Source: Escherichia coli | GTDB lineage: Bacteria; Pseudomonadota; Gammaproteobacteria; Enterobacterales; Enterobacteriaceae | Assembly: GCF_044324785.1 (NCBI RefSeq) | Contig: NZ_CP172127.1 | Reading direction: 5' to 3' (one strand) | Length of the DNA stretch: 64,000 nt | Shown here: piece after piece, positions 1-64,000 of the stretch | How positions within the stretch are numbered: position 1 is the stretch's first letter | Layout of the letters: the number at the start of each line of letters is the position of its first letter | Translations under genes and position numbers: made by a program | Notes under the pieces: model-generated | Told to the model about the DNA's origin: nothing | Databases searched by the model: none | The model's input: the letters and a program-made list of their open reading frames with translations, nothing else

Positions 1-1230
1 TACGCCAAGACGTACCGCCTGATCAATAACAATGCGCGCAACGTCAAAGTGACGTGCACGCGGATACTGTGACAGATATTCGCGTACCACCAGACCAAGA
101 TCCAGCGGCACTTGTCTGGTTTTGTACACGGCAAGTTGTTCTTCGATGATCGCCGCCAGCTGTTCGCGGATCTCGTTAAACTCTTCGTATTCCAGATCCT
201 CAGGAAGTTCCCCAGTCACTTCTTCATCGCGCAGTGCCATCTCTTCGTCACGCATATCCAGCAGACGATCGGCATTGGCATAAGTTAGCGCCCACGGCTC
301 ATCAAAATAGGTTTGTACCGACTGACGTAACCGCTGGGCAAAGACACGGTTTTTATCCATATCGATAGCGGTACGGATAAATTTATGTACGTGGCGGTCG
401 TAGCCAATCCACAAATCGATGGATTGCTGGCCCCAGCTGATAATACGGTCAAGTTTGCTCTGCAGATCGAATACCAGACGATCGACAAAATGCAGATCGT
501 CATGGGTCATCGTCGCATCCTGAATGCGCAACAGATTAGCCTGCAACTTGTCGCCTGCCGCTTCCAGCGTATCCTGCAATTCACGCAGCGTGCCGGAAGT
601 TTCCGAAAGCAACAATTCACAGCTGGAGATCGCCGCCCGCCAGTCTTTGTTCAGCAACTGGGCGATATCGTCCTTCACCTGCTGCTGCTGTTCGTCCATC
701 AGACGTTGCGTCAGGTCGATACTGTCGAAAATTTCTGCTACCGAATATTTCAGTGGCGCATAAACATTACGGTGCCAGTGAAATTCATCACCGCCCTCTT
801 CGGCGGCATCTGCCGCGCGTTTGAGCTCACCCGCCACAATCGACAACTGCATAGAAAGGCGCAGCGTAGAAAACTCGCGCTGACGGATGTAATAGTCAGT
901 AATGCCGATGCCGAGCGGCGTCAGACGGTAAATTGCGTTCCCTTCCGCCTGCTCGCTGGTAAAGCGGTTCAGCAGACGTTGACGCACCATGTCGTTGATC
1001 GCGTTGTTGGCGCGCACGCCGATGGTTTCGCTGGTTTGCTCAAACGCATCACTCACATGGCGGAATGCATCCACCAGCTCGCCTTCACTCATCTCACCAT
1101 CCAGACGCTCGCCGTTCAGCGTGGCAACCGCCAGCAGAAAAGAGAGTCGGTCTACCGGCAGCGAGATGGAGAAGTCATTTTTTCTGGCCCAGGCAACCAG
1201 TTCGGGGACTGTCTGGGAAAATTCACTCAT
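1..1230 (-). CDS. mukF: Chromosome partition protein MukF, 5' portion (gene runs off the window start; about 410 codons present)
   Basis: Reverse complement from 1230 translates [24 protein letters not shown]...; the window edge reads ...[14 protein letters not shown] start/stop overlap with smtA at 1227-1230. Confidence 0.9.
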
Positions 1231-2012
1231 ACTTTATCCTTGCTCTGCGGTTTGCGCGCGGTGACATGAATATAACGCCCCAGGGTAATATACGGTTCCT
1301 GACGGCAATAACGCGTTTCTAATTCAAGTAATGCTTCATAGCAGTCGCGCTGCTGGTGCTTCTCGCGCAGATAATCATGAAACACGCGAACGCCTGTCTT
1401 ACCCATAATTTGCCAACCAGCTTCTTCCAGCCACAGATAAACCTGCGCCGGGTCGCGTGGATAATCTGGCGAAAGCGTCCGTTTTTTCTTTTTCGGCATT
1501 CCCGCCTGCACGTAATCAAAATTCCCGGCGACCATGTTATGCATCAACAAACCATGCGCATTGTAGAACATTAACGACAACACACCGCCTGGACGCAACA
1601 CTGACCACAGGGTCTGTAATACGCTGCGGGGATCGGCCACCCACTCGAGCACCGCATGGAACAATATCAGATCAACGGGCGTTTCCAAATGCGAAGCAAC
1701 ATCCTGAGCGGCGCAATGTATAAATTGCATGTTGTCGCTCACACCTTTTGCTTCTGCCGCCTGTTTTGCGCGGTCGATCATCTGCGCAGAAAGATCGCAT
1801 AAAATGACCTGATGCCCGCGCTCAGCCATTTTGATTGCGGTCTGCCCTTCTCCACCGCCAGCATCCAGCACACGCAGTTTTTGCGGGCCCATTTCCGCCA
1901 GCACGCGATCGAGATCCTGCCACAGAATAGCCTGTCGAAGCTGCCCTTTGGTGGTGCCGTAAATGTTACGGGAAAACTTTTCCGCAATATCATCAAAATT
2001 GCGATCCTGCAT
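1227..2012 (-). CDS. smtA: SAM-dependent methyltransferase SmtA/CmoM
   Basis: ORF 1227..2024; likely start at the internal [13 protein letters not shown]; glycine-rich [11 protein letters not shown]-binding motif. Confidence 0.85.
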
Positions 2013-2147
2013 TGCTTTCTCCACCGGTTGGCTAAGACGTTTTCTGATAAAGACGCTATTTTGTCACAGCCACGGCGAGAATGAACCCGTCTGGTGTAAT
2101 ATCGCTGGCGATCCCTTGCTATATGGTTAAAAAAGGAACCAGAAAGG

Positions 2148-2927
2148 ATGCTTTTTACACTGAAAAAAGTGATTGGCAATATGTTGCTGCCACTTCCGCT
2201 GATGTTGTTGATTATTGGCGCTGGCCTGGCGCTGCTGTGGTTTAGCCGTTTTCAAAAAACCGGGAAGATTTTTATTAGCATTGGGTGGCTGGCGCTCTTG
2301 TTATTGAGTTTGCAACCGGTAGCCGACCGCCTGCTGCGTCCCATCGAAAGCACCTATCCGACATGGAATAATTCGCAAAAAGTGGACTATATCGTGGTGC
2401 TCGGAGGTGGTTATACCTGGAACCCGCAGTGGGCACCAAGCTCGAATTTAATCAATAACAGTCTGCCCCGCCTGAATGAAGGTATTCGCTTATGGCGCGA
2501 AAATCCGGGATCAAAACTGATCTTCACGGGAGGCGTAGCAAAAACCAATACGGTGAGTACAGCGGAAGTAGGTGCCAGAGTTGCGCAATCGCTGGGCGTG
2601 CCGCGCGAGCAAATTATCACCCTGGATTTGCCAAAAGATACCGAAGAAGAAGCTGCGGCAGTGAAACAGGCGATTGGTGACGCCCCTTTCCTGCTGGTGA
2701 CCTCCGCATCACATCTGCCGCGGGCGATGATCTTTTTTCAGCAGGAAGGGCTAAATCCGCTGCCAGCCCCGGCGAATCAGTTGGCCATCGACTCGCCGCT
2801 TAATCCGTGGGAACGGGCAATCCCTTCTCCGGTTTGGTTGATGCATAGCGATCGTGTTGGCTATGAAACGCTTGGCCGCATCTGGCAGTGGCTAAAAGGT
2901 TCGTCAGGCGAGCCACGGCAAGAGTGA
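2148..2927 (+). CDS. elyC: Envelope biogenesis factor ElyC (DUF218)
   Basis: 259-aa ORF with N-terminal TM segment; conserved position between smtA and ycbJ. Confidence 0.85.
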   Translation: MLFTLKKVIGNMLLPLPLMLLIIGAGLALLWFSRFQKTGKIFISIGWLALLLLSLQPVADRLLRPIESTYPTWNNSQKVDYIVVLGGGYTWNPQWAPSSNLINNSLPRLNEGIRLWRENPGSKLIFTGGVAKTNTVSTAEVGARVAQSLGVPREQIITLDLPKDTEEEAAAVKQAIGDAPFLLVTSASHLPRAMIFFQQEGLNPLPAPANQLAIDSPLNPWERAIPSPVWLMHSDRVGYETLGRIWQWLKGSSGEPRQE

Positions 2928-3797
2928 TTTTGATGCCAGATCGAAGTTGCGCCGACTAAATCGTCCGGTATTAACCAGTTGCGCAACTTCATCCCATAAC
3001 ACATACAACCAACGCCGCCAGATGAATGACTCCGCCACTGGCGCGCGTTGCAGGTAACTCCAGAGCAAATCTTCCGCCAGAGAATTATCCATTAGTCGGA
3101 ACAGTTCGTATTCTCGCGGTGCCCAAAGCATTAGTCCCGGCCCGACCATCGCCAGTAACTGATCGCTGCGCGAATCTTTCAGCATGCTGCGTAAACAGAA
3201 GTTACCGTGAATCAGCACACAATTGTCGTTAAAGCCTTCAAATAATGCCGGGAGACATTCGCGAGTACGAAACAGGATCCGCTTATCCTGCATCGTTAGA
3301 CCGGTGTTATTGAACTGATTGAGCGTGGTCCATAGCACTTCAACATGTTGCCGGTACCATGAGGGCCAGAAATTTTCCTGAGTATTGTCGACCGCGCCGA
3401 CGCAACCGCGACTGTCCTGACGGTGCCAGGCCAGTAAGGCTTCAACGATTTGATCTTTGAGTTGTTCCCAGCGTTCTGGTGTTCGGGCTGGTGCCTCCAC
3501 CGAAACACCACGCATCCGCTCCAGTAGCAGGACATCGGGGCCGGGGTGTTCTTCATGCGTCATCACACCATAAATAGTCGGCATACGGACAGTCCCACTT
3601 CTTGCCAGCATGGTGGTTTTCCATGCCAGTTGTCGGGCTTTTCCGGGCGTACTAAAGCTTCTTGCCATTAACGGCATTGGGTTTCCCTGGCTGTCATACA
3701 AAGCCCACAACGCCGTATCCGCTTTTTCATTGACGCACTCAATACGACTGAGTTTCTCGCCCAGTAAATGGCTTAATTCGGCACGCAGCTGTTCCAT
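2904..3797 (-). CDS. ycbJ: Putative kinase/phosphotransferase YcbJ
   Basis: 297-aa ORF; convergent 24-bp overlap with elyC; synteny. Confidence 0.8.
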   Translation of the reverse strand: MEQLRAELSHLLGEKLSRIECVNEKADTALWALYDSQGNPMPLMARSFSTPGKARQLAWKTTMLARSGTVRMPTIYGVMTHEEHPGPDVLLLERMRGVSVEAPARTPERWEQLKDQIVEALLAWHRQDSRGCVGAVDNTQENFWPSWYRQHVEVLWTTLNQFNNTGLTMQDKRILFRTRECLPALFEGFNDNCVLIHGNFCLRSMLKDSRSDQLLAMVGPGLMLWAPREYELFRLMDNSLAEDLLWSYLQRAPVAESFIWRRWLYVLWDEVAQLVNTGRFSRRNFDLASKSLLPWLA

Positions 3798-3950
3798 TCA
3801 GATTACCCTCATAAAAGCTACTGCTTTCATAATGAGCGCCAATATAAAAGATGTCACCTGAATGAGATCAATTGTTGAAAAGAAAAATTGAGGAAAATCG
3901 TAACGGTACGACACTCCTCCCAAAATTGGCTGGAGTGTCGTGAAGTGAAA

Positions 3951-4876
<926 letters not shown>

Positions 4877-4927
4877 AGTTCCTCCAGATGGATCGGGTTA
4901 TGAATGCATAAATCTTATCATAATCAT

Positions 4928-6160
4928 TTATGCGACGGGGTCTATTTCCCAGCCGGTGCGGCAATCAGTAAAGAGGCCTTGCGGGCAGCGTCCTAATGTC
5001 ACCCGCGTTGCCTGCTGCCAGTTAGCGAAATCAGTAATCGCCTGACGTAACCCTTTTTGCAGCGTTGTAGTTGGTTTAATACCTTCTTGTAACCACAGAG
5101 AGATAACTTCAAGGATGCCTGTCTGGCGATGCATTTTGGCATCCATTCGCCCAACTAATTGCCCACGATGTAATAACGGCAGAACAAAATAGCCATACTG
5201 GCGTTTCGGCGCTGGGGTATAGCACTCCAGCCGGTAGCTAAAATCAAAAAGCTGCTCTGCGCGTTTGCGATCCCAGACAACAGGATCAAAAGGCGAAAGT
5301 ACCGCGCTGTGCGTTGCAGTGAGCTTTCCGGCCAGCGCACGCTCGAGTAGCGGCAGCAAATCAGCATGCAGCCAAAGATTGCCCAATTTTTCAACATGCA
5401 CAGCAATGATTTGCTGCTGTTCAGCCCTCGCTTCGCGCCAAGCCGCCAGTGCCGGACGTTTCAGCCGATAGTAATCTGCCAGCCACTGTTCGCGGAATAT
5501 TCCCAGGCTACGCGCACTGTTATCCAGCATGATGATTTCTGCTTCTGTTTGCGAAACGAGATCGCGCTCATCATCCCAGTCAGGCATGACACGGTAGGTT
5601 AAATCATAAACGCGCTGGAAGTTGCGCCGTTCAATCACCATCACTTTCCCGGCTGTAAATAAACCTTCCAGATGCCGTTTATGCGGCTTCCACTCCCACC
5701 AGCCGCTTGCACCTTTACGAGGATGCTCAAAATCGGCTGAACGTACCGGCCCCTTATCATGAATATGCTGAATTAACTGTGCAATTTCCGCCGCATGTTC
5801 CTGCATCCAGGCGTTTTTGTATTTCCAGCCCATTTTTTCAGGTGCCAGCATGCGGTGGCGAATAAGACGAAAGTCGCTACGCGGCATAAAGCAGGCTTCA
5901 TGCGCCCAGTATTCCATTAATTCACCACGCGCCAGAGACTCATCCAGCCATTGCGCAGGATAATTTCCCAGACGACTGAAAAGCACCAGATATGGGCTAC
6001 GGGCAACAATATTGATGGTATCGATTTGCAGCAAGGACATGCGGGAGATCGTTGCCGGAATATCCTCCAACGATGCTCGACGGCGGGGTTTGTTTAACAG
6101 GCCTTGCGCGGCAAGGTGAAGATTACGCGCATCAGCAAGGGAGATGTGCGGCAGCGACAT
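4928..6160 (-). CDS. ycaQ: Winged-helix DNA-binding protein YcaQ
   Basis: 410-aa ORF; synteny between lpxK and ycaR. Confidence 0.8.
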   Translation of the reverse strand: MSLPHISLADARNLHLAAQGLLNKPRRRASLEDIPATISRMSLLQIDTINIVARSPYLVLFSRLGNYPAQWLDESLARGELMEYWAHEACFMPRSDFRLIRHRMLAPEKMGWKYKNAWMQEHAAEIAQLIQHIHDKGPVRSADFEHPRKGASGWWEWKPHKRHLEGLFTAGKVMVIERRNFQRVYDLTYRVMPDWDDERDLVSQTEAEIIMLDNSARSLGIFREQWLADYYRLKRPALAAWREARAEQQQIIAVHVEKLGNLWLHADLLPLLERALAGKLTATHSAVLSPFDPVVWDRKRAEQLFDFSYRLECYTPAPKRQYGYFVLPLLHRGQLVGRMDAKMHRQTGILEVISLWLQEGIKPTTTLQKGLRQAITDFANWQQATRVTLGRCPQGLFTDCRTGWEIDPVA

Positions 6161-6196
6161 TCATGACTCCATCAATCGAACGCTGCCGCGGCGTAA

Positions 6197-7183
6197 CTAG
6201 TTGCCAGAAGCCAGCGAGGTTAGTTGCGCAAGCAGTTTCGCTGGTTCATCACCTGAAAGCTGTGCGTCTACAGGCAAATACCACCAATTTTCTTCTGCAA
6301 AGGCCCGGCATTTCACCGCATCTTTTTCAGTCATTACCAGCGTTTGCCCGGCGCTTACCAACGCGCTGACATCCGCATGGTTCAAAGACTGATGATCGGC
6401 CAGCGGTATACATTTTTCCGGTTGTACGCCGCACATCTTCAGCGTGGCAAAAAAGCGCGGCGGATGACCAATCCCTGCCATCGCCACCACATGTTCAAGC
6501 TGAGCAACGTCACAACGCGTACCGGTACGTAAATTCACCGCCTGACCCGGCAGCAGATGCATGGGGATTTCACCGCTGCGGGGGACACCACCGTTGACAA
6601 TTACCGCATCAACCGACTTTAAGCGCCCCGCTCGCTCACGCATTGGCCCCGCCGGCAACCACCAGCCATTGCCAAAGCGACGCACACCATCAACAACGAC
6701 AATTTCCACATCACGCGCCAGACGGTAATGCTGTAAACCGTCGTCGGTTACGATGATCTGCACATCAGGGTGTTGCGCCAGAATGGCTTTTACCGCATCA
6801 GAACGCACGGGAGAAACCGCAACAGGCGCATCAGTGCGTTGATAAATCAACACAGGTTCATCACCCGCCTGTGCTGTGGTGGTATCTGCCGACAATAACA
6901 GCGGATAAGATTCAGCCTTACCACCATATCCCCGCGATACGACCCCCACGCGAATACCGCGCTGTTGCAGCTGTTCCACCAGCCAGACAACGACCGGGGT
7001 TTTTCCGTTGCCGCCTGCGGTGAGATTACCAACCACGACAACCGGTACGGGGGCACGCCAGGCGCGCTTCAGTTTTAGTTTATAGCAAAGACGGATCGCG
7101 CCACTCACCAGGCCATACAACCAGGAGAGTGGCAGCAAGAGCCGCCACAAAGGGGATTCACCAGACCAGATTTTTTCGATCAT
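6197..7183 (-). CDS. lpxK: Tetraacyldisaccharide 4'-kinase
   Basis: 328 aa; P-loop [12 protein letters not shown]; 4-bp overlap with msbA stop. Confidence 0.95.
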
Positions 7184-8928
7184 TGGCCAAACTGCATTTT
7201 GTGAAGTTGCGCGTAAACGCCACGGTGCTCAAGCAAATCGTTATGCGTACCGCGTTCCACAATGACACCATCCTCGACGACCACGATTTCGTCTGCCTTT
7301 TCAATGGTAGACAAGCGGTGGGCAATCACCAGAGAGGTACGGTTTTTCTGCAACTCATCCAGTGCCGCCTGAATCGCACGTTCAGATTCGGTATCCAGCG
7401 CCGAGGTAGCTTCGTCCAGAATCAGAATCGGGCTATCACGCAACAAGGCTCGAGCGATAGCAATACGCTGACGCTGACCGCCAGAGAGCAGCACGCCGTT
7501 TTCACCAATCACTGTATCGAGACCGTTATCCATCTTATTGATGAAGTCCATGGCGTAGGCCATACGCGCCGCTTCTTCAATTTGCTCACGGCTGTACTGT
7601 TCAGTCCGTGCGTAAGCAATGTTGTTAGCAACAGTATCGTTAAACAGATGGACATTCTGCGACACCAGAGCAACCTGGTTACGTAGCGACGCCAGGGTAT
7701 ACTCGCGCAGATCGTGACCATCCATCAGGATTTCGCCTTCATCAATATCGTAAAAACGCGTGATCAGGCTGGCGATGGTTGATTTACCCGAACCAGAGCG
7801 TCCAACCAGAGCAACCGTCTTCCCTGCCGGAATTTTCAGGTTGATGTTACGCAATGCGGGTACGTCACGTCCCGGATAAGTAAAGGTGACATTGCGGAAT
7901 TCCACGTCGCCAGTCGCACGCTCGATCACGCGCTTACCTTCGTCTTTCTCCTGCTCACTGTCCAGAATGGTAAACAGCGTCTGACAAGCCGCCATACCGC
8001 GCTGGAACTGGGCGTTAACGTTGGTCAGCGATTTCAGCGGACGCATCAGTGCAATCATTGAAGAGAAAACAACGGTAATCGTACCGGCAGTCAGGCTATC
8101 CATGACACTTGGGAAGCTCGCCGCATACAGAACAAACGCCAGCGCCAAAGAGGCGATCAGCTGAATGATCGGATCAGAGATGGAAGAGGCTGAAACCATT
8201 TTCATCCCCTGAAGACGCATTCGGTTGCTGACTTTATCGAAGCGTTTCGTTTCCACTTCCTGACCACCGAATATCAATACTTCTTTGTGGCCCTTCAGCA
8301 TTTGTTCTGCGCTGGTGGTCACCTGCCCCATGGTGTTCTGCATGTTTTTACTGATGTTACGAAAACGCTTCGATACAACGCGAATCGCAATCGAAACAAT
8401 CGGTGCCAGCACAATCAAAATGATCGACAGTTGCCAACTGTAATAGAACATCATGATGAACAGGCCGATGATCGACGCACCTTCACGCACAACAGTAATC
8501 AGTGCGCCAGAAGAAGAAGAAGCAACCTGTTCGGAATCGTAGGTGATACGTGACAACAGCGTACCCGTTGACTGTTTGTCAAAAAATGAAACAGGCATTC
8601 CCATCATGTGACCAAACAGGCGGCGACGCATAGTCATTACCACCTTTCCTGATACCCAGGAGATACAGTAGCTGGAGACATAGCTGGTGATACCACGTAA
8701 AATCATCAGCCCGATCACCACCAGCGGCATCCACACCAGCACGGAGCGATCTGTTTTACCAAAGCCATCATCAAGAAGTGGCTTAAGGAGCGATAACATG
8801 AAGGTATCGCTGGCTGCGTTGAGGATTAACGCTACGCCCGCCACGATCAGACCCGCTTTAAAAGGCGCAATGGTTGGCCACAGTCGGCGGAACGTCTGCC
8901 ACGTAGAGAGATCTTTGTCGTTATGCAT
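7180..8928 (-). CDS. msbA: Lipid A export ABC transporter MsbA
   Basis: 582 aa; Walker [13 protein letters not shown] signature LSGGQRQR, Walker [10 protein letters not shown]. Confidence 0.97.
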
Positions 8929-8964
8929 TCAAAAAACCAGCATTTGTTGAAATAGCCGCATATT

Positions 8965-11229
8965 CTACCCGTTATCCACTGGCACGCCAAACCACTGATG
9001 ATACCAACGAGGTAAAATTTGCTCCCTGAGGCTGCTAATCCGCCATCCTTGCGCTGAAAAATTGACCATTATTTGCCCCTGATGAGGAGTATCAAGCCAC
9101 TTATAACCCTGTTGTTGATAGCGATGTTTAACTTTGCTTGAGGGCAGTCGCCATGCGTTATAGCGCGATGCCGATGCGAGTGCCACTTTTCCATTCACTC
9201 GCTGAATTAATGGCAACGATGATGAGGTATTACTGCCATGGTGAGGTACCTGAAGCAATGTTGCCTGCACTTGCTGCCAGTAACGGCTTAGCATCTTTTG
9301 TTCAGCGGGGGCTTCAATATCACCGGTTAGAAGAATGCTATTCGTCCCGTCATCAACCTTAACCACACAGGAATGGTTATTTCCTTTATCGTTGCTAGCT
9401 TGTAAAGGCCAGTGCACGCTGAAACGCAATCCTTGCCATCGCCACTCTTCGCCACGCACACAGGGCTGATGATGTTCCCAGTTTAACGGACTTCTGATCC
9501 ATAACATCGGCCATGTATGCAATATTGAGTCCAGTCCTCCCCGGTGATCCAGATGTTCATGACTCAGAATAACGCCTTCCGGTTCAAGATTATGCCAGTG
9601 GAGCCAGGGGATAATCAGTTGTTGCCCACTATCTCCTTCAGGCCAGGCCAGTCCCGTGTCATAGAGAATCGCTTTGCCGTTTCTGGCTATCACCATTGCC
9701 AGCCCTTGCCCGACATCAAGCATGTACACTTGCCACTCGTCAGGTCGAGGTTTTTGCCACAGCGGCCAGCACATCAGCAAGCCTCCAGCCACACACATTG
9801 CTGGCAACGTTCGCCAGGCGTTTAATCGCCATACCGCCAGTAAGAACCATGGGGAAAATGTTAGCCATTGCCAACGTTCAGCAATGTTGATCCACCCTTC
9901 CGGCAAACTCTTTAACCCCCAGAAAAGTAAAGCCAAAGACTGGTCGGCAAGAAACCATAACCCTTGTTCCAGAATAAACGGCCCGCTTAAATGCGCAACC
10001 ATCGCGGCGAGGATCAACGGAACCGTGATAAATGTCACCAAGGGAATTGCAAAAAGATTTGCAATAAACGAGGTCAGACTAATGCCATGAAATATGACGA
10101 TTTGCACGGGCATAAGCAGGAGGGTGATTCCCAGTTGCAGATGGATGAGGGAAACAACCGCACGCAATACCGGCGGCAGCTGCCACTCAGGACAGGGAAA
10201 CCACTGATACCAAAAAATCAGTGCCGCGACCGCAGCGGCAGAGAGCCATAAACTTTGCGAGAGAATGGCAACAGGATCCATCAGCAAAATTGCCGCCAGA
10301 CAACATATCCATACATCCCAGCCACTCCATTGTCGCCCACTTAACTTAAGCATTCCCCACATGGCAAGCGCCACCACGGTACGCAATGCAGGAGGTTGCA
10401 TCCCAGTCAGCCAGGCATAAAAAGCAGCACAGCAGATTCCGCCAATTAATGGCATTTGCCAGTGGATCCAGCGCCCAGGCAGAAAAACTTGCCCACCGCG
10501 AATGAGTCCGGCAGCCAGCAACGCCGCAAAAGCGATATGCAATCCCGATATCGCCATTAAATGCGCCGTTCCAGTATCGCGCATGATATTTTTGATTTCT
10601 TTGGGAACGGATAACCGTTCCCCCATACCTAAACCAAGAATAACTGCATTCCACGGATAGGGTTGCAGCGTTGTTTGTAATGACGCCAGATACTGTGCAC
10701 GCAAGCTACAATTCGGTTCAATGACACTTGCCTGCAGAAAGCGGCCGGTCAGCGGCTGATGCTGGGCAATGGCATAACGCTGGCTATCAAAGCTGCCATC
10801 ATTAAGTTGGCCATGAACTGCACGAACTTTGAGTTTCATTGACCATAGTTGTCCAGCACAAACCGCTTGCGGAAGATATTCGCCATACAGCACGAGGCCT
10901 GGCGCAGGGAATATACGTCGACCTTGTAGATGAGTGACTTGACCGTAATGAGTGGTCATGCCGTCAGTAGCAGTGATCTCAACTATTGCATCCTGCGTCG
11001 CGCCAGTTAAGGTTTCTCCTGCCCACAAAATTTGCTTTGCCGCTGATATGCCCCAAAGAAAAAACAGCAACGTCAGCGCGATATAACGGACGGCTTTAAC
11101 AGGAATAAATGCCAGTACGCAGGCGAAGACAGTCAGAAACGCAAGGGTTAATGTCCCAGGCAATTGGGGCAAAACCAGCAACGGAAAAATTCCGCAAATT
11201 ATGCATACGCCGACTGTCGTTATTTTCAT
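8965..11229 (-). CDS. ycaI: ComEC/Rec2-family inner-membrane protein YcaI
   Basis: ORF 8965..11307; probable start at the internal MKITTVGV...; polytopic N-terminus plus C-terminal metallo-beta-lactamase-like HxHxDH (SHEHLDHRGG). Confidence 0.85.
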   Translation of the reverse strand: MKITTVGVCIICGIFPLLVLPQLPGTLTLAFLTVFACVLAFIPVKAVRYIALTLLFFLWGISAAKQILWAGETLTGATQDAIVEITATDGMTTHYGQVTHLQGRRIFPAPGLVLYGEYLPQAVCAGQLWSMKLKVRAVHGQLNDGSFDSQRYAIAQHQPLTGRFLQASVIEPNCSLRAQYLASLQTTLQPYPWNAVILGLGMGERLSVPKEIKNIMRDTGTAHLMAISGLHIAFAALLAAGLIRGGQVFLPGRWIHWQMPLIGGICCAAFYAWLTGMQPPALRTVVALAMWGMLKLSGRQWSGWDVWICCLAAILLMDPVAILSQSLWLSAAAVAALIFWYQWFPCPEWQLPPVLRAVVSLIHLQLGITLLLMPVQIVIFHGISLTSFIANLFAIPLVTFITVPLILAAMVAHLSGPFILEQGLWFLADQSLALLFWGLKSLPEGWINIAERWQWLTFSPWFLLAVWRLNAWRTLPAMCVAGGLLMCWPLWQKPRPDEWQVYMLDVGQGLAMVIARNGKAILYDTGLAWPEGDSGQQLIIPWLHWHNLEPEGVILSHEHLDHRGGLDSILHTWPMLWIRSPLNWEHHQPCVRGEEWRWQGLRFSVHWPLQASNDKGNNHSCVVKVDDGTNSILLTGDIEAPAEQKMLSRYWQQVQATLLQVPHHGSNTSSSLPLIQRVNGKVALASASRYNAWRLPSSKVKHRYQQQGYKWLDTPHQGQIMVNFSAQGWRISSLREQILPRWYHQWFGVPVDNG

Positions 11230-11380
11230 GCACCCCTCCGTGTTTATGGAAAGTGTGCAACTTTGTTGAGCGGTTGTCTGGTGGGAGTTTTGCGTTCCCC
11301 GAGGCACGTTCAGAAGAATTTAACGAGAGGGTGAAAACTGTTCAAAACTCTGCGAGGCTGCTTCCAGTTCCAGATTAGAG

Positions 11381-11410
11381 AAATGAAAAAAGCACCCGAC
11401 AGGTGCTTTT
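11381..11410 (-). terminator. Rho-independent terminator downstream of ihfB
   Basis: Minus strand reads AAAAGCACCTGTCGGGTGCTTTTTTCATTT: GC hairpin followed by a T-run. Confidence 0.75.
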
Positions 11411-11435
11411 CTCGCGTTCAAGTTTGAGTAAAAAC

Positions 11436-11720
11436 TTAACCGTAAATATTGGCGCGATCGCGCAGTTCTTTACCTGGTTTAAAGTGAGGAACGTATTTTC
11501 CTTCCAGTTCTACTTTATCGCCAGTCTTCGGATTACGTCCGGTACGTGGTGCGCGGTAGTGCAAAGAGAAACTGCCGAAACCGCGGATTTCAATACGCTC
11601 GCCCTGCGCAAGAGTCGAGGCCATATGCTCCAGCATCTCTTTTACTGCATCTTCAACCGTCTTGGCGGGAATGTGCGATTGCTGGGTGGCAAGTCTTTCT
11701 ATCAATTCTGACTTGGTCAT
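11436..11720 (-). CDS. ihfB: Integration host factor beta subunit
   Basis: 94 aa, [51 protein letters not shown]... Confidence 0.98.
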
Positions 11721-11879
11721 GATTCCTCCGGTTCCTTAAAGGCAAATTTAGCGGCTGCTGTTGCTGCATTGATTAAGGGCGGCCGTAGCCGCCCTTAGTG
11801 CTTGATTACAGGACGAAACCTGCAATCTGTCAAGTAAACTCAACAAACTTCGGAATAAAAATCCCGAAGAGTCAGAGAA

Positions 11880-13553
11880 TTACTCGCCTTTAGCTGCTTT
11901 GAAAGCTTCAGCCATTGCGTTGTTGGAGAAGTTTGCATCTTCCTGTTTGTTAACAGTTGCGATTGCATCTTTCTCGTCAGCTTCGTCTTTTGCACGAACA
12001 GACAGGCTGATTGCGCGGTTTTTACGATCAACGCCGGTGAATTTAGCTTCAACTTCGTCGCCAACGCTCAGAACCAGGGTAGCGTCTTCAACGCGGTCAC
12101 GGGATGCTTCAGAAGCACGCAGGTAACCTTCAACGCCGTCAGCCAGTTCTACGGTTGCGCCTTTAGCGTCAACTGCAGTTACTTTACCGGTTACGATAGC
12201 GCCTTTCTTGTTCAGAGCAACCCAGTTGTTGAACGGATCTTCTGCGAGCTGTTTAACGCCCAGGGAGATACGTTCACGTTCTGCGTCAACCTGCAGAACA
12301 ACTGCAGCGATTTCGTCGCCTTTTTTGTATTCACGAACTGCTTCTTCGCCTGCAACGTTCCAGGAGATGTCAGACAGGTGAACCAGGCCGTCGATGCCGC
12401 CGTCAAGGCCGATGAAGATACCGAAGTCAGTGATAGACTTGATTTTACCTTCAACACGGTCACCCTTGTTGTGGGTTTCCGCGAACTGCTGCCACGGGTT
12501 AGCTTTGCACTGTTTCAGACCCAGGGAGATACGACGACGTTCTTCGTCGATATCCAGAACCATAACTTCCACTACATCGCCAACGTTAACAACTTTGGAC
12601 GGGTGGATGTTTTTGTTGGTCCAATCCATTTCGGAAACGTGTACCAGGCCTTCAACGCCTTCTTCGATTTCAACGAAGCAGCCGTAGTCGGTCAGGTTGG
12701 TCACGCGACCAGTCAGTTTGGTACCTTCCGGATAACGTTTAGCGATAGCTACCCACGGATCTTCGCCCAGCTGTTTCAGGCCCAGGGATACACGGGTACG
12801 TTCGCGGTCGAACTTCAGCACTTTAACAGTGATTTCGTCGCCCACGTTGACGATTTCGCTCGGATGCTTAACGCGTTTCCAGGCCATATCAGTGATGTGC
12901 AGCAGGCCGTCAACGCCGCCCAGATCAACGAATGCACCGTAGTCAGTGAGGTTCTTAACGATACCTTTAACTTCCATGCCTTCCTGCAGGTTTTCCAGCA
13001 GCTGATCGCGCTCTGCGCTGTTTTCGGATTCGATAACGGCACGACGAGAAACAACAACGTTGTTGCGCTTCTGATCCAGCTTGATTACTTTGAATTCAAG
13101 CTCTTTGCCTTCCAGGTGCAGAGTGTCACGCACCGGACGAACGTCTACCAGAGAACCTGGCAGGAACGCACGAATACCGTTCAGCTCAACAGTGAAGCCG
13201 CCCTTAACTTTGCCGTTGATAACACCGGTAACAGTTTCAGCATCTTCGTAAGCTTTTTCCAGCGTGATCCAGGCTTCGTGACGTTTAGCTTTCTCACGGG
13301 ACAGCAGAGTTTCACCGAAGCCGTCTTCTACTGCGTCCAGAGCAACGTCAACTTCGTCACCTACCTGGATTTCCAGCTCGCCCTGGGCATTTTTGAACTG
13401 CTCAGCCGGGATGGCGGACTCAGATTTCAGACCAGCGTCAACCAGTACTACGTCTTTGTCGATAGCAACAACAACGCCACGAACGATAGAACCCGGGCGG
13501 GTTTCGATTTCTTTTAAGGACTCTTCAAAGAGTTGAGCAAAAGATTCAGTCAT
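11880..13553 (-). CDS. rpsA: 30S ribosomal protein S1
   Basis: 557 aa, [34 protein letters not shown]...; repeated S1 domains. Confidence 0.98.
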
Positions 13554-13663
13554 GTTTAATCTTCAGGTTTATATTTAACGTCCACCTGGCTCCATGCCGG
13601 ATGGGGTTGTTTAACATACCCGCTGTCATTCCATTGCAACGGGGGTACTGCAAATTCGGTCGC

Positions 13664-14347
13664 TTATGCGAGAGCCAATTTCTGGCGCGCGTATTGTAGC
13701 GCTTTTTCAATCACTTGCTCAATGCTTAAGGTGGTGGAATCCAACACTAAAGCATCGGCTGCCGGAACCAGTGGCGCTACCGCTCGGTTACGATCGCGGT
13801 CGTCGCGTTCTTTGATCTCGGCCAAAAGGCGCTCAAAGTTAACACTAAAGCCCTTCTCCTGCAACTGTAGCATGCGGCGATGCGCACGTTCTTCCGAGGA
13901 GGCGTCAAGGAAAATTTTCACTGGCGCATCAGGGAATACCACCGTTCCCATATCGCGGCCATCGGCAATCAAGCCTGGTAATTCGCGAAACGCGCGTTGG
14001 CGACGCAATAATGCTTCACGAACGCGTGGGAATGCCGCGACTTGTGAAGCAGCATTCGCCACTTCCTGAGTACGAATTTCGCCGCTGACATCTTCCCCTT
14101 CGAGGATCACTTCCAGATTGCCATTGGTCGACACAAAACGTACATCCAGATGGGATGCCAGCGGCACGAGCGCATCTTCCGATGCAACATCAACATGGTG
14201 ATGTAATGCCGCCAGTGCCAGTACGCGATAAATTGCACCCGAGTCCAGCAGATGCCATTGCAACGCTTCCGCCATAGCCTTACACAAGGTGCCTTTCCCT
14301 GCACCGCTTGGGCCATCAATGGTAATAACCGGGGCAATTGCCGTCAT
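13664..14347 (-). CDS. cmk: Cytidylate kinase
   Basis: 227 aa; P-loop GPSGAGKGT. Confidence 0.97.
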
Positions 14348-14519
14348 CTTTATCTCCTTAAAACAGGCGTACCGTTAACATAACCGCGCGCATTATACGC
14401 GCCGACGCCACAAATCGTTAACGTTGTGTGCAAAAACCAGTTTTGTCTGTATTCAGATGGGGATTTATTGCGCAATTATAGCGGGCTGGCAGAAGACCAG
14501 CCCGAAAGATGACAATGAT

Positions 14520-15284
14520 TTACTTACCAGAGGCGATACGATCACGGATGTGTTGCGCACGCTCTGTTGATGGTGGGTGAGAGTCAAACATGGACTGGGT
14601 ACGACCGCCATCCAGGCTGGCCAATTTTTCAAAGCTGCCAACCAGCCCCTGGGTGCTGATGCCACGTTTCTTCAACAGATCAAAGGAGAAATCATCTGCT
14701 TCGGACTCTTTATCGCGGGAGTATTTAGCATTGATCGCGCCTTCTGCGATATCACCTAATTGTGAGCGAGAAAGCTGGGAAGCCACACCGCTGGTAGCGG
14801 AAATCGCATCACGTGCGGCCACGATCGCATAAGAAGCTTTCATTTCAGCCAGCGAGTGACCCAACGCGACGTGGCCCAGTTCATGACCCAGAACGCCTTC
14901 AATTTCGTTGTCGTTCATCATGTCCATCAGGCCACTGTAGACACGAACACAGCCGTTCGCCATCGCCCATGCGTTGACGTCGCTGGTCATATAAACCTTA
15001 TAGTTGACCGGCGTGCCATTAATATTGTTACCCAATGCTTTGGCGATTTTTGCCAGACGTTTACCGTACTTGCTGGATTTACTTGCGACTTGATTGCCGC
15101 TGTCCATTTCGGCACAGCCCTGATTGGCAATCGCTTTTGCATCAGCATCGCTTAACGTTGCTGCTTTATAGGCATTTAAACCTGAGCTGATAGCCATATT
15201 GGTATCAATACCGTGGGTATTTTGACACCCTGTCAGTAATGCTGCAGAGGCCGCAATCGCCAGCAGTAATTTAGTATTCTTCAT
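14520..15284 (-). CDS. ycaL: M48-family metallopeptidase lipoprotein YcaL
   Basis: ORF 14520..15308; likely start at MKNTKLLLAIAASAALLTGC (lipobox); HELGH zinc motif. Confidence 0.85.
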   Translation of the reverse strand: MKNTKLLLAIAASAALLTGCQNTHGIDTNMAISSGLNAYKAATLSDADAKAIANQGCAEMDSGNQVASKSSKYGKRLAKIAKALGNNINGTPVNYKVYMTSDVNAWAMANGCVRVYSGLMDMMNDNEIEGVLGHELGHVALGHSLAEMKASYAIVAARDAISATSGVASQLSRSQLGDIAEGAINAKYSRDKESEADDFSFDLLKKRGISTQGLVGSFEKLASLDGGRTQSMFDSHPPSTERAQHIRDRIASGK

Positions 15285-15385
15285 GTGAATCATCCGTTGA
15301 TTAATCATATATAAATATTATGTATCAATAACTTACATTGACAAACGACGCTACCATTAATCAAAATGACTCACAAGGTCCGAAA

Positions 15386-15416
15386 AAAAACGCCGGCAAT
15401 GTGCCGACGTTTTGAT
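15386..15416 (-). terminator. Putative terminator downstream of aroA
   Basis: Short GC hairpin (CGGCA-ATG-TGCCG core) flanked by an A8 run and a T-run. Confidence 0.4.
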
Positions 15417-15452
15417 AAAGAAAGATTTGGCTATTTATTGCACGTTGTTCAT

Positions 15453-16736
15453 TCAGGCTGCCTGGCTAATCCGCGCCAGCTGCTCGAAATAATCCGGAAA
15501 TGTTTTGGCCGTGCATTTGGGATCAAGAATCGTCACTGGTGTATCTGACAACGCCACCAGCGAGAAACACATCGCTATCCGGTGATCATTGTATGTCGCG
15601 ATCTCGGCAAAGTTCAGCTTTTCCGGTGGAGTGATACGAATGTAATCGTGCCCCTCTTCTACTTCCGCACCAACTTTACGCAGTTCTGTTGCCATCGCAA
15701 ACAGGCGATCGGTTTCTTTAACACGCCAGTTATAGATATTGCGCAGCGTGGTGGTGCCTTTTGCAAATAACGCCGCCGTGGCAATGGTCATCGCCGCATC
15801 GGGAATATGGTTCATATCCATATCAATAGCGTTCAGTTCACCACGCGTGCAGGAAATATAATCATCACCCCAGCAAATGGTCGCGCCCATTTTTTCCAGC
15901 ACATCAGCAAAGCGAATATCACCCTGCATACTGTTGCGTCCAATGCCGGTCACTTTTACAGTGCCACCTTTGATTGCTGCTGCTGCCAGGAAGTAAGAAG
16001 CCGAAGATGCATCGCCTTCGACCAAATAAGTACCCGGAGACTGATAAGACTGCCCGCCTTTTACGACAAATTGTTGATAGTGCTGATTTTCAATTTCAAC
16101 ACCAAACGTCTTCATCAGATTGAGTGTGATGTTGATATAAGGTTTAGAAACCAGATCGCCTTTAATACGAATCACCGTATCTTCCGGTGCAAGAGGCGCA
16201 GTCATTAACAGTGCGGTGAGGAACTGGCTGGAAACGGAGCCATCAACGTCAACGTTGCCGCCAGTAAAGCCGCCCTGTAAACGCAATGGCGGATAATTTT
16301 CTTGTTCCAGGTAAGTGATCTTCGCCCCGCCCAGGCGCAGCGCATCCACCAGATGACCAATCGGGCGCTCTTTCATACGCGGCTCACCAGTCAGCACAAT
16401 ATCATTGCTACCCAGACAAAGAGCTGCCGCCAGCGGGCGCATTGCCGTTCCGGCGTTTCCGAGGAACAACTCCAGGGCACCTTCTGCGTGTAATGGACCG
16501 CCGTTACCGATGATTTCGCAACGCGTACGATCGGCTGAAAGCGTATAGCTTACCCCTAACGCTGCTAATGCATTCAGCATATGGCGCACGTCATCGCTAT
16601 CCAGCAGATTGGTTAATACTGTTTTGCCGTGTGCTAATGCCGCCAGCAATAAAGCGCGGTTAGAAACGCTCTTGGAACCGGGCAGATTAATAGTGCCATC
16701 GACACGAGCGATGGGTTGTAACGTCAGGGATTCCAT
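15453..16736 (-). CDS. aroA: 3-phosphoshikimate 1-carboxyvinyltransferase (EPSP synthase)
   Basis: 427 aa, [35 protein letters not shown]... Confidence 0.98.
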
Positions 16737-16754
16737 GAACTCAACTCTCTACAA

Positions 16755-16790
16755 CAGAAATAAAAACCCCACAGGCTGGCTGTGGGGATT
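16755..16790 (-). terminator. Hairpin/attenuator in the serC-aroA intergenic region
   Basis: CCCCACAGCCAGCCTGTGGGG stem-loop followed by a T-run on the minus strand, between serC stop and aroA start. Confidence 0.6.
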
Positions 16791-16806
16791 AAGCAAAATT
16801 TCGGCA

Positions 16807-17895
16807 TTAACCGTGACGGCGTTCGAACTCAACCATGAAGTCTGTCAGCGCTTTAACGCCTTCCAGCGGCATGGCATTATAAATAGACGCGCGCATTCCG
16901 CCGACCACACGGTGACCTTTCAGTGCATGAAGGCCTGCAGCAAAAGACTCTTCAAGGAACAATTTGTCAAGCGCACTGTCCGCCAACTGGAACGGCACGT
17001 TCATCCGCGAACGGTTAGCTTTCGCCACGTCATTGCGGTAGAAATCGCTGTTATCAATCACCCCATACAGCAGTTCTGCTTTTTGCTGATTGATTTTATC
17101 CATTGCAGCTACACCGCCGTTCGCTTTCAGCCATTTAAAGACCAGACCAGACAGATACCAGGCAAATGTCGGCGGCGTGTTAAACATGGAGTCGTTATCG
17201 TTGAGAATGGAATAATCCAGAATCGACGGACACGCGATATTCGCTTTGCCCAGCAAATCTTCACGAACGATGACGATTGTCAGGCCAGCCGGGCCGATAT
17301 TTTTCTGCGCGCCAGCGTAAATTACACCATAACGGCTGACGTCAATCGGACGGGAAAGAATGGTTGAAGAGAAGTCGGCGGCGACCACCACATCTTTGCC
17401 GAAGTCTGGCGTTTCGTCGATAGCGATACCGTCGATGGTTTCATTCGGGCAGTAATGCATATAAGCAGCATTATCAGAGAGTTGCCATTCACGCATTGGT
17501 TTAACCGCGCGCAGACCATCAACAGTCACTTTGGCGTCAAAGACATTAGGCGTGCAGTATTTTTTCGCTTCTTTAATGGCACTTGCCGCCCAGTAACCGG
17601 CATCAACATAATCTGCAGTGGTTTTATCACCGAGAATATTCAGCGGAACAGCAGCAAACTGACCGCGACCGCCGCCATGGCAGAACAATACTTTGTAGTT
17701 GGAGGGGACATTAAGAAGATCGCGAAAATCCTTCTCGGCTTCCTCTGCAACCTGAATGAACTCTTTGCCACGGTGACTCACTTCCATCACCGACGTACCA
17801 AGACCGTTCCAGTCGCGCAGTTCCTGTTGAGCCTGTTTAAGCACCTCTGCCGGTAGCATTGCCGGACCAGAACTAAAATTGAAGATTTGAGCCAT
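16807..17895 (-). CDS. serC: Phosphoserine aminotransferase
   Basis: 362 aa, [46 protein letters not shown]... Confidence 0.98.
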
Positions 17896-18093
17896 TTCCC
17901 CTCACCACGTTGCGTTGCTATTAACCCGCGGTCAATCGATTGCGACCACAGGTAATACATTATTCCTGTGGCTATCGGTTTTATCATTCAGTGACACACA
18001 TCGCAATGAGTAAAACCGTTGAGGGCAAAAATGTGGCTTGCATCACACAAAAGAATCTCTCGGATTATTAGCAAAAAGCCGATGTTTTTACTG

Positions 18094-18786
18094 TCAGGTC
18101 ACCCGTTTTGCCCGACTTGCCTTCGTCCATTCTGGATTTGCACAGCGCGGACATAATTGTTTTTCCCCCGCGTTCATATGAATGATTTCACTGCAACGAA
18201 TGCAGGCATAGTCCGCCGACTCGGGTACCACTTTGTAACGCTGAGTACAGTCACTGGGTAAAATAAGTAAGCCCGGTTTCACCTTGTCATCTTCAAAGAA
18301 ATAGACACTGATTTGCCCGTTGGTTTCGAGAATCGCCAGACGTACCTGCCCCAACTGCTCTACACCGCGCAATCGTAGCTCCATAAAGAACTCAAATTCC
18401 GTCATGTTGGAGTTATTGAGTTTTGACCAGGCCAGCTCGCCATCTTCAATAATGACAACCGGCTTACCTTCCAGAAGATCTTCCAGTTTTTCACTGTGCG
18501 CCATCAACCACATTACCAGTCGGTATAACAACGCCAGAGTAATAAAGACGATAAGTACCGGGACCATCGGCACATCATCATAAAACGCCACATCTCCCGC
18601 CGCTGATCCCAGCGTCAGAATGATTAACACTTCAAAAAGCGACATCTGCCGCACACCGCGTCTTCCGGTCATTTTGAGGAACAAAAAAACCAGTACAAAG
18701 GTATACAGACTACGTAGTGCCACTTCGCCAAGGAAATCAAAAGGCACTTTATCAAATGCCATACGGTGGAGATCGAACGCCTTCAT
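18094..18786 (-). CDS. ycaP: DUF421 inner-membrane protein YcaP
   Basis: 230-aa ORF with TM segments; synteny. Confidence 0.8.
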   Translation of the reverse strand: MKAFDLHRMAFDKVPFDFLGEVALRSLYTFVLVFLFLKMTGRRGVRQMSLFEVLIILTLGSAAGDVAFYDDVPMVPVLIVFITLALLYRLVMWLMAHSEKLEDLLEGKPVVIIEDGELAWSKLNNSNMTEFEFFMELRLRGVEQLGQVRLAILETNGQISVYFFEDDKVKPGLLILPSDCTQRYKVVPESADYACIRCSEIIHMNAGEKQLCPRCANPEWTKASRAKRVT

Positions 18787-18915
18787 TTTTATGCTCTTAT
18801 CGTAGTTTATCCACTAAAAGCATAGTCAACAGTTCATCGGCATGGCGGCGGTGATAGCGCCTTTGAGATAAAACCCGTATTATTGCGCGCTTTCCGTACG
18901 ACTAAAGTGATTTTC

Positions 18916-20676
18916 ATGACGCAAACATTTATCCCCGGCAAAGATGCCGCTCTGGAAGATTCCATCGCTCGCTTCCAGCAAAAACTTTCAGACCTCGGTT
19001 TTCAGATTGAAGAGGCCTCCTGGCTGAATCCCGTGCCTAACGTCTGGTCTGTACATATTCGCGACAAAGAGTGCGCACTGTGTTTTACCAACGGTAAAGG
19101 CGCAACCAAGAAAGCGGCGCTGGCTTCTGCACTCGGTGAATATTTCGAGCGTCTCTCAACCAACTACTTTTTTGCTGATTTCTGGCTGGGCGAAACCATC
19201 GCCAACGGTCCATTTGTGCATTATCCCAACGAAAAATGGTTCCCACTGACCGAAAATGACGATGTGCCAGAAGGGCTGCTCGATGACCGTCTGCGCGCAT
19301 TTTACGATCCGGAGAATGAATTGACCGGCAGTATGCTGATTGACCTGCAATCTGGTAACGAAGATCGTGGTATTTGCGGCCTGCCGTTTACGCGTCAGTC
19401 CGACAATCAGATCGTTTATATTCCGATGAATATCATTGGTAACCTGTACGTTTCTAACGGTATGTCCGCTGGCAATACCCGCAACGAAGCACGCGTTCAG
19501 GGGTTGTCCGAAGTTTTCGAACGCTACGTGAAAAACCGCATTATTGCTGAAAGCATCAGCTTGCCGGAAATCCCGGCAGACGTGCTGGCGCGTTACCCAG
19601 CGGTGGTTGAAGCCATCGAAACGCTGGAAGCAGAAGGTTTCCCAATCTTTGCTTATGATGGTTCGCTTGGCGGCCAGTATCCGGTGATTTGCGTGGTACT
19701 GTTCAATCCTGCTAACGGTACCTGCTTTGCCTCTTTCGGTGCGCATCCTGATTTTGGCGTAGCACTGGAACGTACCGTGACCGAGCTGCTGCAAGGTCGT
19801 GGCCTGAAAGATTTGGATGTGTTTACTCCGCCAACCTTCGATGATGAAGAAGTTGCTGAACATACCAACCTCGAAACGCACTTTATCGATTCCAGCGGTT
19901 TAATCTCCTGGGACCTGTTCAAGCAGGATGCCGATTATCCGTTTGTGGACTGGAATTTCTCCGGCACTACGGAAGAAGAGTTTGCTACGCTGATGGCTAT
20001 CTTCAACAAAGAAGATAAAGAAGTTTATATTGCCGATTACGAGCATCTGGGCGTTTATGCTTGCCGTATTATTGTGCCTGGCATGTCCGATATTTATCCG
20101 GCTGAAGATCTGTGGCTGGCGAATAACAGTATGGGCAGCCATTTACGTGAAACGATTCTTTCGTTACCAGGCAGCGAGTGGGAAAAAGAAGATTACCTGA
20201 ACCTTATCGAGCAACTGGATGAAGAAGGTTTTGATGACTTTACTCGCGTGCGTGAGCTGTTGGGTCTGGCGACCGGGTCGGATAACGGTTGGTACACCCT
20301 GCGTATCGGAGAATTAAAAGCCATGCTGGCGCTGGCTGGTGGCGATCTGGAACAGGCTCTGGTCTGGACCGAATGGACGATGGAGTTTAACTCATCAGTA
20401 TTTAGTCCGGAACGCGCCAACTATTATCGCTGCCTGCAAACGTTGTTATTACTGGCGCAGGAAGAAGATCGCCAGCCGCTGCAATATCTGAATGCGTTTG
20501 TTCGCATGTACGGCGCAGATGCCGTGGAAGCCGCCAGTGCGGCAATGAGCGGCGAAGCGGCGTTTTATGGCTTGCAACCAGTAGATAGCGATCTGCACGC
20601 GTTTGCTGCACATCAGTCGTTGTTGAAGGCCTACGAAAAGCTGCAGCGCGCCAAAGCAGCATTCTGGGCAAAATAA
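18916..20676 (+). CDS. ycaO: YcaO-domain protein
   Basis: ORF 18883..20676; likely start at the internal MTQTFIPGKDAALEDS... Confidence 0.9.
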   Translation: MTQTFIPGKDAALEDSIARFQQKLSDLGFQIEEASWLNPVPNVWSVHIRDKECALCFTNGKGATKKAALASALGEYFERLSTNYFFADFWLGETIANGPFVHYPNEKWFPLTENDDVPEGLLDDRLRAFYDPENELTGSMLIDLQSGNEDRGICGLPFTRQSDNQIVYIPMNIIGNLYVSNGMSAGNTRNEARVQGLSEVFERYVKNRIIAESISLPEIPADVLARYPAVVEAIETLEAEGFPIFAYDGSLGGQYPVICVVLFNPANGTCFASFGAHPDFGVALERTVTELLQGRGLKDLDVFTPPTFDDEEVAEHTNLETHFIDSSGLISWDLFKQDADYPFVDWNFSGTTEEEFATLMAIFNKEDKEVYIADYEHLGVYACRIIVPGMSDIYPAEDLWLANNSMGSHLRETILSLPGSEWEKEDYLNLIEQLDEEGFDDFTRVRELLGLATGSDNGWYTLRIGELKAMLALAGGDLEQALVWTEWTMEFNSSVFSPERANYYRCLQTLLLLAQEEDRQPLQYLNAFVRMYGADAVEAASAAMSGEAAFYGLQPVDSDLHAFAAHQSLLKAYEKLQRAKAAFWAK

Positions 20677-21008
20677 AATCAAATAGCCTACGCAATGTAG
20701 GCTTAATGATTCGTCTGAGTTATATTACGGGGCGTTTTTTTAATGCCCCGCTTTACATATATTTGCATTAATAAAATAATTGTAATTATAAAGTTAAATA
20801 TCGGTAATTTGTATTTAATAAATACGATCGATATTGTTACTTTATTCGCCTGGTGCTCCCTTTTAATTAACTGTTTTAGCGGAGGATGCGGAAAAAATTC
20901 AACTCATTTGTTAATTTTTAAAATTTATTTTTATTTGGATAATCAAATATTTACTCCGTATTTGCATAAAAACCATGCGAGTTACGGGCCTATAAGCCAG
21001 GCGAGATA

Positions 21009-21036
21009 TGATCTATATCAATTTCTCATCTATAAT
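21009..21036 (+). promoter_or_regulatory. FNR-type site (TGATCTATATCAA) with a TATAAT -10 hexamer about 10 bp downstream, in the focA-pfl promoter region
   Basis: Near-consensus TTGAT-N4-ATCAA at 21009-21021; TATAAT at 21031-21036; lies in the AT-rich 20700-21080 interval upstream of focA. Confidence 0.6.
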
Positions 21037-21081
21037 GCTTTGTTAGTATCTCGTCGCCGACTTAATAAAGAGAGAGTTAGT

Positions 21082-21939
21082 GTGAAAGCTGACAACCCTT
21101 TTGATCTTTTACTTCCTGCAGCAATGGCCAAAGTGGCCGAAGAGGCAGGTGTCTATAAAGCAACGAAACATCCGCTTAAGACTTTCTATCTGGCGATTAC
21201 CGCCGGTGTTTTCATCTCAATCGCATTCGTCTTCTATATCACAGCAACCACTGGCACAGGAACAATGCCCTTCGGCATGGCAAAACTGGTTGGCGGCATT
21301 TGCTTCTCTCTGGGGCTGATTCTTTGTGTTGTCTGCGGAGCCGATCTCTTTACTTCCACAGTGTTGATTGTTGTTGCTAAGGCGAGTGGGCGCATCACCT
21401 GGGGTCAGTTGGCGAAAAACTGGCTAAATGTCTATTTTGGCAACCTGGTCGGCGCACTGCTGTTTGTACTTTTAATGTGGCTTTCCGGCGAGTATATGAC
21501 CGCGAATGGTCAATGGGGACTAAACGTTCTACAAACCGCCGACCACAAAGTGCACCATACTTTTATTGAGGCCGTCTGTCTTGGTATCCTGGCAAACCTG
21601 ATGGTATGTCTGGCAGTATGGATGAGTTATTCTGGCCGCAGCCTGATGGATAAAGCGTTCATTATGGTGCTGCCGGTCGCGATGTTTGTTGCCAGCGGTT
21701 TTGAGCACAGTATCGCAAACATGTTTATGATCCCGATGGGTATTGTAATCCGCGACTTCGCATCTCCGGAATTCTGGACCGCTGTCGGTTCTGCACCGGA
21801 AAATTTTTCTCACCTGACCGTGATGAACTTCATCACTGATAACCTGATTCCGGTTACGATCGGTAATATTATCGGCGGTGGTTTGTTGGTTGGGTTGACA
21901 TACTGGGTCATTTACCTGCGTGAAAACGATCACCATTAA
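21082..21939 (+). CDS. focA: Formate channel FocA
   Basis: Probable GTG start giving (V/M)KADNPFDLLLPAAMAK...; 285 aa. The track ORF from 20743 is an upstream over-extension. Confidence 0.9.
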   Translation: MKADNPFDLLLPAAMAKVAEEAGVYKATKHPLKTFYLAITAGVFISIAFVFYITATTGTGTMPFGMAKLVGGICFSLGLILCVVCGADLFTSTVLIVVAKASGRITWGQLAKNWLNVYFGNLVGALLFVLLMWLSGEYMTANGQWGLNVLQTADHKVHHTFIEAVCLGILANLMVCLAVWMSYSGRSLMDKAFIMVLPVAMFVASGFEHSIANMFMIPMGIVIRDFASPEFWTAVGSAPENFSHLTVMNFITDNLIPVTIGNIIGGGLLVGLTYWVIYLRENDHH

Positions 21940-21993
21940 TGGTTGTCGAAGTACGCAGTAAATAAAAAATCCACTTAAGAAGGTAGGTGTTAC

Positions 21994-24276
21994 ATGTCCG
22001 AGCTTAATGAAAAGTTAGCCACAGCCTGGGAAGGTTTTACCAAAGGTGACTGGCAGAATGAAGTAAACGTCCGTGACTTCATTCAGAAAAACTACACTCC
22101 GTACGAGGGTGACGAGTCCTTCCTGGCTGGCGCTACTGAAGCGACCACCACCCTGTGGGACAAAGTAATGGAAGGCGTTAAACTGGAAAACCGCACTCAC
22201 GCGCCAGTTGACTTTGACACCGCTGTTGCTTCCACCATCACCTCTCACGACGCTGGCTACATCAACAAAGCGTTGGAAAAAGTTGTTGGTCTGCAGACTG
22301 AAGCTCCGCTGAAACGTGCTCTTATCCCGTTCGGTGGTATCAAAATGATCGAAGGTTCCTGCAAAGCGTACAACCGCGAACTGGACCCGATGATCAAAAA
22401 AATCTTCACTGAATACCGTAAAACTCACAACCAGGGCGTGTTCGACGTTTACACTCCGGACATCCTGCGTTGCCGTAAATCCGGTGTTCTGACCGGTCTG
22501 CCAGATGCTTATGGCCGTGGTCGTATCATCGGTGACTACCGTCGCGTTGCGCTGTACGGTATCGACTACCTGATGAAAGACAAACTTGCACAGTTCACCT
22601 CTCTGCAGGCTGATCTGGAAAACGGCGTAAACCTGGAACAGACTATCCGTCTGCGCGAAGAAATCGCTGAACAGCACCGCGCTCTGGGTCAGATGAAAGA
22701 AATGGCTGCGAAATACGGCTACGACATCTCTGGTCCGGCTACCAACGCTCAGGAAGCTATCCAGTGGACTTACTTCGGCTACCTGGCTGCTGTTAAGTCT
22801 CAGAACGGTGCTGCAATGTCCTTCGGTCGTACCTCCACCTTCCTGGATGTGTACATCGAACGTGACCTGAAAGCTGGCAAGATCACCGAACAAGAAGCGC
22901 AGGAAATGGTTGACCACCTGGTCATGAAACTGCGTATGGTTCGCTTCCTGCGTACTCCGGAATACGATGAACTGTTCTCTGGCGACCCGATCTGGGCAAC
23001 CGAATCTATCGGTGGTATGGGCCTCGACGGTCGTACCCTGGTTACCAAAAACAGCTTCCGTTTCCTGAACACCCTGTACACCATGGGTCCGTCTCCGGAA
23101 CCGAACATGACCATTCTGTGGTCTGAAAAACTGCCGCTGAACTTCAAGAAATTCGCCGCTAAAGTGTCCATCGACACCTCTTCTCTGCAGTATGAGAACG
23201 ATGACCTGATGCGTCCGGACTTCAACAACGATGACTACGCTATCGCTTGCTGCGTAAGCCCGATGATCGTTGGTAAACAAATGCAGTTCTTCGGTGCGCG
23301 TGCAAACCTGGCGAAAACCATGCTGTACGCAATCAACGGTGGCGTTGACGAAAAACTGAAAATGCAGGTTGGTCCGAAGTCTGAACCGATCAAAGGCGAT
23401 CTCCTGAACTACGATGAAGTGATGGAGCGCATGGATCACTTCATGGACTGGCTGGCTAAACAGTACATCACTGCACTGAACATCATCCACTACATGCACG
23501 ACAAGTACAGCTACGAAGCCTCTCTGATGGCGCTGCACGACCGTGACGTTATCCGCACCATGGCGTGTGGTATCGCTGGTCTGTCCGTTGCTGCTGACTC
23601 CCTGTCTGCAATCAAATATGCGAAAGTTAAACCGATTCGTGACGAAGACGGTCTGGCTATCGACTTCGAAATCGAAGGCGAATACCCGCAGTTTGGTAAC
23701 AACGATCCGCGTGTAGATGACCTGGCTGTTGACCTGGTAGAACGTTTCATGAAGAAAATTCAGAAACTGCACACCTACCGTGACGCAATCCCGACTCAGT
23801 CTGTTCTGACCATCACTTCTAACGTTGTGTATGGTAAGAAAACTGGTAACACCCCAGACGGTCGTCGTGCTGGCGCGCCGTTCGGACCGGGTGCTAACCC
23901 GATGCACGGTCGTGACCAGAAAGGTGCTGTAGCGTCTCTGACTTCCGTTGCTAAACTGCCGTTTGCTTACGCTAAAGATGGTATCTCCTACACCTTCTCT
24001 ATCGTTCCGAACGCACTGGGTAAAGACGACGAAGTTCGTAAGACCAACCTGGCAGGTCTGATGGATGGTTACTTCCACCACGAAGCATCCATCGAAGGTG
24101 GTCAGCACCTGAACGTTAACGTGATGAACCGTGAAATGCTGCTCGACGCGATGGAAAACCCGGAAAAATATCCGCAGCTGACCATCCGTGTATCTGGCTA
24201 CGCAGTACGTTTCAACTCGCTGACTAAAGAACAGCAGCAGGACGTTATTACTCGTACCTTCACTCAATCTATGTAA
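21994..24276 (+). CDS. pflB: Pyruvate formate-lyase
   Basis: 760 aa, [39 protein letters not shown]...; glycyl-radical motif RVSGYAV near the C-terminus. Confidence 0.98.
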
Positions 24277-24317
24277 TTAGATTTGACTGAAATCGTACAG
24301 TAAAAAGCGTACAATAA

Positions 24318-24346
24318 AGGCTCCACGAAAGTGGGGCCTTTTTTAG
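24318..24346 (+). terminator. Rho-independent terminator downstream of pflB
   Basis: AGGCTCCACGAAAGTGGGGCCTTTTTT. Confidence 0.8.
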
Positions 24347-24467
24347 CACGAGAGCCTTTTTTGTCAGCTATCTATACTTTAATGTGACTGCCAAAACAGA
24401 CTCGACGTAGCCTTCGAGCTGCGCACCAACACGGCCTCAGATGGGCCACATCTGGAGAAACACCGCA

Positions 24468-25208
24468 ATGTCAGTTATTGGTCGCATTCACTCCTTTGAA
24501 TCCTGTGGAACCGTAGACGGCCCGGGTATTCGCTTTATCACCTTTTTCCAGGGCTGCCTGATGCGCTGCCTGTATTGTCATAACCGCGACACCTGGGATA
24601 CGCATGGCGGTAAAGAAGTTACCGTTGAAGATTTAATGAAGGAAGTGGTGACCTATCGCCACTTTATGAACGCTTCCGGCGGCGGCGTTACCGCATCCGG
24701 TGGTGAAGCAATCCTGCAAGCCGAGTTCGTTCGCGACTGGTTCCGCGCCTGCAAAAAAGAAGGCATTCATACCTGTCTGGACACTAACGGTTTTGTTCGT
24801 CGTTACGATCCAGTAATTGATGAACTTCTGGAAGTGACCGACCTGGTAATGCTCGATCTCAAACAGATGAACGACGAAATCCACCAGAATCTGGTAGGCG
24901 TTTCCAACCATCGTACACTCGAGTTTGCTAAATATCTGGCGAACAAAAATGTGAAAGTCTGGATACGTTATGTCGTAGTACCTGGCTGGTCTGACGATGA
25001 CGATTCAGCTCATCGCCTCGGTGAATTTACTCGCGATATGGGTAACGTCGAAAAAATCGAGCTCCTCCCCTACCATGAGTTAGGCAAACATAAGTGGGTG
25101 GCGATGGGCGAAGAGTACAAACTCGACGGTGTGAAACCACCGAAAAAAGAAACCATGGAGCGAGTGAAAGGGATTCTTGAGCAATATGGTCATAAAGTGA
25201 TGTTCTAA
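24468..25208 (+). CDS. pflA: Pyruvate formate-lyase activating enzyme (radical SAM)
   Basis: ORF 24441..25208; start at [20 protein letters not shown]; CxxxCxxC motif CLYCHNRD. Confidence 0.95.
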
Positions 25209-25264
25209 AACATCATGTGCAGGCTGAATTCCGACCTGCCACCCCTTCCTTTAGTAGTAAAAAG

Positions 25265-25300
25265 TAAATCAGCGTTGAGAACATGCTCGACGCTGATTTA
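25265..25300. terminator. Bidirectional hairpin between the convergent pflA and bcsC-like genes
   Basis: TAAATCAGCG-N16-CGCTGATTTA inverted repeat. Confidence 0.55.
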
Positions 25301-25342
25301 CTGGATTTAATTTCCGAGTTTTAACCTTCTGATTCTACCTCA

Positions 25343-28300
25343 TTACCAGTCGGCGTAAGGTATCAGCGGCTGCGGCGGTAAATCCATGTCGCCCTGCCAT
25401 CCGGCGGCGGAATACCGCACGTAGAGCAGGAAATGGCTTGGCGCATAATCTTTCGCCTGCTGGATATCAATCGCCGTGCCGACAAACCAGTTGGACGTGA
25501 CGCGACGCTCAAGTAACGCCCGCGCCGTGTAGCCAAAGCCCTGACTGCTGCCGCCGTCGTTGGTCTGACTGGCGGCATCCTCTTTCCAGTCCGTCGGGAT
25601 CAGGTTCATCAGCGGATAACGCGGCATGGTTTTGGTGCGCGAATGCGACCACGAGCCAGACGCACCCAGCTCCCACGACCAGTTTTCCGTCCGCTCCCGC
25701 CACATCACCGGTATGGCAAACGACAGGTATTCCTGCGGGCTGTAGTAACCGCCCTGACCAAGTGAGTAGCCACTCAGGTCTTTGTCGTAATGCCAGATCA
25801 TATTGTTAAGACCAATGGTCACACGGCGATTATTCTGGTTGATGATCTTATAGTAATAGCCCGTCATCCAGCGCACGCGCCAGTTATCTTCGACATTTTT
25901 ACCGGTTAACTGGTCACCGCTAAGCGATGCCCAGACGCCGTTTGCTTCACCTTTATCGTAGCTCAGGCTTAGCCCCACGCCGTCGGCACGCACGCCGCCC
26001 CATTTTTTCCCGGTATTGCTCGGGGAGTCTTTTTGCCCGCCAAAGGCCAGCAAAGAACTGGAGATGGGCCGACGGTGGGCGTTAACGGTGTAACCCAGCG
26101 GCCCGATATCATCGCTGTAACTGATGCCGCCGACCACATCCACCACGTTGAAGCCCATCGGCGTGGTGCCGATATCCCAGCTCCAGACGTCATTTCGCCA
26201 GCCGACCGCCACGCTGGCACCGGAATCCGACTGGCTGCGGTTGCCGCTACAGTCCTGTAATGTACAGGTGCCCCAGTTGTCATCCCATTTGCCATCGGCA
26301 TTAGTGGAGAAACTGCCGACGTTCATATTGACGAAATCACTGCGAAAGAACATCCGCCCGTCAGAGTACGGCGCATCCACCTGCAACATGGTGGTGTGCG
26401 CTTTCAGATCGGAGTAACCACCGGTGCCGCTCGAACCCCAGTAATCGTGCTCGAGGGTGACGTTAAGATCCTGCTGGCGATAGAGGTCCGCTGCATCGCT
26501 GCGCACGCCGCGTTTCAGCCAGTCATCTTTCTCGTCGTTACGGGTCAGCCGGGTAAAGGTGTCGTTATCCTGCGGACGCGTCGTGGTCACACCGGATGCG
26601 ACCATCGCGTCTTTGTAGGTTTCCAGCGCCTGCGTTGGATCGCCCGCCTGCGCTTCAAACTTCGCACCGTCGCGCAGCACCATCGCGCTTTCCATCGACG
26701 GTGGCTGAGATTTTGCCTGCGGGATCAACTTATTAAACGTCTGCTGCGCCGCTGCGGTATCGCCAAGCTGCGCCTGCGCCAGCGCCACGCGCCGCTGAGT
26801 GTTCAGAGAGGCGTTATCAGTGGCGGGCAGTTTCGCCAGCTGGCTACGTGCCGCCGCTTTGTCACCGGCAGCAATATCCACTTCCGTCAGACCAAGAATG
26901 GCATCGGCGTTAGTTGGCTCCCGCGTCAGGACATTCTGATATGCAGCGCGAGCGGCGGTGTAATCACGTCGTTGTTGCGCCCAGTCAGCCAGCGTGAGGT
27001 CAATACGCGAGGAAGGCGGTTGCTGGCGCAGCATCGCTTCCGCTTCTGCCTCTTTGCCGCTTTCTCGCAGGCGATTAGCGGTTTCCAACACCTGATCGCT
27101 TTGCAGTCGATTAACCAGCTCCTGAATATTGCTGCTCCACTGCGCGCGCGGCAGGCTGTTGATATGCGCCAGCGCCGCTCTGTCCTGGTCATGACCAGAG
27201 AGATACAGCCCGTAAGCGTAAACCTGCTCCGGGTCGTTCGGCTTCTGCTGCGCCAGATTGCGCATTAACGTATCGGCCTGGCTGCGTTGTCCGGCCTGCC
27301 AGAGATCCTGTGAAAGTCGGTAAGTAATCCATACACTGCCGGGGTCCAGCGCCAGTCGCTGGCGCTGAAGTGCTGCTGCCTGCGCCCATTTGCCCTGTTT
27401 TTCCAGCGCTTCGGCCTGCTGTGACAAACGGTCATTTTGCAGGCTGCGTTCGATATCATCAATGCTACGCCGCTGACTGGCAGAGAGCGAGGCGATAAAC
27501 GCTTCAGCCTTTTCTGGCGATTGCTGGCGGTATATATTCGCCAGCCCGCGCACGGCGTTAGTGTTGCCGCTGTCCATACGCAAGGTCTGCTGATAATAAC
27601 GTTCGGCGGCGGGATAATCTTTTCGCGCCATCGCCACATCGCCCAGCCCCAGCACTGCATAGCTGTCGGTGTTATCGACATTACGCGCCTGCTGGAACAG
27701 GCGTTCTGCCCGGTCAGGATTATTGGCTTTCAGCGCAGCATCGCCCTGCTGGATCGCCAGCCAGTAGCGGTTTACTTTCAGGAGACTGTTCCATTTGTCG
27801 TTGTTGCTGCTGTGCGGATCCAGGGCGAGGGCTTTTTCCAGATTCGCCACCGCATTGGCGCGATCGCCTTTCTGAGAATACGCCTGGCCCAGCGCTCCAA
27901 ATATGGCACCAGAGTCAGGATTATCAATATTAAGTATTTTCAACTGACGAATCGCTTCGTTGCGACGGGAGGCAATTTGCGTCATTGCCCCCCAGTATTC
28001 CAGCGCCATTTCGATATCTGGCGGTGCACCGTTAAATAGCTTGTCGTAACTGTCGATAGCCTCTTTATGTCGCCCGGAGATAGCTTGTAAGCGTGCCATT
28101 TGCAGTGCCTGACGCCCCTCAGGCGAAGAAAGTCGCATGGCCGTGCGCGATGCTTTATATATTTTTGAATCAGGAGCGAGCAGGGAAAGTCTGGCAAGTT
28201 GTTTTTGCGCGCCTTCAATATCTCCCTTACGCAGCAGATAGCGAAAACGCGCCGCAACGACATCTGGATTATCAGGTTCCGCCAATTCAAGACGATAAAG

Positions 28301-28450
28301 CGACTGTTCGACCAGATCTTCACGATGAATGTCTTCGCCTAACCGAATCTGCGCCATTAACAGCTTGTGTGCAGTTGGTGTGGCTTTCGCCATCGACATT
28401 ACCGCCAAACCAAGGGATATTGTGAGTAAATTTAGGGTGAATTTGTACAT
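25343..28450 (-). CDS. BcsC-like exopolysaccharide export protein: N-terminal TPR repeats plus C-terminal outer-membrane beta-barrel
   Basis: 1035 aa; N-terminal signal peptide; long TPR-like repeat region; C-terminus rich in alternating aromatic/glycine strands and ending in W. Visibly more GC-rich than the genes upstream of it in the cluster. Confidence 0.8.
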   Translation of the reverse strand: MYKFTLNLLTISLGLAVMSMAKATPTAHKLLMAQIRLGEDIHREDLVEQSLYRLELAEPDNPDVVAARFRYLLRKGDIEGAQKQLARLSLLAPDSKIYKASRTAMRLSSPEGRQALQMARLQAISGRHKEAIDSYDKLFNGAPPDIEMALEYWGAMTQIASRRNEAIRQLKILNIDNPDSGAIFGALGQAYSQKGDRANAVANLEKALALDPHSSNNDKWNSLLKVNRYWLAIQQGDAALKANNPDRAERLFQQARNVDNTDSYAVLGLGDVAMARKDYPAAERYYQQTLRMDSGNTNAVRGLANIYRQQSPEKAEAFIASLSASQRRSIDDIERSLQNDRLSQQAEALEKQGKWAQAAALQRQRLALDPGSVWITYRLSQDLWQAGQRSQADTLMRNLAQQKPNDPEQVYAYGLYLSGHDQDRAALAHINSLPRAQWSSNIQELVNRLQSDQVLETANRLRESGKEAEAEAMLRQQPPSSRIDLTLADWAQQRRDYTAARAAYQNVLTREPTNADAILGLTEVDIAAGDKAAARSQLAKLPATDNASLNTQRRVALAQAQLGDTAAAQQTFNKLIPQAKSQPPSMESAMVLRDGAKFEAQAGDPTQALETYKDAMVASGVTTTRPQDNDTFTRLTRNDEKDDWLKRGVRSDAADLYRQQDLNVTLEHDYWGSSGTGGYSDLKAHTTMLQVDAPYSDGRMFFRSDFVNMNVGSFSTNADGKWDDNWGTCTLQDCSGNRSQSDSGASVAVGWRNDVWSWDIGTTPMGFNVVDVVGGISYSDDIGPLGYTVNAHRRPISSSLLAFGGQKDSPSNTGKKWGGVRADGVGLSLSYDKGEANGVWASLSGDQLTGKNVEDNWRVRWMTGYYYKIINQNNRRVTIGLNNMIWHYDKDLSGYSLGQGGYYSPQEYLSFAIPVMWRERTENWSWELGASGSWSHSRTKTMPRYPLMNLIPTDWKEDAASQTNDGGSSQGFGYTARALLERRVTSNWFVGTAIDIQQAKDYAPSHFLLYVRYSAAGWQGDMDLPPQPLIPYADW

Positions 28451-28562
28451 GCCTGCCTCAATCAGGTGTTAACTCACTTTTTATTAAAAACAGAACGGGC
28501 GCAGCTCCCTGCCTGTATAAAGTCAGGACAGAATGGAGCCGCAAAATAGAAATGATGATGAA

Positions 28563-29166
28563 TTACTGTTGATGAGGGTTCAGACGACGGCGACTAATGT
28601 TACGTAACAGACTCCATACTACCCACGCCAATAGCACCACACTGAGAGTTGCCAGCACTGCCAGTAGAATGGGATGTCTGGCTAACACATATTGCACTCG
28701 TTCAATCCAGGGGAGATGCCCAACGTAATAAGTATCTCCAACTCGTAAACTATTGATGCCAGATTCACGAATAACCGCGACTGAACCAAAAATATTGCCG
28801 CGTTTTGTACTATTAATTAACGCATTGTTGAGTAGCGTATCTCCGCGTGATCCCTCGGACATTAAAGCAATTACGCTGCGTTGGGTATGATATGGAGACT
28901 GAAAACCAACTATCGCCGCCATTGGCAATGGAGAATTTATAGTTGTTTGTATTTCAGGTTTTTGATCGTCGTTATCTGTCATAATTTTGGCGTAATCAGA
29001 GTGTCGTATTGGGCTTTTTACCCAACTTGTTGTTGCCTCAATGAGCAGATTAATTTGCTGATTGTCTGCAAATTCTTGCGGAAGTCTTCCTATTAACAGG
29101 ATATCTGAATCCTTGCCCTGGACAGAACCTATATCATCAGTAATTGTCAGATTAATTGCCGGAGAT
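28563..29166 (-). pseudogene. BcsB-like subunit, 3' fragment, separated from its 5' part by IS2
   Basis: Frame is open (no stops, checked codon by codon) from the IS2 junction at 29166 down to the stop at 28563; C-terminal TM anchor HPILLAVLATLSVVLLAWVVW...RRR typical of BcsB. In frame with the 5' fragment once IS2 and one GAGAT copy are removed. Confidence 0.8.
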
Positions 29167-29177
29167 TGGATTTGCCC

Positions 29178-30083
29178 CTATATTTCCAGACACCTGTTAT
29201 CACTTAACCCATTACTGGCCTGCTGCCGCAGATATTCCCGTGGCGAGCGATAACCCAGTGCACTATGCGGATGCCATTCGTTATAATGCTCGAACGCCTC
29301 TGCAAGGTTCTTTGCTGCCGTTAACCCGTCTGGTTTAGGCATGATACTGATGTAGTCACGCTTTATCGTTTTCACGAAGCTCTCTGCTATGCCGTTACTC
29401 TCCGGACTCCGCACCGCCGTGTTCTTCGGTTCAAGCCCCAACATCCGGGCAAACTGCCGTGTTTCATTAGCCCGGTAGCATGAACCATTATCCGTCAGCC
29501 ACTCTACTGGAGACGCCGGAAGCTCGTTGCCGAAGCGGCGTTCCACCGCTCCCAGCATTACGTCCTGTACTGTTTCACTGTCGAAGCCGCCCGTAGTGAC
29601 TGCCCAGTGCAGTGCCTCACGGTCACAGCAGTCCAGCGCGAACGTGACTCGCAGTTTTTCTCCGTTATCACAGCGGAACTCGAACCCGTCAGAGCACCAT
29701 CGTTGATTGCTTTCTTTCACGGCCACTTTGCCAGTATGTGCCCGTTTCGATGGCGGTACAGCGGTTTTTCGCTCAAGCAACAGCGCATTCTGGCGCATGA
29801 TCCGGTAAACACGTTTGGCATTGATCGCAGGCATACCATCAAGTTCGGCCTGTCTGCGAAGCAGCGCCCATACCCGACGATAACCATACGTGGGCAGCTC
29901 TCCGATAACATGGTGTATACGGAGAAGCACATCCGTATCATCTGAGTGACGGCTGCGGCGACCATCTTTCCAGTCATCGGTTCGTCTGAGAATTACGTGC
30001 AACTGCGCACGCGACACCCGGAGACAACGGCTGACTAAGCTTACTCCCCATCCCCGGGCAATAAGGGCGCGTGCGCTATCCAC
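29178..30083 (-). CDS. insD: IS2 transposase OrfB (InsD; DDE integrase domain)
   Basis: 301-aa [33 protein letters not shown]...; overlaps orfA near a T6/A6G slippery run at about 30084-30090. Confidence 0.9.
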
Positions 30084-30406
30084 TTTTTTGCACGCCCGTA
30101 TTCAACGGCTTCTTTAAGGAGTTCATTTTCCATCGTTTTTTTGCCGAGCAGGCGCTGGAGTTCTTTAATCTGCTTCATGGCAGCAGCAAGTTCAGAGGCA
30201 GGAACGACCTGCTCTCCTGCGGCCACAGCAGTAAGACTTCCCTCCTGGTATTGCTTGCGCCAGAGAAATAACTGGCTGGCTGCCACACCGTGTTGCCGGG
30301 CAACAAGGGAGACCGTCATTCCCGGTTCAAAACTCTGCTGAACAATAGCGATCTTTTCCTGTGTAGTACGCCGTCTGCGTTTCTCCGGTCCTAAGACATC
30401 AATCAT
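30041..30406 (-). CDS. insC: IS2 OrfA (InsC; helix-turn-helix)
   Basis: [40 protein letters not shown]... Confidence 0.9.
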
Positions 30407-30497
30407 CTGCTCTCCAATGACTAGTCTAAAAACTAGTATTAAGACTATCACTTATTTAAGTGATATTGGTTGTCTGGAGATTCAGGGGGCCAGTCTA

Positions 30498-32199
30498 GAG
30501 ATCCAGTTTGAGCACCAATCAGTCCAAGGGTATTTAATAATGTTTCAACTTGCGTTGTGCCAGGATTTTCAGGCATAACCACAACCGTTTCTGATAGATC
30601 GGCCATGCGGCTAAATGGAAAGCCTGAGCTGGCAAAAGCGCGTAAATCTGGCATTGCGATAAAGTGATGGTACTTTGAAAAATCGATAGTGGAATCATCT
30701 GCAATAACCGCATGATTTTTTAGCGACCGGGAAATAATACAGCTATCGGCATCAGAGCGCGGCATTGTATTAACGTACTCAAAATTAAATCGCAATTGAT
30801 TAAGCGCCCCTAACGTCAGCGCAGGAATGTTAATTTCATTATTACCATCCAACAATTCTTGCAATAACGGTAAACGTAACAATAACCTATCAGTAGCAGA
30901 TTGCGGACTCAGCCGGAAAGATTCAAGGTACTGGTTATTAAGGCTGACATCCATGCGTGAACCACCTATCGTTGGCGTGGTATAACGATAGTTAATCTTC
31001 ATCTCACCCCCACGATTACGCAATAGAAAGAGATCAGGTGGCAAATTAAATGAAACATTAATTGCCGCAGACTCCAGGGCACTTGCCTGTAACTGCCCTT
31101 CATAATTTTTAAGCTCTGCGAAAGTTACAGGACGATCAGTGCGTATCCAGTTTGGCGCATCATAAGGTTTACGCGGCAGTAACGGCTTCACGTCATTTAC
31201 GACCACGCTATCGCCGCGAAATAATATATTTCCCTGTGCAAGGCCTTTTGCCGCCTGTAATAAATCTTTATCATCGCGGCCCAAAAGTACCAGCAATTTG
31301 ACAAAGGGATTTTGTGGATGACTGATCATTTTAATAACAGGCGCATTCACCAACGGATGCTCGCGCAGAAAGTCTGGGCGTCTATTGTTCGTGGCAAAGA
31401 CTACTGCATTACTTTCCGGTAACTGGTTATAGAAAACCGGAAATCGGTGACCACGCCAGCCAGATTGCGAACCAAACCACGAAGCGACAATAGCTGATAC
31501 CTGCTGCAAACCAGTCCCAGGAGTACCGGCAAAAACCATCGGCAATGTATTAGGGCGGTTATCTCGCGGATCAAAGAACGGTACAGGAAGATATGAAAGA
31601 TCATTTTTCAAATTGAGTCTCTGAACTACCAGTTCAAGTTCACTGGTACGTCCAATATCAAGCCACAAATTGCCGCTGGTCGGGTTTTCGCAGGCGCTCT
31701 GGTAGTGACTAATTAATTCTAGGCGCAAGCGATTAAAATCCGAAAAATACAATGGGTTAAGAGTTATTTCCGCCAGCGTTTTCTTCCCCAGTTGTTCTTT
31801 GGTAATCGGCAATACCTCCATCAACTCGTCATTAAGATAGACCTTAAGCTGTGACTGGACCGGGATCAGCGACGGTGATGGAGTGTATTCAAGTTTTAGT
31901 TTCGCTTCTGACACTATTTCATCGCTACGCATACCAAACTCAATTTGCCCCTGTGGGTTAACTCCATTCAGGACTATGTTTCCTGGCGCTGGTGCGATTT
32001 GTGTAAATGGGAGTTTAAAATAGCGAGATGGCTCTTTCACATAAGCAGAGATATTTTCTTTCGGGATAGCGGGTAATACTCCGACTGAGGAAGGCTTATG
32101 AATTACTGTATCTGTAGCCGATGCTGTATTTGCCTGGTAAAAACATAGTAACCCCAAGCCAATTATTGCAGCACTTAATCTCAAAAATTTTCTTTCCAT
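30498..32199 (-). pseudogene. BcsB-like periplasmic subunit, 5' fragment, truncated by the IS2 insertion
   Basis: ORF 30448..32220 reads into IS2; probable start MERKFLRLSAAIIGLGLLCFYQANTASA (signal peptide); BcsB-like blocks such as EFGMRSDE and LKVYLNDELMEVLP. Confidence 0.8.
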
Positions 32200-32258
32200 T
32201 TTAAAAAATTCAACAACCATAATAAATACAAATAATATATTTAATTAGCAATCAGAAA

Positions 32259-34379
32259 TTAGAACTGACTTTTAGAACTGCCTTTCAGTGTCCGGAGAAT
32301 ATAAAAAACCATATTGCAATAACCTTTCAGAGAGATAAAACATATTTCAATAAAACTCTTTAAAATATTGTCTCGTTTAATTTTATCATTCCACTCTTGC
32401 CATAGTGAATCACGAGAAAACGTTGCTCTGACATAATTAACATTTTGTTCATGACTCATTGGCATAATCTTCAGACCAATTTTATTATTGTAGGCATGAA
32501 CTATTTCTACCGGTATATCACACTTTCCGTTACTATCATCCAGATAAAGAGACAACCGCTGTGTTTTAACAATATTTTTTACGTCGGAGATATTATCAAG
32601 GATAACGCCTAATCCTCCTTCGGAAAAATCAAGAACAGAACAAGGATAGCTCCGTCCATCTTCCAGTTGTATAACGCCCTTGAAAGAAACATCAATACGG
32701 GGAGAAAAACGCACCTGCTTTTGTTCAATAGAAACAGCCAAAGTTGCGCCAATAATAATTGTATTATAAAACAGCCAAATCAAACAAAAAAAATTCAGGA
32801 TGGCGATATGCCCTTGCAAACTATAAACATTAACAATACCTATTATCAGTCCAATTACATTTAAAATGGCAAAAATAAGATAGGGGTAGGAAATTCGCCA
32901 GTCAACAAACTTATTTTTTATCAGCCCTCCTTTGGCCGTAACGTTGAAACGCCCTTTTGCTGGTGCAAGTAAAGCTACAAGAGTTGGTAGCGTAATATAC
33001 CAAGCCAGAACCATTTCATAAATCTCATTCCAGAATGAATGTCTGTATTTACCCTGTACTCTTGAATTAGTTAAAATAATAACAAATAAATAAGGTAAAA
33101 CATAAGACATAATATCTGCAACCGATGCTTCGATCAGGTTGACCGAAAAGAAAATAGGACATAACGGTGCGAACAAGAAAATCAGTCGTGGCACACCTGA
33201 TAAAAAATGCATCATGCTGCTGAGATAGCAAAGGCGCTGTGATAATGTCAGCCCCTTGCCCAATAATGGATTGTCAATACGCAAGATTTGAATCATGCCT
33301 CGAGCCCATCGAATCCGTTGTCCAATATGAGCAGACAATGTTTCTGTGGCTAGCCCGGCAGCCAGAGGATAGCGAAGATATGCAGAGCTATAACCTGCAC
33401 GATGCAAGCGTAACGACGTATGCGCATCTTCAGTTACTGTTTCGACTGCAATGCCTCCAACCTCATCCAGAGCAGATCTACGGATGATTGCACATGAACC
33501 ACAAAAAAATGAAGCATTCCATGTATCCGTACCATTCTGGATTAACCCATAAAAAAGGTGTCCTTCATTTGGCTTTTGCCGAAACTGCCCCAAATTTCGC
33601 TCAAAAGGATCGGGGGAAAAAAAATGATGTGGTGTTTGCAACATCGATAATTTTTTATCTGCAATAAACCAGCCCATCGTTTTCTTTAAAAAAGATACCG
33701 AGGGTATATGATCGCAATCGAAAATAGCAACAAATTCGCCATTAGCTATTTTAAGCGCATTATTTATATTTCCGGCCTTAGCATGTTCATGTGTTTCTCT
33801 TGCGACATAGTAAATTCCTGACTCGTTCGCAAATTTCCTGAACTCATCCCTGGCGCCATCATCAAGGATCCAGATATGTAATTTATCCTTTGGCCAGTCT
33901 AAAGCCAACGCACCATAAACTGTATTCTTCACGACTGTAAAAGGTTCGTTATATGTGGGTATTAATATATCTACGATGGGCCATTCTTCTTTATTCTCTG
34001 GTAAAGGTATACTTTCTCTGTTCAGCGGGAAGCAAACCTGAAAGTAACCAAGTAATAAAACAAACCAAGCATACGTTTCAGCAGTTAATAACGTGACTGA
34101 AAATAAGCAGTCTGGAAATTCATTCAGGATGACTGAAGAAGAGTACCGCCACCATAGATATCGGGATGAGATGAGTATTCCAACACCCATTAATATCAGG
34201 GTAATCATCCTTCCCTTGAACAAATTAAGGAAAATGACAGCGATGCAAATAATAATTGAAAATAATATTTGTTGATAAAATCCAAGTGGCTGCTCAACAA
34301 TTGATAAAAAGACAAAACATAGCAATATAGCAACAACCAAAAGGATTTTGTTTAATATTTCTTTATTTTTTAAGATCAT
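32259..34379 (-). CDS. BcsA-type processive family-2 glycosyltransferase (cellulose-synthase-like) with C-terminal PilZ c-di-GMP receptor domain
   Basis: 706 aa; DDG, DCD, TED and QRIRW catalytic motifs; FFCGS; gating-loop FNVTAK; PilZ RFSPR (RxxxR) and DFSEGG (DxSxxG); multiple TM helices. Very AT-rich DNA. Confidence 0.85.
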   Translation of the reverse strand: MILKNKEILNKILLVVAILLCFVFLSIVEQPLGFYQQILFSIIICIAVIFLNLFKGRMITLILMGVGILISSRYLWWRYSSSVILNEFPDCLFSVTLLTAETYAWFVLLLGYFQVCFPLNRESIPLPENKEEWPIVDILIPTYNEPFTVVKNTVYGALALDWPKDKLHIWILDDGARDEFRKFANESGIYYVARETHEHAKAGNINNALKIANGEFVAIFDCDHIPSVSFLKKTMGWFIADKKLSMLQTPHHFFSPDPFERNLGQFRQKPNEGHLFYGLIQNGTDTWNASFFCGSCAIIRRSALDEVGGIAVETVTEDAHTSLRLHRAGYSSAYLRYPLAAGLATETLSAHIGQRIRWARGMIQILRIDNPLLGKGLTLSQRLCYLSSMMHFLSGVPRLIFLFAPLCPIFFSVNLIEASVADIMSYVLPYLFVIILTNSRVQGKYRHSFWNEIYEMVLAWYITLPTLVALLAPAKGRFNVTAKGGLIKNKFVDWRISYPYLIFAILNVIGLIIGIVNVYSLQGHIAILNFFCLIWLFYNTIIIGATLAVSIEQKQVRFSPRIDVSFKGVIQLEDGRSYPCSVLDFSEGGLGVILDNISDVKNIVKTQRLSLYLDDSNGKCDIPVEIVHAYNNKIGLKIMPMSHEQNVNYVRATFSRDSLWQEWNDKIKRDNILKSFIEICFISLKGYCNMVFYILRTLKGSSKSQF

Positions 34380-34463
34380 TATACTTAGCGATTCATTAAC
34401 AATACAGCTTGAATAGTGTGATTTTTATAAACATTGATGACCAATGCCATGCAAATTTAAATA

Positions 34464-35795
34464 TCAACACCACGTTATCTGTGCTCTGCCATTTTGCTTA
34501 CTTTTGTATAACCGTTCATCTGCCAGCAATTTCAACCGTTCAATGTTATTCATGCACTCATCTGTACTGGCAACTCCTATGCTGCAACTACAATTTAACC
34601 CACCGATTGCGAAATGAACAACTCTGTGCAAAATTCTTGATAGTTTATTTTTATCTTTCTCATAATAAATAATAGCAAACTCATCACCGCCAAACCGGTA
34701 TATTTCCCCTTCACGACGGGGTAACTCATCTTTAATAAGGTTAACAAGTTTGATGAGTACTTCATCACCAAACAGATGGCCAAACTTATCATTAATGGTT
34801 TTAAATTTATCCACATCAAATAGACACAGGTAGCCAAAATTCTTGCTCAGCATCTTGATTTCCTTATCAAAACTCCGACGACCAGAAGCCCGAGTTAATG
34901 CATCACAAGTGCCAAAGTCATATATCTCTCGAATTGCATTAATCTCTTCCGTATTAAAGAATAGATTTTCTCCACATAAATCATATTGATGATTCGATAA
35001 TATAGATTCTTTTTCCAATCTACCCTTATTTATAATATTTCGTAGTAATTTAATATAATAAACATACAGTATAACTGCAGATATTGCCGATGCAAAAACG
35101 AATAGCATACATATATAGAGATATTTACTTTTTTTATAGGCAACAATAAACATCATTTCTGGAAGGTAAGAATACGACAGAGTGATAGCTGACATCTCAA
35201 ATACAGCATCATTTATCAAAAAATCATCACCTGTGATTTTCTTTTCATTATCATTAATATCATAAAATGAGATATAGATATCTTCTCGTTCCCCTGACTG
35301 ATTTCTAATCAAAGATAAATAACGTTCAGGATCTACCACTGATATCAAAATTGTTCGTTTGGCAATGGGATGAGCATAATAAACATAGTACTTATCTTTT
35401 AAACCAATAACACCTCTCTCAAATTCGTTCATTACTCGAATAGAGGAAACTATGTCGCCACAAAAATCATCCCCTTTCGTTGTAACTTTGATACATTTAC
35501 CATCGCTAATAATATAAGGACCGAGATCATACAAATATCCAGGATTTTCATAGCCAGCAAAGCTATTGCGTATTTTTTTTACCAATTCTTCTGGGGCAAT
35601 ATCTAGTTCATAAAATATATCATTAGATACTGAGCGGCGATACTCAGAAACATTAGCTATTGCAAGCCCACTATCTACAATAGATACCTTCACCGAATTA
35701 ATGCGGCCCTTAACATAAATGGTGTATAAATAACAAGTTACTACAGCGACGAACAAAAAACAGATTACTGCCGCCTTTTTCTTATATTTGAACAT
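34464..35795 (-). CDS. Membrane-bound diguanylate cyclase (two TM helices flanking a periplasmic sensor, then GGDEF)
   Basis: 443 aa; intact RFGGDEF active-site motif; no RxxD I-site five residues upstream; about 200-aa periplasmic region containing a Cys pair. Confidence 0.8.
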   Translation of the reverse strand: MFKYKKKAAVICFLFVAVVTCYLYTIYVKGRINSVKVSIVDSGLAIANVSEYRRSVSNDIFYELDIAPEELVKKIRNSFAGYENPGYLYDLGPYIISDGKCIKVTTKGDDFCGDIVSSIRVMNEFERGVIGLKDKYYVYYAHPIAKRTILISVVDPERYLSLIRNQSGEREDIYISFYDINDNEKKITGDDFLINDAVFEMSAITLSYSYLPEMMFIVAYKKSKYLYICMLFVFASAISAVILYVYYIKLLRNIINKGRLEKESILSNHQYDLCGENLFFNTEEINAIREIYDFGTCDALTRASGRRSFDKEIKMLSKNFGYLCLFDVDKFKTINDKFGHLFGDEVLIKLVNLIKDELPRREGEIYRFGGDEFAIIYYEKDKNKLSRILHRVVHFAIGGLNCSCSIGVASTDECMNNIERLKLLADERLYKSKQNGRAQITWC

Positions 35796-35799
35796 TGCT

Positions 35800-38148
35800 T
35801 TATTTTCTTTTTTTCGGTTTGCTGTCTATATGCCATTCTGAAAACGGTAGCGGTTTCTGGTATAAGTATCCCTGAACATGAGAGAATCCTAATTTTTGCA
35901 ATTCTCTGGCCTGACTTTCAGTTTCAACACCTTCAGCTATTACCGGCATATTTTCTTCACGAGCAAGGCTGGATATAAAGTACACAATTTTGTTAGTTTC
36001 GTTGAAAATACCAGAGGTAAACTCTGAATCAATTTTAATACTATCAGGTCTTACTTTATAAAGTTTTTTCAGGTCAGCTAATCCACTACCGAAATCATCA
36101 AGAGAAATCTTGATACCGTTTTCTTTTAAAATGTTTATATTATTGTAAAAGCTATCATTTATATCTTTTACTGCTGACTCGGTGATCTCCAGACAGATTT
36201 GTTCAGCATTTACATCAAATGCATTAATTAAAGTAAGAACACGAGTGTGGAAGTCAATTTCATTTAATTGCCATGGAGAAACATTGATATGCAGGAGAAA
36301 ATCGTTAGCAACCTCATATTCACGGCTAAAGGCACCAAATTCGCTAATAGCCGTTTCGAGAATAAAATCACCCAGTTCTTTAATTAATCCTATTTCTTCA
36401 GCAACAGGTACAAAAATTGATGGCGGTATTGCCCCATTTTCGACGGATAACCAGCGGCATAACGCCTCAGCACCGACAACCCTATTATTATCCATATCAA
36501 CAATCGGTTGATATACTAAATAAAGTTCACTACTCAAAATCGCTTTTTTTATATTTCCTGCCACCCAGACCTTTTGATCAAGTTCATGAACTTTGATATC
36601 ATCATAAAACATAAATTCAGATTCTTTATTTTCCCGCATAGCTGTTAATGCCAGTTTCAACTTCCCTTCATAAATCGAAACATTTTCCCCTGAAAAAGTT
36701 TCACAAATGGCAATCTTATGAATATAAATATTTCTTATGCAAAATATATGTTCAGGGAAGTTTAAAACAGATAATCTTTCGATGAACTCTTCGCAGTGCG
36801 TGTGGCACAGCAACAAGTATGTTTCAGTTGAGAATTTTACGATATCACAATATTTTGAATATTTTTGTGAAATCTTCGATTTTATATCATTAACAATTTC
36901 ATAAAATTTCTGACTTCCATATATCGCCTCAACAAACTCTAATCCATAGATGCAAAGCATACCAACTGCCAAATAGGTTTTATTATTAGTTTCAATAACA
37001 GCCTTATTAATATAGAAACAACTTCCTTGTTCATAGGACACAAGATTAAGTAAACGGTCCATACGCTCCTTGTATTTATCACTGATATTATTAATGATTT
37101 TTTTGAGTTCAACAATTTCGCTACTATCATTTTGCACAATATCAATTGTGTCATTGCGATATACTGAGTTAGCTAATTTTTTCAGATGTTCTATTAGTTT
37201 ACTGGATTCTCGTTTAATTTTTTTTGTTATATTTTCAACGATATACCATAATAAACAGAAACAAACCAAGCCACATAAAAACATCAATGTAAAATATTTA
37301 TTGATGTTTGCATCTTCTGCTTTTTGATAGTAAAAGTAATGGAATCTGACATCAGGAAGCCTGGGGAGTGAGATAATATTGTCTGTATAGTTTCCACTAT
37401 TATTACTTATGTTATAACTTCCCGATGACTCACGGACAATAAGATGTAACATTGATTTTTCATTACCTACCATTATCCTTTTATTTTGTTCCATGAATAG
37501 AATATCAGCATCACTACCTAGTTTATTTAAAAAATTACTGAAATATTTTTCATCAAGATCCAGATGCATTAACTTCAGAGCAAATGAATCTTTTTCTTCT
37601 TCGGATGGCCGTAGTGAAAACGAAAAACATTTTTTTCCGGCAATACCATAACAATTATACCATGGTGACCATTTTGAATAAGTCCCTGCCGGTAATTTAT
37701 TCCAGGGGCGTGATTCCGGGTTAAAGTAGTTATCGCTAATATTACCATCGTCCCCAATAAAAGGTTTGCCGGCTTCTGATTTCCCCAGGAATTTTACCTC
37801 ACCATCCTCAGTTCGAATAAAGCTAAGATAGTTTCCATTATTGAGCATTATCCCTACTAAATTAACAGCGTCTATTTTTTTCATGCGATGAAGGACTGCT
37901 CGCTTTATTTCACCTTCATCATTTAACAGATAAATTGCATCTTTTAATGCATCAGCCTCTTTTTCAACTTTAGAAAAAAAATTATTCAAATTGTTATTGA
38001 TGAGTATAAGGTTAATCCGTGAAGAGTTTTCTGCTATTTTTTTATGGAAGTCAATTGCGGTAATAAATGAAAAGACAATATAGACAGTAACAGCTAATAT
38101 AACCGCAGTGTTAAATCTTGAGTTTAATTTTTCGGTAATGCTATACAT
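35800..38148 (-). CDS. Membrane-bound c-di-GMP phosphodiesterase (periplasmic sensor, degenerate GGDEF-like linker, EAL)
   Basis: 782 aa; EAL-domain residues present (GAEALCRW, QICLEITES, ISLDDFGSG, IKIDSEF, AEGVETE, VQGYLYQKP); no GGDEF motif in the middle domain; two TM helices flank a roughly 250-aa periplasmic region. Confidence 0.8.
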   Translation of the reverse strand: MYSITEKLNSRFNTAVILAVTVYIVFSFITAIDFHKKIAENSSRINLILINNNLNNFFSKVEKEADALKDAIYLLNDEGEIKRAVLHRMKKIDAVNLVGIMLNNGNYLSFIRTEDGEVKFLGKSEAGKPFIGDDGNISDNYFNPESRPWNKLPAGTYSKWSPWYNCYGIAGKKCFSFSLRPSEEEKDSFALKLMHLDLDEKYFSNFLNKLGSDADILFMEQNKRIMVGNEKSMLHLIVRESSGSYNISNNSGNYTDNIISLPRLPDVRFHYFYYQKAEDANINKYFTLMFLCGLVCFCLLWYIVENITKKIKRESSKLIEHLKKLANSVYRNDTIDIVQNDSSEIVELKKIINNISDKYKERMDRLLNLVSYEQGSCFYINKAVIETNNKTYLAVGMLCIYGLEFVEAIYGSQKFYEIVNDIKSKISQKYSKYCDIVKFSTETYLLLCHTHCEEFIERLSVLNFPEHIFCIRNIYIHKIAICETFSGENVSIYEGKLKLALTAMRENKESEFMFYDDIKVHELDQKVWVAGNIKKAILSSELYLVYQPIVDMDNNRVVGAEALCRWLSVENGAIPPSIFVPVAEEIGLIKELGDFILETAISEFGAFSREYEVANDFLLHINVSPWQLNEIDFHTRVLTLINAFDVNAEQICLEITESAVKDINDSFYNNINILKENGIKISLDDFGSGLADLKKLYKVRPDSIKIDSEFTSGIFNETNKIVYFISSLAREENMPVIAEGVETESQARELQKLGFSHVQGYLYQKPLPFSEWHIDSKPKKRK

Positions 38149-39247
38149 ACTGGTGTTCTGACTAAAATGTTATCAATAGCTTTAATATAAGATCGTATAA
38201 AGTTCTGTATATTAGCCGATGTTACCCTCCTCTTTATGACTTTCTTAATTTCATTATCCCCATATAACAAATATGTCATGATGAGAAGATTAATTTTTTC
38301 TTAATTTCCACAAGTGATTATCATGCTTCTTATTTTAACCAGAACAATATTGTTATATGTAACACTCATCTTTGTATCTTTCACCCACGCTACCGCCTTT
38401 CGTTAATCATTCAACGAAATAATTTAGATATGAAAAAATTACCCTGTAACAACACAACTAGCACATCCTGCCGAGTTGTGACATCTACTCTATAATTATC
38501 CAAAAGAGGTATTAGTATCTATTGTCAGTAATCCATTCTGTTTATTTATCTTATTTAAGACATGTGTAATACGACTCTCTTAGCCCAAATATATTAATCA
38601 GTAACTTTAAAGTAAGATTTAGTCAGAAAGTGATCGTGAAAATTTCACTGCCCAGGCTGTAATTTGTCCATCAACCTAACAGATAAATATTTTCAGGAAC
38701 ACACGTTCGATAAAACAATAGATGCAACATTAGAGCACTATTTTATTTTTAAAACAAAAGACTGTGAACTACACCAGGCATGAGAAGATTCTGTCGTGAG
38801 ATGATTTTTTCCAGATTAAAACACTATAAAATATAACTTTTACAGAATATTACGCCAGTAAATCAATATGCCATCTGCATATTCAAACAATAACTGCAAT
38901 CATTCTCAGCAAATTTAACCATAATTAGCAACGTGCAAATTCATTGATGCAGATCAAAAATCCGAGTTTACATTACCAATCTTTGTTGAAAATTTAGCCG
39001 TAAAAATCATGTTATTACTATACGCAAGAGTTTACTCCAGAGCCCAAAATAATAACTTGCAAAATAACCAATAATTAAAACTATCACCATATCTAAAAAT
39101 AAAGGTCTCCGATAACTAAAATTCGTATTATCACGGTAGCGTTGATATTCTTCCATCTCTTAAGAAAAACTTAACTTTTACCCTATCAGGCCTGATCTAA
39201 TTTTAAACTATTTGATATCATAGCCCCGGCGAACCGGGGCATGATGA

Positions 39248-40678
39248 CTATTTTGTATTCGCTTTACGTGCAAGCAGCGGGAATATCAGCCCCAGTCCAA
39301 CGAGGACAAATGGCGTAGTTATGTTCAGTGCCAATTGGAATGTCCACTCTGCAGTGAAGGCTTCCATTTTAGGGAAAATTCCTGTCAGGCAGGCAAAAGC
39401 GGTAAAGGCAAAACACCAAATTCCGACGGTCATTGCCAGCGGCTTATTACGAATAAAGACATATTCCGGCTTATATTTCTGCGCCAGGCGAACAACTGCA
39501 ATAAATGCAACAAATACCCATAAATAACGCAGCGGCATCACTACCGAGTTAAGATTCAACAGCCATTTATAGAGATTGTTCATATCACCAATGCCGAGAG
39601 TCGGCAGCATTATCAGGATCGCCACCAGCACCAGGGTCAGAAAATAGCCATTAACGGGCGTACCAGAAGCGTTGGTACGACATAAACTGGCTGGAATATA
39701 TTTGCTGTCAGCATCGCCTAATAACACTTTAAGCGGCGCATCAATCGAGAATACCAGCGCAGCTACTTGTCCCAGGGTATTCGCAATGGCATAAATCACC
39801 ATTAAAGTATTACCCATGTTGTAATACTCGCCCAGCTTCTGAAAGGCGTAATACTGACCGTTAGTCATTAAGTCATCCGGGATATTACGCGAGTCAAACA
39901 TCATCCCCATCGCCAGTGAGCCCAGAATGGCACAAACCGCAACCATCACCGCCAGACATAACATCCCTTTTGGAAATTCTTTTCCTGGGTTGCGCGTTTG
40001 ATTAACGTAAGGAGAAATCTTCTCTGCTCCGCCAACCGCGAAAACCAGCATTGAAATAGTGGTAATGTAGGTAAAGTCGATATGAGGAATGAACGTTTCC
40101 CAGGTAATGTTTGTGGTCGCAATATGCACTTCAGTAATCGCAGGCGCGGTTACCGCCATCGCCACATACAGGAGCGACATAACAAACATCGCAATCCCTG
40201 CCACAGAACCGACGATTTTCAGCGATTTCATACCGCGTGAAGCAACCCACATAAAGAAGATAAACAGCACCAGCGTTAACCCCTGTAACGCTACGACTGA
40301 ATATTCTTTGATTAGCGAACCGTCGCCTTTCATCGCCCAACCGAGCGCAATCAGTATTGCCTGGGGTTTTTGTGCCAGATAGGGAATATGCACTACCCAG
40401 TAGGTCCACGCGGCGAGGTAAGCCAGTCCGGGTCCCATCGTGTGTTTAATCCAGGTACTGACCCCGCCCTTCCCATCTTTGAAGGTCGAGCCTAACTGAC
40501 CAACAATTAGCGCATAAGGTGTGAAATAGAGCGCAAAGATAAACACCCACGAAAAAACAACCACCAGCCCCTGGTTGGCGTAGTTATTAACAACGTTGCC
40601 AAAACCCCAGACAGTGATAAAAGACATCAGCGCAATGTTGTACCATCGCAGCTGTTTTTCCTGAACATTCCCAGCCAT
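39248..40678 (-). CDS. ycaM: APC-family amino-acid/polyamine transporter YcaM
   Basis: ORF 39248..40870; likely start at the internal MAGNVQEKQLRWYNIALMSF...; polytopic membrane protein. Confidence 0.85.
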   Translation of the reverse strand: MAGNVQEKQLRWYNIALMSFITVWGFGNVVNNYANQGLVVVFSWVFIFALYFTPYALIVGQLGSTFKDGKGGVSTWIKHTMGPGLAYLAAWTYWVVHIPYLAQKPQAILIALGWAMKGDGSLIKEYSVVALQGLTLVLFIFFMWVASRGMKSLKIVGSVAGIAMFVMSLLYVAMAVTAPAITEVHIATTNITWETFIPHIDFTYITTISMLVFAVGGAEKISPYVNQTRNPGKEFPKGMLCLAVMVAVCAILGSLAMGMMFDSRNIPDDLMTNGQYYAFQKLGEYYNMGNTLMVIYAIANTLGQVAALVFSIDAPLKVLLGDADSKYIPASLCRTNASGTPVNGYFLTLVLVAILIMLPTLGIGDMNNLYKWLLNLNSVVMPLRYLWVFVAFIAVVRLAQKYKPEYVFIRNKPLAMTVGIWCFAFTAFACLTGIFPKMEAFTAEWTFQLALNITTPFVLVGLGLIFPLLARKANTK

Positions 40679-40887
40679 AGACAAATCCTTCGCCAAAATT
40701 AAAGGGGCATCTGTAAAACGAGGGATTATGCGCGGCAAATAAGAAGTGCGGAAATAGCGAAATGCAAAATTATAACCTGCTGCACATTTTATTTTGAAAC
40801 GAATAAAATTTGGAAAAAAGCAAGTCAGAGAGAAGAAACAGAAAAGCAGAGTGTGAAACAGTAAGTTCACACTCTGCGTTAATTCAT

Positions 40888-42036
40888 TTACACGTGAGCA
40901 ACGGGTTTCGGCGTATGACCGGCGTTGCGAAGCAGCATCAGCAAATAGATAAACGATACGCTGGCGATCATGATAAACAATAAATTATCGGAGAAATTCT
41001 GCATTAGCATGGCAGTAAATGACGGGCCAAGCAGACTTCCCACAGTATAGCTCAACAGTAAGGCCTGGTTCATCGCCACCAGTTGATGATGTTCAACTTT
41101 CTCGCAAGCCCATGCCATCGCCACCGGATATAGCGTAAAGCCAGCGGCACCGAGGATGAATAACGCTGGGGCCATCGCCGCCTGGCTAAGCATCGCGATA
41201 CTGCCGAGAATGACGACAAAGACCTGAACACGCAACACCAGCAGTCGACCAAACTTATCCGCCAGACGTCCGATCGGCCATTGTCCGAGGATACCCGCAC
41301 TGACCAGTACCGCCATCCAGAAACCAATGCTGGCATTGCTCACCCCTTTGTGATTGAGGTACAGCGGCATCAGGCCATATAGAGATCCCAGCACGATTCC
41401 TGAGATAATGCAGCCATTCACGCCAAGCCGCGCCTGACGGAGTTTTAGCATTGACGTAATTGACGTCGAATCATGGTTTTCAGCCTGCTGATTCAGCACA
41501 CGCGTAAACAACAGCGGTAAGATCCCTGCCAACGTCAAACCTGTAACCCACGGCAATACGCTCATCAGCTCGGTTGAGACTTTGCTGACCAGTAACTGGC
41601 CTAAAAACGTTCCCACGTAATAAACCATCATGTATGCGGCAAGCAAACGCCCACGGTTACGTGACGTCCCACTGCACATCAGCGCGCTCTCAACGACTAC
41701 CCAAATCATGGCACAGCCGACGCCCGCGACAAAACGCCACGCCAACCAGCTCCAGAAACCAATCATCAGGCCAAGGCCGACACAGCCAGCGGCAAAAATG
41801 AAGGAGGCCAGATAATAGCTGCGGTTAAAGCCAATGCGCTTAATGACATACCCTGTCAGCAATGTACCGACCAGGTTGCCGGTAAAATAGGATGAGCTGA
41901 CAACGCCTACCTGCCATGTGGACATGTGTTCCTGGGCGAGCCAAAGCGGCACGAGTGTATTTAACACTGCGATCGCCAGAGTCAACAAAAGCAGGCCAGA
42001 CAGCAAAAGCATGACAGGCCGGGTATACGTGGACAT
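40888..42036 (-). CDS. ycaD: MFS transporter YcaD
   Basis: 382 aa, 12-TM-like profile; synteny. Confidence 0.85.
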
Positions 42037-42350
42037 GAATTAAAACCGTGAGGAAGTTCAAATTTCATGCGCATCATGCCACCGCCAAAAACATTGTCAA
42101 TGGGTGAAAATACGCGCATATCGCAGCGGAGGTATTATCGATTTATATTACTCATTCATAACGCTAATGCTGGAGAGACGATTAATCTCATCTGATTGTT
42201 TTTATTGATCTAACACAAATTTCATACGCTTCGTTCAGTCGAAAAATTTCATGGTCACAGCAAACTCATATTTCCCGTCTATGCTTTCAGAGCAATGCAT
42301 CGCGTCTGACCGATTTCAGACGTACCACTGACTCTCGAAAGGAGAAGAGG

Positions 42351-42977
42351 ATGACCAAACCGTATGTTCGTCTTGATAAAAATGATGCTGCCGTTTTGCT
42401 TGTTGATCACCAGGCTGGTTTACTTTCCCTTGTACGGGATATCGAACCCGATAAGTTTAAAAATAACGTGCTGGCGCTGGGTGACCTGGCTAAGTATTTC
42501 AACTTACCAACTATTCTTACCACCAGTTTTGAAACCGGTCCTAACGGCCCATTAGTTCCAGAACTGAAAGCACAATTCCCCGATGCACCTTACATTGCTC
42601 GCCCGGGCAATATTAACGCCTGGGATAACGAAGATTTTGTAAAAGCAGTCAAAGCGACAGGTAAAAAACAGTTAATTATTGCCGGTGTGGTAACCGAAGT
42701 TTGCGTGGCATTCCCGGCGCTTTCAGCCATTGAAGAAGGGTTTGACGTCTTTGTCGTGACTGACGCGTCAGGGACCTTTAATGAAATTACCCGGCATTCG
42801 GCATGGGATCGCATGTCGCAAGCTGGTGCGCAATTGATGACATGGTTCGGCGTGGCGTGCGAGCTGCATCGCGACTGGCGTAATGATATTGAAGGACTGG
42901 CGACGTTGTTCTCTAACCATATTCCTGATTATCGTAATTTGATGACCAGTTATGACACGTTAACGAAGCAGAAATAA
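42351..42977 (+). CDS. ycaC: Isochorismatase-family hydrolase YcaC
   Basis: 208 aa, MTKPYVRLDKNDAAVLLVDHQAGL...; cysteine-hydrolase fold signature. Confidence 0.9.
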   Translation: MTKPYVRLDKNDAAVLLVDHQAGLLSLVRDIEPDKFKNNVLALGDLAKYFNLPTILTTSFETGPNGPLVPELKAQFPDAPYIARPGNINAWDNEDFVKAVKATGKKQLIIAGVVTEVCVAFPALSAIEEGFDVFVVTDASGTFNEITRHSAWDRMSQAGAQLMTWFGVACELHRDWRNDIEGLATLFSNHIPDYRNLMTSYDTLTKQK

Positions 42978-42982
42978 AAGAG

Positions 42983-43004
42983 AACCGGGGCCGAAACCCC
43001 GGTT
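42983..43004. terminator. Bidirectional terminator between ycaC and dmsC
   Basis: AACCGGGGCCGAAACCCCGGTT perfect hairpin. Confidence 0.75.
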
Positions 43005-43011
43005 GTTATGA

Positions 43012-43875
43012 TTAGCTTGCGACGGCCATCCCCACGGTCATATGCAAACCATAGAATACGCCACGACCGATTAATTCCCCTGCCAGAAGCAGAATGAATG
43101 ATACGGATAGTAGCGGAACCGCAGGCTGATAACCTTTTAGCTGTGGTGCAATCCACAAACACAGGGCAACAGCCAAAAGCACGATCCGCCAGGACATCAG
43201 CGCACCATAGTCCGGCACCAGCGCTGCGGCCTGCTGCACAGAGCTATGAATAGTCGCCAGCTCTGCGCCCTGCATCACTGACACCACGCCACTCACTACC
43301 AGGGCCAGTACAGAAATGGCTGGCAGCAGACGCATCGCCCAGCCATCGACGCCAGCCAGACTCAGCAACAGGTAACCCAGTAACGGGCCGCCCATAAACA
43401 TCGTCAGGAAGAAGCCCATCGGCGTCCAGATGCTGTACCAGGTCGGAACGGTATCAATGCTGTTATACACACGCACCATCATCCAGACAAAGATGACGCC
43501 AAGAACCATCGTCACTATCAGCCACAGCGTACGCAATGCCGGTGACAGCTTTTTCAGCATTGCCAGCAACCAGCCGATGCCACCAACAGCAAAAAAGATC
43601 GAACCGCTGGCGATTTCGTTACTGAGTGCTGAAGCCCCTACCCGGTTGAGCGAGTTAAAGGCGCGCATCGGTGAACCAAGATGAAGCATAGAGGCGATAA
43701 AGCCAATGCCCATCAGCACCCATAAACCAAACATGCAGGCAATAACACGCTGCTGGGCTTCTGCTCGCAGGTCGCCTTTGAGCAGCGCCAAAGCCAGAAC
43801 GATAAAACTACCCGCTACACATTGCCCGAAGACCGTGAAGATCATCAGCGGCCATTCATGCCATCCACTTCCCAT
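43012..43875 (-). CDS. dmsC: DMSO reductase membrane anchor subunit
   Basis: ORF 43012..43938; likely start at MGSGWHEWPLMIFTVFGQ... Confidence 0.9.
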   Translation of the reverse strand: MGSGWHEWPLMIFTVFGQCVAGSFIVLALALLKGDLRAEAQQRVIACMFGLWVLMGIGFIASMLHLGSPMRAFNSLNRVGASALSNEIASGSIFFAVGGIGWLLAMLKKLSPALRTLWLIVTMVLGVIFVWMMVRVYNSIDTVPTWYSIWTPMGFFLTMFMGGPLLGYLLLSLAGVDGWAMRLLPAISVLALVVSGVVSVMQGAELATIHSSVQQAAALVPDYGALMSWRIVLLAVALCLWIAPQLKGYQPAVPLLSVSFILLLAGELIGRGVFYGLHMTVGMAVAS

Positions 43876-43876
43876 C

Positions 43877-44494
43877 TCACACCTCCTTCGGGTTTGCCAG
43901 ATAGCCAGTGGTATCCCCGGTCGGGCGGCTGTTGGCATTGGGTTTGATCACAATATTCGGTTTGGTAAAGTGAGCTCGCGGCAACGGCGCAACGGCCGCC
44001 AGATCGCCATGTTTTTTACGCAGCTCGTCGATAGGGCCGAAATCCAGCGCCCGCAGCGGGCAAGATTCAACACAGATCGGCTTTTTCCCCTCCGCAACAC
44101 GGTCATAACAACCATCGCATTTGGTCATATGGCCTTTCGTTTCGTTATATTGCGGTGCGCCATACGGGCAAGCCATATGGCAGTAGCGGCAGCCAATGCA
44201 CACATCTTCATCGACCACAACAAAACCATCTTCACGTTTATGCATCGCACCGCTCGGGCAGACTTTAGTACAAGCCGGATCTTCGCAGTGGTTACATGAA
44301 ATCGACAGATAGTAGGCAAACACGTTCTGATGCCAGACACCGTTATCTTCCTGCCAGTCACCGCCAGCATATTCATAAATGCGGCGGAAGCTGACTTCCG
44401 GCGTCAGATCTTTATAGTCTTTACAGGCCAGCTCGCAGGTTTTGCAACCGGTGCAACGGCTGGAATCAATAAAAAATCCATACTGGGTTGTCAT
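43877..44494 (-). CDS. dmsB: DMSO reductase iron-sulfur subunit
   Basis: 205 aa; multiple CxxCxxCxxxCP ferredoxin motifs. Confidence 0.95.
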   Translation of the reverse strand: MTTQYGFFIDSSRCTGCKTCELACKDYKDLTPEVSFRRIYEYAGGDWQEDNGVWHQNVFAYYLSISCNHCEDPACTKVCPSGAMHKREDGFVVVDEDVCIGCRYCHMACPYGAPQYNETKGHMTKCDGCYDRVAEGKKPICVESCPLRALDFGPIDELRKKHGDLAAVAPLPRAHFTKPNIVIKPNANSRPTGDTTGYLANPKEV

Positions 44495-44504
44495 CGGTTA
44501 CTCC

Positions 44505-46949
44505 TTACACCTTTTCAACCTGAACAAGGTTTGTATGTGACGGATTCCCCTTAGCGAGAGGAGACGGACGTTGAGTGGTCAGTACGTTGATACAACCGCC
44601 CTTATCGACACGTTTTGCATCCGGGTCATACCAGGCACCTTCACCCAGTGCGACCACACCCGGCATCATTCGTGGCGTCACTTTCGCCTCAATATGAACC
44701 TCACCACGGTCGTTAAAGATCCTGACCTTATCGCCGTTGTTGATACCGCGTTTTTGTGCATCAAGCGGGTTGATCCACATTTCCTGACGGCAAGCTGCTT
44801 TCAGCACATCAACGTTGCCGTAAGTTGAGTGAACGCGAGATTTATAGTGGAAGCCAGTAAGCTGCAGCGGATATTGTTTGTTCAGCGGATCCTGATAACT
44901 TTCAAAGCCCGGCGTGTAGATCGGCAGTGGATCGATCACGTCGCCTTCTGGCAATTCCCAGGTAGCGGCAATGTCAGCCAGCGCCTGCGAATAAATCTCA
45001 ATTTTACCCGATGGCGTGGTCAGTGGATTTGCCTGCGGATCTTCACGGAAGGCTTTATAAGCAACGTGATGCCCTTGTGGGTCGCGCTTTTTAAAGATCC
45101 CCTGCTTGCGGAACTCTTCAAACGTTGGCAGTTCAGGAATCGCTTCCCGCGACTGGGCATACAGATGCCGCATCCACTCTTCCTGGGTACGGCCTTCAGT
45201 AAACTGTTGCTCAACGCCAAGACGTTTTGCCAGTTCGCTGGTCATTTCATAGATGGTCTTACATTCAAAGCGCGGTTTAATCACCTGATCGTTGAAAATC
45301 ACGTAAGACATATTCCCGCAGGATGCATCCAGTGCAAAGTCCATCTGTTCGGAAGCGGTGCAGTCAGGTAGCAGGATGTCAGCATATTTCGCCGATGAGG
45401 TCATGTGGCAGTCGATAACCACAATCAGCTCGCACTTCTTATCATCCTGAAGGATTTCATGGGTACGGTTGATTTCAGAATGCTGGTTAATCAGGCAGTT
45501 ACCGGCATAGTTCCAGATCATTTTGATCGGCACATCCAGCTTATCTTTCCCGCGCACACCATCACGCAGCGCCGTCATTTCCGGGCCACGTTCAATGGCA
45601 TCGGTCCACATAAACATAGAAATGCTGGTCTGGATCGGGTTTTCGAGGGTCGGCATACGGACAAACGGTAAGCTGTATGAACCTTCACGCGCGCCGCTGT
45701 TCCCTCCATTAATACCAACGTTACCGGTCAGAATCGCCAGCATCGAGATAGCACGGGTTGCGATTTCACCGTTAGCGTGACGCTGCGGGCCCCATCCCTG
45801 GCTGATAAACGCCGGTTTGGTACTACCGATTTCACGAGCCAATTTGATGATTTTGTCTGCCGGAACACCGGTGATTTGCGAGGCCCATTCCGGCGTTTTA
45901 GCCACGCCATCTGGCCCTTCACCCAGAATATAAGCTTTATAGTGACCATTTTTCGGCGCACTGGCTGGCAGTGTTTTCTCGTCGTAGCCAACGCAATATT
46001 TATCGAGGAATGCCTGATCCACCAGGTTTTCGGTGATCATGACATACGCCAGACCGTTAACCAGTGCGGCATCTGTTCCCGGACGAATAGGGATCCACTC
46101 ATCTTCACGCCCGGCACCGGTGTCGGTATAGCGCGGATCGATGATGATCATGCGAGCATTAGATTTCTGGCGCGCCTGTTCAAGATAGTAAGTCACCCCA
46201 CCGCCACTCATTCGCGTTTCGCCAGGGTTATTACCAAACAGCACTACCAGCTTACTGTTTTCGATATCCGACGGGCTGTTACCATCTGCCCAGCCGCCGT
46301 AGGTATAGTTCAAACCTTCCGCAATTTGCGCGGAAGAGTAGTCACCGTAATGGTTCAGATAACCGCCGCAGCAGTTCATCAGGCGCGCGACCAGGGTATT
46401 TCCCGGCGGCCAGGAGCGGGTCATGGTACCGCCCAGCGTACCGGTGCCATAGTTCAGATAGATAGACTCGTTGCCGTACTCTTTGATAAGGCGCTGCATA
46501 TTGGTCGCGATGATGTCGTAGGCTTCTTCCCAGCTAATGCGCTCGAATTTGCCTTCACCGCGCGCCCCGACTCGTTTCATCGGATATTTCAGGCGGTCCG
46601 GATTGTAGACACGGCGACGCATGGAACGACCACGCAGACAGGCGCGCACCTGGTGCAGGCCGTCATAGTTGTCATCGCCAGTATTATCCGTTTCAACATA
46701 TTTGATTTCACCGTCCACGACGTGCATACGTAGCGGGCAGCGACTACCACAGTTAACTGTACAGGCGCTCCAGATAACCTTTTCGTCTGATTTTGTTGGA
46801 ATGGCGCTATCGACAGCGTGCGCAATCCGACTAAAAGGTAATGTTAATGCGCTGCTGGCCATTGCCAGGCCGCCGATCGCTGTCGTTTTTACCAAACCAC
46901 GGCGACTCACCTCAGCAGCCAATACCGCATCAGGGATTTTCGTTTTCAT
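44505..46949 (-). CDS. dmsA: DMSO reductase catalytic subunit (molybdopterin; Tat signal)
   Basis: 814 aa; twin-arginine leader ...SRRGLVKTTAIGGLAMA... Confidence 0.95.
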   Translation of the reverse strand: MKTKIPDAVLAAEVSRRGLVKTTAIGGLAMASSALTLPFSRIAHAVDSAIPTKSDEKVIWSACTVNCGSRCPLRMHVVDGEIKYVETDNTGDDNYDGLHQVRACLRGRSMRRRVYNPDRLKYPMKRVGARGEGKFERISWEEAYDIIATNMQRLIKEYGNESIYLNYGTGTLGGTMTRSWPPGNTLVARLMNCCGGYLNHYGDYSSAQIAEGLNYTYGGWADGNSPSDIENSKLVVLFGNNPGETRMSGGGVTYYLEQARQKSNARMIIIDPRYTDTGAGREDEWIPIRPGTDAALVNGLAYVMITENLVDQAFLDKYCVGYDEKTLPASAPKNGHYKAYILGEGPDGVAKTPEWASQITGVPADKIIKLAREIGSTKPAFISQGWGPQRHANGEIATRAISMLAILTGNVGINGGNSGAREGSYSLPFVRMPTLENPIQTSISMFMWTDAIERGPEMTALRDGVRGKDKLDVPIKMIWNYAGNCLINQHSEINRTHEILQDDKKCELIVVIDCHMTSSAKYADILLPDCTASEQMDFALDASCGNMSYVIFNDQVIKPRFECKTIYEMTSELAKRLGVEQQFTEGRTQEEWMRHLYAQSREAIPELPTFEEFRKQGIFKKRDPQGHHVAYKAFREDPQANPLTTPSGKIEIYSQALADIAATWELPEGDVIDPLPIYTPGFESYQDPLNKQYPLQLTGFHYKSRVHSTYGNVDVLKAACRQEMWINPLDAQKRGINNGDKVRIFNDRGEVHIEAKVTPRMMPGVVALGEGAWYDPDAKRVDKGGCINVLTTQRPSPLAKGNPSHTNLVQVEKV

Positions 46950-47119
46950 AATGGCTCACTCAAGCTTGCTCACGATTGATTCCAGTAACAAACCGTATTG
47001 TGTAATTATTTCTATAGCAGGTCGCTATATAGGCTTGTATACATCGAATAATTTGAAAATCAAAGAGATAGGTAGATTTTCACTCGAAAGTAGTATTACG
47101 TGTAAGTGAGGAGTAATTA

Positions 47120-47133
47120 TTGTTCGGTATCAA
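47120..47133 (-). promoter_or_regulatory. FNR site upstream of dmsA (TTGATACCGAACAA on the minus strand)
   Basis: Matches TTGAT-N4-ATCAA with one half-site variant; upstream of the anaerobically induced dms operon. Confidence 0.6.
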
Positions 47134-47140
47134 AGGGAGA

Positions 47141-47170
47141 CAAAAAAAGCGCCCGCAGGCGCTTTTTAGA
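47141..47170 (-). terminator. Rho-independent terminator downstream of serS
   Basis: AAAGCGCCTGCGGGCGCTTTTTTT on the minus strand. Confidence 0.75.
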
Positions 47171-47187
47171 TTCAGAAAAATTGGGTA

Positions 47188-48501
<1,314 letters not shown>

Positions 48502-48570
48502 TTAAATGGGAGATGTGGCCACAGCCTGCGACCACAGGGATACAGTAACAACATTACCGCAACGATAACA

Positions 48571-49914
48571 TTAACGGTAGCGTTTTATGGGGCTATTTTG
48601 ATCCTGTTCAGCCAGCCAGGCGAGCTTTTCGCCAATCTTGCCTTCAAGGCCCCTGTTTGTCGGGAAATAATAGCGTGTTTGTGCTATTTCCGGCGGGAAG
48701 TAAACCTCACCGGCAGCATAAGCGTTTGCTTCATCATGAGCGTAACGATATTCCTGCCCGTAGCCCATTTCCTTCATTAATTTCGTCGGCGCATTACGCA
48801 AATGAACCGGCACGTCATAATCCGGACGTTCGCGAGCATCCGCCAGCGCGGCTTTAAACGCAGTGTAGACAGCGTTGCTTTTTGGCGCGCAGGCCAGGTA
48901 AACAATCGCCTGAGCAATGGCGCGTTCACCTTCCGCCGGGCCCACTCGGGTAAAGCAATCCCAGGCCGCAATTGCCACCTGCATCGCTCGTGGGTCAGCA
49001 TTACCAACGTCTTCCGACGCTATCGCCAGACAGCGACGCGCAACATATAACGGATCGCCACCGGCGGTAATAATTCGCGCATACCAGTACAGCGCCGCAT
49101 CGGGTGCGCTACCACGTACCGACTTATGCAGCGCAGAGATCAGATCGTAAAAGCGATCGCCTTTGTTATCAAAGCGGGCGCTACGTTCACCAGCGATTTC
49201 GGTCAGTAATTCAGGCTTCAGGACACGCTTGCCGCAGTCATCAACTTCGGCCATATCCGCCATCATTTCCAGCGTATTCAACGCCCGGCGCGCGTCACCA
49301 TTCACCAGTTCAGCAATGGCGCGTCGCGTTTCATCTGGCAGAACTATATCCTGACCACCATAGCCACGGGTTTTGTCTTCCATCGCCTGAGTAAGCACCT
49401 GCTCAATATCCTCTGTACTCAGGGATTTCAGCAGATAGACACGGGCACGGGAAAGCAGTGCCGAGTTAAGTTCAAACGACGGGTTTTCAGTGGTTGCGCC
49501 AATAAAAGTGATGGTGCCGTCTTCAATATGTGGCAGAAATGCATCCTGCTGGCTTTTGTTGAAACGGTGAACTTCGTCAACAAAAAGAATAGTGCGGCGA
49601 CCAGCATTGCGGTTTTGCCGAGCGCGCTCGATCGCCTCGCGAATCTCTTTCACGCCAGAAGTAACGGCAGAAATACGTTCCACATCAGCGTTCGCATAGC
49701 GGGCAATCACTTCAGCGAGGGTTGTTTTGCCGGTACCCGGTGGCCCCCAGAGGATCATAGAATGCAAATGCCCGGCTTCGATAGCACGCGGCAACGGCTT
49801 CCCCGCAGCCAACAAATGTTGTTGGCCGATATACTGTGCTAAATTTTCTGGCCGCATACGCGCGGCCAGAGGTTGAAAAGTATTATCCGAAAAATCGAGC
49901 GACAGATTGCTCAC
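48571..49914 (-). CDS. rarA: Replication-associated recombination protein A (AAA+ ATPase)
   Basis: 447 aa; Walker [10 protein letters not shown]. Confidence 0.95.
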
Positions 49915-49924
49915 TCAGGTGCCT

Positions 49925-50536
49925 CTACTTACGTTGATCATCTACCGTGACGCCTTGCGGCGGGGTGAAGGTAAATTTCGCTGCATCCACAGCCCCATTT
50001 TGCTGGGATTTCAGTTGATAACTGCTGCGCTGATCGTCCTGCTCCACCGCGCTAAACTGATGGATTGTGCCATCACGTCCCACGTTAATGGTGAACTGCT
50101 TCAGATTGCCATTGCTGGCTTTCGGCGTCAGGACAAAGTCATCGCCATTCTGTTTGATATTGTACTGCTGCCAGTCGCTGGACTGGTTGCGGGCAATCAG
50201 CATAAACGGCGTATTACCGGTGGCATCTTTCAGCCAGGTTGCCGTAGCTTGCTCAACGAACGGGTTATAGAACCACAGTGTTTTACCGTCAGAAACCAGA
50301 ATGCTTTCATCAGGTTGAGTCATATGCCAGTTGAATAAGTTTGGACGTTTCACCCACAGATCGCCCTGACCTTCCTGCACCGCCGCGCCGCTACCGTCAG
50401 TCACTTTTTGTGTGAAGCTGGCGTGGAAGCTGCTGACTTTATCCAGGCGGCTTTTCAGATCGCTTGCGGCATCAGCCCAAACGCTGCTTGCTACTAAGCT
50501 TGAGAGTAATGCACAGGTGATGGCAATTTTTTTCAT
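49925..50536 (-). CDS. lolA: Outer-membrane lipoprotein carrier protein LolA
   Basis: [45 protein letters not shown]... Confidence 0.95.
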
Positions 50537-50666
50537 CATTATTCCTCAAATTACGTCACTCCCGACCGGGAGTTCCCTCTACTCTCTATTCCAGGCTAAT
50601 AATCAGCTTGAGGAAAGAAGAAAATACTGAATTTTCAGTTGATAGAGTGCCGGATGCAACGCTACC

Positions 50667-51421
<755 letters not shown>

Positions 51422-51525
51422 ATCAGCATACTTGTCCTTAGCCTTCTGCAGTGACAGCTGGTAGTACAGCGTGCTTCTGGCCAGCCCTGCAGCCTTTAAC
51501 AGGTCAGACTGGCAGTGTCCGCACC

Positions 51526-52047
51526 TCAGGCTCCGGATGACTTTCGTTTTTTCTCCAGCTCCTGGCGCTTTTTTTCCAGGAGATGCTCCTGCATGGCTTT
51601 CAGATATGCATTTTCTGCGCGAAGATAACGCAGCTCATTCTTCATCTCTTCCGGCGTCATGTTTGCCTCGTTTTCATGGGTATCATCAGAACGGGTCATG
51701 CTTTTCTCCTTCCTGCGCCTGATAAAGGCCTCATTACCAGATTTGCGGTAGCCTTTTATCCAGTTTTTAACCGTGTTGTGGCTGGGAATGTTAAACCGGG
51801 CAGCTACCCGGGGTAGAGACTCAGAATGCCCGAGAGCATAAAGAACCACGCAAAGTTTATCTTCAGGAGAATAGCTACGCTTGTGTCTGCAATCCAGTGC
51901 CCGAGGACCGTGAAGAAGAAAAAGATTAATCCAGTGTGAGAGGCTGGTGTGAGAAAGTTGAAAGAGTTTTGCCGTAGAAATGATGCCTGCATGACCAGCC
52001 AGGTAATGATTTACAGCGGCAAGTTTTACTTCAAATGAATGTTTCAT
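51526..52047 (-). CDS. insJ: IS150 OrfA (InsJ; helix-turn-helix)
   Basis: MKHSFEVKLAAVNHYLAGHAGIISTAKLFQLSHTSLSHWINLF... Confidence 0.85.
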   Translation of the reverse strand: MKHSFEVKLAAVNHYLAGHAGIISTAKLFQLSHTSLSHWINLFLLHGPRALDCRHKRSYSPEDKLCVVLYALGHSESLPRVAARFNIPSHNTVKNWIKGYRKSGNEAFIRRRKEKSMTRSDDTHENEANMTPEEMKNELRYLRAENAYLKAMQEHLLEKKRQELEKKRKSSGA

Positions 52048-52130
52048 AAACTGCACCTTCAGATGTCAGATTATGTCCAACATTTGGGGTGCAGTTCATA
52101 CCGCGCCTTATCCGGCCTACGATGCATTAA

Positions 52131-55100
52131 TTAGTCAAACGGCGGTGGGGCCAGCACTTCACGATTACCGTTGTGCCCCTGTTCGCTGACAATCCCCTGC
52201 GCTTCCATCTGTTCGATAATACGCGCTGCACGGTTATAACCAATGCGGAACTGACGCTGTACGCCAGAAATTGATGCTTTGCGTTTTTCAGTGACAAACT
52301 GCACCGCCTGATCGAACAACGGATCCAGTTCTTCAGCGCCATCGAAACCGCCCGCGCCACCTTCGCTTTCACTGTCGGAGGTGATGCCATCAACATACTG
52401 TGGGCGACCACGCGCTTTCCAGTCCTGCACCACGGCATGAACTTCCTGATCGCGAACAAAAGCACCATGAACACGTACCGGCAACGTGGAGTTCGGCCCA
52501 GAGTAAAGCATATCCCCCATACCCAGCAGTGATTCCGCGCCAGCCTGATCAAGAATGGTACGTGAGTCAATCTTACTGGATACGGTAAAGGCGATACGGG
52601 TCGGAATATTCGCTTTAATCAGACCAGTAATAACATCAACCGATGGACGCTGCGTTGCCAGTACGAGGTGGATACCCGCGGCACGGGCTTTTTGCGCCAG
52701 ACGTGCTATCAGCTCTTCCACTTTTTTACCTACCGTCATCATCAGGTCGGCAAATTCGTCCACCAACACCACAATGTACGGTTCTTTTTTCAGCACCGGA
52801 TGCTGGGCATCCATACTGTCACCCGGCTTCCAGTACGGGTCTGGAATCGGACGCATCATCCTATCGGCTTCAGCAATTTTTTCGTTATAACCCGCCAGAT
52901 TACGCACACCCAGCGCAGACATCAGTTTATAACGACGCTCCATCTCGTTAACACACCAGCGCAGCGCGTTGGCGGCATCTTTCATATCAGTAACGACTTC
53001 CGTTAACAGATGCGGGATGCCTTCATAAACCGAAAGCTCCAGCATTTTCGGGTCGATCATGATGAAACGCACATCTTCTGGCTGTGCTTTATAAAGCATG
53101 CTCAGGATCATCGCGTTCACACCGACAGACTTACCGGAACCGGTAGTCCCCGCAACCAACAAGTGCGGCATTTTCGCCAGATCGGCAACCACCGGCTCAC
53201 CGGCGATATCTTTACCCAGCACCACGGTTAATGGCGACGGATTATCGCGGAATTTGGCGTTATCCAAAACTTCGCGCAGATATACGGTTTGTCGTTTTTT
53301 ATTCGGTAACTCCAGACCTACATAGGGTTTGCCAGGAATAACTTCAACGACACGCACCGCCACCGTCGAAAGTGAACGGGCAAGGTCCCGTGACAAGTTA
53401 GAAATGCGCGCCGCTTTTACGCCCGGTGCCAGGTTCAATTCAAAGCGAGTGATAACCGGCCCCGGAGAATAATTGACGACATCGGCTTTAATACGGAAAT
53501 CAGCCAGACGCGCTTCCACCAGACGCGCCATTTGTTCAAGCGCAAAGGTATCTACCGGCTCCACTTCGCTCGGCGGAGGTGTCAGCAAATCCAGAGAAGG
53601 CAGCGGCGTCGTCGGTTTATGCAACGGACGGCTGTCGCCATTACGCATCAACAGCGGATGAAGCAGGGTATCCTGCGGCTGTGGCGCAACTGGCTGTTGT
53701 GGCTGCTGATACTGCGGCTGCGGTGCAACCGGTTGTTGTGGCTGCTGATACTGCGGCTGCGGCGCAACCGGTTGTTGTGGCTGCTGATACTGCGGCTGCG
53801 GTGCAACCGGTTGTTGCGGCTGCTGATATTGTGGCTGCGGCGCAACCTGCTGTTGTGGCTGCTGATACTGCGGCTGCGGCGCAACCGGCTGTTGCGGCTG
53901 CTGATATTGCTGCTGTGGCGCAACCGGCTGTTGTGGCTGCTGATACTGCTGCTGCGGTGCAACCGGTTGTTGCGGCTGCTGTACAGGTTCAACAATTGGC
54001 GTAAACAACGGTTCGTGTGGACCATCATCCAGCAACGCTTTCATTGGCGAAAATTCAAAATCATCCAGCGAGAACGGATTCGCCCCAGCCGGTTGTTCGC
54101 CGGAATAACGTTGTTGTTGAGTTTGCGCAAACTGACGAGCCAGTTCAGCCTCTGCCGCAGCATCTGCATCTTCTGCGTTTACGGGCACATCATGTTGATA
54201 CTGTTCGCCATAGCGTTGCTGCTGTGTCTGGGCGAACTGACGTGCCAGTTCATCCTGCTGCATCGCATCGATTTCATCATCGTTGTACTGATCGCCAGAA
54301 TCGTACTGATTGCGCTGGGCTTCACGGGCTTTTTCTTCCGCCGCACGCTGTGAGGGCAGCTTAATACCGTAAGACGCCAATTCACGACGAGTTGGCACGC
54401 GGATACGTTTCGGTCGTGGCAACTGCGGGCCAATCCCCTCTTTGACCTGCGGACGCGGTCCAGCGCTATTTGCCAGACTGAAGACTGGCGCGGCAACGGT
54501 TGCGGCAGCCCCCGTCGCCAGTGTCGCTTTTTTCACGCCAGATGCCAAAGGGGAAACAGCGGCAGCGGCTTCCACTGGAGGTACTGCTGCAACAGAAGGT
54601 GCTTTCAGCGAAGATTTGATCGGTTCTGGTTCTTTAACCGGTTCAGGAATCGGTTGATACCAGGCTGCAAGTTGTTCACGTTCACGGGCTCGCTTCTCTT
54701 CCACTTCTTCAAAGTAGTAAAGCGGCGGACGCGCGGGTTTTGTCTCTTCTACAACGGGTTCAGGCTCCACAACAGGCTGCTGTTCAACAGGTTGCGGCTG
54801 TTGGTACAACGGCTCCTGAGCGACTGGCTGCTGATAAGTTTGCTCAGTCTGGTATGTAGACTGTGGAGCAAAAGTGGATTGCTGCTCTTCGGCTTGCCAG
54901 GCGTTACCTGCCACCGATTGTTCTGGCGCAGGGGCGTAATACGGCTGTTGCGCAGACTGTTCCGCCGCAGTTGCATAATACGGCTGCTGAACAGGTTGTT
55001 CCGCCGCAGGCGCATAATACGGCTGCTGTGGCTGTACAGGTTGTTGCAGCGGCTCATTATATTGCACTGCAGGCTGCGCATATTGTGGCTGCTGTGGGTA

Positions 55101-56237
55101 ACCTTCCGGTGCAGGAGCAATCACCGGCTCTCCCGTTTGTGGCCCCGGTACAGGCTGCCAGGCTACTGTAGGTTGTGCAGGTGCAACATCAACAGAGGCA
55201 ACAGATGGCGTCTGAGTCACAGGTTCAACCGGTGCAGCCCAGCTTTGCGTCGCCGTGGTAGCAGCAGCTGCTACAGCAACAGGTTCGGTAATTGGCGCAC
55301 CGTTTAATAATGGATCGTACTCGTCATATTCTGGCTGCGTTGCACGATTGCCCGAAAAGAGGACGTCGTCAGGGTCGGCAGCCACACCGCGTGCAGTGTA
55401 GGTAATCTCTTCGTCATCATCCATCCGCTTACCGGAGAACAACGCAGCGTCTGTTTGCCGCCCCATCGGATTAATGAATTTTTCCGCCAACCGTTTACGA
55501 CGCGCTAGCGCGCCGCGAAGAATACGAGCACGGCGTGATTCATGCTGTTTGCCGTGATTTTCATCTTCATACTCTTCGTCATCTTCATACTCATCTTCAT
55601 CGACCCAGGTATCATCGCGACGGGTACGATTACTGGCGAAGGTGAGAATGTTTAAAATCCAGCCGCCGAGTTTTTCAGCAATGGTCACCCATGACCAACC
55701 GGTGAACAGCGTCAGACCCGCAGCCCAAACGCAGAGCAGCGCAATAGTTCCCCCGCTACTGTGTAGCAGTGGTTGTAGCGTAGTGCTTAGTAAGCTGCCA
55801 ATGACGCCACCGGAGGCAAAATACCAGATATCGTCAGCGTTGATTGCCGCCAGACCACAGGAGGTAAGGATGAGCGCCAAAACGCCAATGATGCGTAGCG
55901 AAACGGCAAAATAATCAATGTATTCGTCGCTGGACTGATGACGCCAGGCAAACCAACAACCGCCGACAATAATGACGGGAATGGTGTAAGCCATCACGCC
56001 AAAAATAAAGAACAGCGTATCTGCCAGCCATGCACCGGGCATCCCACCTAAATTATGGATAGGTTCATGCCAGGCCGTTTGCGACCAGCTGGGGTCCGAA
56101 GGGTTAAAGCTTAGTAAGGCAGCCATCAACCAGACGGCAAACAGGACAATAAGGATCAGCAACGCCTCCAGAAGGCGGCGGCCGCTACTTAACTTTGTCA
56201 ATGTGACTTCTTTGTCTTCAGTGTATTCCTGGCTCAA
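52131..56237 (-). CDS. ftsK: DNA translocase FtsK
   Basis: 1368 aa; N-terminal TM domain, long Pro/Gln-rich linker, C-terminal motor with Walker A GTTGSGKS. Confidence 0.97.
53680..53990 (-). repeat. In-frame 39-bp tandem repeat array (about 8 copies) encoding ([13 protein letters not shown])n in the FtsK linker
   Basis: Near-identical 39-mers such as CTGCGGCTGCGGTGCAACCGGTTGTTGTGGCTGCTGATA repeated head-to-tail. Confidence 0.9.
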
Positions 56238-56315
56238 GAAAGGCTCTCCAGGTTACAGGCTTTTCCTGCCCGATGCTAAAACGGACAACAGTACCAGGTT
56301 ACCCCAGTACTGTTG

Positions 56316-56331
56316 CTGTATGGATTAACAG
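56316..56331. promoter_or_regulatory. LexA (SOS) box CTGTATGGATTAACAG upstream of ftsK
   Basis: Exact CTGT-N8-ACAG palindrome about 80-95 bp upstream of the ftsK start codon. Confidence 0.7.
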
Positions 56332-56371
56332 GAGTGTAATCAAAATACGCCGATTTTGCACCTGTTCCGTG

Positions 56372-56866
56372 TTAGCGCGTCTTAATAACCAGACGATTAC
56401 TCTGCTTGACTTCTTCCATAACAACGTATGTCCGTGTGTCATTGACGCCAGGCAGACGCAGCAGGGTTTCCCCCAGCAACTTACGGTAAGCTGACATATC
56501 CGGCACGCGTGTTTTCAACAGGTAGTCGAAATCACCGGATACTAAATGACACTCCTGAATTTCTTCAAGTTTTTGTACAGCGGTATTGAATTGTTCAAAC
56601 ACATCCGGTGCGCCACGATTCAGAGTAATCTCAACGAATACCAGAAGTGATGCATCCAGATAATGAGGGTTCAGCAGCGCCGTATAGCCCTGAATAAACC
56701 CTTGTCTTTCCAGCCGACGCACACGCTCAAGGCACGGCGTTGGGGAAAGTCCCACACGTTTAGAAAGCTCGACGTTAGAAATACGCCCATCCTTTTGCAA
56801 CTCATTAAGAATGTTACGATCGATACGGTCGAGATCTTTGCCAGGGCGCTTCTTGCTATCTACCAT
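56372..56866 (-). CDS. lrp: Leucine-responsive regulatory protein
   Basis: MVDSKKRPGKDLDRIDRNILNELQKDGRISNVELSKRVGLSPTPCLERVRRLERQG... Confidence 0.98.
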   Translation of the reverse strand: MVDSKKRPGKDLDRIDRNILNELQKDGRISNVELSKRVGLSPTPCLERVRRLERQGFIQGYTALLNPHYLDASLLVFVEITLNRGAPDVFEQFNTAVQKLEEIQECHLVSGDFDYLLKTRVPDMSAYRKLLGETLLRLPGVNDTRTYVVMEEVKQSNRLVIKTR

Positions 56867-57293
56867 TATTATTGTCTCTCTGTATTCCTTCCCTACTCCT
56901 GTCTGACCCTGAAACATCACTGTTCAGAGTCGCTACCCGTCACGATAGACCGAAATCATGAAGATTCACGGCGCGCAATGCCTGGGTCTACGGTGAGAAG
57001 ACCGTTGCCTTGTGGCAGCTATCGACATCACGAATGGCGTCTGTCCACGCCATACGTAGATTTCACTAGCACGGTAAACATGGTATTTACATGCATGGTT
57101 ATGCGCATATAAGAATACTGTTTTTTTTCTTCCTCGAATGTTTTCGCAAAACACCAGGGGATTGTCAAAGCAAAACATCGATTTTTAGTACAACATGCCA
57201 GATATTCATTACCAGGGGCGTTTATTCATCATTTAATCGGCTTATAAAGCGGGAAATTTAAGTAGCAGAGGTGATAATGACGGGAGAATTTGA

Positions 57294-58376
<1,083 letters not shown>

Positions 58377-58403
58377 TTTTACAAATCAGTAACAAAAGTA
58401 AAG

Positions 58404-58442
58404 AAGGCGACACCATGCGACTATGGGTCGCCTTTATTTTTT
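58404..58442 (+). terminator. Rho-independent terminator downstream of trxB
   Basis: AGGCGAC...GTCGCCT hairpin followed by TTTATTTTTT. Confidence 0.65.
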
Positions 58443-58498
58443 CCTCGTTGTAACATTGCTCTGCAAATAATTCTGATAACTCACCTGCTAAGCGTGCA

Positions 58499-60265
58499 AT
58501 GAATAAATCCCGTCAAAAAGAGTTAACCCGCTGGTTAAAACAGCAAAGCGTCATCTCCCAACGTTGGCTGAATATTTCTCGTCTGCTGGGCTTTGTGAGC
58601 GGCATATTGATCATTGCCCAGGCCTGGTTCATGGCGCGAATTCTGCAACATATGATTATGGAGAATATTCCCCGTGAAGCCCTGCTGCTTCCCTTTACGT
58701 TACTGGTTCTGACCTTTGTACTGCGCGCATGGGTGGTCTGGTTACGCGAACGGGTGGGTTATCACGCCGGGCAGCATATCCGCTTTGCCATCCGCCGTCA
58801 GGTTCTCGACCGTCTGCAACAAGCAGGGCCAGCGTGGATTCAGGGTAAACCGGCGGGGAGCTGGGCGACGCTGGTACTCGAGCAAATTGACGATATGCAT
58901 GATTACTATGCACGCTACCTGCCGCAAATGGCGCTGGCAGTGTCGGTGCCGTTGCTGATTGTGGTAGCTATCTTCCCCTCTAACTGGGCTGCGGCGCTCA
59001 TTCTGCTGGGCACTGCTCCGTTAATTCCGTTGTTTATGGCGCTGGTTGGAATGGGGGCTGCCGATGCTAACCGACGTAACTTTCTCGCTCTTGCTCGCTT
59101 AAGTGGGCATTTTCTCGATCGCCTGCGCGGCATGGAAACATTGCGTATTTTTGGTCGTGGTGAAGCTGAAATTGAAAGTATTCGTTCTGCTTCGGAAGAT
59201 TTCCGCCAACGGACAATGGAAGTGCTACGGCTGGCGTTTTTATCCTCCGGCATTCTCGAATTTTTTACCTCGCTGTCAATTGCTCTGGTGGCGGTCTACT
59301 TTGGTTTTTCCTATCTCGGCGAGCTGGATTTTGGTCACTATGATACTGGCGTGACGCTGGCTGCGGGTTTTCTGGCCCTGATCCTTGCGCCGGAGTTTTT
59401 CCAGCCATTACGCGATCTCGGTACGTTTTATCATGCTAAAGCCCAGGCTGTTGGCGCAGCTGACAGTCTGAAAACGTTTATGGAAACCCCGCTCGCCCAT
59501 CCGCAACGTGGTGAGGCGGAATTAGCATCAACCGATCCGGTGACCATTGAAGCCGAGGATCTGTTTATTACATCACCAGAAGGTAAAACGCTGGCTGGAC
59601 CGCTGAACTTTACTTTGCCAGCAGGCCAACGTGCAGTGTTGGTTGGTCGCAGCGGTTCAGGTAAAAGCTCACTGCTGAACGCGCTTTCTGGTTTTCTCTC
59701 ATATCAGGGATCGCTACGAATCAACGGGATAGAATTACGCGATTTATCACCGGAATCATGGCGTAAGCATCTCTCCTGGGTTGGGCAAAACCCACAATTA
59801 CCGGCAGCAACACTACGGGATAACGTACTACTGGCACGACCTGATGCCAGCGAACACGAGTTACAAACAGCGCTGGATAACGCCTGGGTCAGTGAGTTTC
59901 TACCGCTCCTGCCACAAGGCGTTGATACGCCTGTTGGCGACCAGGCTGCCCGCCTTTCCGTGGGGCAGGCACAGCGCGTGGCGGTGGCCCGAGCATTACT
60001 AAATCCCTGTTCGCTATTACTGTTGGATGAACCCGCTGCCAGCCTTGATGCTCACAGTGAACAGCGCGTAATGGAGGCGCTTAATGCCGCCTCTCTGCGC
60101 CAGACAACGTTAATGGTCACCCACCAGTTAGAAGATCTTGCTGACTGGGATGTCATTTGGGTAATGCAGGATGGTCAGATTATTGAGCAAGGACGTTACG
60201 CGGAATTAAGCGTGGCTGGTGGTCCTTTCGCCACATTGCTGGCCCATCGTCAGGAGGAGATTTAA
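58499..60265 (+). CDS. cydD: Cysteine/glutathione ABC exporter CydD
   Basis: 588 aa; TM domain plus ABC ATPase (Walker [10 protein letters not shown]). Confidence 0.95.
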   Translation: MNKSRQKELTRWLKQQSVISQRWLNISRLLGFVSGILIIAQAWFMARILQHMIMENIPREALLLPFTLLVLTFVLRAWVVWLRERVGYHAGQHIRFAIRRQVLDRLQQAGPAWIQGKPAGSWATLVLEQIDDMHDYYARYLPQMALAVSVPLLIVVAIFPSNWAAALILLGTAPLIPLFMALVGMGAADANRRNFLALARLSGHFLDRLRGMETLRIFGRGEAEIESIRSASEDFRQRTMEVLRLAFLSSGILEFFTSLSIALVAVYFGFSYLGELDFGHYDTGVTLAAGFLALILAPEFFQPLRDLGTFYHAKAQAVGAADSLKTFMETPLAHPQRGEAELASTDPVTIEAEDLFITSPEGKTLAGPLNFTLPAGQRAVLVGRSGSGKSSLLNALSGFLSYQGSLRINGIELRDLSPESWRKHLSWVGQNPQLPAATLRDNVLLARPDASEHELQTALDNAWVSEFLPLLPQGVDTPVGDQAARLSVGQAQRVAVARALLNPCSLLLLDEPAASLDAHSEQRVMEALNAASLRQTTLMVTHQLEDLADWDVIWVMQDGQIIEQGRYAELSVAGGPFATLLAHRQEEI

Positions 60266-61987
60266 ATGCGCGCTTTGCTACCCTATCTGGCACTGTATAA
60301 ACGTCATAAATGGATGTTAAGTCTTGGTATTGTGCTAGCAATTGTCACGCTGCTCGCCAGTATCGGTCTGTTGACACTTTCCGGCTGGTTCCTCTCCGCC
60401 TCAGCGGTAGCGGGGGTTGCCGGACTGTACAGCTTCAACTATATGCTACCCGCTGCGGGCGTGCGTGGCGCAGCAATCATCCGTACTGCCGGGCGCTATT
60501 TTGAACGTCTGGTAAGTCACGACGCGACTTTCCGCGTGTTGCAGCATCTGCGCATTTACACCTTCAGCAAATTGCTGCCCCTCTCCCCTGCCGGACTGGC
60601 GCGCTATCGTCAGGGCGAATTGCTCAACCGCGTGGTGGCGGATGTTGATACGCTCGATCATCTTTACCTGCGCGTTATCTCGCCGCTGGTGGGCGCTTTT
60701 GTGGTGATTATGGTGGTGACAATCGGGTTAAGTTTCCTTGATTTCACCCTCGCCTTTACGCTGGGCGGCATTATGTTACTGACGCTTTTCCTGATGCCAC
60801 CACTGTTTTATCGTGCGGGAAAAAGCACCGGGCAAAATCTGACTCATCTTCGCGGGCAGTATCGCCAACAACTGACGGCCTGGCTGCAAGGGCAAGCTGA
60901 GCTGACCATTTTTGGTGCCAGCGATCGTTATCGCGCGCAGTTAGAGAATACCGAAATTCAGTGGCTGGAAGCGCAACGTCGTCAATCTGAACTCACCGCA
61001 TTGTCGCAAGCGATAATGCTGCTCATTGGCGCGTTAGCGGTGATCCTGATGCTGTGGATGGCGTCTGGCGGCGTTGGCGGCAATGCTCAACCCGGCGCGT
61101 TAATTGCCCTGTTTGTCTTCTGCGCGTTAGCCGCGTTTGAAGCACTGGCACCAGTAACGGGTGCATTTCAGCATCTGGGGCAAGTCATTGCCTCTGCCGT
61201 ACGGATCACTGACTTAACGGATCAAAAACCGGAGGTCACCTTCCCTGATACCCAAACTCGTGTTGTCGATCGCGTTTCGCTGACGTTACGGGATGTTCAG
61301 TTCACTTATCCGGAGCAATCCCAACAGGCACTTAAAGGGATTTCTCTTCAGGTAAACGCCGGAGAACATATAGCGATTCTCGGGCGAACCGGATGCGGCA
61401 AATCAACACTGTTACAACTGCTGACCCGCGCATGGGACCCGCAACAGGGCGAGATTTTGCTTAACGATAGCCCCATAGCCAGCCTGAATGAAGCGACTCT
61501 ACGACAGACCATCAGCGTTGTGCCACAGCGAGTGCATCTGTTTAGCGCCACGCTGCGTGATAATCTGTTACTCGCCTCGCCTGGCAGTAGTGATGAGGCT
61601 CTGGCGGAGATCTTACGTCGCGTTGGTCTGGAGAAGCTGCTCGAGGATGCAGGTCTCAACAGTTGGTTAGGTGAAGGCGGACGCCAGCTCTCCGGTGGTG
61701 AACTACGCCGTCTGGCTATCGCCCGTGCGCTGTTACATAATGCGCCGCTGGTATTGCTGGATGAACCTACAGAAGGCTTAGATGCCACAACCGAAAGTCA
61801 GATCCTTGAATTGCTTGCAGAAATGATGCATGAGAAAACGGTGTTAATGGTCACCCATCGACTTCGCGGACTCTCTCGTTTCCAACAAATAATAGTGATG
61901 GACAACGGGCAAATTATTGAGCAAGGTACTCACGCAGAACTGCTTACCAGACAGGGGCGTTATTACCAGTTTAAGCAGGGTTTGTAA
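60266..61987 (+). CDS. cydC: Cysteine/glutathione ABC exporter CydC
   Basis: 573 aa; Walker A GRTGCGKST, signature LSGGELRR; start abuts the cydD stop. Confidence 0.95.
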   Translation: MRALLPYLALYKRHKWMLSLGIVLAIVTLLASIGLLTLSGWFLSASAVAGVAGLYSFNYMLPAAGVRGAAIIRTAGRYFERLVSHDATFRVLQHLRIYTFSKLLPLSPAGLARYRQGELLNRVVADVDTLDHLYLRVISPLVGAFVVIMVVTIGLSFLDFTLAFTLGGIMLLTLFLMPPLFYRAGKSTGQNLTHLRGQYRQQLTAWLQGQAELTIFGASDRYRAQLENTEIQWLEAQRRQSELTALSQAIMLLIGALAVILMLWMASGGVGGNAQPGALIALFVFCALAAFEALAPVTGAFQHLGQVIASAVRITDLTDQKPEVTFPDTQTRVVDRVSLTLRDVQFTYPEQSQQALKGISLQVNAGEHIAILGRTGCGKSTLLQLLTRAWDPQQGEILLNDSPIASLNEATLRQTISVVPQRVHLFSATLRDNLLLASPGSSDEALAEILRRVGLEKLLEDAGLNSWLGEGGRQLSGGELRRLAIARALLHNAPLVLLDEPTEGLDATTESQILELLAEMMHEKTVLMVTHRLRGLSRFQQIIVMDNGQIIEQGTHAELLTRQGRYYQFKQGL

Positions 61988-62028
61988 GCTATTATTGAAC
62001 GATCCGACTTGCGTGGAGTTTTGCGGTC

Positions 62029-62733
62029 ATGCGCCTGGTTCAGCTTTCTCGCCATTCAATAGCCTTCCCTTCCCCGGAAGGCGCATTACGTGAGCCTAAC
62101 GGCCTGCTGGCACTTGGGGGCGATCTTAGCCCTGCGCGCCTGTTAATGGCTTACCAGCGTGGTATTTTTCCGTGGTTTTCTCCCGGCGACCCCATCCTCT
62201 GGTGGTCGCCCGATCCCCGCGCGGTGCTATGGCCAGAATCACTGCATATCAGCCGTAGTATGAAGCGATTTCATAAACGCTCGCCCTATCGAGTCACGAT
62301 GAATTACGCTTTTGGTCAGGTCATTGAAGGCTGTGCCAGCGATCGCGAAGAAGGAACCTGGATCACGCGTGGCGTGGTCGAAGCCTACCATCGCCTTCAC
62401 GAACTCGGTCATGCCCACTCCATTGAAGTCTGGCGTGAAGATGAGCTTGTCGGCGGTATGTACGGCGTGGCCCAGGGAACGCTATTTTGTGGCGAGTCCA
62501 TGTTCAGCCGGATGGAAAATGCGTCTAAAACGGCGCTTCTGGTATTCTGTGAGGAATTTCTTGGTCATGGCGGTAAACTTATCGACTGCCAGGTCCTTAA
62601 CGATCACACAGCGTCGCTTGGTGCCTGCGAAATTCCCCGCCGGGATTACCTCAATTATCTCAATCAAATGCGCCTCGGACGATTGCCGAATAATTTCTGG
62701 GTACCACGGTGCTTGTTTTCACCACAAGAATGA
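62029..62733 (+). CDS. aat: Leucyl/phenylalanyl-tRNA-protein transferase
   Basis: 234 aa, [49 protein letters not shown]... Confidence 0.95.
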
Positions 62734-63014
62734 ATGTTTTCGGCACATTTCTCCCCAGAGTGTTATAATTGCGGTCGCAGAGTTGGTTACGCTCATTACC
62801 CCGCTGCCGATAAGGAATTTTTCGCGTCAGGTAACGCCCATCGTTTATCTCACCGCTCCCTTATACGTTGCGCTTTTGGTGCGGCTTAGCCGTGTGTTTT
62901 CGGAGTAATGTGCCGAACCTGTTTGTTGCGATTTAGCGCGCAAATCTTTACTTATTTACAGAACTTCGGCATTATCTTGCCGGTTCAAATTACGGTAGTG
63001 ATACCCCAGAGGAT

Positions 63015-63236
<222 letters not shown>

Positions 63237-63276
63237 TTGTTTTACCGCCTGATGGGCGAAGAGAAAGAACGAGTAA

Positions 63277-63302
63277 AAGGTCGGTTTAACCGGCCTTTTT
63301 AT
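63277..63302 (+). terminator. Rho-independent terminator downstream of infA
   Basis: GGTCGGTTTAACCGGCC hairpin followed by TTTTTATTTT. Confidence 0.7.
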
Positions 63303-63489
63303 TTTGTGATATGTATGAAGTACTTTGGAAGTATAAATCCATAACTTGTCTCGATGTAGATATACTGCACAACTTGTTTACAGTATGAGCAAACAATAAT
63401 TATCATTAAAATTCTTCTTGACCGTTTTACTCCAACTCCCTATAGTAGCGCCCCGTTGCCACCCATGAGGTTTGGCAGCAAAACAATTT

Positions 63490-63577
63490 GGTGAGGTGTC
63501 CGAGTGGCTGAAGGAGCACGCCTGGAAAGTGTGTATACGGCAACGTATCGGGGGTTCGAATCCCCCCCTCACCGCCA
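63490..63577 (+). tRNA. serW: tRNA-Ser (anticodon GGA), 88 nt with long variable arm
   Basis: GGTGAGGTGTCCGAGTGGCTGAAGGAGCACGCCTGGAAAGTGTG...GGTTCGAATCCCCCCCTCACCGCCA; acceptor stem GGTGAGG/CCTCACC; T-loop GGTTCGAATCC. Confidence 0.95.
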
Positions 63578-63583
63578 GATTAT

Positions 63584-63620
63584 AAGCGCATGTTATTGTT
63601 TAACATGCGCTTTTTTATTT
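63584..63620 (+). terminator. Rho-independent terminator after tRNA-Ser
   Basis: AAGCGCATGTTA...TAACATGCGCTT hairpin followed by TTTTTTATTT. Confidence 0.8.
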
Positions 63621-63726
63621 ATCCTTCCGGACAGTATGCCATCGGGTATGCCATCTGAAACCGGTTTATATGCCCCGCGATCATATCTTATCGGACAATT
63701 TCCGATCTTTGAGCATACTGGCAAAG

Positions 63727-64000
63727 CTATACTGCCAGCATGTCAGGATAGTGTTTTGCGATAATATCATTCAGTCTGTCAACCAGTTCTGGTTTCCTGA
63801 ACGTGATGTGTGCGGAGCCCTTCTTAAAGTATCTGATGCTGAACATCTCATCTTCATAGTCCTCTTTACCCTGAACAGACTGGATGTGGTCATCCAGACG
63901 AAGGGTGATGTTTTCCCGGTTGTCGGGGATCGGTTTGCCGCTGAACAGGTGCAGCATTCTTTCCAGGTCGGCAAGTCGATCTACCTGGTGCCCGGTGATA
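63727..64000 (-). CDS. 3' end of an unidentified gene entering from beyond the window; not the clpA expected at this position from my recollection of K-12
   Basis: Open frame to the window edge ending ...SIRYFKKGSAHITFRKPELVDRLNDIIAKHYPDMLAV; frame and extent are uncertain because two overlapping minus-strand frames are open here. Confidence 0.35.
   Translation of the reverse strand, partial: ITGHQVDRLADLERMLHLFSGKPIPDNRENITLRLDDHIQSVQGKEDYEDEMFSIRYFKKGSAHITFRKPELVDRLNDIIAKHYPDMLAV

Follow-up and report, generated by a model that had tools for sequence, protein, structure and literature searches.

A diverged pdeI-dgcI pair on an accessory cellulose-synthase island of Escherichia coli and its plausible role in c-di-GMP control of the synthase

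The K-12 proteins PdeI (YliE, b0833) and DgcI (YliF, b0834) are encoded next to each other, and the pdeI-dgcI pair has been described as core genome. PdeI/YliE with CHASE9 and DgcI/YliF with GAPES2 are both catalogued families. Spurbeck 2012 (PMC3484386) listed YliF among proteins without an I-site and found the A-site complete in YliF and the EAL residues complete in YliE. DgcI is undetectable in laboratory conditions and toxic on overexpression. Overexpressed PdeI behaved as a phosphodiesterase (PDE) in a phage N4 resistance assay, and in a study in eLife (2024) PdeI raised c-di-GMP rather than lowering it. The place of the pair beside accessory cellulose-synthase clusters of Escherichia is already known as well. 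According to the accessible part of a preprint by Hosseinpourlamardi et al. (Römling lab; bioRxiv 10.1101/2025.05.09.653004), YliE/YliF homologues adjoin chromosomal accessory bcs clusters, for which the local-signalling hypothesis considered here was proposed. For the core E. coli cellulose synthase, the accessible part of Richter et al. 2020 (PMC7397504) proposes local control by DgcC/PdeK, in which a membrane diguanylate cyclase (DGC) and a membrane PDE composed of a degenerate GGDEF and an EAL domain would have a PilZ-gated BcsA as their local target.

We analyzed a window of 64,000 nt of E. coli DNA (contig NZ_CP172127.1), which contains an accessory cellulose-synthase island of 14,040 bp with the order pde-dgc-bcsA-bcsB::IS2-bcsC (25209..39248). 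The island and all features given below lie on the minus strand. Homology to K-12 ends at position 39249 (end of ycaM) and returns at position 25208 (end of pflA), and the island occupies the place of the ycaN-ycaK segment, which K-12 has between pflA and ycaM. It is present in 9 of 5426 complete E. coli genomes, and an uninterrupted version was found in E. coli N3. The GC content falls to 30-38% across pde, dgc and bcsA, and a very low GC3 (0.28-0.39) is common to pde, dgc, bcsA and bcsB, with 0.28 for both pde and dgc. To judge from the sequence, the island is horizontally acquired and AT-rich, and carries a diverged copy of the pdeI-dgcI (yliE-yliF) cassette. The preliminary description had placed a cyclase/phosphodiesterase pair directly upstream of a PilZ-gated synthase, and this was borne out. 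The ORF list contains, exactly as described, a pde gene (PdeI/YliE-like, 35800..38148, 782 aa) and, 4 nt downstream on its 3' side, a dgc gene (DgcI/YliF-like, 34464..35795, 443 aa). After a further 84 nt follows a bcsA gene that passes the BcsA equivalog cut-off and has a PilZ domain.

The pair is a diverged paralogue of K-12 pdeI-dgcI over the full length. The PDE is 39% identical to PdeI (62% positives over 780 of 782 aa, 5 gaps), whose length is likewise 782 aa, and the DGC is 42% identical to DgcI over 440 aa (443 vs 442 aa). Both pairs share gene order, near-equal lengths, the Pfam architectures CHASE9...EAL and GAPES2-GGDEF, intact EAL/GGDEF motifs, an absent I-site and invariant periplasmic cysteine pairs. 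They differ in sequence, being only about 40% identical although collinear over the full length, in location (gsiABCD and rimO adjoin the K-12 pair, whereas the island pair is directly upstream of bcsA-bcsB-bcsC), and in frequency, the island pair being as rare as its island in contrast to the core pdeI-dgcI. Both pde and dgc are real, apparently intact genes under purifying selection. With an 85%-identical allele as the reference, dN/dS is 0.09 for pde and 0.13 for dgc, and lies between 0.07 and 0.13 for all island genes. The DgcC/PdeK system resembles the island pair in that pdeK also adjoins its bcs operon, but the relationship of the proteins is confined to the catalytic domains, and between PdeK and the window PDE only the EAL domain could be matched (28%). 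DgcC carries a MASE2 membrane domain and is not known to have a periplasmic sensor.

The topology suggested earlier for both enzymes (TM helix, periplasmic domain, TM helix, cytoplasmic output) was recovered by a hydropathy scan, which showed two TM helices per protein. In the PDE, TM helix 1 (aa 14-32, 38053..38109; Kyte-Doolittle value of 2.39 in a 19-residue window) and TM helix 2 (aa 286-304, 37237..37293; 2.44), which is followed by 5 K/R among the next 15 residues, enclose a loop of 253 aa. This loop is the predicted periplasmic sensor (aa 33-285, 37294..38052), which consists of CHASE9 (Pfam PF17153, aa 35-150, E 6.3e-39) and a second PAS-like module, and in which W160, C166 and C174 are invariant. 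The EAL domain follows at aa 533-766 (35851..36552; Pfam EAL, E 2.4e-64). Its residues were checked by alignment to the DosP EAL structure (4hu3) and by family-wide motif comparison. The full catalytic and metal-binding set is present, in agreement with the intact EAL noted previously. All motifs (EALCR, N, EITE, DDFGSG, IKID, EGVE and QGY) are kept, and the catalytic residues are kept in every one of the five clades compared. The PDE is therefore placed in the inner membrane, and its EAL active site is conserved in full.

The region between TM helix 2 and the EAL domain (36553..37236) comprises a cytoplasmic linker (aa 305 to ~355), which by eye only is a two-helix, HAMP-like segment, and a middle domain (aa ~355-532). 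The latter, initially described as a degenerate GGDEF-like domain, is a candidate for such a domain in highly degenerate form. It had no sequence match in Pfam or the PDB, searches with a family profile included. In an hhalign comparison with a GGDEF alignment the score was 20.9 (P 0.0097), which was equaled by 1 of 100 column shuffles, and in this register STETY takes the GGDEF position. A second GGDEF alignment gave the same register and was not significant. The middle domain is conserved and non-catalytic, and is under strong purifying selection (dN/dS 0.075).

The DGC has TM helices at aa 8-26 and 227-245, which enclose a loop of 200 aa. The predicted periplasmic sensor (aa 27-226, 35118..35717) is a GAPES2 domain (Pfam PF17156, aa 23-229, E 2.2e-39) with invariant C101 and C112. 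The GGDEF domain is located at aa 297-438 (34482..34907; Pfam PF00990, E 2.4e-24), where the catalytic-site segments FDVDKFKTINDKFGHLFGDEVL...RFGGDEF...KSKQNGR are present. As had been noted at the outset, the GGDEF is intact, with the RFGGDEF A-site and the Mg/GTP-binding residues kept, and the RxxD I-site is absent: the position reads RREG in the DGC vs RQSD and RRSD in the solved cyclases 3ign and 4urs. The DGC likewise belongs to the inner membrane, and its GGDEF active site is intact. Other DgcI clades have LSKG, VDKG, SDYG or GFNF at the I-site position, and absence of the I-site characterizes DgcI proteins as a family and is no peculiarity of the window DGC. Compared with strains N3 and E7-1N7, TM helix 1 of the DGC shows a 9-nt in-frame deletion near position 35753 (window AAVICFLFVAVV vs N3 AAVICFLYFLFVAVV), by which three residues are gone in the window strain.

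The preliminary description regarded the periplasmic domains as unrecognizable and as possible new sensor types. This did not hold, as they are matched by CHASE9 in the PDE and GAPES2 in the DGC, and both are double-Cache folds by prediction. When Cache, CHASE and CSS types were considered, the Pfam result for the PDE was CHASE9 and a double-Cache fold was predicted for both sensors, which fit the dCache fold with a long N-terminal helix and two PAS-like alpha/beta modules. The PDE sensor is predicted to have a double-Cache fold and the GAPES2 domain of the DGC a compact double-Cache-like one. Neither sensor matched Pfam dCache_1/2/3 at E up to 10. Their identity to the dCache sensors McpU (6f9g), PctA (9koo), KinD (4jgo) and CqsR (9nia) is only 5-17%. 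They differ from these also in the invariant cysteine pair that both island sensors have, and the island GAPES2 is shorter (~200 aa). Extracytoplasmic dCache sensors occur in chemoreceptors, histidine kinases and cyclases. The C166/C174 and C101/C112 pairs are among the very few columns invariant across all clades, and the two sensors have dN/dS values of 0.11 and 0.20. Assignment of the PDE to the CSS-motif phosphodiesterases (PdeB/C/D/G/N type) was rejected, since it has no Pfam CSS-motif match and its cysteine pair lies in a CHASE9/dCache scaffold. No sequence relationship was detected between the CHASE9-type and GAPES2-type sensors (hhalign E 0.12). Because the sensors of the PDE and the DGC come from different families, two separate inputs are plausible.

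The synthase encoded downstream is an accessory BcsA of 706 aa (32259..34379; NCBIfam NF008558, 1014 bits vs a cut-off of 992), with the PilZ domain at its C-terminal side (aa 555-651, 32427..32717; Pfam E 5.7e-11). Every glycosyltransferase motif is present. It aligns to residues 150-836 of K-12 BcsA with 53% identity and is 73% identical to the plasmid-borne BcsA2 of strain S56. In the accessible part of the preprint mentioned above (bioRxiv 10.1101/2025.05.09.653004), accessory bcs type 2/3 clusters consist of bcsABC only and are restricted to Escherichia, their BcsA retains PilZ and is devoid of the N-terminal extension (roughly 150 aa) found in core BcsA, and YliF (GGDEF) and YliE (EAL) homologues are immediately adjacent. 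The island, located away from the core bcs locus between pflA and ycaM, shares this gene content, this form of BcsA and these neighbors and falls in type 2/3, taken as a joint class since its BcsA was compared with the BcsA2 reference only. The same part of the preprint makes no mention of the IS2 disruption and chimeric bcsC described below, of a four-gene version in E. fergusonii or of a dCache fold for GAPES2.

The bcsB gene of the window strain is split. Its 5' fragment (30498..32220) covers codons 1 to about 566 of 766, and the NCBIfam BcsB match stops at profile position 566 of 766, under the cut-off. The 3' fragment (28563..29166) is collinear with bcsB of N3 (L001 8402..9005). Between them lies a 1331-bp insertion (29167..30497) with a 5-bp target duplication: collinearity with N3 is interrupted at 29166/30498, and 5 bp of N3 (L001 9001-9005) are found on both sides. 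The insertion was assigned to IS2 on the basis of IS2 transposase ORFs and IS2/IS3-family annotations. The activity of BcsA reportedly depends on the C-terminal membrane anchor of BcsB, which the 3' fragment would encode. As IS2 splits bcsB and detaches this anchor, the output has probably been lost in the window strain, where the accessory synthase is probably inactive. The last gene, bcsC (25343..28450, 1035 aa), is chimeric when compared with K-12 bcsC by blastp and blastn. Residues 165-1035 are 97% identical to core-genome BcsC and the first 164 aa are divergent; its GC3 is 0.64 vs 0.28 for pde and dgc.

Our preferred reading, to which we assign a probability of roughly 0.6, is that the diverged pdeI-dgcI pair sits on the accessory synthase island as its c-di-GMP control. 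According to this model, each sensor would read a different periplasmic cue. The DGC would make the c-di-GMP that opens the accessory BcsA at its PilZ gate, and the PDE would remove this c-di-GMP, so that the pair would set how active the synthase is, probably over a short distance. In both sensors, the invariant cysteines would most likely pair in a structural or regulatory periplasmic disulfide. Dedicated local control is plausible because the linkage of the pair to the synthase recurs in three genomic contexts. The order pde-dgc-bcsA-bcsB is found in the pflA-ycaM island of E. coli (alleles 85% identical), at another chromosomal site in E. fergusonii (proteins 68% identical) and on IncHI1B plasmids (proteins about 35% identical). 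The word "dedicated" is weakened, since K-12 and the plasmids L003 and L006 carry the cassette away from any bcs genes.

These solitary cassettes also bear on a reading that we consider rather unlikely, in which pde-dgc is a self-contained unit whose output goes to the general c-di-GMP pool or to another target, and which often travels with bcsAB on mobile DNA as a passenger instead of regulating the synthase specifically. The K-12 copy is alone in its surroundings, and the copies on L003 and L006 stand alone between IS elements. Moreover, no YliF homologue has been shown to stimulate cellulose synthesis, as far as the accessible part of the preprint goes (bioRxiv 10.1101/2025.05.09.653004), and PdeI, when overexpressed, affects the DgcJ/NfrB system and is thus not target-specific at high dosage. 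Against a mere passenger stand the four-gene order held in three unrelated contexts at 35-88% protein identity, the very low GC3 in which the four genes are alike, and the short gaps between pde, dgc and bcsA.

Still less probable, in our estimation, is that the PDE and the DGC form one complex, in which the main task of the PdeI-like protein, acting as a trigger enzyme or within a heteromeric sensor, is to regulate the DgcI-like cyclase, and a single signal tips the pair from net synthesis to net degradation or back. The two genes invariably adjoin each other in one fixed order, with translational coupling or overlap (gaps of 4, 7, -4 and -11 nt), and such a role would suit the PDE's middle domain, which is non-catalytic and strongly constrained. 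The proteins diverge in step across clades, but this co-divergence comes from only about four independent clades. A complex could also account for the reported rise in c-di-GMP with PdeI, which was 11-fold on overexpression and was lost in a middle-domain point mutant (eLife 2024). On the other hand, the EAL catalytic residues kept in all clades argue for real hydrolysis, the N4 assay does not set overexpressed PdeI apart from other PDEs, and the two sensors have no sequence relationship. An extended form of this idea, which we regard as speculative and improbable, combines a heteromeric PdeI-like/DgcI-like sensing unit with disulfide-stapled double-Cache domains, a strictly local synthase switch and a PDE middle domain serving as an allosteric relay. 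Such a unit would respond either to redox state or to a metabolite from the host or the environment. Finally, it is very improbable that the periplasmic domains are redox sensors and not ligand sensors, with a cysteine pair in each that DsbA/DsbB would form or break to switch the enzyme, as in CSS-domain phosphodiesterases: the cysteines of both periplasmic domains belong to the very few invariant columns, but neither protein has a Pfam CSS-motif match, cysteine pairs at such close spacing in the periplasm are as a rule plain structural disulfides, and the dCache fold usually takes up small ligands.

The main value of the analysis is corrective, as it halts the claim of a new sensor type. The window strain itself is unsuitable for study of the preferred reading because IS2 disrupts bcsB. 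Strains with an intact island (such as N3, E7-1N7 or E. fergusonii) would offer a cleaner study system than K-12, in which DgcI escapes detection and no target of the pair is known. Should the heteromeric sensing unit prove true, the island would amount to a mobile and dedicated "sensor plus synthase" cartridge, passed as a whole between Escherichia chromosomes and plasmids.

On the minus strand, the interval 34464..38148 holds two long open reading frames separated by 4 nt, which code for a 782-aa phosphodiesterase-like protein (PDE, 35800..38148) and a 443-aa cyclase-like protein (DGC, 34464..35795). The PDE was aligned with PdeI (YliE) of E. coli K-12 at 39% identity over 780 of its 782 residues, and the DGC with K-12 DgcI (YliF) at 42% identity over 440 aa. 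The K-12 pdeI and dgcI genes are arranged in the same order, with a gap of 7 nt. Judged by these alignments, the PDE and the DGC are paralogues of K-12 PdeI and DgcI, respectively, along their full length. A word-index search for homologues of the whole PDE was flooded by generic EAL proteins and missed K-12 PdeI itself; plasmid variants were found by tblastn. PdeK was ruled out as the closest relative of the PDE, its likeness being limited to the EAL domain at 28% identity. When residues 1-520 of the PDE were compared with 1.84 billion cluster representatives, only 20 proteins were found at E ≤ 1e-3, and all named family members belong to Escherichia (coli, fergusonii, marmotae, ruysiae) or Salmonella. 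On this sampling the family is narrow, and neither the search with residues 1-520 nor the named cluster members pointed to a donor lineage outside these two genera.

A hydropathy scan revealed exactly two transmembrane helices in each protein. They span residues 14-32 and 286-304 in the PDE, with a loop of 253 aa, and residues 8-26 and 227-245 in the DGC, with a loop of 200 aa. The presumed cytoplasm-facing flanks of these helices are rich in lysine and arginine. With two helices per protein and such flanks, the topology proposed in the preliminary description for both enzymes, a periplasmic domain of 200-250 aa between two helices, proved correct, as did the loop sizes. The periplasmic domains had also been regarded as unrecognisable and possibly new sensor types. 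This suggestion did not hold, as both are catalogued Pfam families: CHASE9 at residues 35-150 of the PDE (E 6.3e-39) and GAPES2 at residues 23-229 of the DGC (E 2.2e-39). Both regions were modelled with AlphaFold2 from small family alignments, and the models predict double-Cache-type folds for the two sensors. The label "CHASE9-xCache", which appears in a preprint by Hosseinpourlamardi et al. (bioRxiv 10.1101/2025.05.09.653004), is in line with the fold of the PDE sensor. An hhalign comparison of the two family alignments (E 0.12) detected no relationship between the PDE and DGC sensors, which makes separate inputs to the two enzymes plausible.

Each sensor contains a cysteine pair that is invariant in its family alignment: C166 (37717-37719) and C174 (37693-37695) in the PDE, and C101 (35493-35495) and C112 (35460-35462) in the DGC, all encoded on the minus strand. 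The pairs are among the few invariant columns of each family, and no clade lacks them, K-12 PdeI and DgcI included. In the PDE they flank a short beta-hairpin loop, CYGIAGKKC. Both pairs probably form periplasmic disulfides and could be redox-sensitive. The PDE sensor also carries an R-P-W motif at residues 144-146 (37711-37719), which reads SRPWN here, KRPWS in K-12, and ERPWY in the plasmid variants. This motif may resemble the RxWY motif by which amino-acid-sensing dCache_1 domains bind carboxylates, and is a lead to ligand class only. In the PdeI homologues of two plasmids (L003 9001-11313 and L006 9001-11349), a tandem (Ile-Asn-Ser)n repeat lies inside CHASE9. Apart from its copy number, the two proteins (770 vs 782 aa) are identical, and slipped-strand mispairing could be the origin of this length-variable 9-nt repeat.

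The output domains were also recognised by Pfam, with GGDEF at residues 297-438 of the DGC (E 2.4e-24) and EAL at residues 533-766 of the PDE (E 2.4e-64). The preliminary description had claimed an intact GGDEF without an RxxD I-site. This was borne out by alignment to solved GGDEF domains, in which the A-site RFGGDEF is intact, together with the upstream DxDxFKxINDxxGHxxGD and downstream KxxGR motifs, and the I-site position reads RREG opposite RQSD (3ign) and RRSD (4urs), so that the arginine is kept and the aspartate is missing. All five DgcI-family clades collected have RREG, LSKG, VDKG, SDYG or GFNF at this position, and on this comparison the missing I-site is common to the family and not peculiar to the present DGC. 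The claim of an intact EAL was likewise correct, with the full motif set present (EALCR, the asparagine of HINVS, EITE, DDFGSG, IKID, EGVE and QGY). Spurbeck et al. 2012 listed YliF without an I-site and YliE with a complete set of EAL residues (PMC3484386).

The middle domain of the PDE (residues ~355-532) is conserved, with 20 invariant columns among seven diverse sequences and a dN/dS of 0.075. Neither a Pfam search with seven family members nor a comparison of the family profile with all PDB sequences gave a relevant match, and with an HMM of 81 GGDEF domains the real middle-domain sequences scored no better than shuffles. An hhalign comparison with a GGDEF alignment placed STETY on GGDEF and VSYEQGS on DxLTG, with marginal significance (P 0.0097, equalled by one of 100 column shuffles). 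A second, independent GGDEF alignment gave a matching register over 154 columns that was not significant (10 of 100 shuffles). The domain is termed a divergent GGDEF in two papers (PMC11651652, and preprint 10.1101/2025.05.09.653004), and its assignment as a degenerate GGDEF is plausible.

The pair lies within an island. Homology to K-12 stops exactly at the ycaM stop codon (39249) and restarts at the pflA stop codon (25208); hence the segment 25209..39248 is a 14-kb island in place of ycaN and ycaK, with pde, dgc, bcsA, bcsB and bcsC all on the minus strand. As had been proposed, the pair is located upstream of a PilZ-bearing synthase: bcsA begins 84 bases downstream and encodes a 706-aa protein above the NCBIfam equivalog cut-off (1014 vs 992 bits), with PilZ at residues 555-651. 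The GC content is 30-38% over pde, dgc and bcsA. The island is rare: of 5426 complete E. coli genomes, 9 matched at least 80% of the query. Across about 7.9 kb, two substitutions and one 9-nt deletion separate the window from the intact copy of strain N3. A second allele, 85% identical, is found at this position in strain E7-1N7, its five genes all intact. Against the latter allele, dN/dS was 0.09 for pde, 0.13 for dgc, and 0.07 for both bcsA and bcsC; at the population level these genes are functional and under purifying selection. Between ycaM and the PDE start lies a 1.1-kb non-coding leader (38149-39248, ~31% GC), in which no convincing ORF, Rfam match or repeat was found. Searches of the leader and the pair for riboswitches or other RNA elements gave only sub-threshold chance matches to Rfam, and the repeats in both were short and chance-like. 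A promoter and terminator scan proved uninformative, with 16 promoter-like sites vs 26 expected from shuffles. The leader is likely the regulatory region of the island. Such AT-rich foreign DNA is typically silenced by H-NS.

The bcsC gene (25343-28450, minus strand) was compared with that of K-12 (L009 7701-11174). Residues 165-1035 of the island BcsC match residues 287-1157 of K-12 BcsC at 97% identity (96% in nucleotides), whereas the first 164 aa show only about 36% identity, and the island protein is the shorter one by 122 aa. By this comparison the gene is a chimera. Along the island, GC3 falls from 0.64 in bcsC to 0.39 in bcsB, 0.33 in bcsA and 0.28 in dgc and pde, and identity to the K-12 counterparts declines likewise (97%, 65%, 53% and about 40%). 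Both gradients, together with the E. fergusonii version (L011), which is without bcsC, suggest an original module of pde-dgc-bcsA-bcsB, to which recombination added a bcsC taken from the resident operon.

In the present strain, a complete IS2 of 1331 bp (29167-30497) interrupts bcsB at about codon 566 of 766 and splits off the C-terminal part of BcsB; the N3 alignment breaks at 29166/30498, with a 5-bp target duplication. That part is said, after Omadjela et al. 2013, to hold the membrane anchor needed for BcsA activity. The 9-nt in-frame deletion (~35751-35759, codons 13-15) removes three residues (FLY/YFL) from the first transmembrane helix of the DGC, which reads AAVICFLFVAVV vs AAVICFLYFL... 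in N3 and E7-1N7. It might shift the register of the helix and affect signalling. Both signalling genes are intact here, and their presumed output is probably dead. Other island carriers contain IS1 insertions (three matches), and in the plasmid copy of strain S56 the GGDEF and EAL genes are fragmented. From these cases and the IS2 insertion, the module seems to decay often.

In E. fergusonii the order pde-dgc-bcsA-bcsB of the E. coli pflA-ycaM island recurs elsewhere in the chromosome, the proteins being 68% identical, and IncHI1B plasmids carry it too, with a protein identity of about 35%. We propose that the DGC, without product inhibition, would supply c-di-GMP for the PilZ gate of the accessory BcsA upon one periplasmic cue, and that the PDE would remove it upon another. 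Two points count against a strictly dedicated role: the pair occurs alone, without bcs genes, in K-12 and on plasmids L003 and L006, and, according to preprint 10.1101/2025.05.09.653004, no PdeI or DgcI homologue has been experimentally tied to cellulose. Activity data for K-12 PdeI conflict: its overexpression confers resistance to phage N4, as with other phosphodiesterases (PMC7553319, PMC8669469), whereas an 11-fold rise in c-di-GMP was reported in eLife in 2024 (PMC11651652). K-12 DgcI was undetectable, and toxic when overproduced (PMC5635695). The preprint of Hosseinpourlamardi et al. (bioRxiv 10.1101/2025.05.09.653004) defines the accessory BcsA2-4 clusters in Escherichia and puts forward the hypothesis that the synthase is activated by c-di-GMP which cluster-linked enzymes synthesise and degrade. 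The interpretation in the preliminary description is already found there, apart from the idea of new sensors. The observation itself was confirmed and its interpretation upheld in part, with the potentially novel element, the new sensor types, refuted; the pair belongs, as an ordinary member, to a system already described.

Follow-up and report, generated by a model that had tools for sequence, protein, structure and literature searches.

The locus studied here raises the question of what lies in an interval of about 1.1 kb that separates the first gene of an accessory cellulose operon from ycaM. This interval, hereafter the gap, spans positions 38149-39247 (1099 bp) of the window, the whole 64-kb stretch of Escherichia coli DNA that was analysed, and lies between the ATG of an EAL-domain gene (35800-38148, minus strand) and the ycaM stop codon (39248). 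As the first-pass annotation had stated, it contains no ORF of at least 60 aa. The largest has 51 aa (38124-38279, minus strand) and overlaps the EAL start; the second largest has 49 aa (39007-39156, minus strand). The gap is non-coding, and it is the longest piece of the window outside ORFs of at least 100 aa, the median length of such pieces being 117 bp. Its GC content is 0.317, compared to 0.489 for the whole window and 0.49-0.51 for the flanks. Because the adjacent island genes are about as AT-rich (EAL 0.330, GGDEF 0.339, bcsA 0.375), its earlier description as extremely AT-rich holds relative to the genome but not to the island. The many A/T tracts reported in the same description are present, at a density no greater than that of the EAL gene (24.6 versus 26.4 runs of at least four per kb).

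The gap is best explained as the cis-regulatory region of an accessory operon that was acquired horizontally and is made up of CHASE9-EAL, GAPES2-GGDEF, bcsA, bcsB and bcsC. Judging from the absence of ORFs and the conserved length, the whole interval 38149-39247 would be the non-coding upstream region of this minus-strand operon, comprising promoter, leader and an upstream conserved block. More specifically, sequence comparisons make it probable that the gap consists of a sigma-70 promoter followed by an ops/RfaH-type leader of about 585 nt serving the accessory cellulose/c-di-GMP operon.

The accessory bcs island and its relatives

The first operon gene encodes a CHASE9-EAL phosphodiesterase of 782 aa that resembles PdeI/YliE (Pfam CHASE9 6e-39, EAL 2e-64; RefSeq annotation in N3, MS21-1 and 06-00048). 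Among the other island genes, Pfam identifies a GAPES2+GGDEF protein (DgcI/YliF-like) and a BcsA carrying a PilZ domain. The gap is present in 9 of 5426 complete E. coli genomes, at 100% identity in one (E. coli N3), at 93.6% in another and at about 74.5% in the remaining seven. In all carriers the RefSeq order is pflA, bcsC bcsB bcsA GGDEF EAL, gap, ycaM, and the gap bears no annotation. The operon measures 12.7 kb without the IS element that interrupts bcsB in the window strain; N3, E69, 06-00048 and MS 21-1 are examples of carriers in which it is intact. It encodes an exopolysaccharide machine, and its promoter-proximal 7 kb have a GC content of 32-38%.

The comparison covered three diverged lineages, of which two are E. 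coli clades whose gaps are about 75% identical and the third is a copy from E. fergusonii (about 50%). In both E. coli clades the gap measures 1097-1099 bp; 278 substitutions and 11 indel events separate the two versions, whose identity is 74-76%. For the island genes, the same comparison of clades gives 83-88% DNA identity and only 58-66% at 4-fold degenerate sites, where the flanking core genes reach 92-94%. Further members came from one metagenome scan and one genome scan, all of them belonging to these two clades. A protein search identified the E. fergusonii EAL homologue, which is 68% identical. Its locus, EAL-GGDEF-bcsA-bcsB, occupies a different chromosomal site and has about 1085 bp of ORF-free AT-rich DNA upstream of EAL, 50% identical to the window gap.

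The island lies between pflA and ycaM in the place of ycaN-ycaK, the two genes found there in K-12. At both ends of the island, homology to K-12 stops precisely with a stop codon, that of ycaM on one side and that of pflA on the other, and identity to K-12 declines over the final 200 nt of ycaM and the final 400 nt of pflA. No direct or inverted repeats were found at the island ends, and site-specific integration was rejected on this ground. Taken together, the decay of identity at the ends of ycaM and pflA and the absence of end repeats point to import of the island by homologous recombination from a diverged lineage.

Since the island takes the place of ycaN-ycaK, the gap might consist of decayed coding sequence, either from these genes or from a lost island gene, and remnants of the replaced genes had indeed been suggested, to be sought by BLASTN against ycaN/ycaK. 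None were found: blastn (word size 7) and tblastn (E <= 100) gave only chance-level hits to ycaN/ycaK anywhere in the island. A 75-codon stop-free stretch is present on the plus strand; however, about 0.3 stretches of this length are expected by chance. Stops occur every 10-18 codons in all six frames, and none of the stop-free segments has a significant Pfam hit. Moreover, in E. fergusonii, where the cluster occupies an unrelated locus, this non-coding region is again found with it. An origin by decay is thus extremely unlikely.

Plasmid relatives were also sought and rejected. A blastn search of 72,556 plasmids with the gap gave no match, the DNA upstream of the nearest plasmid bcsA cluster is unrelated and has 50% GC, and the best plasmid match to the EAL gene is a K-12-type pdeI. 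Accessory bcs2/bcs3 clusters with yliE/yliF homologues have been described in Escherichia (bioRxiv 10.1101/2025.05.09.653004). Like the present island, they are chromosomal and Escherichia-restricted, and associate bcsABC with CHASE9-EAL and GAPES2-GGDEF genes (bioRxiv 10.1101/2025.05.09.653004). [quoted passage not shown] The preprint makes no mention of promoters, upstream regions, RfaH or H-NS (bioRxiv 10.1101/2025.05.09.653004), and the expression of accessory bcs islands is a question that this existing description does not address.

The ops element and the predicted promoter and untranslated leader

The feature that we judge decisive, overlooked in the first-pass annotation, is an ops element at 38386-38397 (minus strand), a RfaH recruitment and pause site by sequence match. 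It is identical at 12/12 positions to the published ops12, GGCGGTAGCGTG (PMC5995543); the ops consensus is GGCGGTAGnnTG (PMC9562583). The element sits on the non-template strand of the operon, and 237 nt separate it from the EAL start codon. This exact match has the correct orientation and is conserved. The exact ops is unique in the window; the expectation for 64 kb, counting both strands, is at most 0.26 sites with up to one mismatch. The sole one-mismatch site, located in bcsB (31204-31215), carries the G5A change, which abolishes RfaH recruitment, as do G4C and G8C (PMC5995543). The sequence GGCGGTAGNNTG has a single copy in each of 10 island loci, located at the equivalent place in the leader, and one copy in either of the two K-12 leaders used as positive controls, waaQ and rfb. 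It is absent from the K-12 ycaM-pflA region, from the K-12-type pdeI-dgcI locus and from one plasmid bcs2 cluster. In E. fergusonii an exact ops precedes the ATG by 203 nt. The element is covered by no conserved ORF and therefore lies in untranslated sequence, upstream of the first gene.

Conservation of the gap is patchy, the runs invariant between the E. coli clades including some of 42, 26, 26, 18 and 17 nt. Among the runs that all lineages share without change, the longest is ACGAAAGGCGGTAGCGTGGG (38403-38384, 20 nt), which contains the ops. The second longest, AAAATAAAAT, corresponds to the -10 region of the predicted promoter, and the third longest to the start codon region, where TATGTATAG is invariant in all lineages. 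As read from the alignments, these runs are a clean phylogenetic footprint of the putative promoter, of the ops and of the initiation region; the independent lineages behind the conservation of the ops are three only. Two metagenome contigs, L007 and L011, share the 20-mer around the ops and nothing else, and have no Rfam match.

A predicted stem-loop, UUUCGUUGA-AUGA-UUAACGAAA (38398-38419, minus strand), adjoins the 5' side of the ops. In the E. coli clades its stem is invariant and its loop variable, and its fold has a z-score of about -2. On the operon strand, the succession of UUUCGUUGA-AUGA-UUAACGAAA, GGCGGTAGCGTG and GGTG forms the best-conserved block. The E. fergusonii stem adjoining the ops has 6 bp (TTTCGT/ACGAAA) and a different loop. 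The canonical 39-bp JUMPStart has an upstream half (..GGTAGCTGT..AGCC.GGG) that is absent before the ops here. When the window leader was aligned with those of K-12 waaQ and rfb, nothing but the ops 12-mer was shared, and the hairpin in front of it was a different one.

A sigma-70 promoter, TTCACA-N17-TAAAAT, is predicted at 38740-38768 (minus strand, 38768->38740), where it is the top match of the promoter scan in the window. It is the best conserved match of the PWM scan in both E. coli clades, and the scan of E. fergusonii gave, independently, a top match with identical hexamers and spacing. This predicted promoter lies about 335 nt upstream of the ops, and its conservation across three lineages supports the earlier proposal that the interval holds the promoter of the cluster. 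Transcription would start near 38733; counted from there, the ops would be at about +337, the EAL ATG would follow at about +586, and the leader would measure about 585 nt.

The first gene, EAL, has no Shine-Dalgarno sequence. Its best anti-SD duplex amounts to +0.2 kcal/mol, compared to -5.5 for ycaM. The EAL translation-initiation region (38100-38190, minus strand) is highly conserved, with 87-97% of its columns invariant, above the coding average. Upstream of it, a weak candidate hairpin (38227-38288, minus strand) pairs an SD-like GAGGAG (38232->38227) with CUUCUC (38288->38283) and is extended by AUGAC/GUCAU. Its arms are conserved, its loop is variable and one compensatory pair (C-G to U-A) is observed; its z-score is only -1 to -2, and the region cannot be aligned in E. 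fergusonii. Occlusion of the start site by a 15-bp duplex (38154-38168/38332-38346) was discarded, being predicted only in the window and in MS21-1, i.e. in two of four lineages. A large structured RNA was also rejected, as sliding RNAalifold with column shuffles yielded only the ycaM hairpin and modest local signals. For the whole leader, the z-scores on the operon strand (-0.6 to -1.2) are not significant, and one or two compensatory pairs were counted. Oddly, the whole-leader z-scores are stronger on the antisense strand.

The csgD and rpoS leaders offer a partial parallel. They share with the present leader an unusual length of non-coding DNA before a biofilm-matrix determinant, a conserved initiation region and a possible self-pairing. 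However, there is no sequence relationship between them, the defining feature here is the ops, and self-pairing is predicted in only two of the four lineages.

Proposed RfaH read-through and probable H-NS silencing

RfaH is known for its action on LPS, capsule, haemolysin and conjugation operons and, more recently, on T6SS operons. With an exact ops as the most conserved element of its upstream region, the present operon is most likely read through by RfaH. In this model, the sigma-70 promoter (38768->38740) would start the untranslated leader of about 585 nt. After about 337 nt, RNA polymerase would pause at the ops (38397->38386) and expose the non-template ops strand. RfaH would bind the exposed ops, displace NusG and remain on the elongation complex. 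It would then suppress Rho-dependent termination and the elongation blocks due to H-NS/StpA over the 12.7-kb AT-rich operon, and it would also aid ribosome loading on the SD-less first gene. We infer both the loading of RfaH at the ops and the parts played by the ops-abutting hairpin and by the upstream conserved block, termed block D. The rfaH gene itself is core in E. coli: all but one of the 5426 complete genomes (5425) carry it, and at least eight of the nine carriers of the gap therefore have it. The rfaH locus lies outside the window.

The leaders of all RfaH-controlled operons contain an ops, and RfaH recruits 30S subunits to SD-less leaders (PMC5995543). In E. coli CFT073, all eight non-template leader ops sites bound RfaH; all of them belong to H-NS/StpA-bound AT-rich envelope operons, and RfaH acts there as an elongation counter-silencer (PMC9765446). 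Being long, of low GC content in its promoter-proximal part and dedicated to an exopolysaccharide machine, the present operon fits this RfaH/H-NS class. It shares with the waaQ, rfb, kps, cps/wza, hlyCABD and tra leaders an exact 12-nt non-template ops, found once per operon in an untranslated leader. A hairpin adjoining the ops is another feature of ops/JUMPStart leaders, including the K-12 JUMPStart, where its sequence is unrelated. Moreover, RfaH-dependent operons are long, AT-rich and horizontally acquired, specify a secreted or envelope polymer and have an SD-less first gene, as here. The present operon differs from the known ones by its cargo, which consists of bcsABC with a c-di-GMP phosphodiesterase and cyclase, genes that none of the papers searched assigns to the RfaH regulon. 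In the literature searched we found no paper linking RfaH to a bcs operon; this is an absence of support and not a contradiction.

The distance between the ops and the start codon speaks against this reading. It is 237 nt here, compared to 40-76 nt for rfb, waa and kps (75-76 nt for the K-12 waaQ and rfb leaders, with which the upstream half of JUMPStart is not shared either). The hly leader of 1,616 nt, with its ops 634 bp before hlyC (PMC6775461; PMC9765446), provides a precedent for a long leader with a distant ops. In hly, the long distance weakened the measured effect of RfaH (PMC9765446). Like the present leader, that of hlyCABD in uropathogenic E. coli is very long, untranslated and AT-rich, with an ops far from the start and a degenerate promoter. 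We also count H-NS-bound DNA as a likeness, on the assumption that H-NS binds the present operon. The two leaders differ in that the present one is shorter (about 585 nt from the predicted start) and has no sequence similarity to hlyCABD beyond the ops.

The gap might instead be an ordinary AT-rich, H-NS-silenced promoter spacer containing only sites for transcription factors or nucleoid proteins, in which the ops would be incidental or non-functional, either escaping transcription or failing to recruit RfaH. The AT-richness of the gap, which equals that of the rest of the promoter-proximal island, would agree with such a spacer, as would four near-matches to the H-NS motif TCGATAAATT in the gap, whose density follows AT content. 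The missing upstream half of JUMPStart also speaks for an incidental ops, and 34 of the 42 ops-like sites of CFT073 did not bind RfaH (PMC9765446). However, these non-binders all lie within coding regions, whereas every leader site was bound (PMC9765446). An exact 12-mer on the correct strand of 1.1 kb would arise by chance with a probability of about 7e-5, and in three lineages whose identity is otherwise 50-75%, no other element is as conserved as the ops. Finally, the curvature or A-tract signal that was sought in the gap does not appear: there is no 10-11 bp AA/TT phasing and nothing specific to the gap beyond its AT content. Boxes for RcsB, Fur, SlyA, CRP and sigma-54 gave no adequate fit. 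We consider it unlikely, with a small but appreciable chance, that the gap is only such a spacer.

Silencing by H-NS is by itself compatible with a leader read through by RfaH, and the operon is probably silenced in this way. The low GC content of the promoter-proximal 7 kb (32-38%) makes silencing plausible, as does the H-NS/StpA binding of all RfaH operons in CFT073 (PMC9765446). The gap and the promoter-proximal genes (0.317-0.375 GC) are well below the flanks (0.49-0.51), as expected for H-NS targets, and would be bound by H-NS.

If RfaH does read through the operon, the latter would be a new member of the RfaH regulon, which would then extend to a biofilm-matrix and second-messenger module in which a cellulose synthase is associated with its own c-di-GMP cyclase and phosphodiesterase. 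RfaH read-through provides a testable account of how an AT-rich, probably H-NS-silenced bcs island could be expressed, and dependence on RfaH would matter to anyone seeking a phenotype from accessory bcs clusters. The scope of this account is limited by the rarity of the island among complete genomes and by the interruption of bcsB in the window.

Block D, small-gene candidates and the ycaM junction

A second conserved feature, block D (39045-39180), is located about 280-410 bp upstream of the predicted transcription start. It contains runs of 42 nt (39087-39046) and 26 nt (39136-39111) that are identical between the two E. coli clades, which differ by about 38% at neutral sites. No RNA structure is predicted for it on either strand (z > 0), and E. 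fergusonii keeps only fragments of it (GTGATA, AATTTTAG). Block D could be a regulator-binding region upstream of the promoter or an alternative promoter. A more elaborate reading makes it a new island-specific cis-element or unstructured RNA which, with the ops hairpin and the SD/start pairings, couples RfaH loading to a signal-dependent switch, for example through a regulator or RNA answering the same cue as the CHASE9/GAPES2 sensors. It would represent a new gating of the c-di-GMP/cellulose module at transcript elongation; we regard it as a slight possibility.

Conservation of block D beyond what coding would require could also suggest an independent small gene in the gap: an sRNA, such as a RirA-like processed leader fragment or a block D transcript, or else a small membrane peptide encoded by the 49-aa ORF (39007-39156) or by a plus-strand ORF of 30-35 aa (38314-38406). 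The sRNA RirA is annotated in the ops-containing waaQ leader of K-12, and the first-pass annotation had allowed for a small RNA here. However, a cmscan of 37500-39800 against Rfam at E <= 1 found no such family, its sole output being a CRISPR repeat and a snoRNA, both chance hits below threshold, and block D, besides having no predicted structure, has no conserved promoter or terminator next to it. Four clade-A sequences keep the 49-aa ORF intact, and its product resembles a single-pass membrane peptide, but in clade B a frameshift breaks it. Its SD lies directly against the ATG, and a search of 5.8 billion proteins yielded homologues from its own cluster only. In the plus-strand ORF, which is frameshifted in the window, differences are distributed 7/6/7 over the three codon positions, so that it is not under coding selection. 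None of the ORFs of the gap is conserved or has a third-position bias, and Pfam hits are weak only (E 0.005-0.08). An independent small gene is therefore very unlikely, and a promoter followed by an ops/RfaH-type leader remains the preferred reading.

A leader peptide near 38430 had also been put forward. The corresponding 21-aa ORF, which starts ATGAAAAAATTACCC (38430-38495, plus strand), was rejected: it is antisense to the operon, and in the second clade MS21-1 reads MKKSIYDA, eight codons, and then a stop. No conserved short ORF that could form a leader peptide or attenuator was found on the operon strand upstream of the first gene. More generally, neither a conserved peptide nor a riboswitch was found in the gap, the c-di-GMP-I/II families of Rfam being included in the search. 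A resemblance of GGUAGCGUGGGU to part of the c-di-GMP-I riboswitch was dropped because the Rfam scan at E <= 1 gave no relevant hit.

At the other end of the gap, just past the ycaM stop, lies a GC-rich hairpin (39217-39246), with the core GCCCCGGCGAACCGGGGC (39223-39240) and a UUCG loop on the ycaM strand. Its presence had been noted previously, with core coordinates off by one (39222-39239). A T-run follows it on the plus strand only. It is thus oriented as an intrinsic terminator for plus-strand transcripts, a point that favours a small gene in the gap, but it belongs to the ycaM junction, either as the junction element or as a 3' hairpin of ycaM. It is absent from the K-12 junction and from the E. 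fergusonii copy. The hairpin folds with about -20 kcal/mol (z -3.3 to -3.7) and is identical in both E. coli clades.

Composition and import of the island

The accessory EAL-GGDEF-bcsA-bcsB-bcsC operon and the ORF-free gap upstream of its EAL gene (together 25343-39247) show a strong GC gradient, from 0.567 in bcsC through ~0.43 in bcsB, 0.375 in bcsA, 0.339 in the GGDEF gene and 0.330 in the EAL gene to 0.317 in the gap. This gradient suggests a mosaic origin for the island. Identity to K-12 decays at the island-facing ends of both flanking genes: starting from 97-100%, it declines to 80-91% across the final 200 nt of ycaM (39248-39450) and to 86-92% across the final 400 nt of pflA (24800-25208). 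Such decay is characteristic of DNA brought in by homologous recombination, here with crossovers that would lie within ycaM and pflA. No flanking repeats were found at either end of the island.

Upstream region and its E. fergusonii relative

A related EAL-GGDEF-bcsA-bcsB cluster is present at a different locus in E. fergusonii GCA_020168615.1 (contig positions 8916-18080), flanked by a TetR-family gene on one side and by yedF/yedE-yedD-amyA-fliT on the other; bcsC is not adjacent. This cluster is preceded by an AT-rich leader of its own (~1.08 kb) that shares the predicted promoter hexamers found in the window and contains an exact copy of ops, the 12-nt RfaH recruitment element. Between 37900 and 39500 of the window, only 2 sigma-70-like sites were found compared to 7.6 ± 2.8 expected from dinucleotide shuffles of the same region. 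This shortage could be due to chance or to selection that keeps spurious promoters out of the leader. The E. fergusonii region is not depleted of such sites (6 found, 6.7 expected). Block D (39045-39180), a conserved block further upstream, carries two similar GTGATA-N12/13-GTTAT units 46 nt apart (39134->39111 and 39087->39064) and an inverted repeat, TTAAG-N5-CTTAA (39173->39159), none of which convincingly fits the known binding-site consensus sequences compared.

Other ops-like matches

The 20-mer GAAAGGCGGTAGCGTGGGTG, which includes ops, also occurs in two mutually related contigs from a different metagenome, Ga0123355 (L007 332-351 and L011 1033-1052), within a ~70-nt motif of the form ..ACGACTGAAAGGCGGTAGCGTGGGTGCGGAATA..CAGCGAA.CGGA.. 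The contigs share nothing with the island beyond this 20-mer, an Rfam search of both gave no match, and in L011 no gene lies downstream on the same strand. In these contigs the 20-mer is either coincidental or part of an unknown element. Within the window, an ops-like sequence, GGCGATAGCGTG, lies on the minus strand inside the bcsB coding sequence (31204-31215). It is presumably inert, because of this location and because it carries G5A, which reportedly abolishes RfaH recruitment (PMC5995543).

Insertion elements and kinship to N3

An IS3-family (IS2-like) element of 1331 bp, one terminus of which is TGGATTTGCCCC, interrupts bcsB at 29167-30497 and encodes a 301-aa rve integrase ORF on the minus strand (29178-30083). 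The element is absent from the E. coli island carriers N3, 06-00048, MS21-1 and E69 and from the metagenome contigs. Its insertion reduces bcsB to a 590-aa ORF; judging from this shortening, the window strain probably lacks an active accessory operon.

Compared to N3, the window also carries a 1432-bp insertion between lolA and ftsK (50667-52098). It contains a 176-aa and a 240-aa transposase-like ORF that overlap each other, and so looks like a further IS3-family element. With 99.5% identity to N3 over 20 kb and this extra insertion, the window strain is closely related to N3 but is not N3 itself.

Follow-up and report, generated by a model that had tools for sequence, protein, structure and literature searches.

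The element at 56316..56331 of the window, the whole 64-kb stretch of Escherichia coli DNA that was analysed, is almost certainly the operator through which LexA controls P2 (dinH), the SOS-inducible promoter of ftsK. The published ftsK 25-mer ACTCCTGTTAATCCATACAGCAACA (PMC3009722 Table 4) is the reverse complement of window positions 56311..56335, so that the original prediction of a LexA box consistent with the reported SOS-inducible ftsK promoter turned out to be an exact match to the ftsK/dinH box. Besides this sequence identity, the assignment draws directly on a matrix score, the position relative to mapped transcription starts, and conservation (Table 1). The operator was already known and adds nothing new for E. 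coli. PMC4080785 and PMC6590174 trace it to Lewis et al. 1992, Dorazi & Dewar 2000 and Fernandez de Henestrosa et al. 2000, and PMC6590174 counts ftsK among the LexA-regulated genes for which an SOS box is known. Two ftsK promoters are described in PMC4080785 after Wang & Lutkenhaus 1998 and Dorazi & Dewar 2000: a dispensable one inside lrp and a second, essential one that is dinH, the SOS promoter.

Table 1 Features of the lrp-ftsK region in window coordinates; positions with a sign are relative to the P2 start.
Feature	Position	Strand	Remarks
lrp coding sequence	56372..56866	minus	
Upstream start inside the lrp reading frame	56531	minus	U00096.2 932153, Cappable-seq
Conserved block AGGTGCAAAA	56354..56363	minus	Phylogenetic footprint
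Putative -10 hexamer TACACT of P2	56333..56338	minus	-12..-7; last T 7 nt upstream of the Cappable-seq start
20-nt SOS box, TCCTGTTAATCCATACAGCA on the gene strand	56314..56333	minus	-7 to +13
LexA box core CTGTATGGATTAACAG, gene strand CTGTTAATCCATACAG	56316..56331	minus	-5 to +11
ftsK P2 transcription start, A	56326	minus	MG1655 933135 (NC_000913.3), 932358 (U00096.2); 89 nt upstream of TTG
Covarying RNA hairpin, 13-bp stem, GUAA loop	56286..56315	minus	+12..+41, in the ftsK P2 leader
Shine-Dalgarno GGAG (56246..56249) and conserved ftsK TTG start codon (56235..56237)	56235..56249	minus	
ftsK coding sequence, TTG start, 1368 aa	52131..56237	minus	

The box had been placed in the short lrp-ftsK intergenic region, which is correct, with the amendment that both genes lie on the minus strand. 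This 134-bp gap is base-for-base that of K-12 MG1655, and a 334-bp query around the site was found at ≥99% identity in 5425 of 5426 complete E. coli genomes. The box thus shares its sequence, its position between lrp and ftsK and its gene context with the K-12 ftsK P2/dinH box, and the regulatory region shows no difference from the K-12 locus, whereas FtsK itself is longer (1368 aa, compared with 1329 aa in K-12 MG1655 and 1342 aa in O157:H7 PV15-279). The ftsK linker contains a 39-bp tandem repeat at 53673..53981 (7.9 copies, 90% matches), which also occurs at 54919..55028 and encodes 13-aa proline/glutamine-rich units. Since the 39-aa excess over K-12 equals three such units, the linker repeat number seems to differ among strains.

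Within the window, CTGT-N8-ACAG occurs only once, at the box. By chance, 0.58 matches to the bare pattern should occur in 64 kb, and it appeared at least once in 46 of 100 shuffles, so that taken alone it is not significant and lies within chance. More specific information came from a symmetric LexA matrix derived from the validated E. coli boxes of PMC3009722 Table 4, 17 in number once ftsK was left out. With this leave-one-out matrix the ftsK 20-mer scored 16.0 bits, the top score of the window; 0.073 sites scoring like it are expected per 64 kb under a first-order Markov model, or about 1.5e-4 when scaled to the 134-bp gap. A LexA matrix scan had been proposed as a check on the original prediction, and the score falls inside the range of validated sites rather than being low. 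The site therefore has both the CTGT-N8-ACAG dyad with a 16-bp core and the overall similarity to validated boxes by which SOS boxes are recognized.

In strength the box is mid-to-weak. It ranked 14th of 18 validated boxes in the leave-one-out comparison, outscoring uvrD, dinG, dinB and polB and falling far below sulA, recN and umuD. Its published heterology index (HI) is 9.2 (PMC11228462 Table 1), our own HI-like calculation gave 10.3, and the functional-range rule of HI<15 (PMC11002266) places the box below the limit. In the 20-mer, 14 positions agree with the consensus TACTGTATATATATACAGTA and the inner 8 bases are not palindromic; the description of the box as 'perfect' consequently applies to the four-base CTGT and ACAG arms and not to the rest. 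The second and third matrix scores of the window, 14.4 bits at 23446..23465 and 14.2 bits at 61755..61774, fall inside a 760-aa (21994..24276) and a 573-aa (60266..61987) open reading frame, respectively, and both were set aside as probably chance or non-regulatory matches.

To relate the box to mapped promoters, we used the plus-strand starts reported by Cappable-seq at 932153 and 932358 in U00096.2 (PMC4782308 supplement). SMRT-Cappable-seq gives starts for lrp at 932327 and for ftsK (b0890) at 933134, each 1 below the converted Cappable-seq value, which we read as 0-based numbering. Conversion from U00096.2 to NC_000913.3 was made with an offset of 777, supported by the strong Cappable-seq start at 931551, 267 nt upstream of the U00096.2 lrp start codon; we take that codon to be at 931818 and 267 nt to be the published start-to-codon distance. 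In NC_000913.3 lrp begins at 932595, which equals 931818 + 777.

The box adjoins TACACT and overlaps the mapped P2 start, which places it in the core promoter; in this comparison with mapped ftsK promoters its location thus proved compatible with promoter function. TACACT, almost invariant among 31 aligned Enterobacterales, is the likely -10 element of P2. Within the upstream block AGGTGCAAAA, likewise almost invariant, GTGCAA (56356..56361) forms a weak -35-like hexamer that matches TTGACA at 3 of 6 positions with a 17-bp spacer, and we infer that it serves as the P2 -35. A sigma-70 consensus promoter scan of the gene strand did not report P2, because its -35 matches at only 3 of 6 positions and the thresholds were too strict. 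An alternative promoter, TTGATT-17-TACAGC, with its -10 inside the box, was rejected: TTGATT is conserved in close relatives only, TACAGC lacks the T at -7, and the mapped start fits TACACT. The upstream start inside lrp is consistent with the dispensable ftsK P1 and presumably corresponds to it.

Conservation was assessed in 120 gammaproteobacterial loci, retrieved by searching for the Lrp C-terminus as a degenerate DNA pattern; most of these loci carry ftsK downstream of lrp. Sites scoring ≥11 bits were counted as boxes, and counts cover the species with a usable lrp-ftsK spacer. In the Enterobacterales, 49 of 52 species have such a box 36-50 nt past the lrp stop codon (median 16.0 bits, maximum 20.8 bits), compared with 1 of 49 species outside this order (Vibrionales, Alteromonadales, Aeromonadales and others; median 0.5 bits) and with a background in the same loci of at most 0.017 sites ≥11 bits per 130 nt. 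In Pasteurellaceae, which stand outside these 49 species, the estimated ftsK start lies no further downstream than the lrp stop, so that no usable spacer exists and there is no room for a box. The box is therefore conserved at the orthologous promoter as an Enterobacterales-wide feature; Vibrio, Shewanella, Aeromonas and Pasteurellaceae lack it, although in most of them lrp is still followed by ftsK. The Enterobacterales alignment bears the LexA signature: CCTGT and ATACAG, the two arms, do not vary, and between them lie 7-8 bases that drift yet stay A/T-rich. Many genera score 19-21 bits, and the boxes of Yersinia, Serratia, Photorhabdus and Edwardsiella are nearer the consensus than that of E. 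coli. Further downstream, GGAG and the TTG start are conserved as well.

Immediately downstream of the box lies a hairpin whose stem has strong support from covariation. Its folding z-score is -3.2, and in an alignment of 36 Enterobacterales sequences each of the 10 consensus pairs has undergone compensatory change, with 98.6% of cells paired; none of the shuffles matched the observed pairing or covariation score, and alignments in slid registers were only 35-60% paired. Its G-U pairs are numerous, which points to a structure formed by the sense-strand RNA. A Term-seq 3' end at MG1655 933176, classed as not Rho-dependent (PMC7815308 supplement), corresponds to window position 56285, the first base past the stem, and the hairpin is apparently the intrinsic terminator of lrp. 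The U tract that follows is weak (UCCGUUUUAGC), and a consensus terminator scan does not call the hairpin, since the G-T extension of the stem moves the window in which T residues are counted. An Rfam scan of the intergenic region assigned no family and returned one sub-threshold match (E = 0.53).

LexA-dependent repression and induction at ftsK are taken from published work, and direct in-vitro binding from secondary citation. In Reg-Seq, ftsK/LexA served as an experimentally validated gold-standard, high-evidence site and was correctly recovered as a repressor site (PMC7567609); in a later Reg-Seq study the LexA footprint at ftsK was present in glucose medium and gone with hydrogen peroxide (PMC12133099). 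ftsK is among the UV-induced genes (PMC3009722). AZT induced it 1.5-fold, and its expression after AZT was 1.7-fold lexA-dependent, being significantly lower in lexA3 (PMC11228462). Under ciprofloxacin its log2 fold change reached up to 0.94 and then fell, and the multi-omics signal for FtsK protein showed no clear rise (PMC11002266). SOS induction of ftsK is thus modest, about 1.5 to 2-fold.

These data suggest a simple scheme. A LexA dimer would occupy the box, with the core covering -5 to +11 and the 20-mer -7 to +13, directly abutting TACACT, and bound LexA would hinder RNA polymerase at P2 by simple repression; we infer steric occlusion as the mode from this geometry. Upon DNA damage, RecA-stimulated self-cleavage of LexA would free P2 and raise ftsK transcription by the observed 1.5 to 2-fold. 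Repression would be partial, owing to the intermediate-to-low affinity of the box and the need for P2 in normal growth, and a leaky operator of this kind would raise expression a little during the SOS response instead of switching ftsK on and off.

Two other explanations were weighed against this assignment. The box could be a chance CTGT-N8-ACAG match without a regulatory role, with the damage induction of ftsK being indirect. The 0.58 matches to the minimal pattern expected per window, the mid-to-weak score and an induction of about 1.5-fold would all suit such a coincidence, but it would have to recur at the same position in 49 of 52 Enterobacterales with fixed arms and a free centre, and it is at odds with a repressor footprint that is lost on peroxide and with lexA3-dependent expression. 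We regard it as most improbable.

Very unlikely, too, is the idea that LexA binding is incidental and that the sequence is conserved mainly for a different role, be it as the binding site of some other regulator, as the base of the lrp hairpin, or as the discriminator or initial transcribed region of P2. It draws on the observation that TACACT and the flanking C residues, which are not part of the LexA consensus, are conserved as strongly as the arms, and that the covarying hairpin begins with the final two bases of the 20-mer. Yet the hairpin covaries freely and hence puts no constraint on primary sequence, and within the box conservation falls precisely on CTGT and ATACAG, the arms contacted by LexA, around a drifting, A/T-rich centre. 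That many genera, at 19-21 bits, come nearer to the consensus than E. coli also speaks against an incidental resemblance.

Taken as a LexA operator, the ftsK box shares with those of sulA, umuDC, recN, dinD and sbmC the CTGT-N8-ACAG architecture and the overlap with core promoter elements. These canonical boxes are much stronger (20-27.6 bits, published HI 2-5.4, 6 to 56-fold induction) than that of ftsK (16.0 bits, HI 9.2, about 1.5-fold induction), and, unlike them, ftsK P2 is reportedly essential even in cells without DNA damage (PMC4080785). The annotation is correct and useful, describes an ordinary regulatory element, and ties FtsK, with its roles in chromosome-dimer resolution and septum-associated DNA translocation, to the SOS response.

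The arrangement of P2 and the hairpin has a further consequence. As P2 starts downstream of the lrp stop codon but ahead of the apparent lrp terminator, its transcripts must read through the hairpin. Full-length ftsK reads from 933134 in SMRT-Cappable-seq indicate that some transcripts do pass it, and because these reads begin upstream of the hairpin, termination can be at most partial. With P2 only 11 nt upstream of the hairpin, read-through might act as a second control point of ftsK dosage, or termination might release a ~42-nt SOS-inducible leader RNA; we consider this rather doubtful. Attenuation at the hairpin, if true, might explain the small induction of ftsK despite a functional LexA box, and the promoter-before-terminator layout gives a modest, testable clue to what keeps ftsK dosage low.

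The three Enterobacterales exceptions comprise two reduced symbiont genomes and Moellerella. The box is lost in Pantoea sp. Nvir, a stink-bug symbiont (-0.2 bits), and degraded in an Arsenophonus endosymbiont (8.7 bits, with a GTATAG arm), while free-living relatives of both keep it; judged from these sequences, the decay would fit a loss of SOS control. Moellerella wisconsensis has an AT-rich lrp-ftsK spacer of ~920 nt, compared with the usual ~120 nt. There the ancestral lrp-proximal box is broken by an indel (CCTGTGTAATGCACTGCAG) and the hairpin is kept, and another LexA-like site, TACTGTGTTTTTAAACATAT (13 bits), lies 336 nt upstream of ftsK. The only LexA-like site in a spacer outside the Enterobacterales, TACTGGCAATAAAAACAGGG in Bowmanella yangjiangensis (13.6 bits, 59 nt past the lrp stop), could be an independent gain or chance. 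Finally, a short extra hairpin, GCAGG-AAAAG-CCTGT, is located on the minus strand at 56262..56278, between the apparent terminator and the ribosome-binding site; E. coli, E. albertii, Citrobacter and Enterobacter asburiae have it, and most other genera do not.

Follow-up and report, generated by a model that had tools for sequence, protein, structure and literature searches.

The closest described relatives of the locus analysed here are OI-43 of E. coli EDL933 (serX twin OI-48; SpLE1 of Sakai; the tellurite-resistance/adherence island) and the SRL PAI of Shigella. Bielaszewska et al. found that OI-43 of EDL933 occupies serW; one end of the island adjoins clpA and carries a P4-family integrase, and the other adjoins serW/infA (PMC3064760). 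A perfect 14-bp repeat, TGGCGGTGAGGGGG, was present on each side of the island and did not differ from that of the Shigella SRL PAI, and the OI-43 integrase was 99% identical in nucleotide sequence to the SRL PAI integrase (PMC3064760). Complete excision of OI-43 was measured in about 2 in 1000 cells (PMC3064760), and excision has been shown both for OI-43/48 (PMC3064760) and for the SRL PAI (PMC7545054). The latter has been reviewed as occurring at serX and serW (PMC7545054).

A further comparison can be made with CP4-6, CP4-44 and CP4-57 of K-12, which have in common with the islands considered here a set of genes forming an end module (GTPase, Ag43, DUF932, antirestriction, JAB/RadC-like, DUF987, YeeU/CbtA toxin-antitoxin, DUF5983, DUF957 and DUF4942). 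The K-12 elements differ in having other tRNA or tmRNA targets and other integrases, and they are small and decayed.

The window, that is the whole 64,000-nucleotide stretch of E. coli DNA that was analysed, ends shortly after serW, and its last part, 63578-64000, is very probably the tRNA-proximal end of an island of the SRL-PAI / OI-43 / OI-48 (SpLE1) family integrated in that gene, to judge from sequence comparison. The junction is a member of an already known island family and teaches nothing new on integration biology.

The junction at the 3' end of serW

The gene order at the end of the window is cydD, cydC, aat and infA (63018-63236), followed by a tRNA-Ser gene that is identical to K-12 serW at 88/88 positions. 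In K-12 MG1655 infA and serW are followed by a 344-bp spacer and then by clpA on the opposite strand. The features at and beyond the tRNA in the window are as follows.

63490-63577, plus strand: serW, tRNA-Ser with anticodon GGA (ARAGORN; Rfam tRNA, 53.8 bits)
63564-63577, plus strand: 14-bp att core CCCCCTCACCGCCA, formed by the final 14 bases of serW; this 14-mer also stands at the far island end in relatives
63578-64000, no strand: visible part of the probable island, its tRNA-proximal end and the counterpart of the 'downstream junction' of OI-43
63584-63622 (to 63612 in a narrower delimitation), plus strand: intrinsic terminator from the island, with a 12-bp stem, a 5-nt loop and a T tract
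63634-63642 and 63646-63654, plus strand: two direct GTATGCCAT repeats, 12 bp apart, candidate integrase arm-type sites
63727-64000, minus strand: 3' end of the terminal island gene (stop codon 63727-63729 plus 91 codons), encoding a DUF4942 protein and running off the window

The window therefore contains the tRNA-proximal junction only, made up of the 14-bp core, the island terminator, the GTATGCCAT pair and the end of the terminal gene. K-12 and the window are identical through the tRNA, with the first mismatch at 63578, and a 25-kb alignment to the island-free strain IAI39 stops at query base 24577, which is window position 63577. Foreign DNA starts exactly at the 3' end of serW, and the tRNA gene, which is the integration target, is undamaged and remains intact after integration. 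The native serW terminator has been replaced at this junction by the island terminator, which was invariant in 5/5 aligned junctions; in relatives the native one remains at the distal junction. The original prediction had given the K-12 order with clpA after serW and had reported some 420 bp of non-syntenic sequence past the tRNA-Ser, and it was right on both counts, the actual length being 423 bp. It had also seen no repeat of the tRNA 3' end in the window, and a search confirmed that this sequence occurs there only once, even with 2 mismatches allowed.

The frequency of the junction was determined in a collection of 5426 complete E. coli genomes, using as query the 1101-bp stretch from infA through serW to DUF4942 and counting genomes in which this was covered at 80% or more. 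The junction was found in 277/5426 genomes. A query for the empty site, in which upstream sequence specific to serW was joined to the tRNA and to the native terminator beyond it, was matched in about 5138 of the same 5426 genomes. An earlier count of 4963 empty sites was rejected as confounded, the flank of serX resembling that of serW. Expressed as shares, ~95% of the genomes have an empty site as against ~5% with the junction seen in the window.

The spacer between serW and clpA is itself variable, and both the RtT-like 180-bp units and the orphan CRISPR array that it contains differ between strains. Native strain variation or rearrangement of this intergenic region, involving no mobile element, could be proposed on these grounds as the origin of the novel flank, and such an origin is barely credible. 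The break coincides exactly with the 3' end of the tRNA, and the new sequence is a DUF4942 gene of a type that is also found at serX and at as many as 7 sites in a single genome. Because some 95% of complete E. coli genomes keep the native flank after serW, the break at 63577/63578 is not chance variation.

The terminal gene and the islands of related genomes

The minus-strand ORF is separated from the tRNA-Ser gene by a spacer of 149 bp. Its 90 visible residues matched positions 104-190/190 of the Pfam family DUF4942 (PF13708) with E = 5e-28 and with a score of 98.5 bits, which passes the gathering cut-off of 25, and the full-length relative scored 232.9 bits to the same family. All of the visible residues (90/90) are identical to residues 191-280 of WP_001274547.1, a protein of 280 aa. 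A search of NCBIfam with the DUF4942 protein gave no match. On these matches the ORF is identified as the DUF4942 gene that terminates CP4-like island end modules and not as clpA or any other core gene adjacent to serW.

The islands of three related genomes, Ec-FL1-1X, SMS-3-5 and O157 644-PT8, were read end to end and that of EDL933 was examined via its two junctions. Their sizes and cargo are as follows.

Ec-FL1-1X (100% identical to the window over the 1101 bp from infA to DUF4942): island of about 77 kb; cargo includes type I restriction-modification, many IS elements, aspartate racemase, C4-dicarboxylate transporter and aspartase genes and a dgo cluster
SMS-3-5: island of about 41.5 kb; cargo of polysaccharide-synthesis genes
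O157 644-PT8: island of about 59 kb; cargo of Zorya, type I restriction-modification with DarTG, and a two-partner-secretion haemagglutinin
EDL933 (OI-43): island of about 88 kb, estimated from the positions of the two junctions

The end module that follows serW in Ec-FL1-1X lies on the minus strand and consists of DUF4942, DUF957, DUF5983, the CbtA toxin and the YeeU antitoxin, and then DUF987, a JAB/RadC-like protein, an antirestriction protein, DUF932, Ag43 and a GTPase. At the far end, near clpA, are DUF3987, an AlpA-family gene and a minus-strand gene for a 402-aa tyrosine integrase, with 874 bp between integrase and clpA; the AlpA-family gene is ~1.8 kb from the integrase. Both ends are the same in SMS-3-5 and 644-PT8, and the cargo is different. 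EDL933 has the same end module at serW, partly disrupted by an IS element, and its integrase-to-clpA junction is 95.1% identical to the SMS-3-5 counterpart. The integrase in these islands is at the tRNA-distal end, where it adjoins the partial tRNA copy. In CP4-6 of K-12, which is at thrW, a toxin-antitoxin module likewise adjoins the tRNA, with the integrase at the opposite end, so a tRNA-distal integrase is not unusual.

The edge of an integrated island at tRNA-Ser, which the original prediction had offered as a hint, is supported by these genomes, since those that share the junction carry an island with an integrase at the clpA end. The checks that it had suggested were carried out on them and on the ORF. 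Extension downstream led into an island of about 41.5 to 88 kb in 4/4 junction-sharing genomes examined; a tyrosine integrase was found beside clpA in 4/4 and the 14-bp repeat of the serW 3' end at 3/3 of the far ends read. The observation that the ORF with its stop at 63727 is unlike ClpA held when the 90 residues were compared with K-12 ClpA by BLASTP, which gave no alignment at E <= 100, and profile and BLAST searches returned the island-end DUF4942 gene.

Comparison of the window with the serW junction of OI-43 in EDL933 gave a gap-free, collinear alignment with about 95% identity in the island part. The serW site, the orientation and the core are shared, OI-43 having its integrase beside clpA and its last gene beside serW/infA, and the terminator and the GTATGCCAT pair are identical to those of the window. 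Unlike OI-43, however, the window end is closer (100%) to the non-Ter islands of Ec-FL1-1X, SMS-3-5 and O157 644-PT8, whose cargo is different. Many genomes have island ends, at serW and at serX, that match the 423-bp stretch with 100% identity, and the identical copy beside the paralogous tRNA gene serX in strain CFSAN061769 is consistent with the dual serX/serW specificity of the SRL PAI. That island, compared here by its published description, has the same 14-bp direct repeats, with serX as its target and serW as a suspected alternative. It shares with the Ec-FL1-1X island the aspartate racemase and C4-dicarboxylate transporter genes and differs in its SRL resistance locus and fec genes, which were not seen in the relatives examined.

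The 644-PT8 island at serW was found to hold a type I Zorya system (L006 42829 to L007 793 in the extracted loci) and a type I restriction-modification system with embedded DarT/DarG (L006 19968-28602). It is clear from this island that serW islands can carry phage-defence systems.

The gene content near the integrase bears on whether the element is of phage origin. The integrase is P4-type with an arm-binding domain, and its neighbours include AlpA-family and DUF3987 genes of the kind typically present in P4-like satellites, as might be expected of a prophage or a phage satellite (e.g. P4-like) at serW rather than a non-phage island. Set against this, no annotated capsid, tail, terminase, packaging or lysis genes are present in the three related islands read end to end, no integrase in 50,697 phage records shares more than about 40% identity with that of the islands, and the one gene visible in the window belongs to a CP4-like island end module. 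A prophage or satellite is accordingly a most improbable source.

A greater claim to attention, although still unlikely, has the suggestion that the window shows the edge of a decayed remnant, in which the tRNA-proximal module has been kept and the integrase end lost by IS-mediated internal deletion, leaving an element that is fixed and cannot excise. The junction of integrase, core and clpA was found in 230 genomes, EDL933 among them, compared with the 277 that have the serW junction, and a minority of the junction-bearing islands may thus be truncated or have a divergent or decayed far end. Related islands are full of IS elements, and for OI-43/48 both internal deletion by IS elements and loss of the junction on the integrase side have been documented (PMC3064760). 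However, should the 230 genomes all belong to the 277, up to about 83% of junction-bearing genomes retain the integrase end. The visible end is moreover 100% identical to the end of intact islands, and there is no sign of decay in the window. An island with both of its ends is the reading followed below.

Integrase, att core and candidate arm-type sites

The integrase was 400-402 aa long in the three relatives read, with the domains Arm-DNA-bind_3, Phage_int_M and Phage_integrase; a search of NCBIfam gave only a sub-threshold match to a generic integrase domain. Just beyond its 5' end in Ec-FL1-1X, SMS-3-5 and 644-PT8 is CCCCCTCACCGCCA, followed by the native serW terminator and the clpA-side spacer. 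In the extracted loci the distal 14-mer is at position 29252 of L002 (Ec-FL1-1X), 42070 of L005 and 9742 of L007 (644-PT8). The direct repeat published for OI-43/48 and the SRL PAI is the reverse complement of this core, and strand exchange must fall inside the 14 bp at 63564-63577.

The two copies of GTATGCCAT beyond the island terminator are the only ones in the 64-kb window. In three island variants the pair recurs unchanged, spaced and oriented as in the window, at 139 and 127 bp ahead of the distal core, where it lies 22-42 bp upstream of the integrase start codon, and just one further copy was found across the other loci scanned. The window-side pair is conserved in the more divergent EDL933 junction, though neighbouring bases have changed. 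Given their position, their conservation among related sequences and the Arm-DNA-bind_3 domain of the integrase, each of the two pairs probably consists of arm-type sites to which the integrase N-terminal domain binds. It is a more tentative proposition, and on balance a doubtful one, that they represent arm-type sites of the SRL-type integrase not yet described, and that the distal pair, being only 22-42 bp from the start codon of int, could mediate self-repression of the integrase. The repeats may already be described in the SRL attP literature.

Integration of the island can be envisaged as follows. A tyrosine integrase of the P4 type, with its gene at the opposite island end, would recombine the 14-bp core of attP with the identical last 14 bp of serW, and this identity would explain why the tRNA gene stays intact, exchange within the core regenerating the tRNA from island sequence at the junction seen in the window. 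The island-borne terminator, the GTATGCCAT pair and the last gene (DUF4942) of the CP4-like end module would then follow serW, and the displaced native flank with its 14-bp copy of the tRNA end would be expected tens of kb further on, just past the integrase and beside clpA. Excision would proceed by recombination of the two 14-bp repeats, aided by the AlpA-family factor encoded near the integrase. This protein is likely to be a directionality factor. The SRL PAI has such a factor, Rox.

Copies of the tRNA-Ser 3' end are not confined to the island ends. Units of 180 bp resembling RtT were found after serW in some strains and as three tandem copies after serX in K-12, and each of them contains the 14-bp core and is closed by copies of the tRNA-Ser 3' end (AATCCCCCCCTCACCGCCA) and of the terminator. 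Their positions in the extracted loci are as follows.

L004 30372-30508: RtT-like unit in IAI39
L002 29261-29444: RtT-like unit in Ec-FL1-1X
L008 about 520-1090: RtT-like units in the serX flank of K-12

A second and longer copy of the tRNA 3' end in Ec-FL1-1X (AATCCCCCCCTCACCGtCA), ~180 bp past the 14-bp repeat, was considered as the scar of an earlier integration. This was rejected in favour of a native RtT-like unit, since the same 180-bp unit is present in the island-free IAI39, where it is annotated as RtT (Rfam, 45.1 bits). The RtT copies were also considered as secondary attB sites, and a chimeric query joining an RtT unit to the island end was covered at 80% or more in 0/5426 genomes. 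As no genome joins the two, integration has always been seen at the true tRNA copy, and recognition of the target, judged by this distribution, evidently depends on parts of the tRNA gene outside the shared core.

The spacer between serW and clpA also contains an orphan array of type I-F-like CRISPR repeats (Rfam CRISPR-DR4), located in the extracted loci as follows.

L002 29546-29753: orphan array in Ec-FL1-1X, with four repeats and one spacer duplicated
L004 30613-30700: orphan array in IAI39
L003 about 3745-3835, minus strand: orphan array in K-12

A 152-aa 'hypothetical protein' in RefSeq (L002 29390-29848) spans the Ec-FL1-1X array and has no Pfam match, and for these reasons the gene call is probably spurious.

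The source genome and its island

The core genes in the last 25 kb of the window (39001-64000) reached a best identity of 98.4-99.2% among the 5426 complete E. coli genomes, the closest being IAI39, N3, Ec-FL1-1X and SMS-3-5. With identities no higher than this, the lineage of the source strain is not represented exactly in the collection. Since no complete genome of the same strain is among them, we infer from the relatives that the far end of the island in the source genome is like theirs.

Two other features of the window were observed. An IS3-family element lies at 50699-52056 between lolA and ftsK, with minus-strand ORFs at 50699-51421 and 51526-52056; its position matches that of IS1397 annotated in IAI39. 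It is absent from most other genomes, which leaves roughly 7% of the 25-kb query uncovered in them. The sRNA STnc130 (Rfam, 140 bits) lies at 47040-47174 on the plus strand, between dmsA and serS as in IAI39.

The source genome would be among the roughly 5% of E. coli in which serW is occupied by an island of the SRL/OI-43 type. This family carries strain-specific cargo, which in published members is tellurite resistance, urease, Iha or antibiotic resistance and in the relatives described here is phage defence, restriction-modification, adhesins or polysaccharide genes. As relatives carry Zorya, DarTG or polysaccharide loci, it is conceivable, if rather speculative, that the unseen part of the island could carry new cargo. 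Because the cargo of family islands is strain-specific, the sequence downstream of the window in the full assembly is worth examining.
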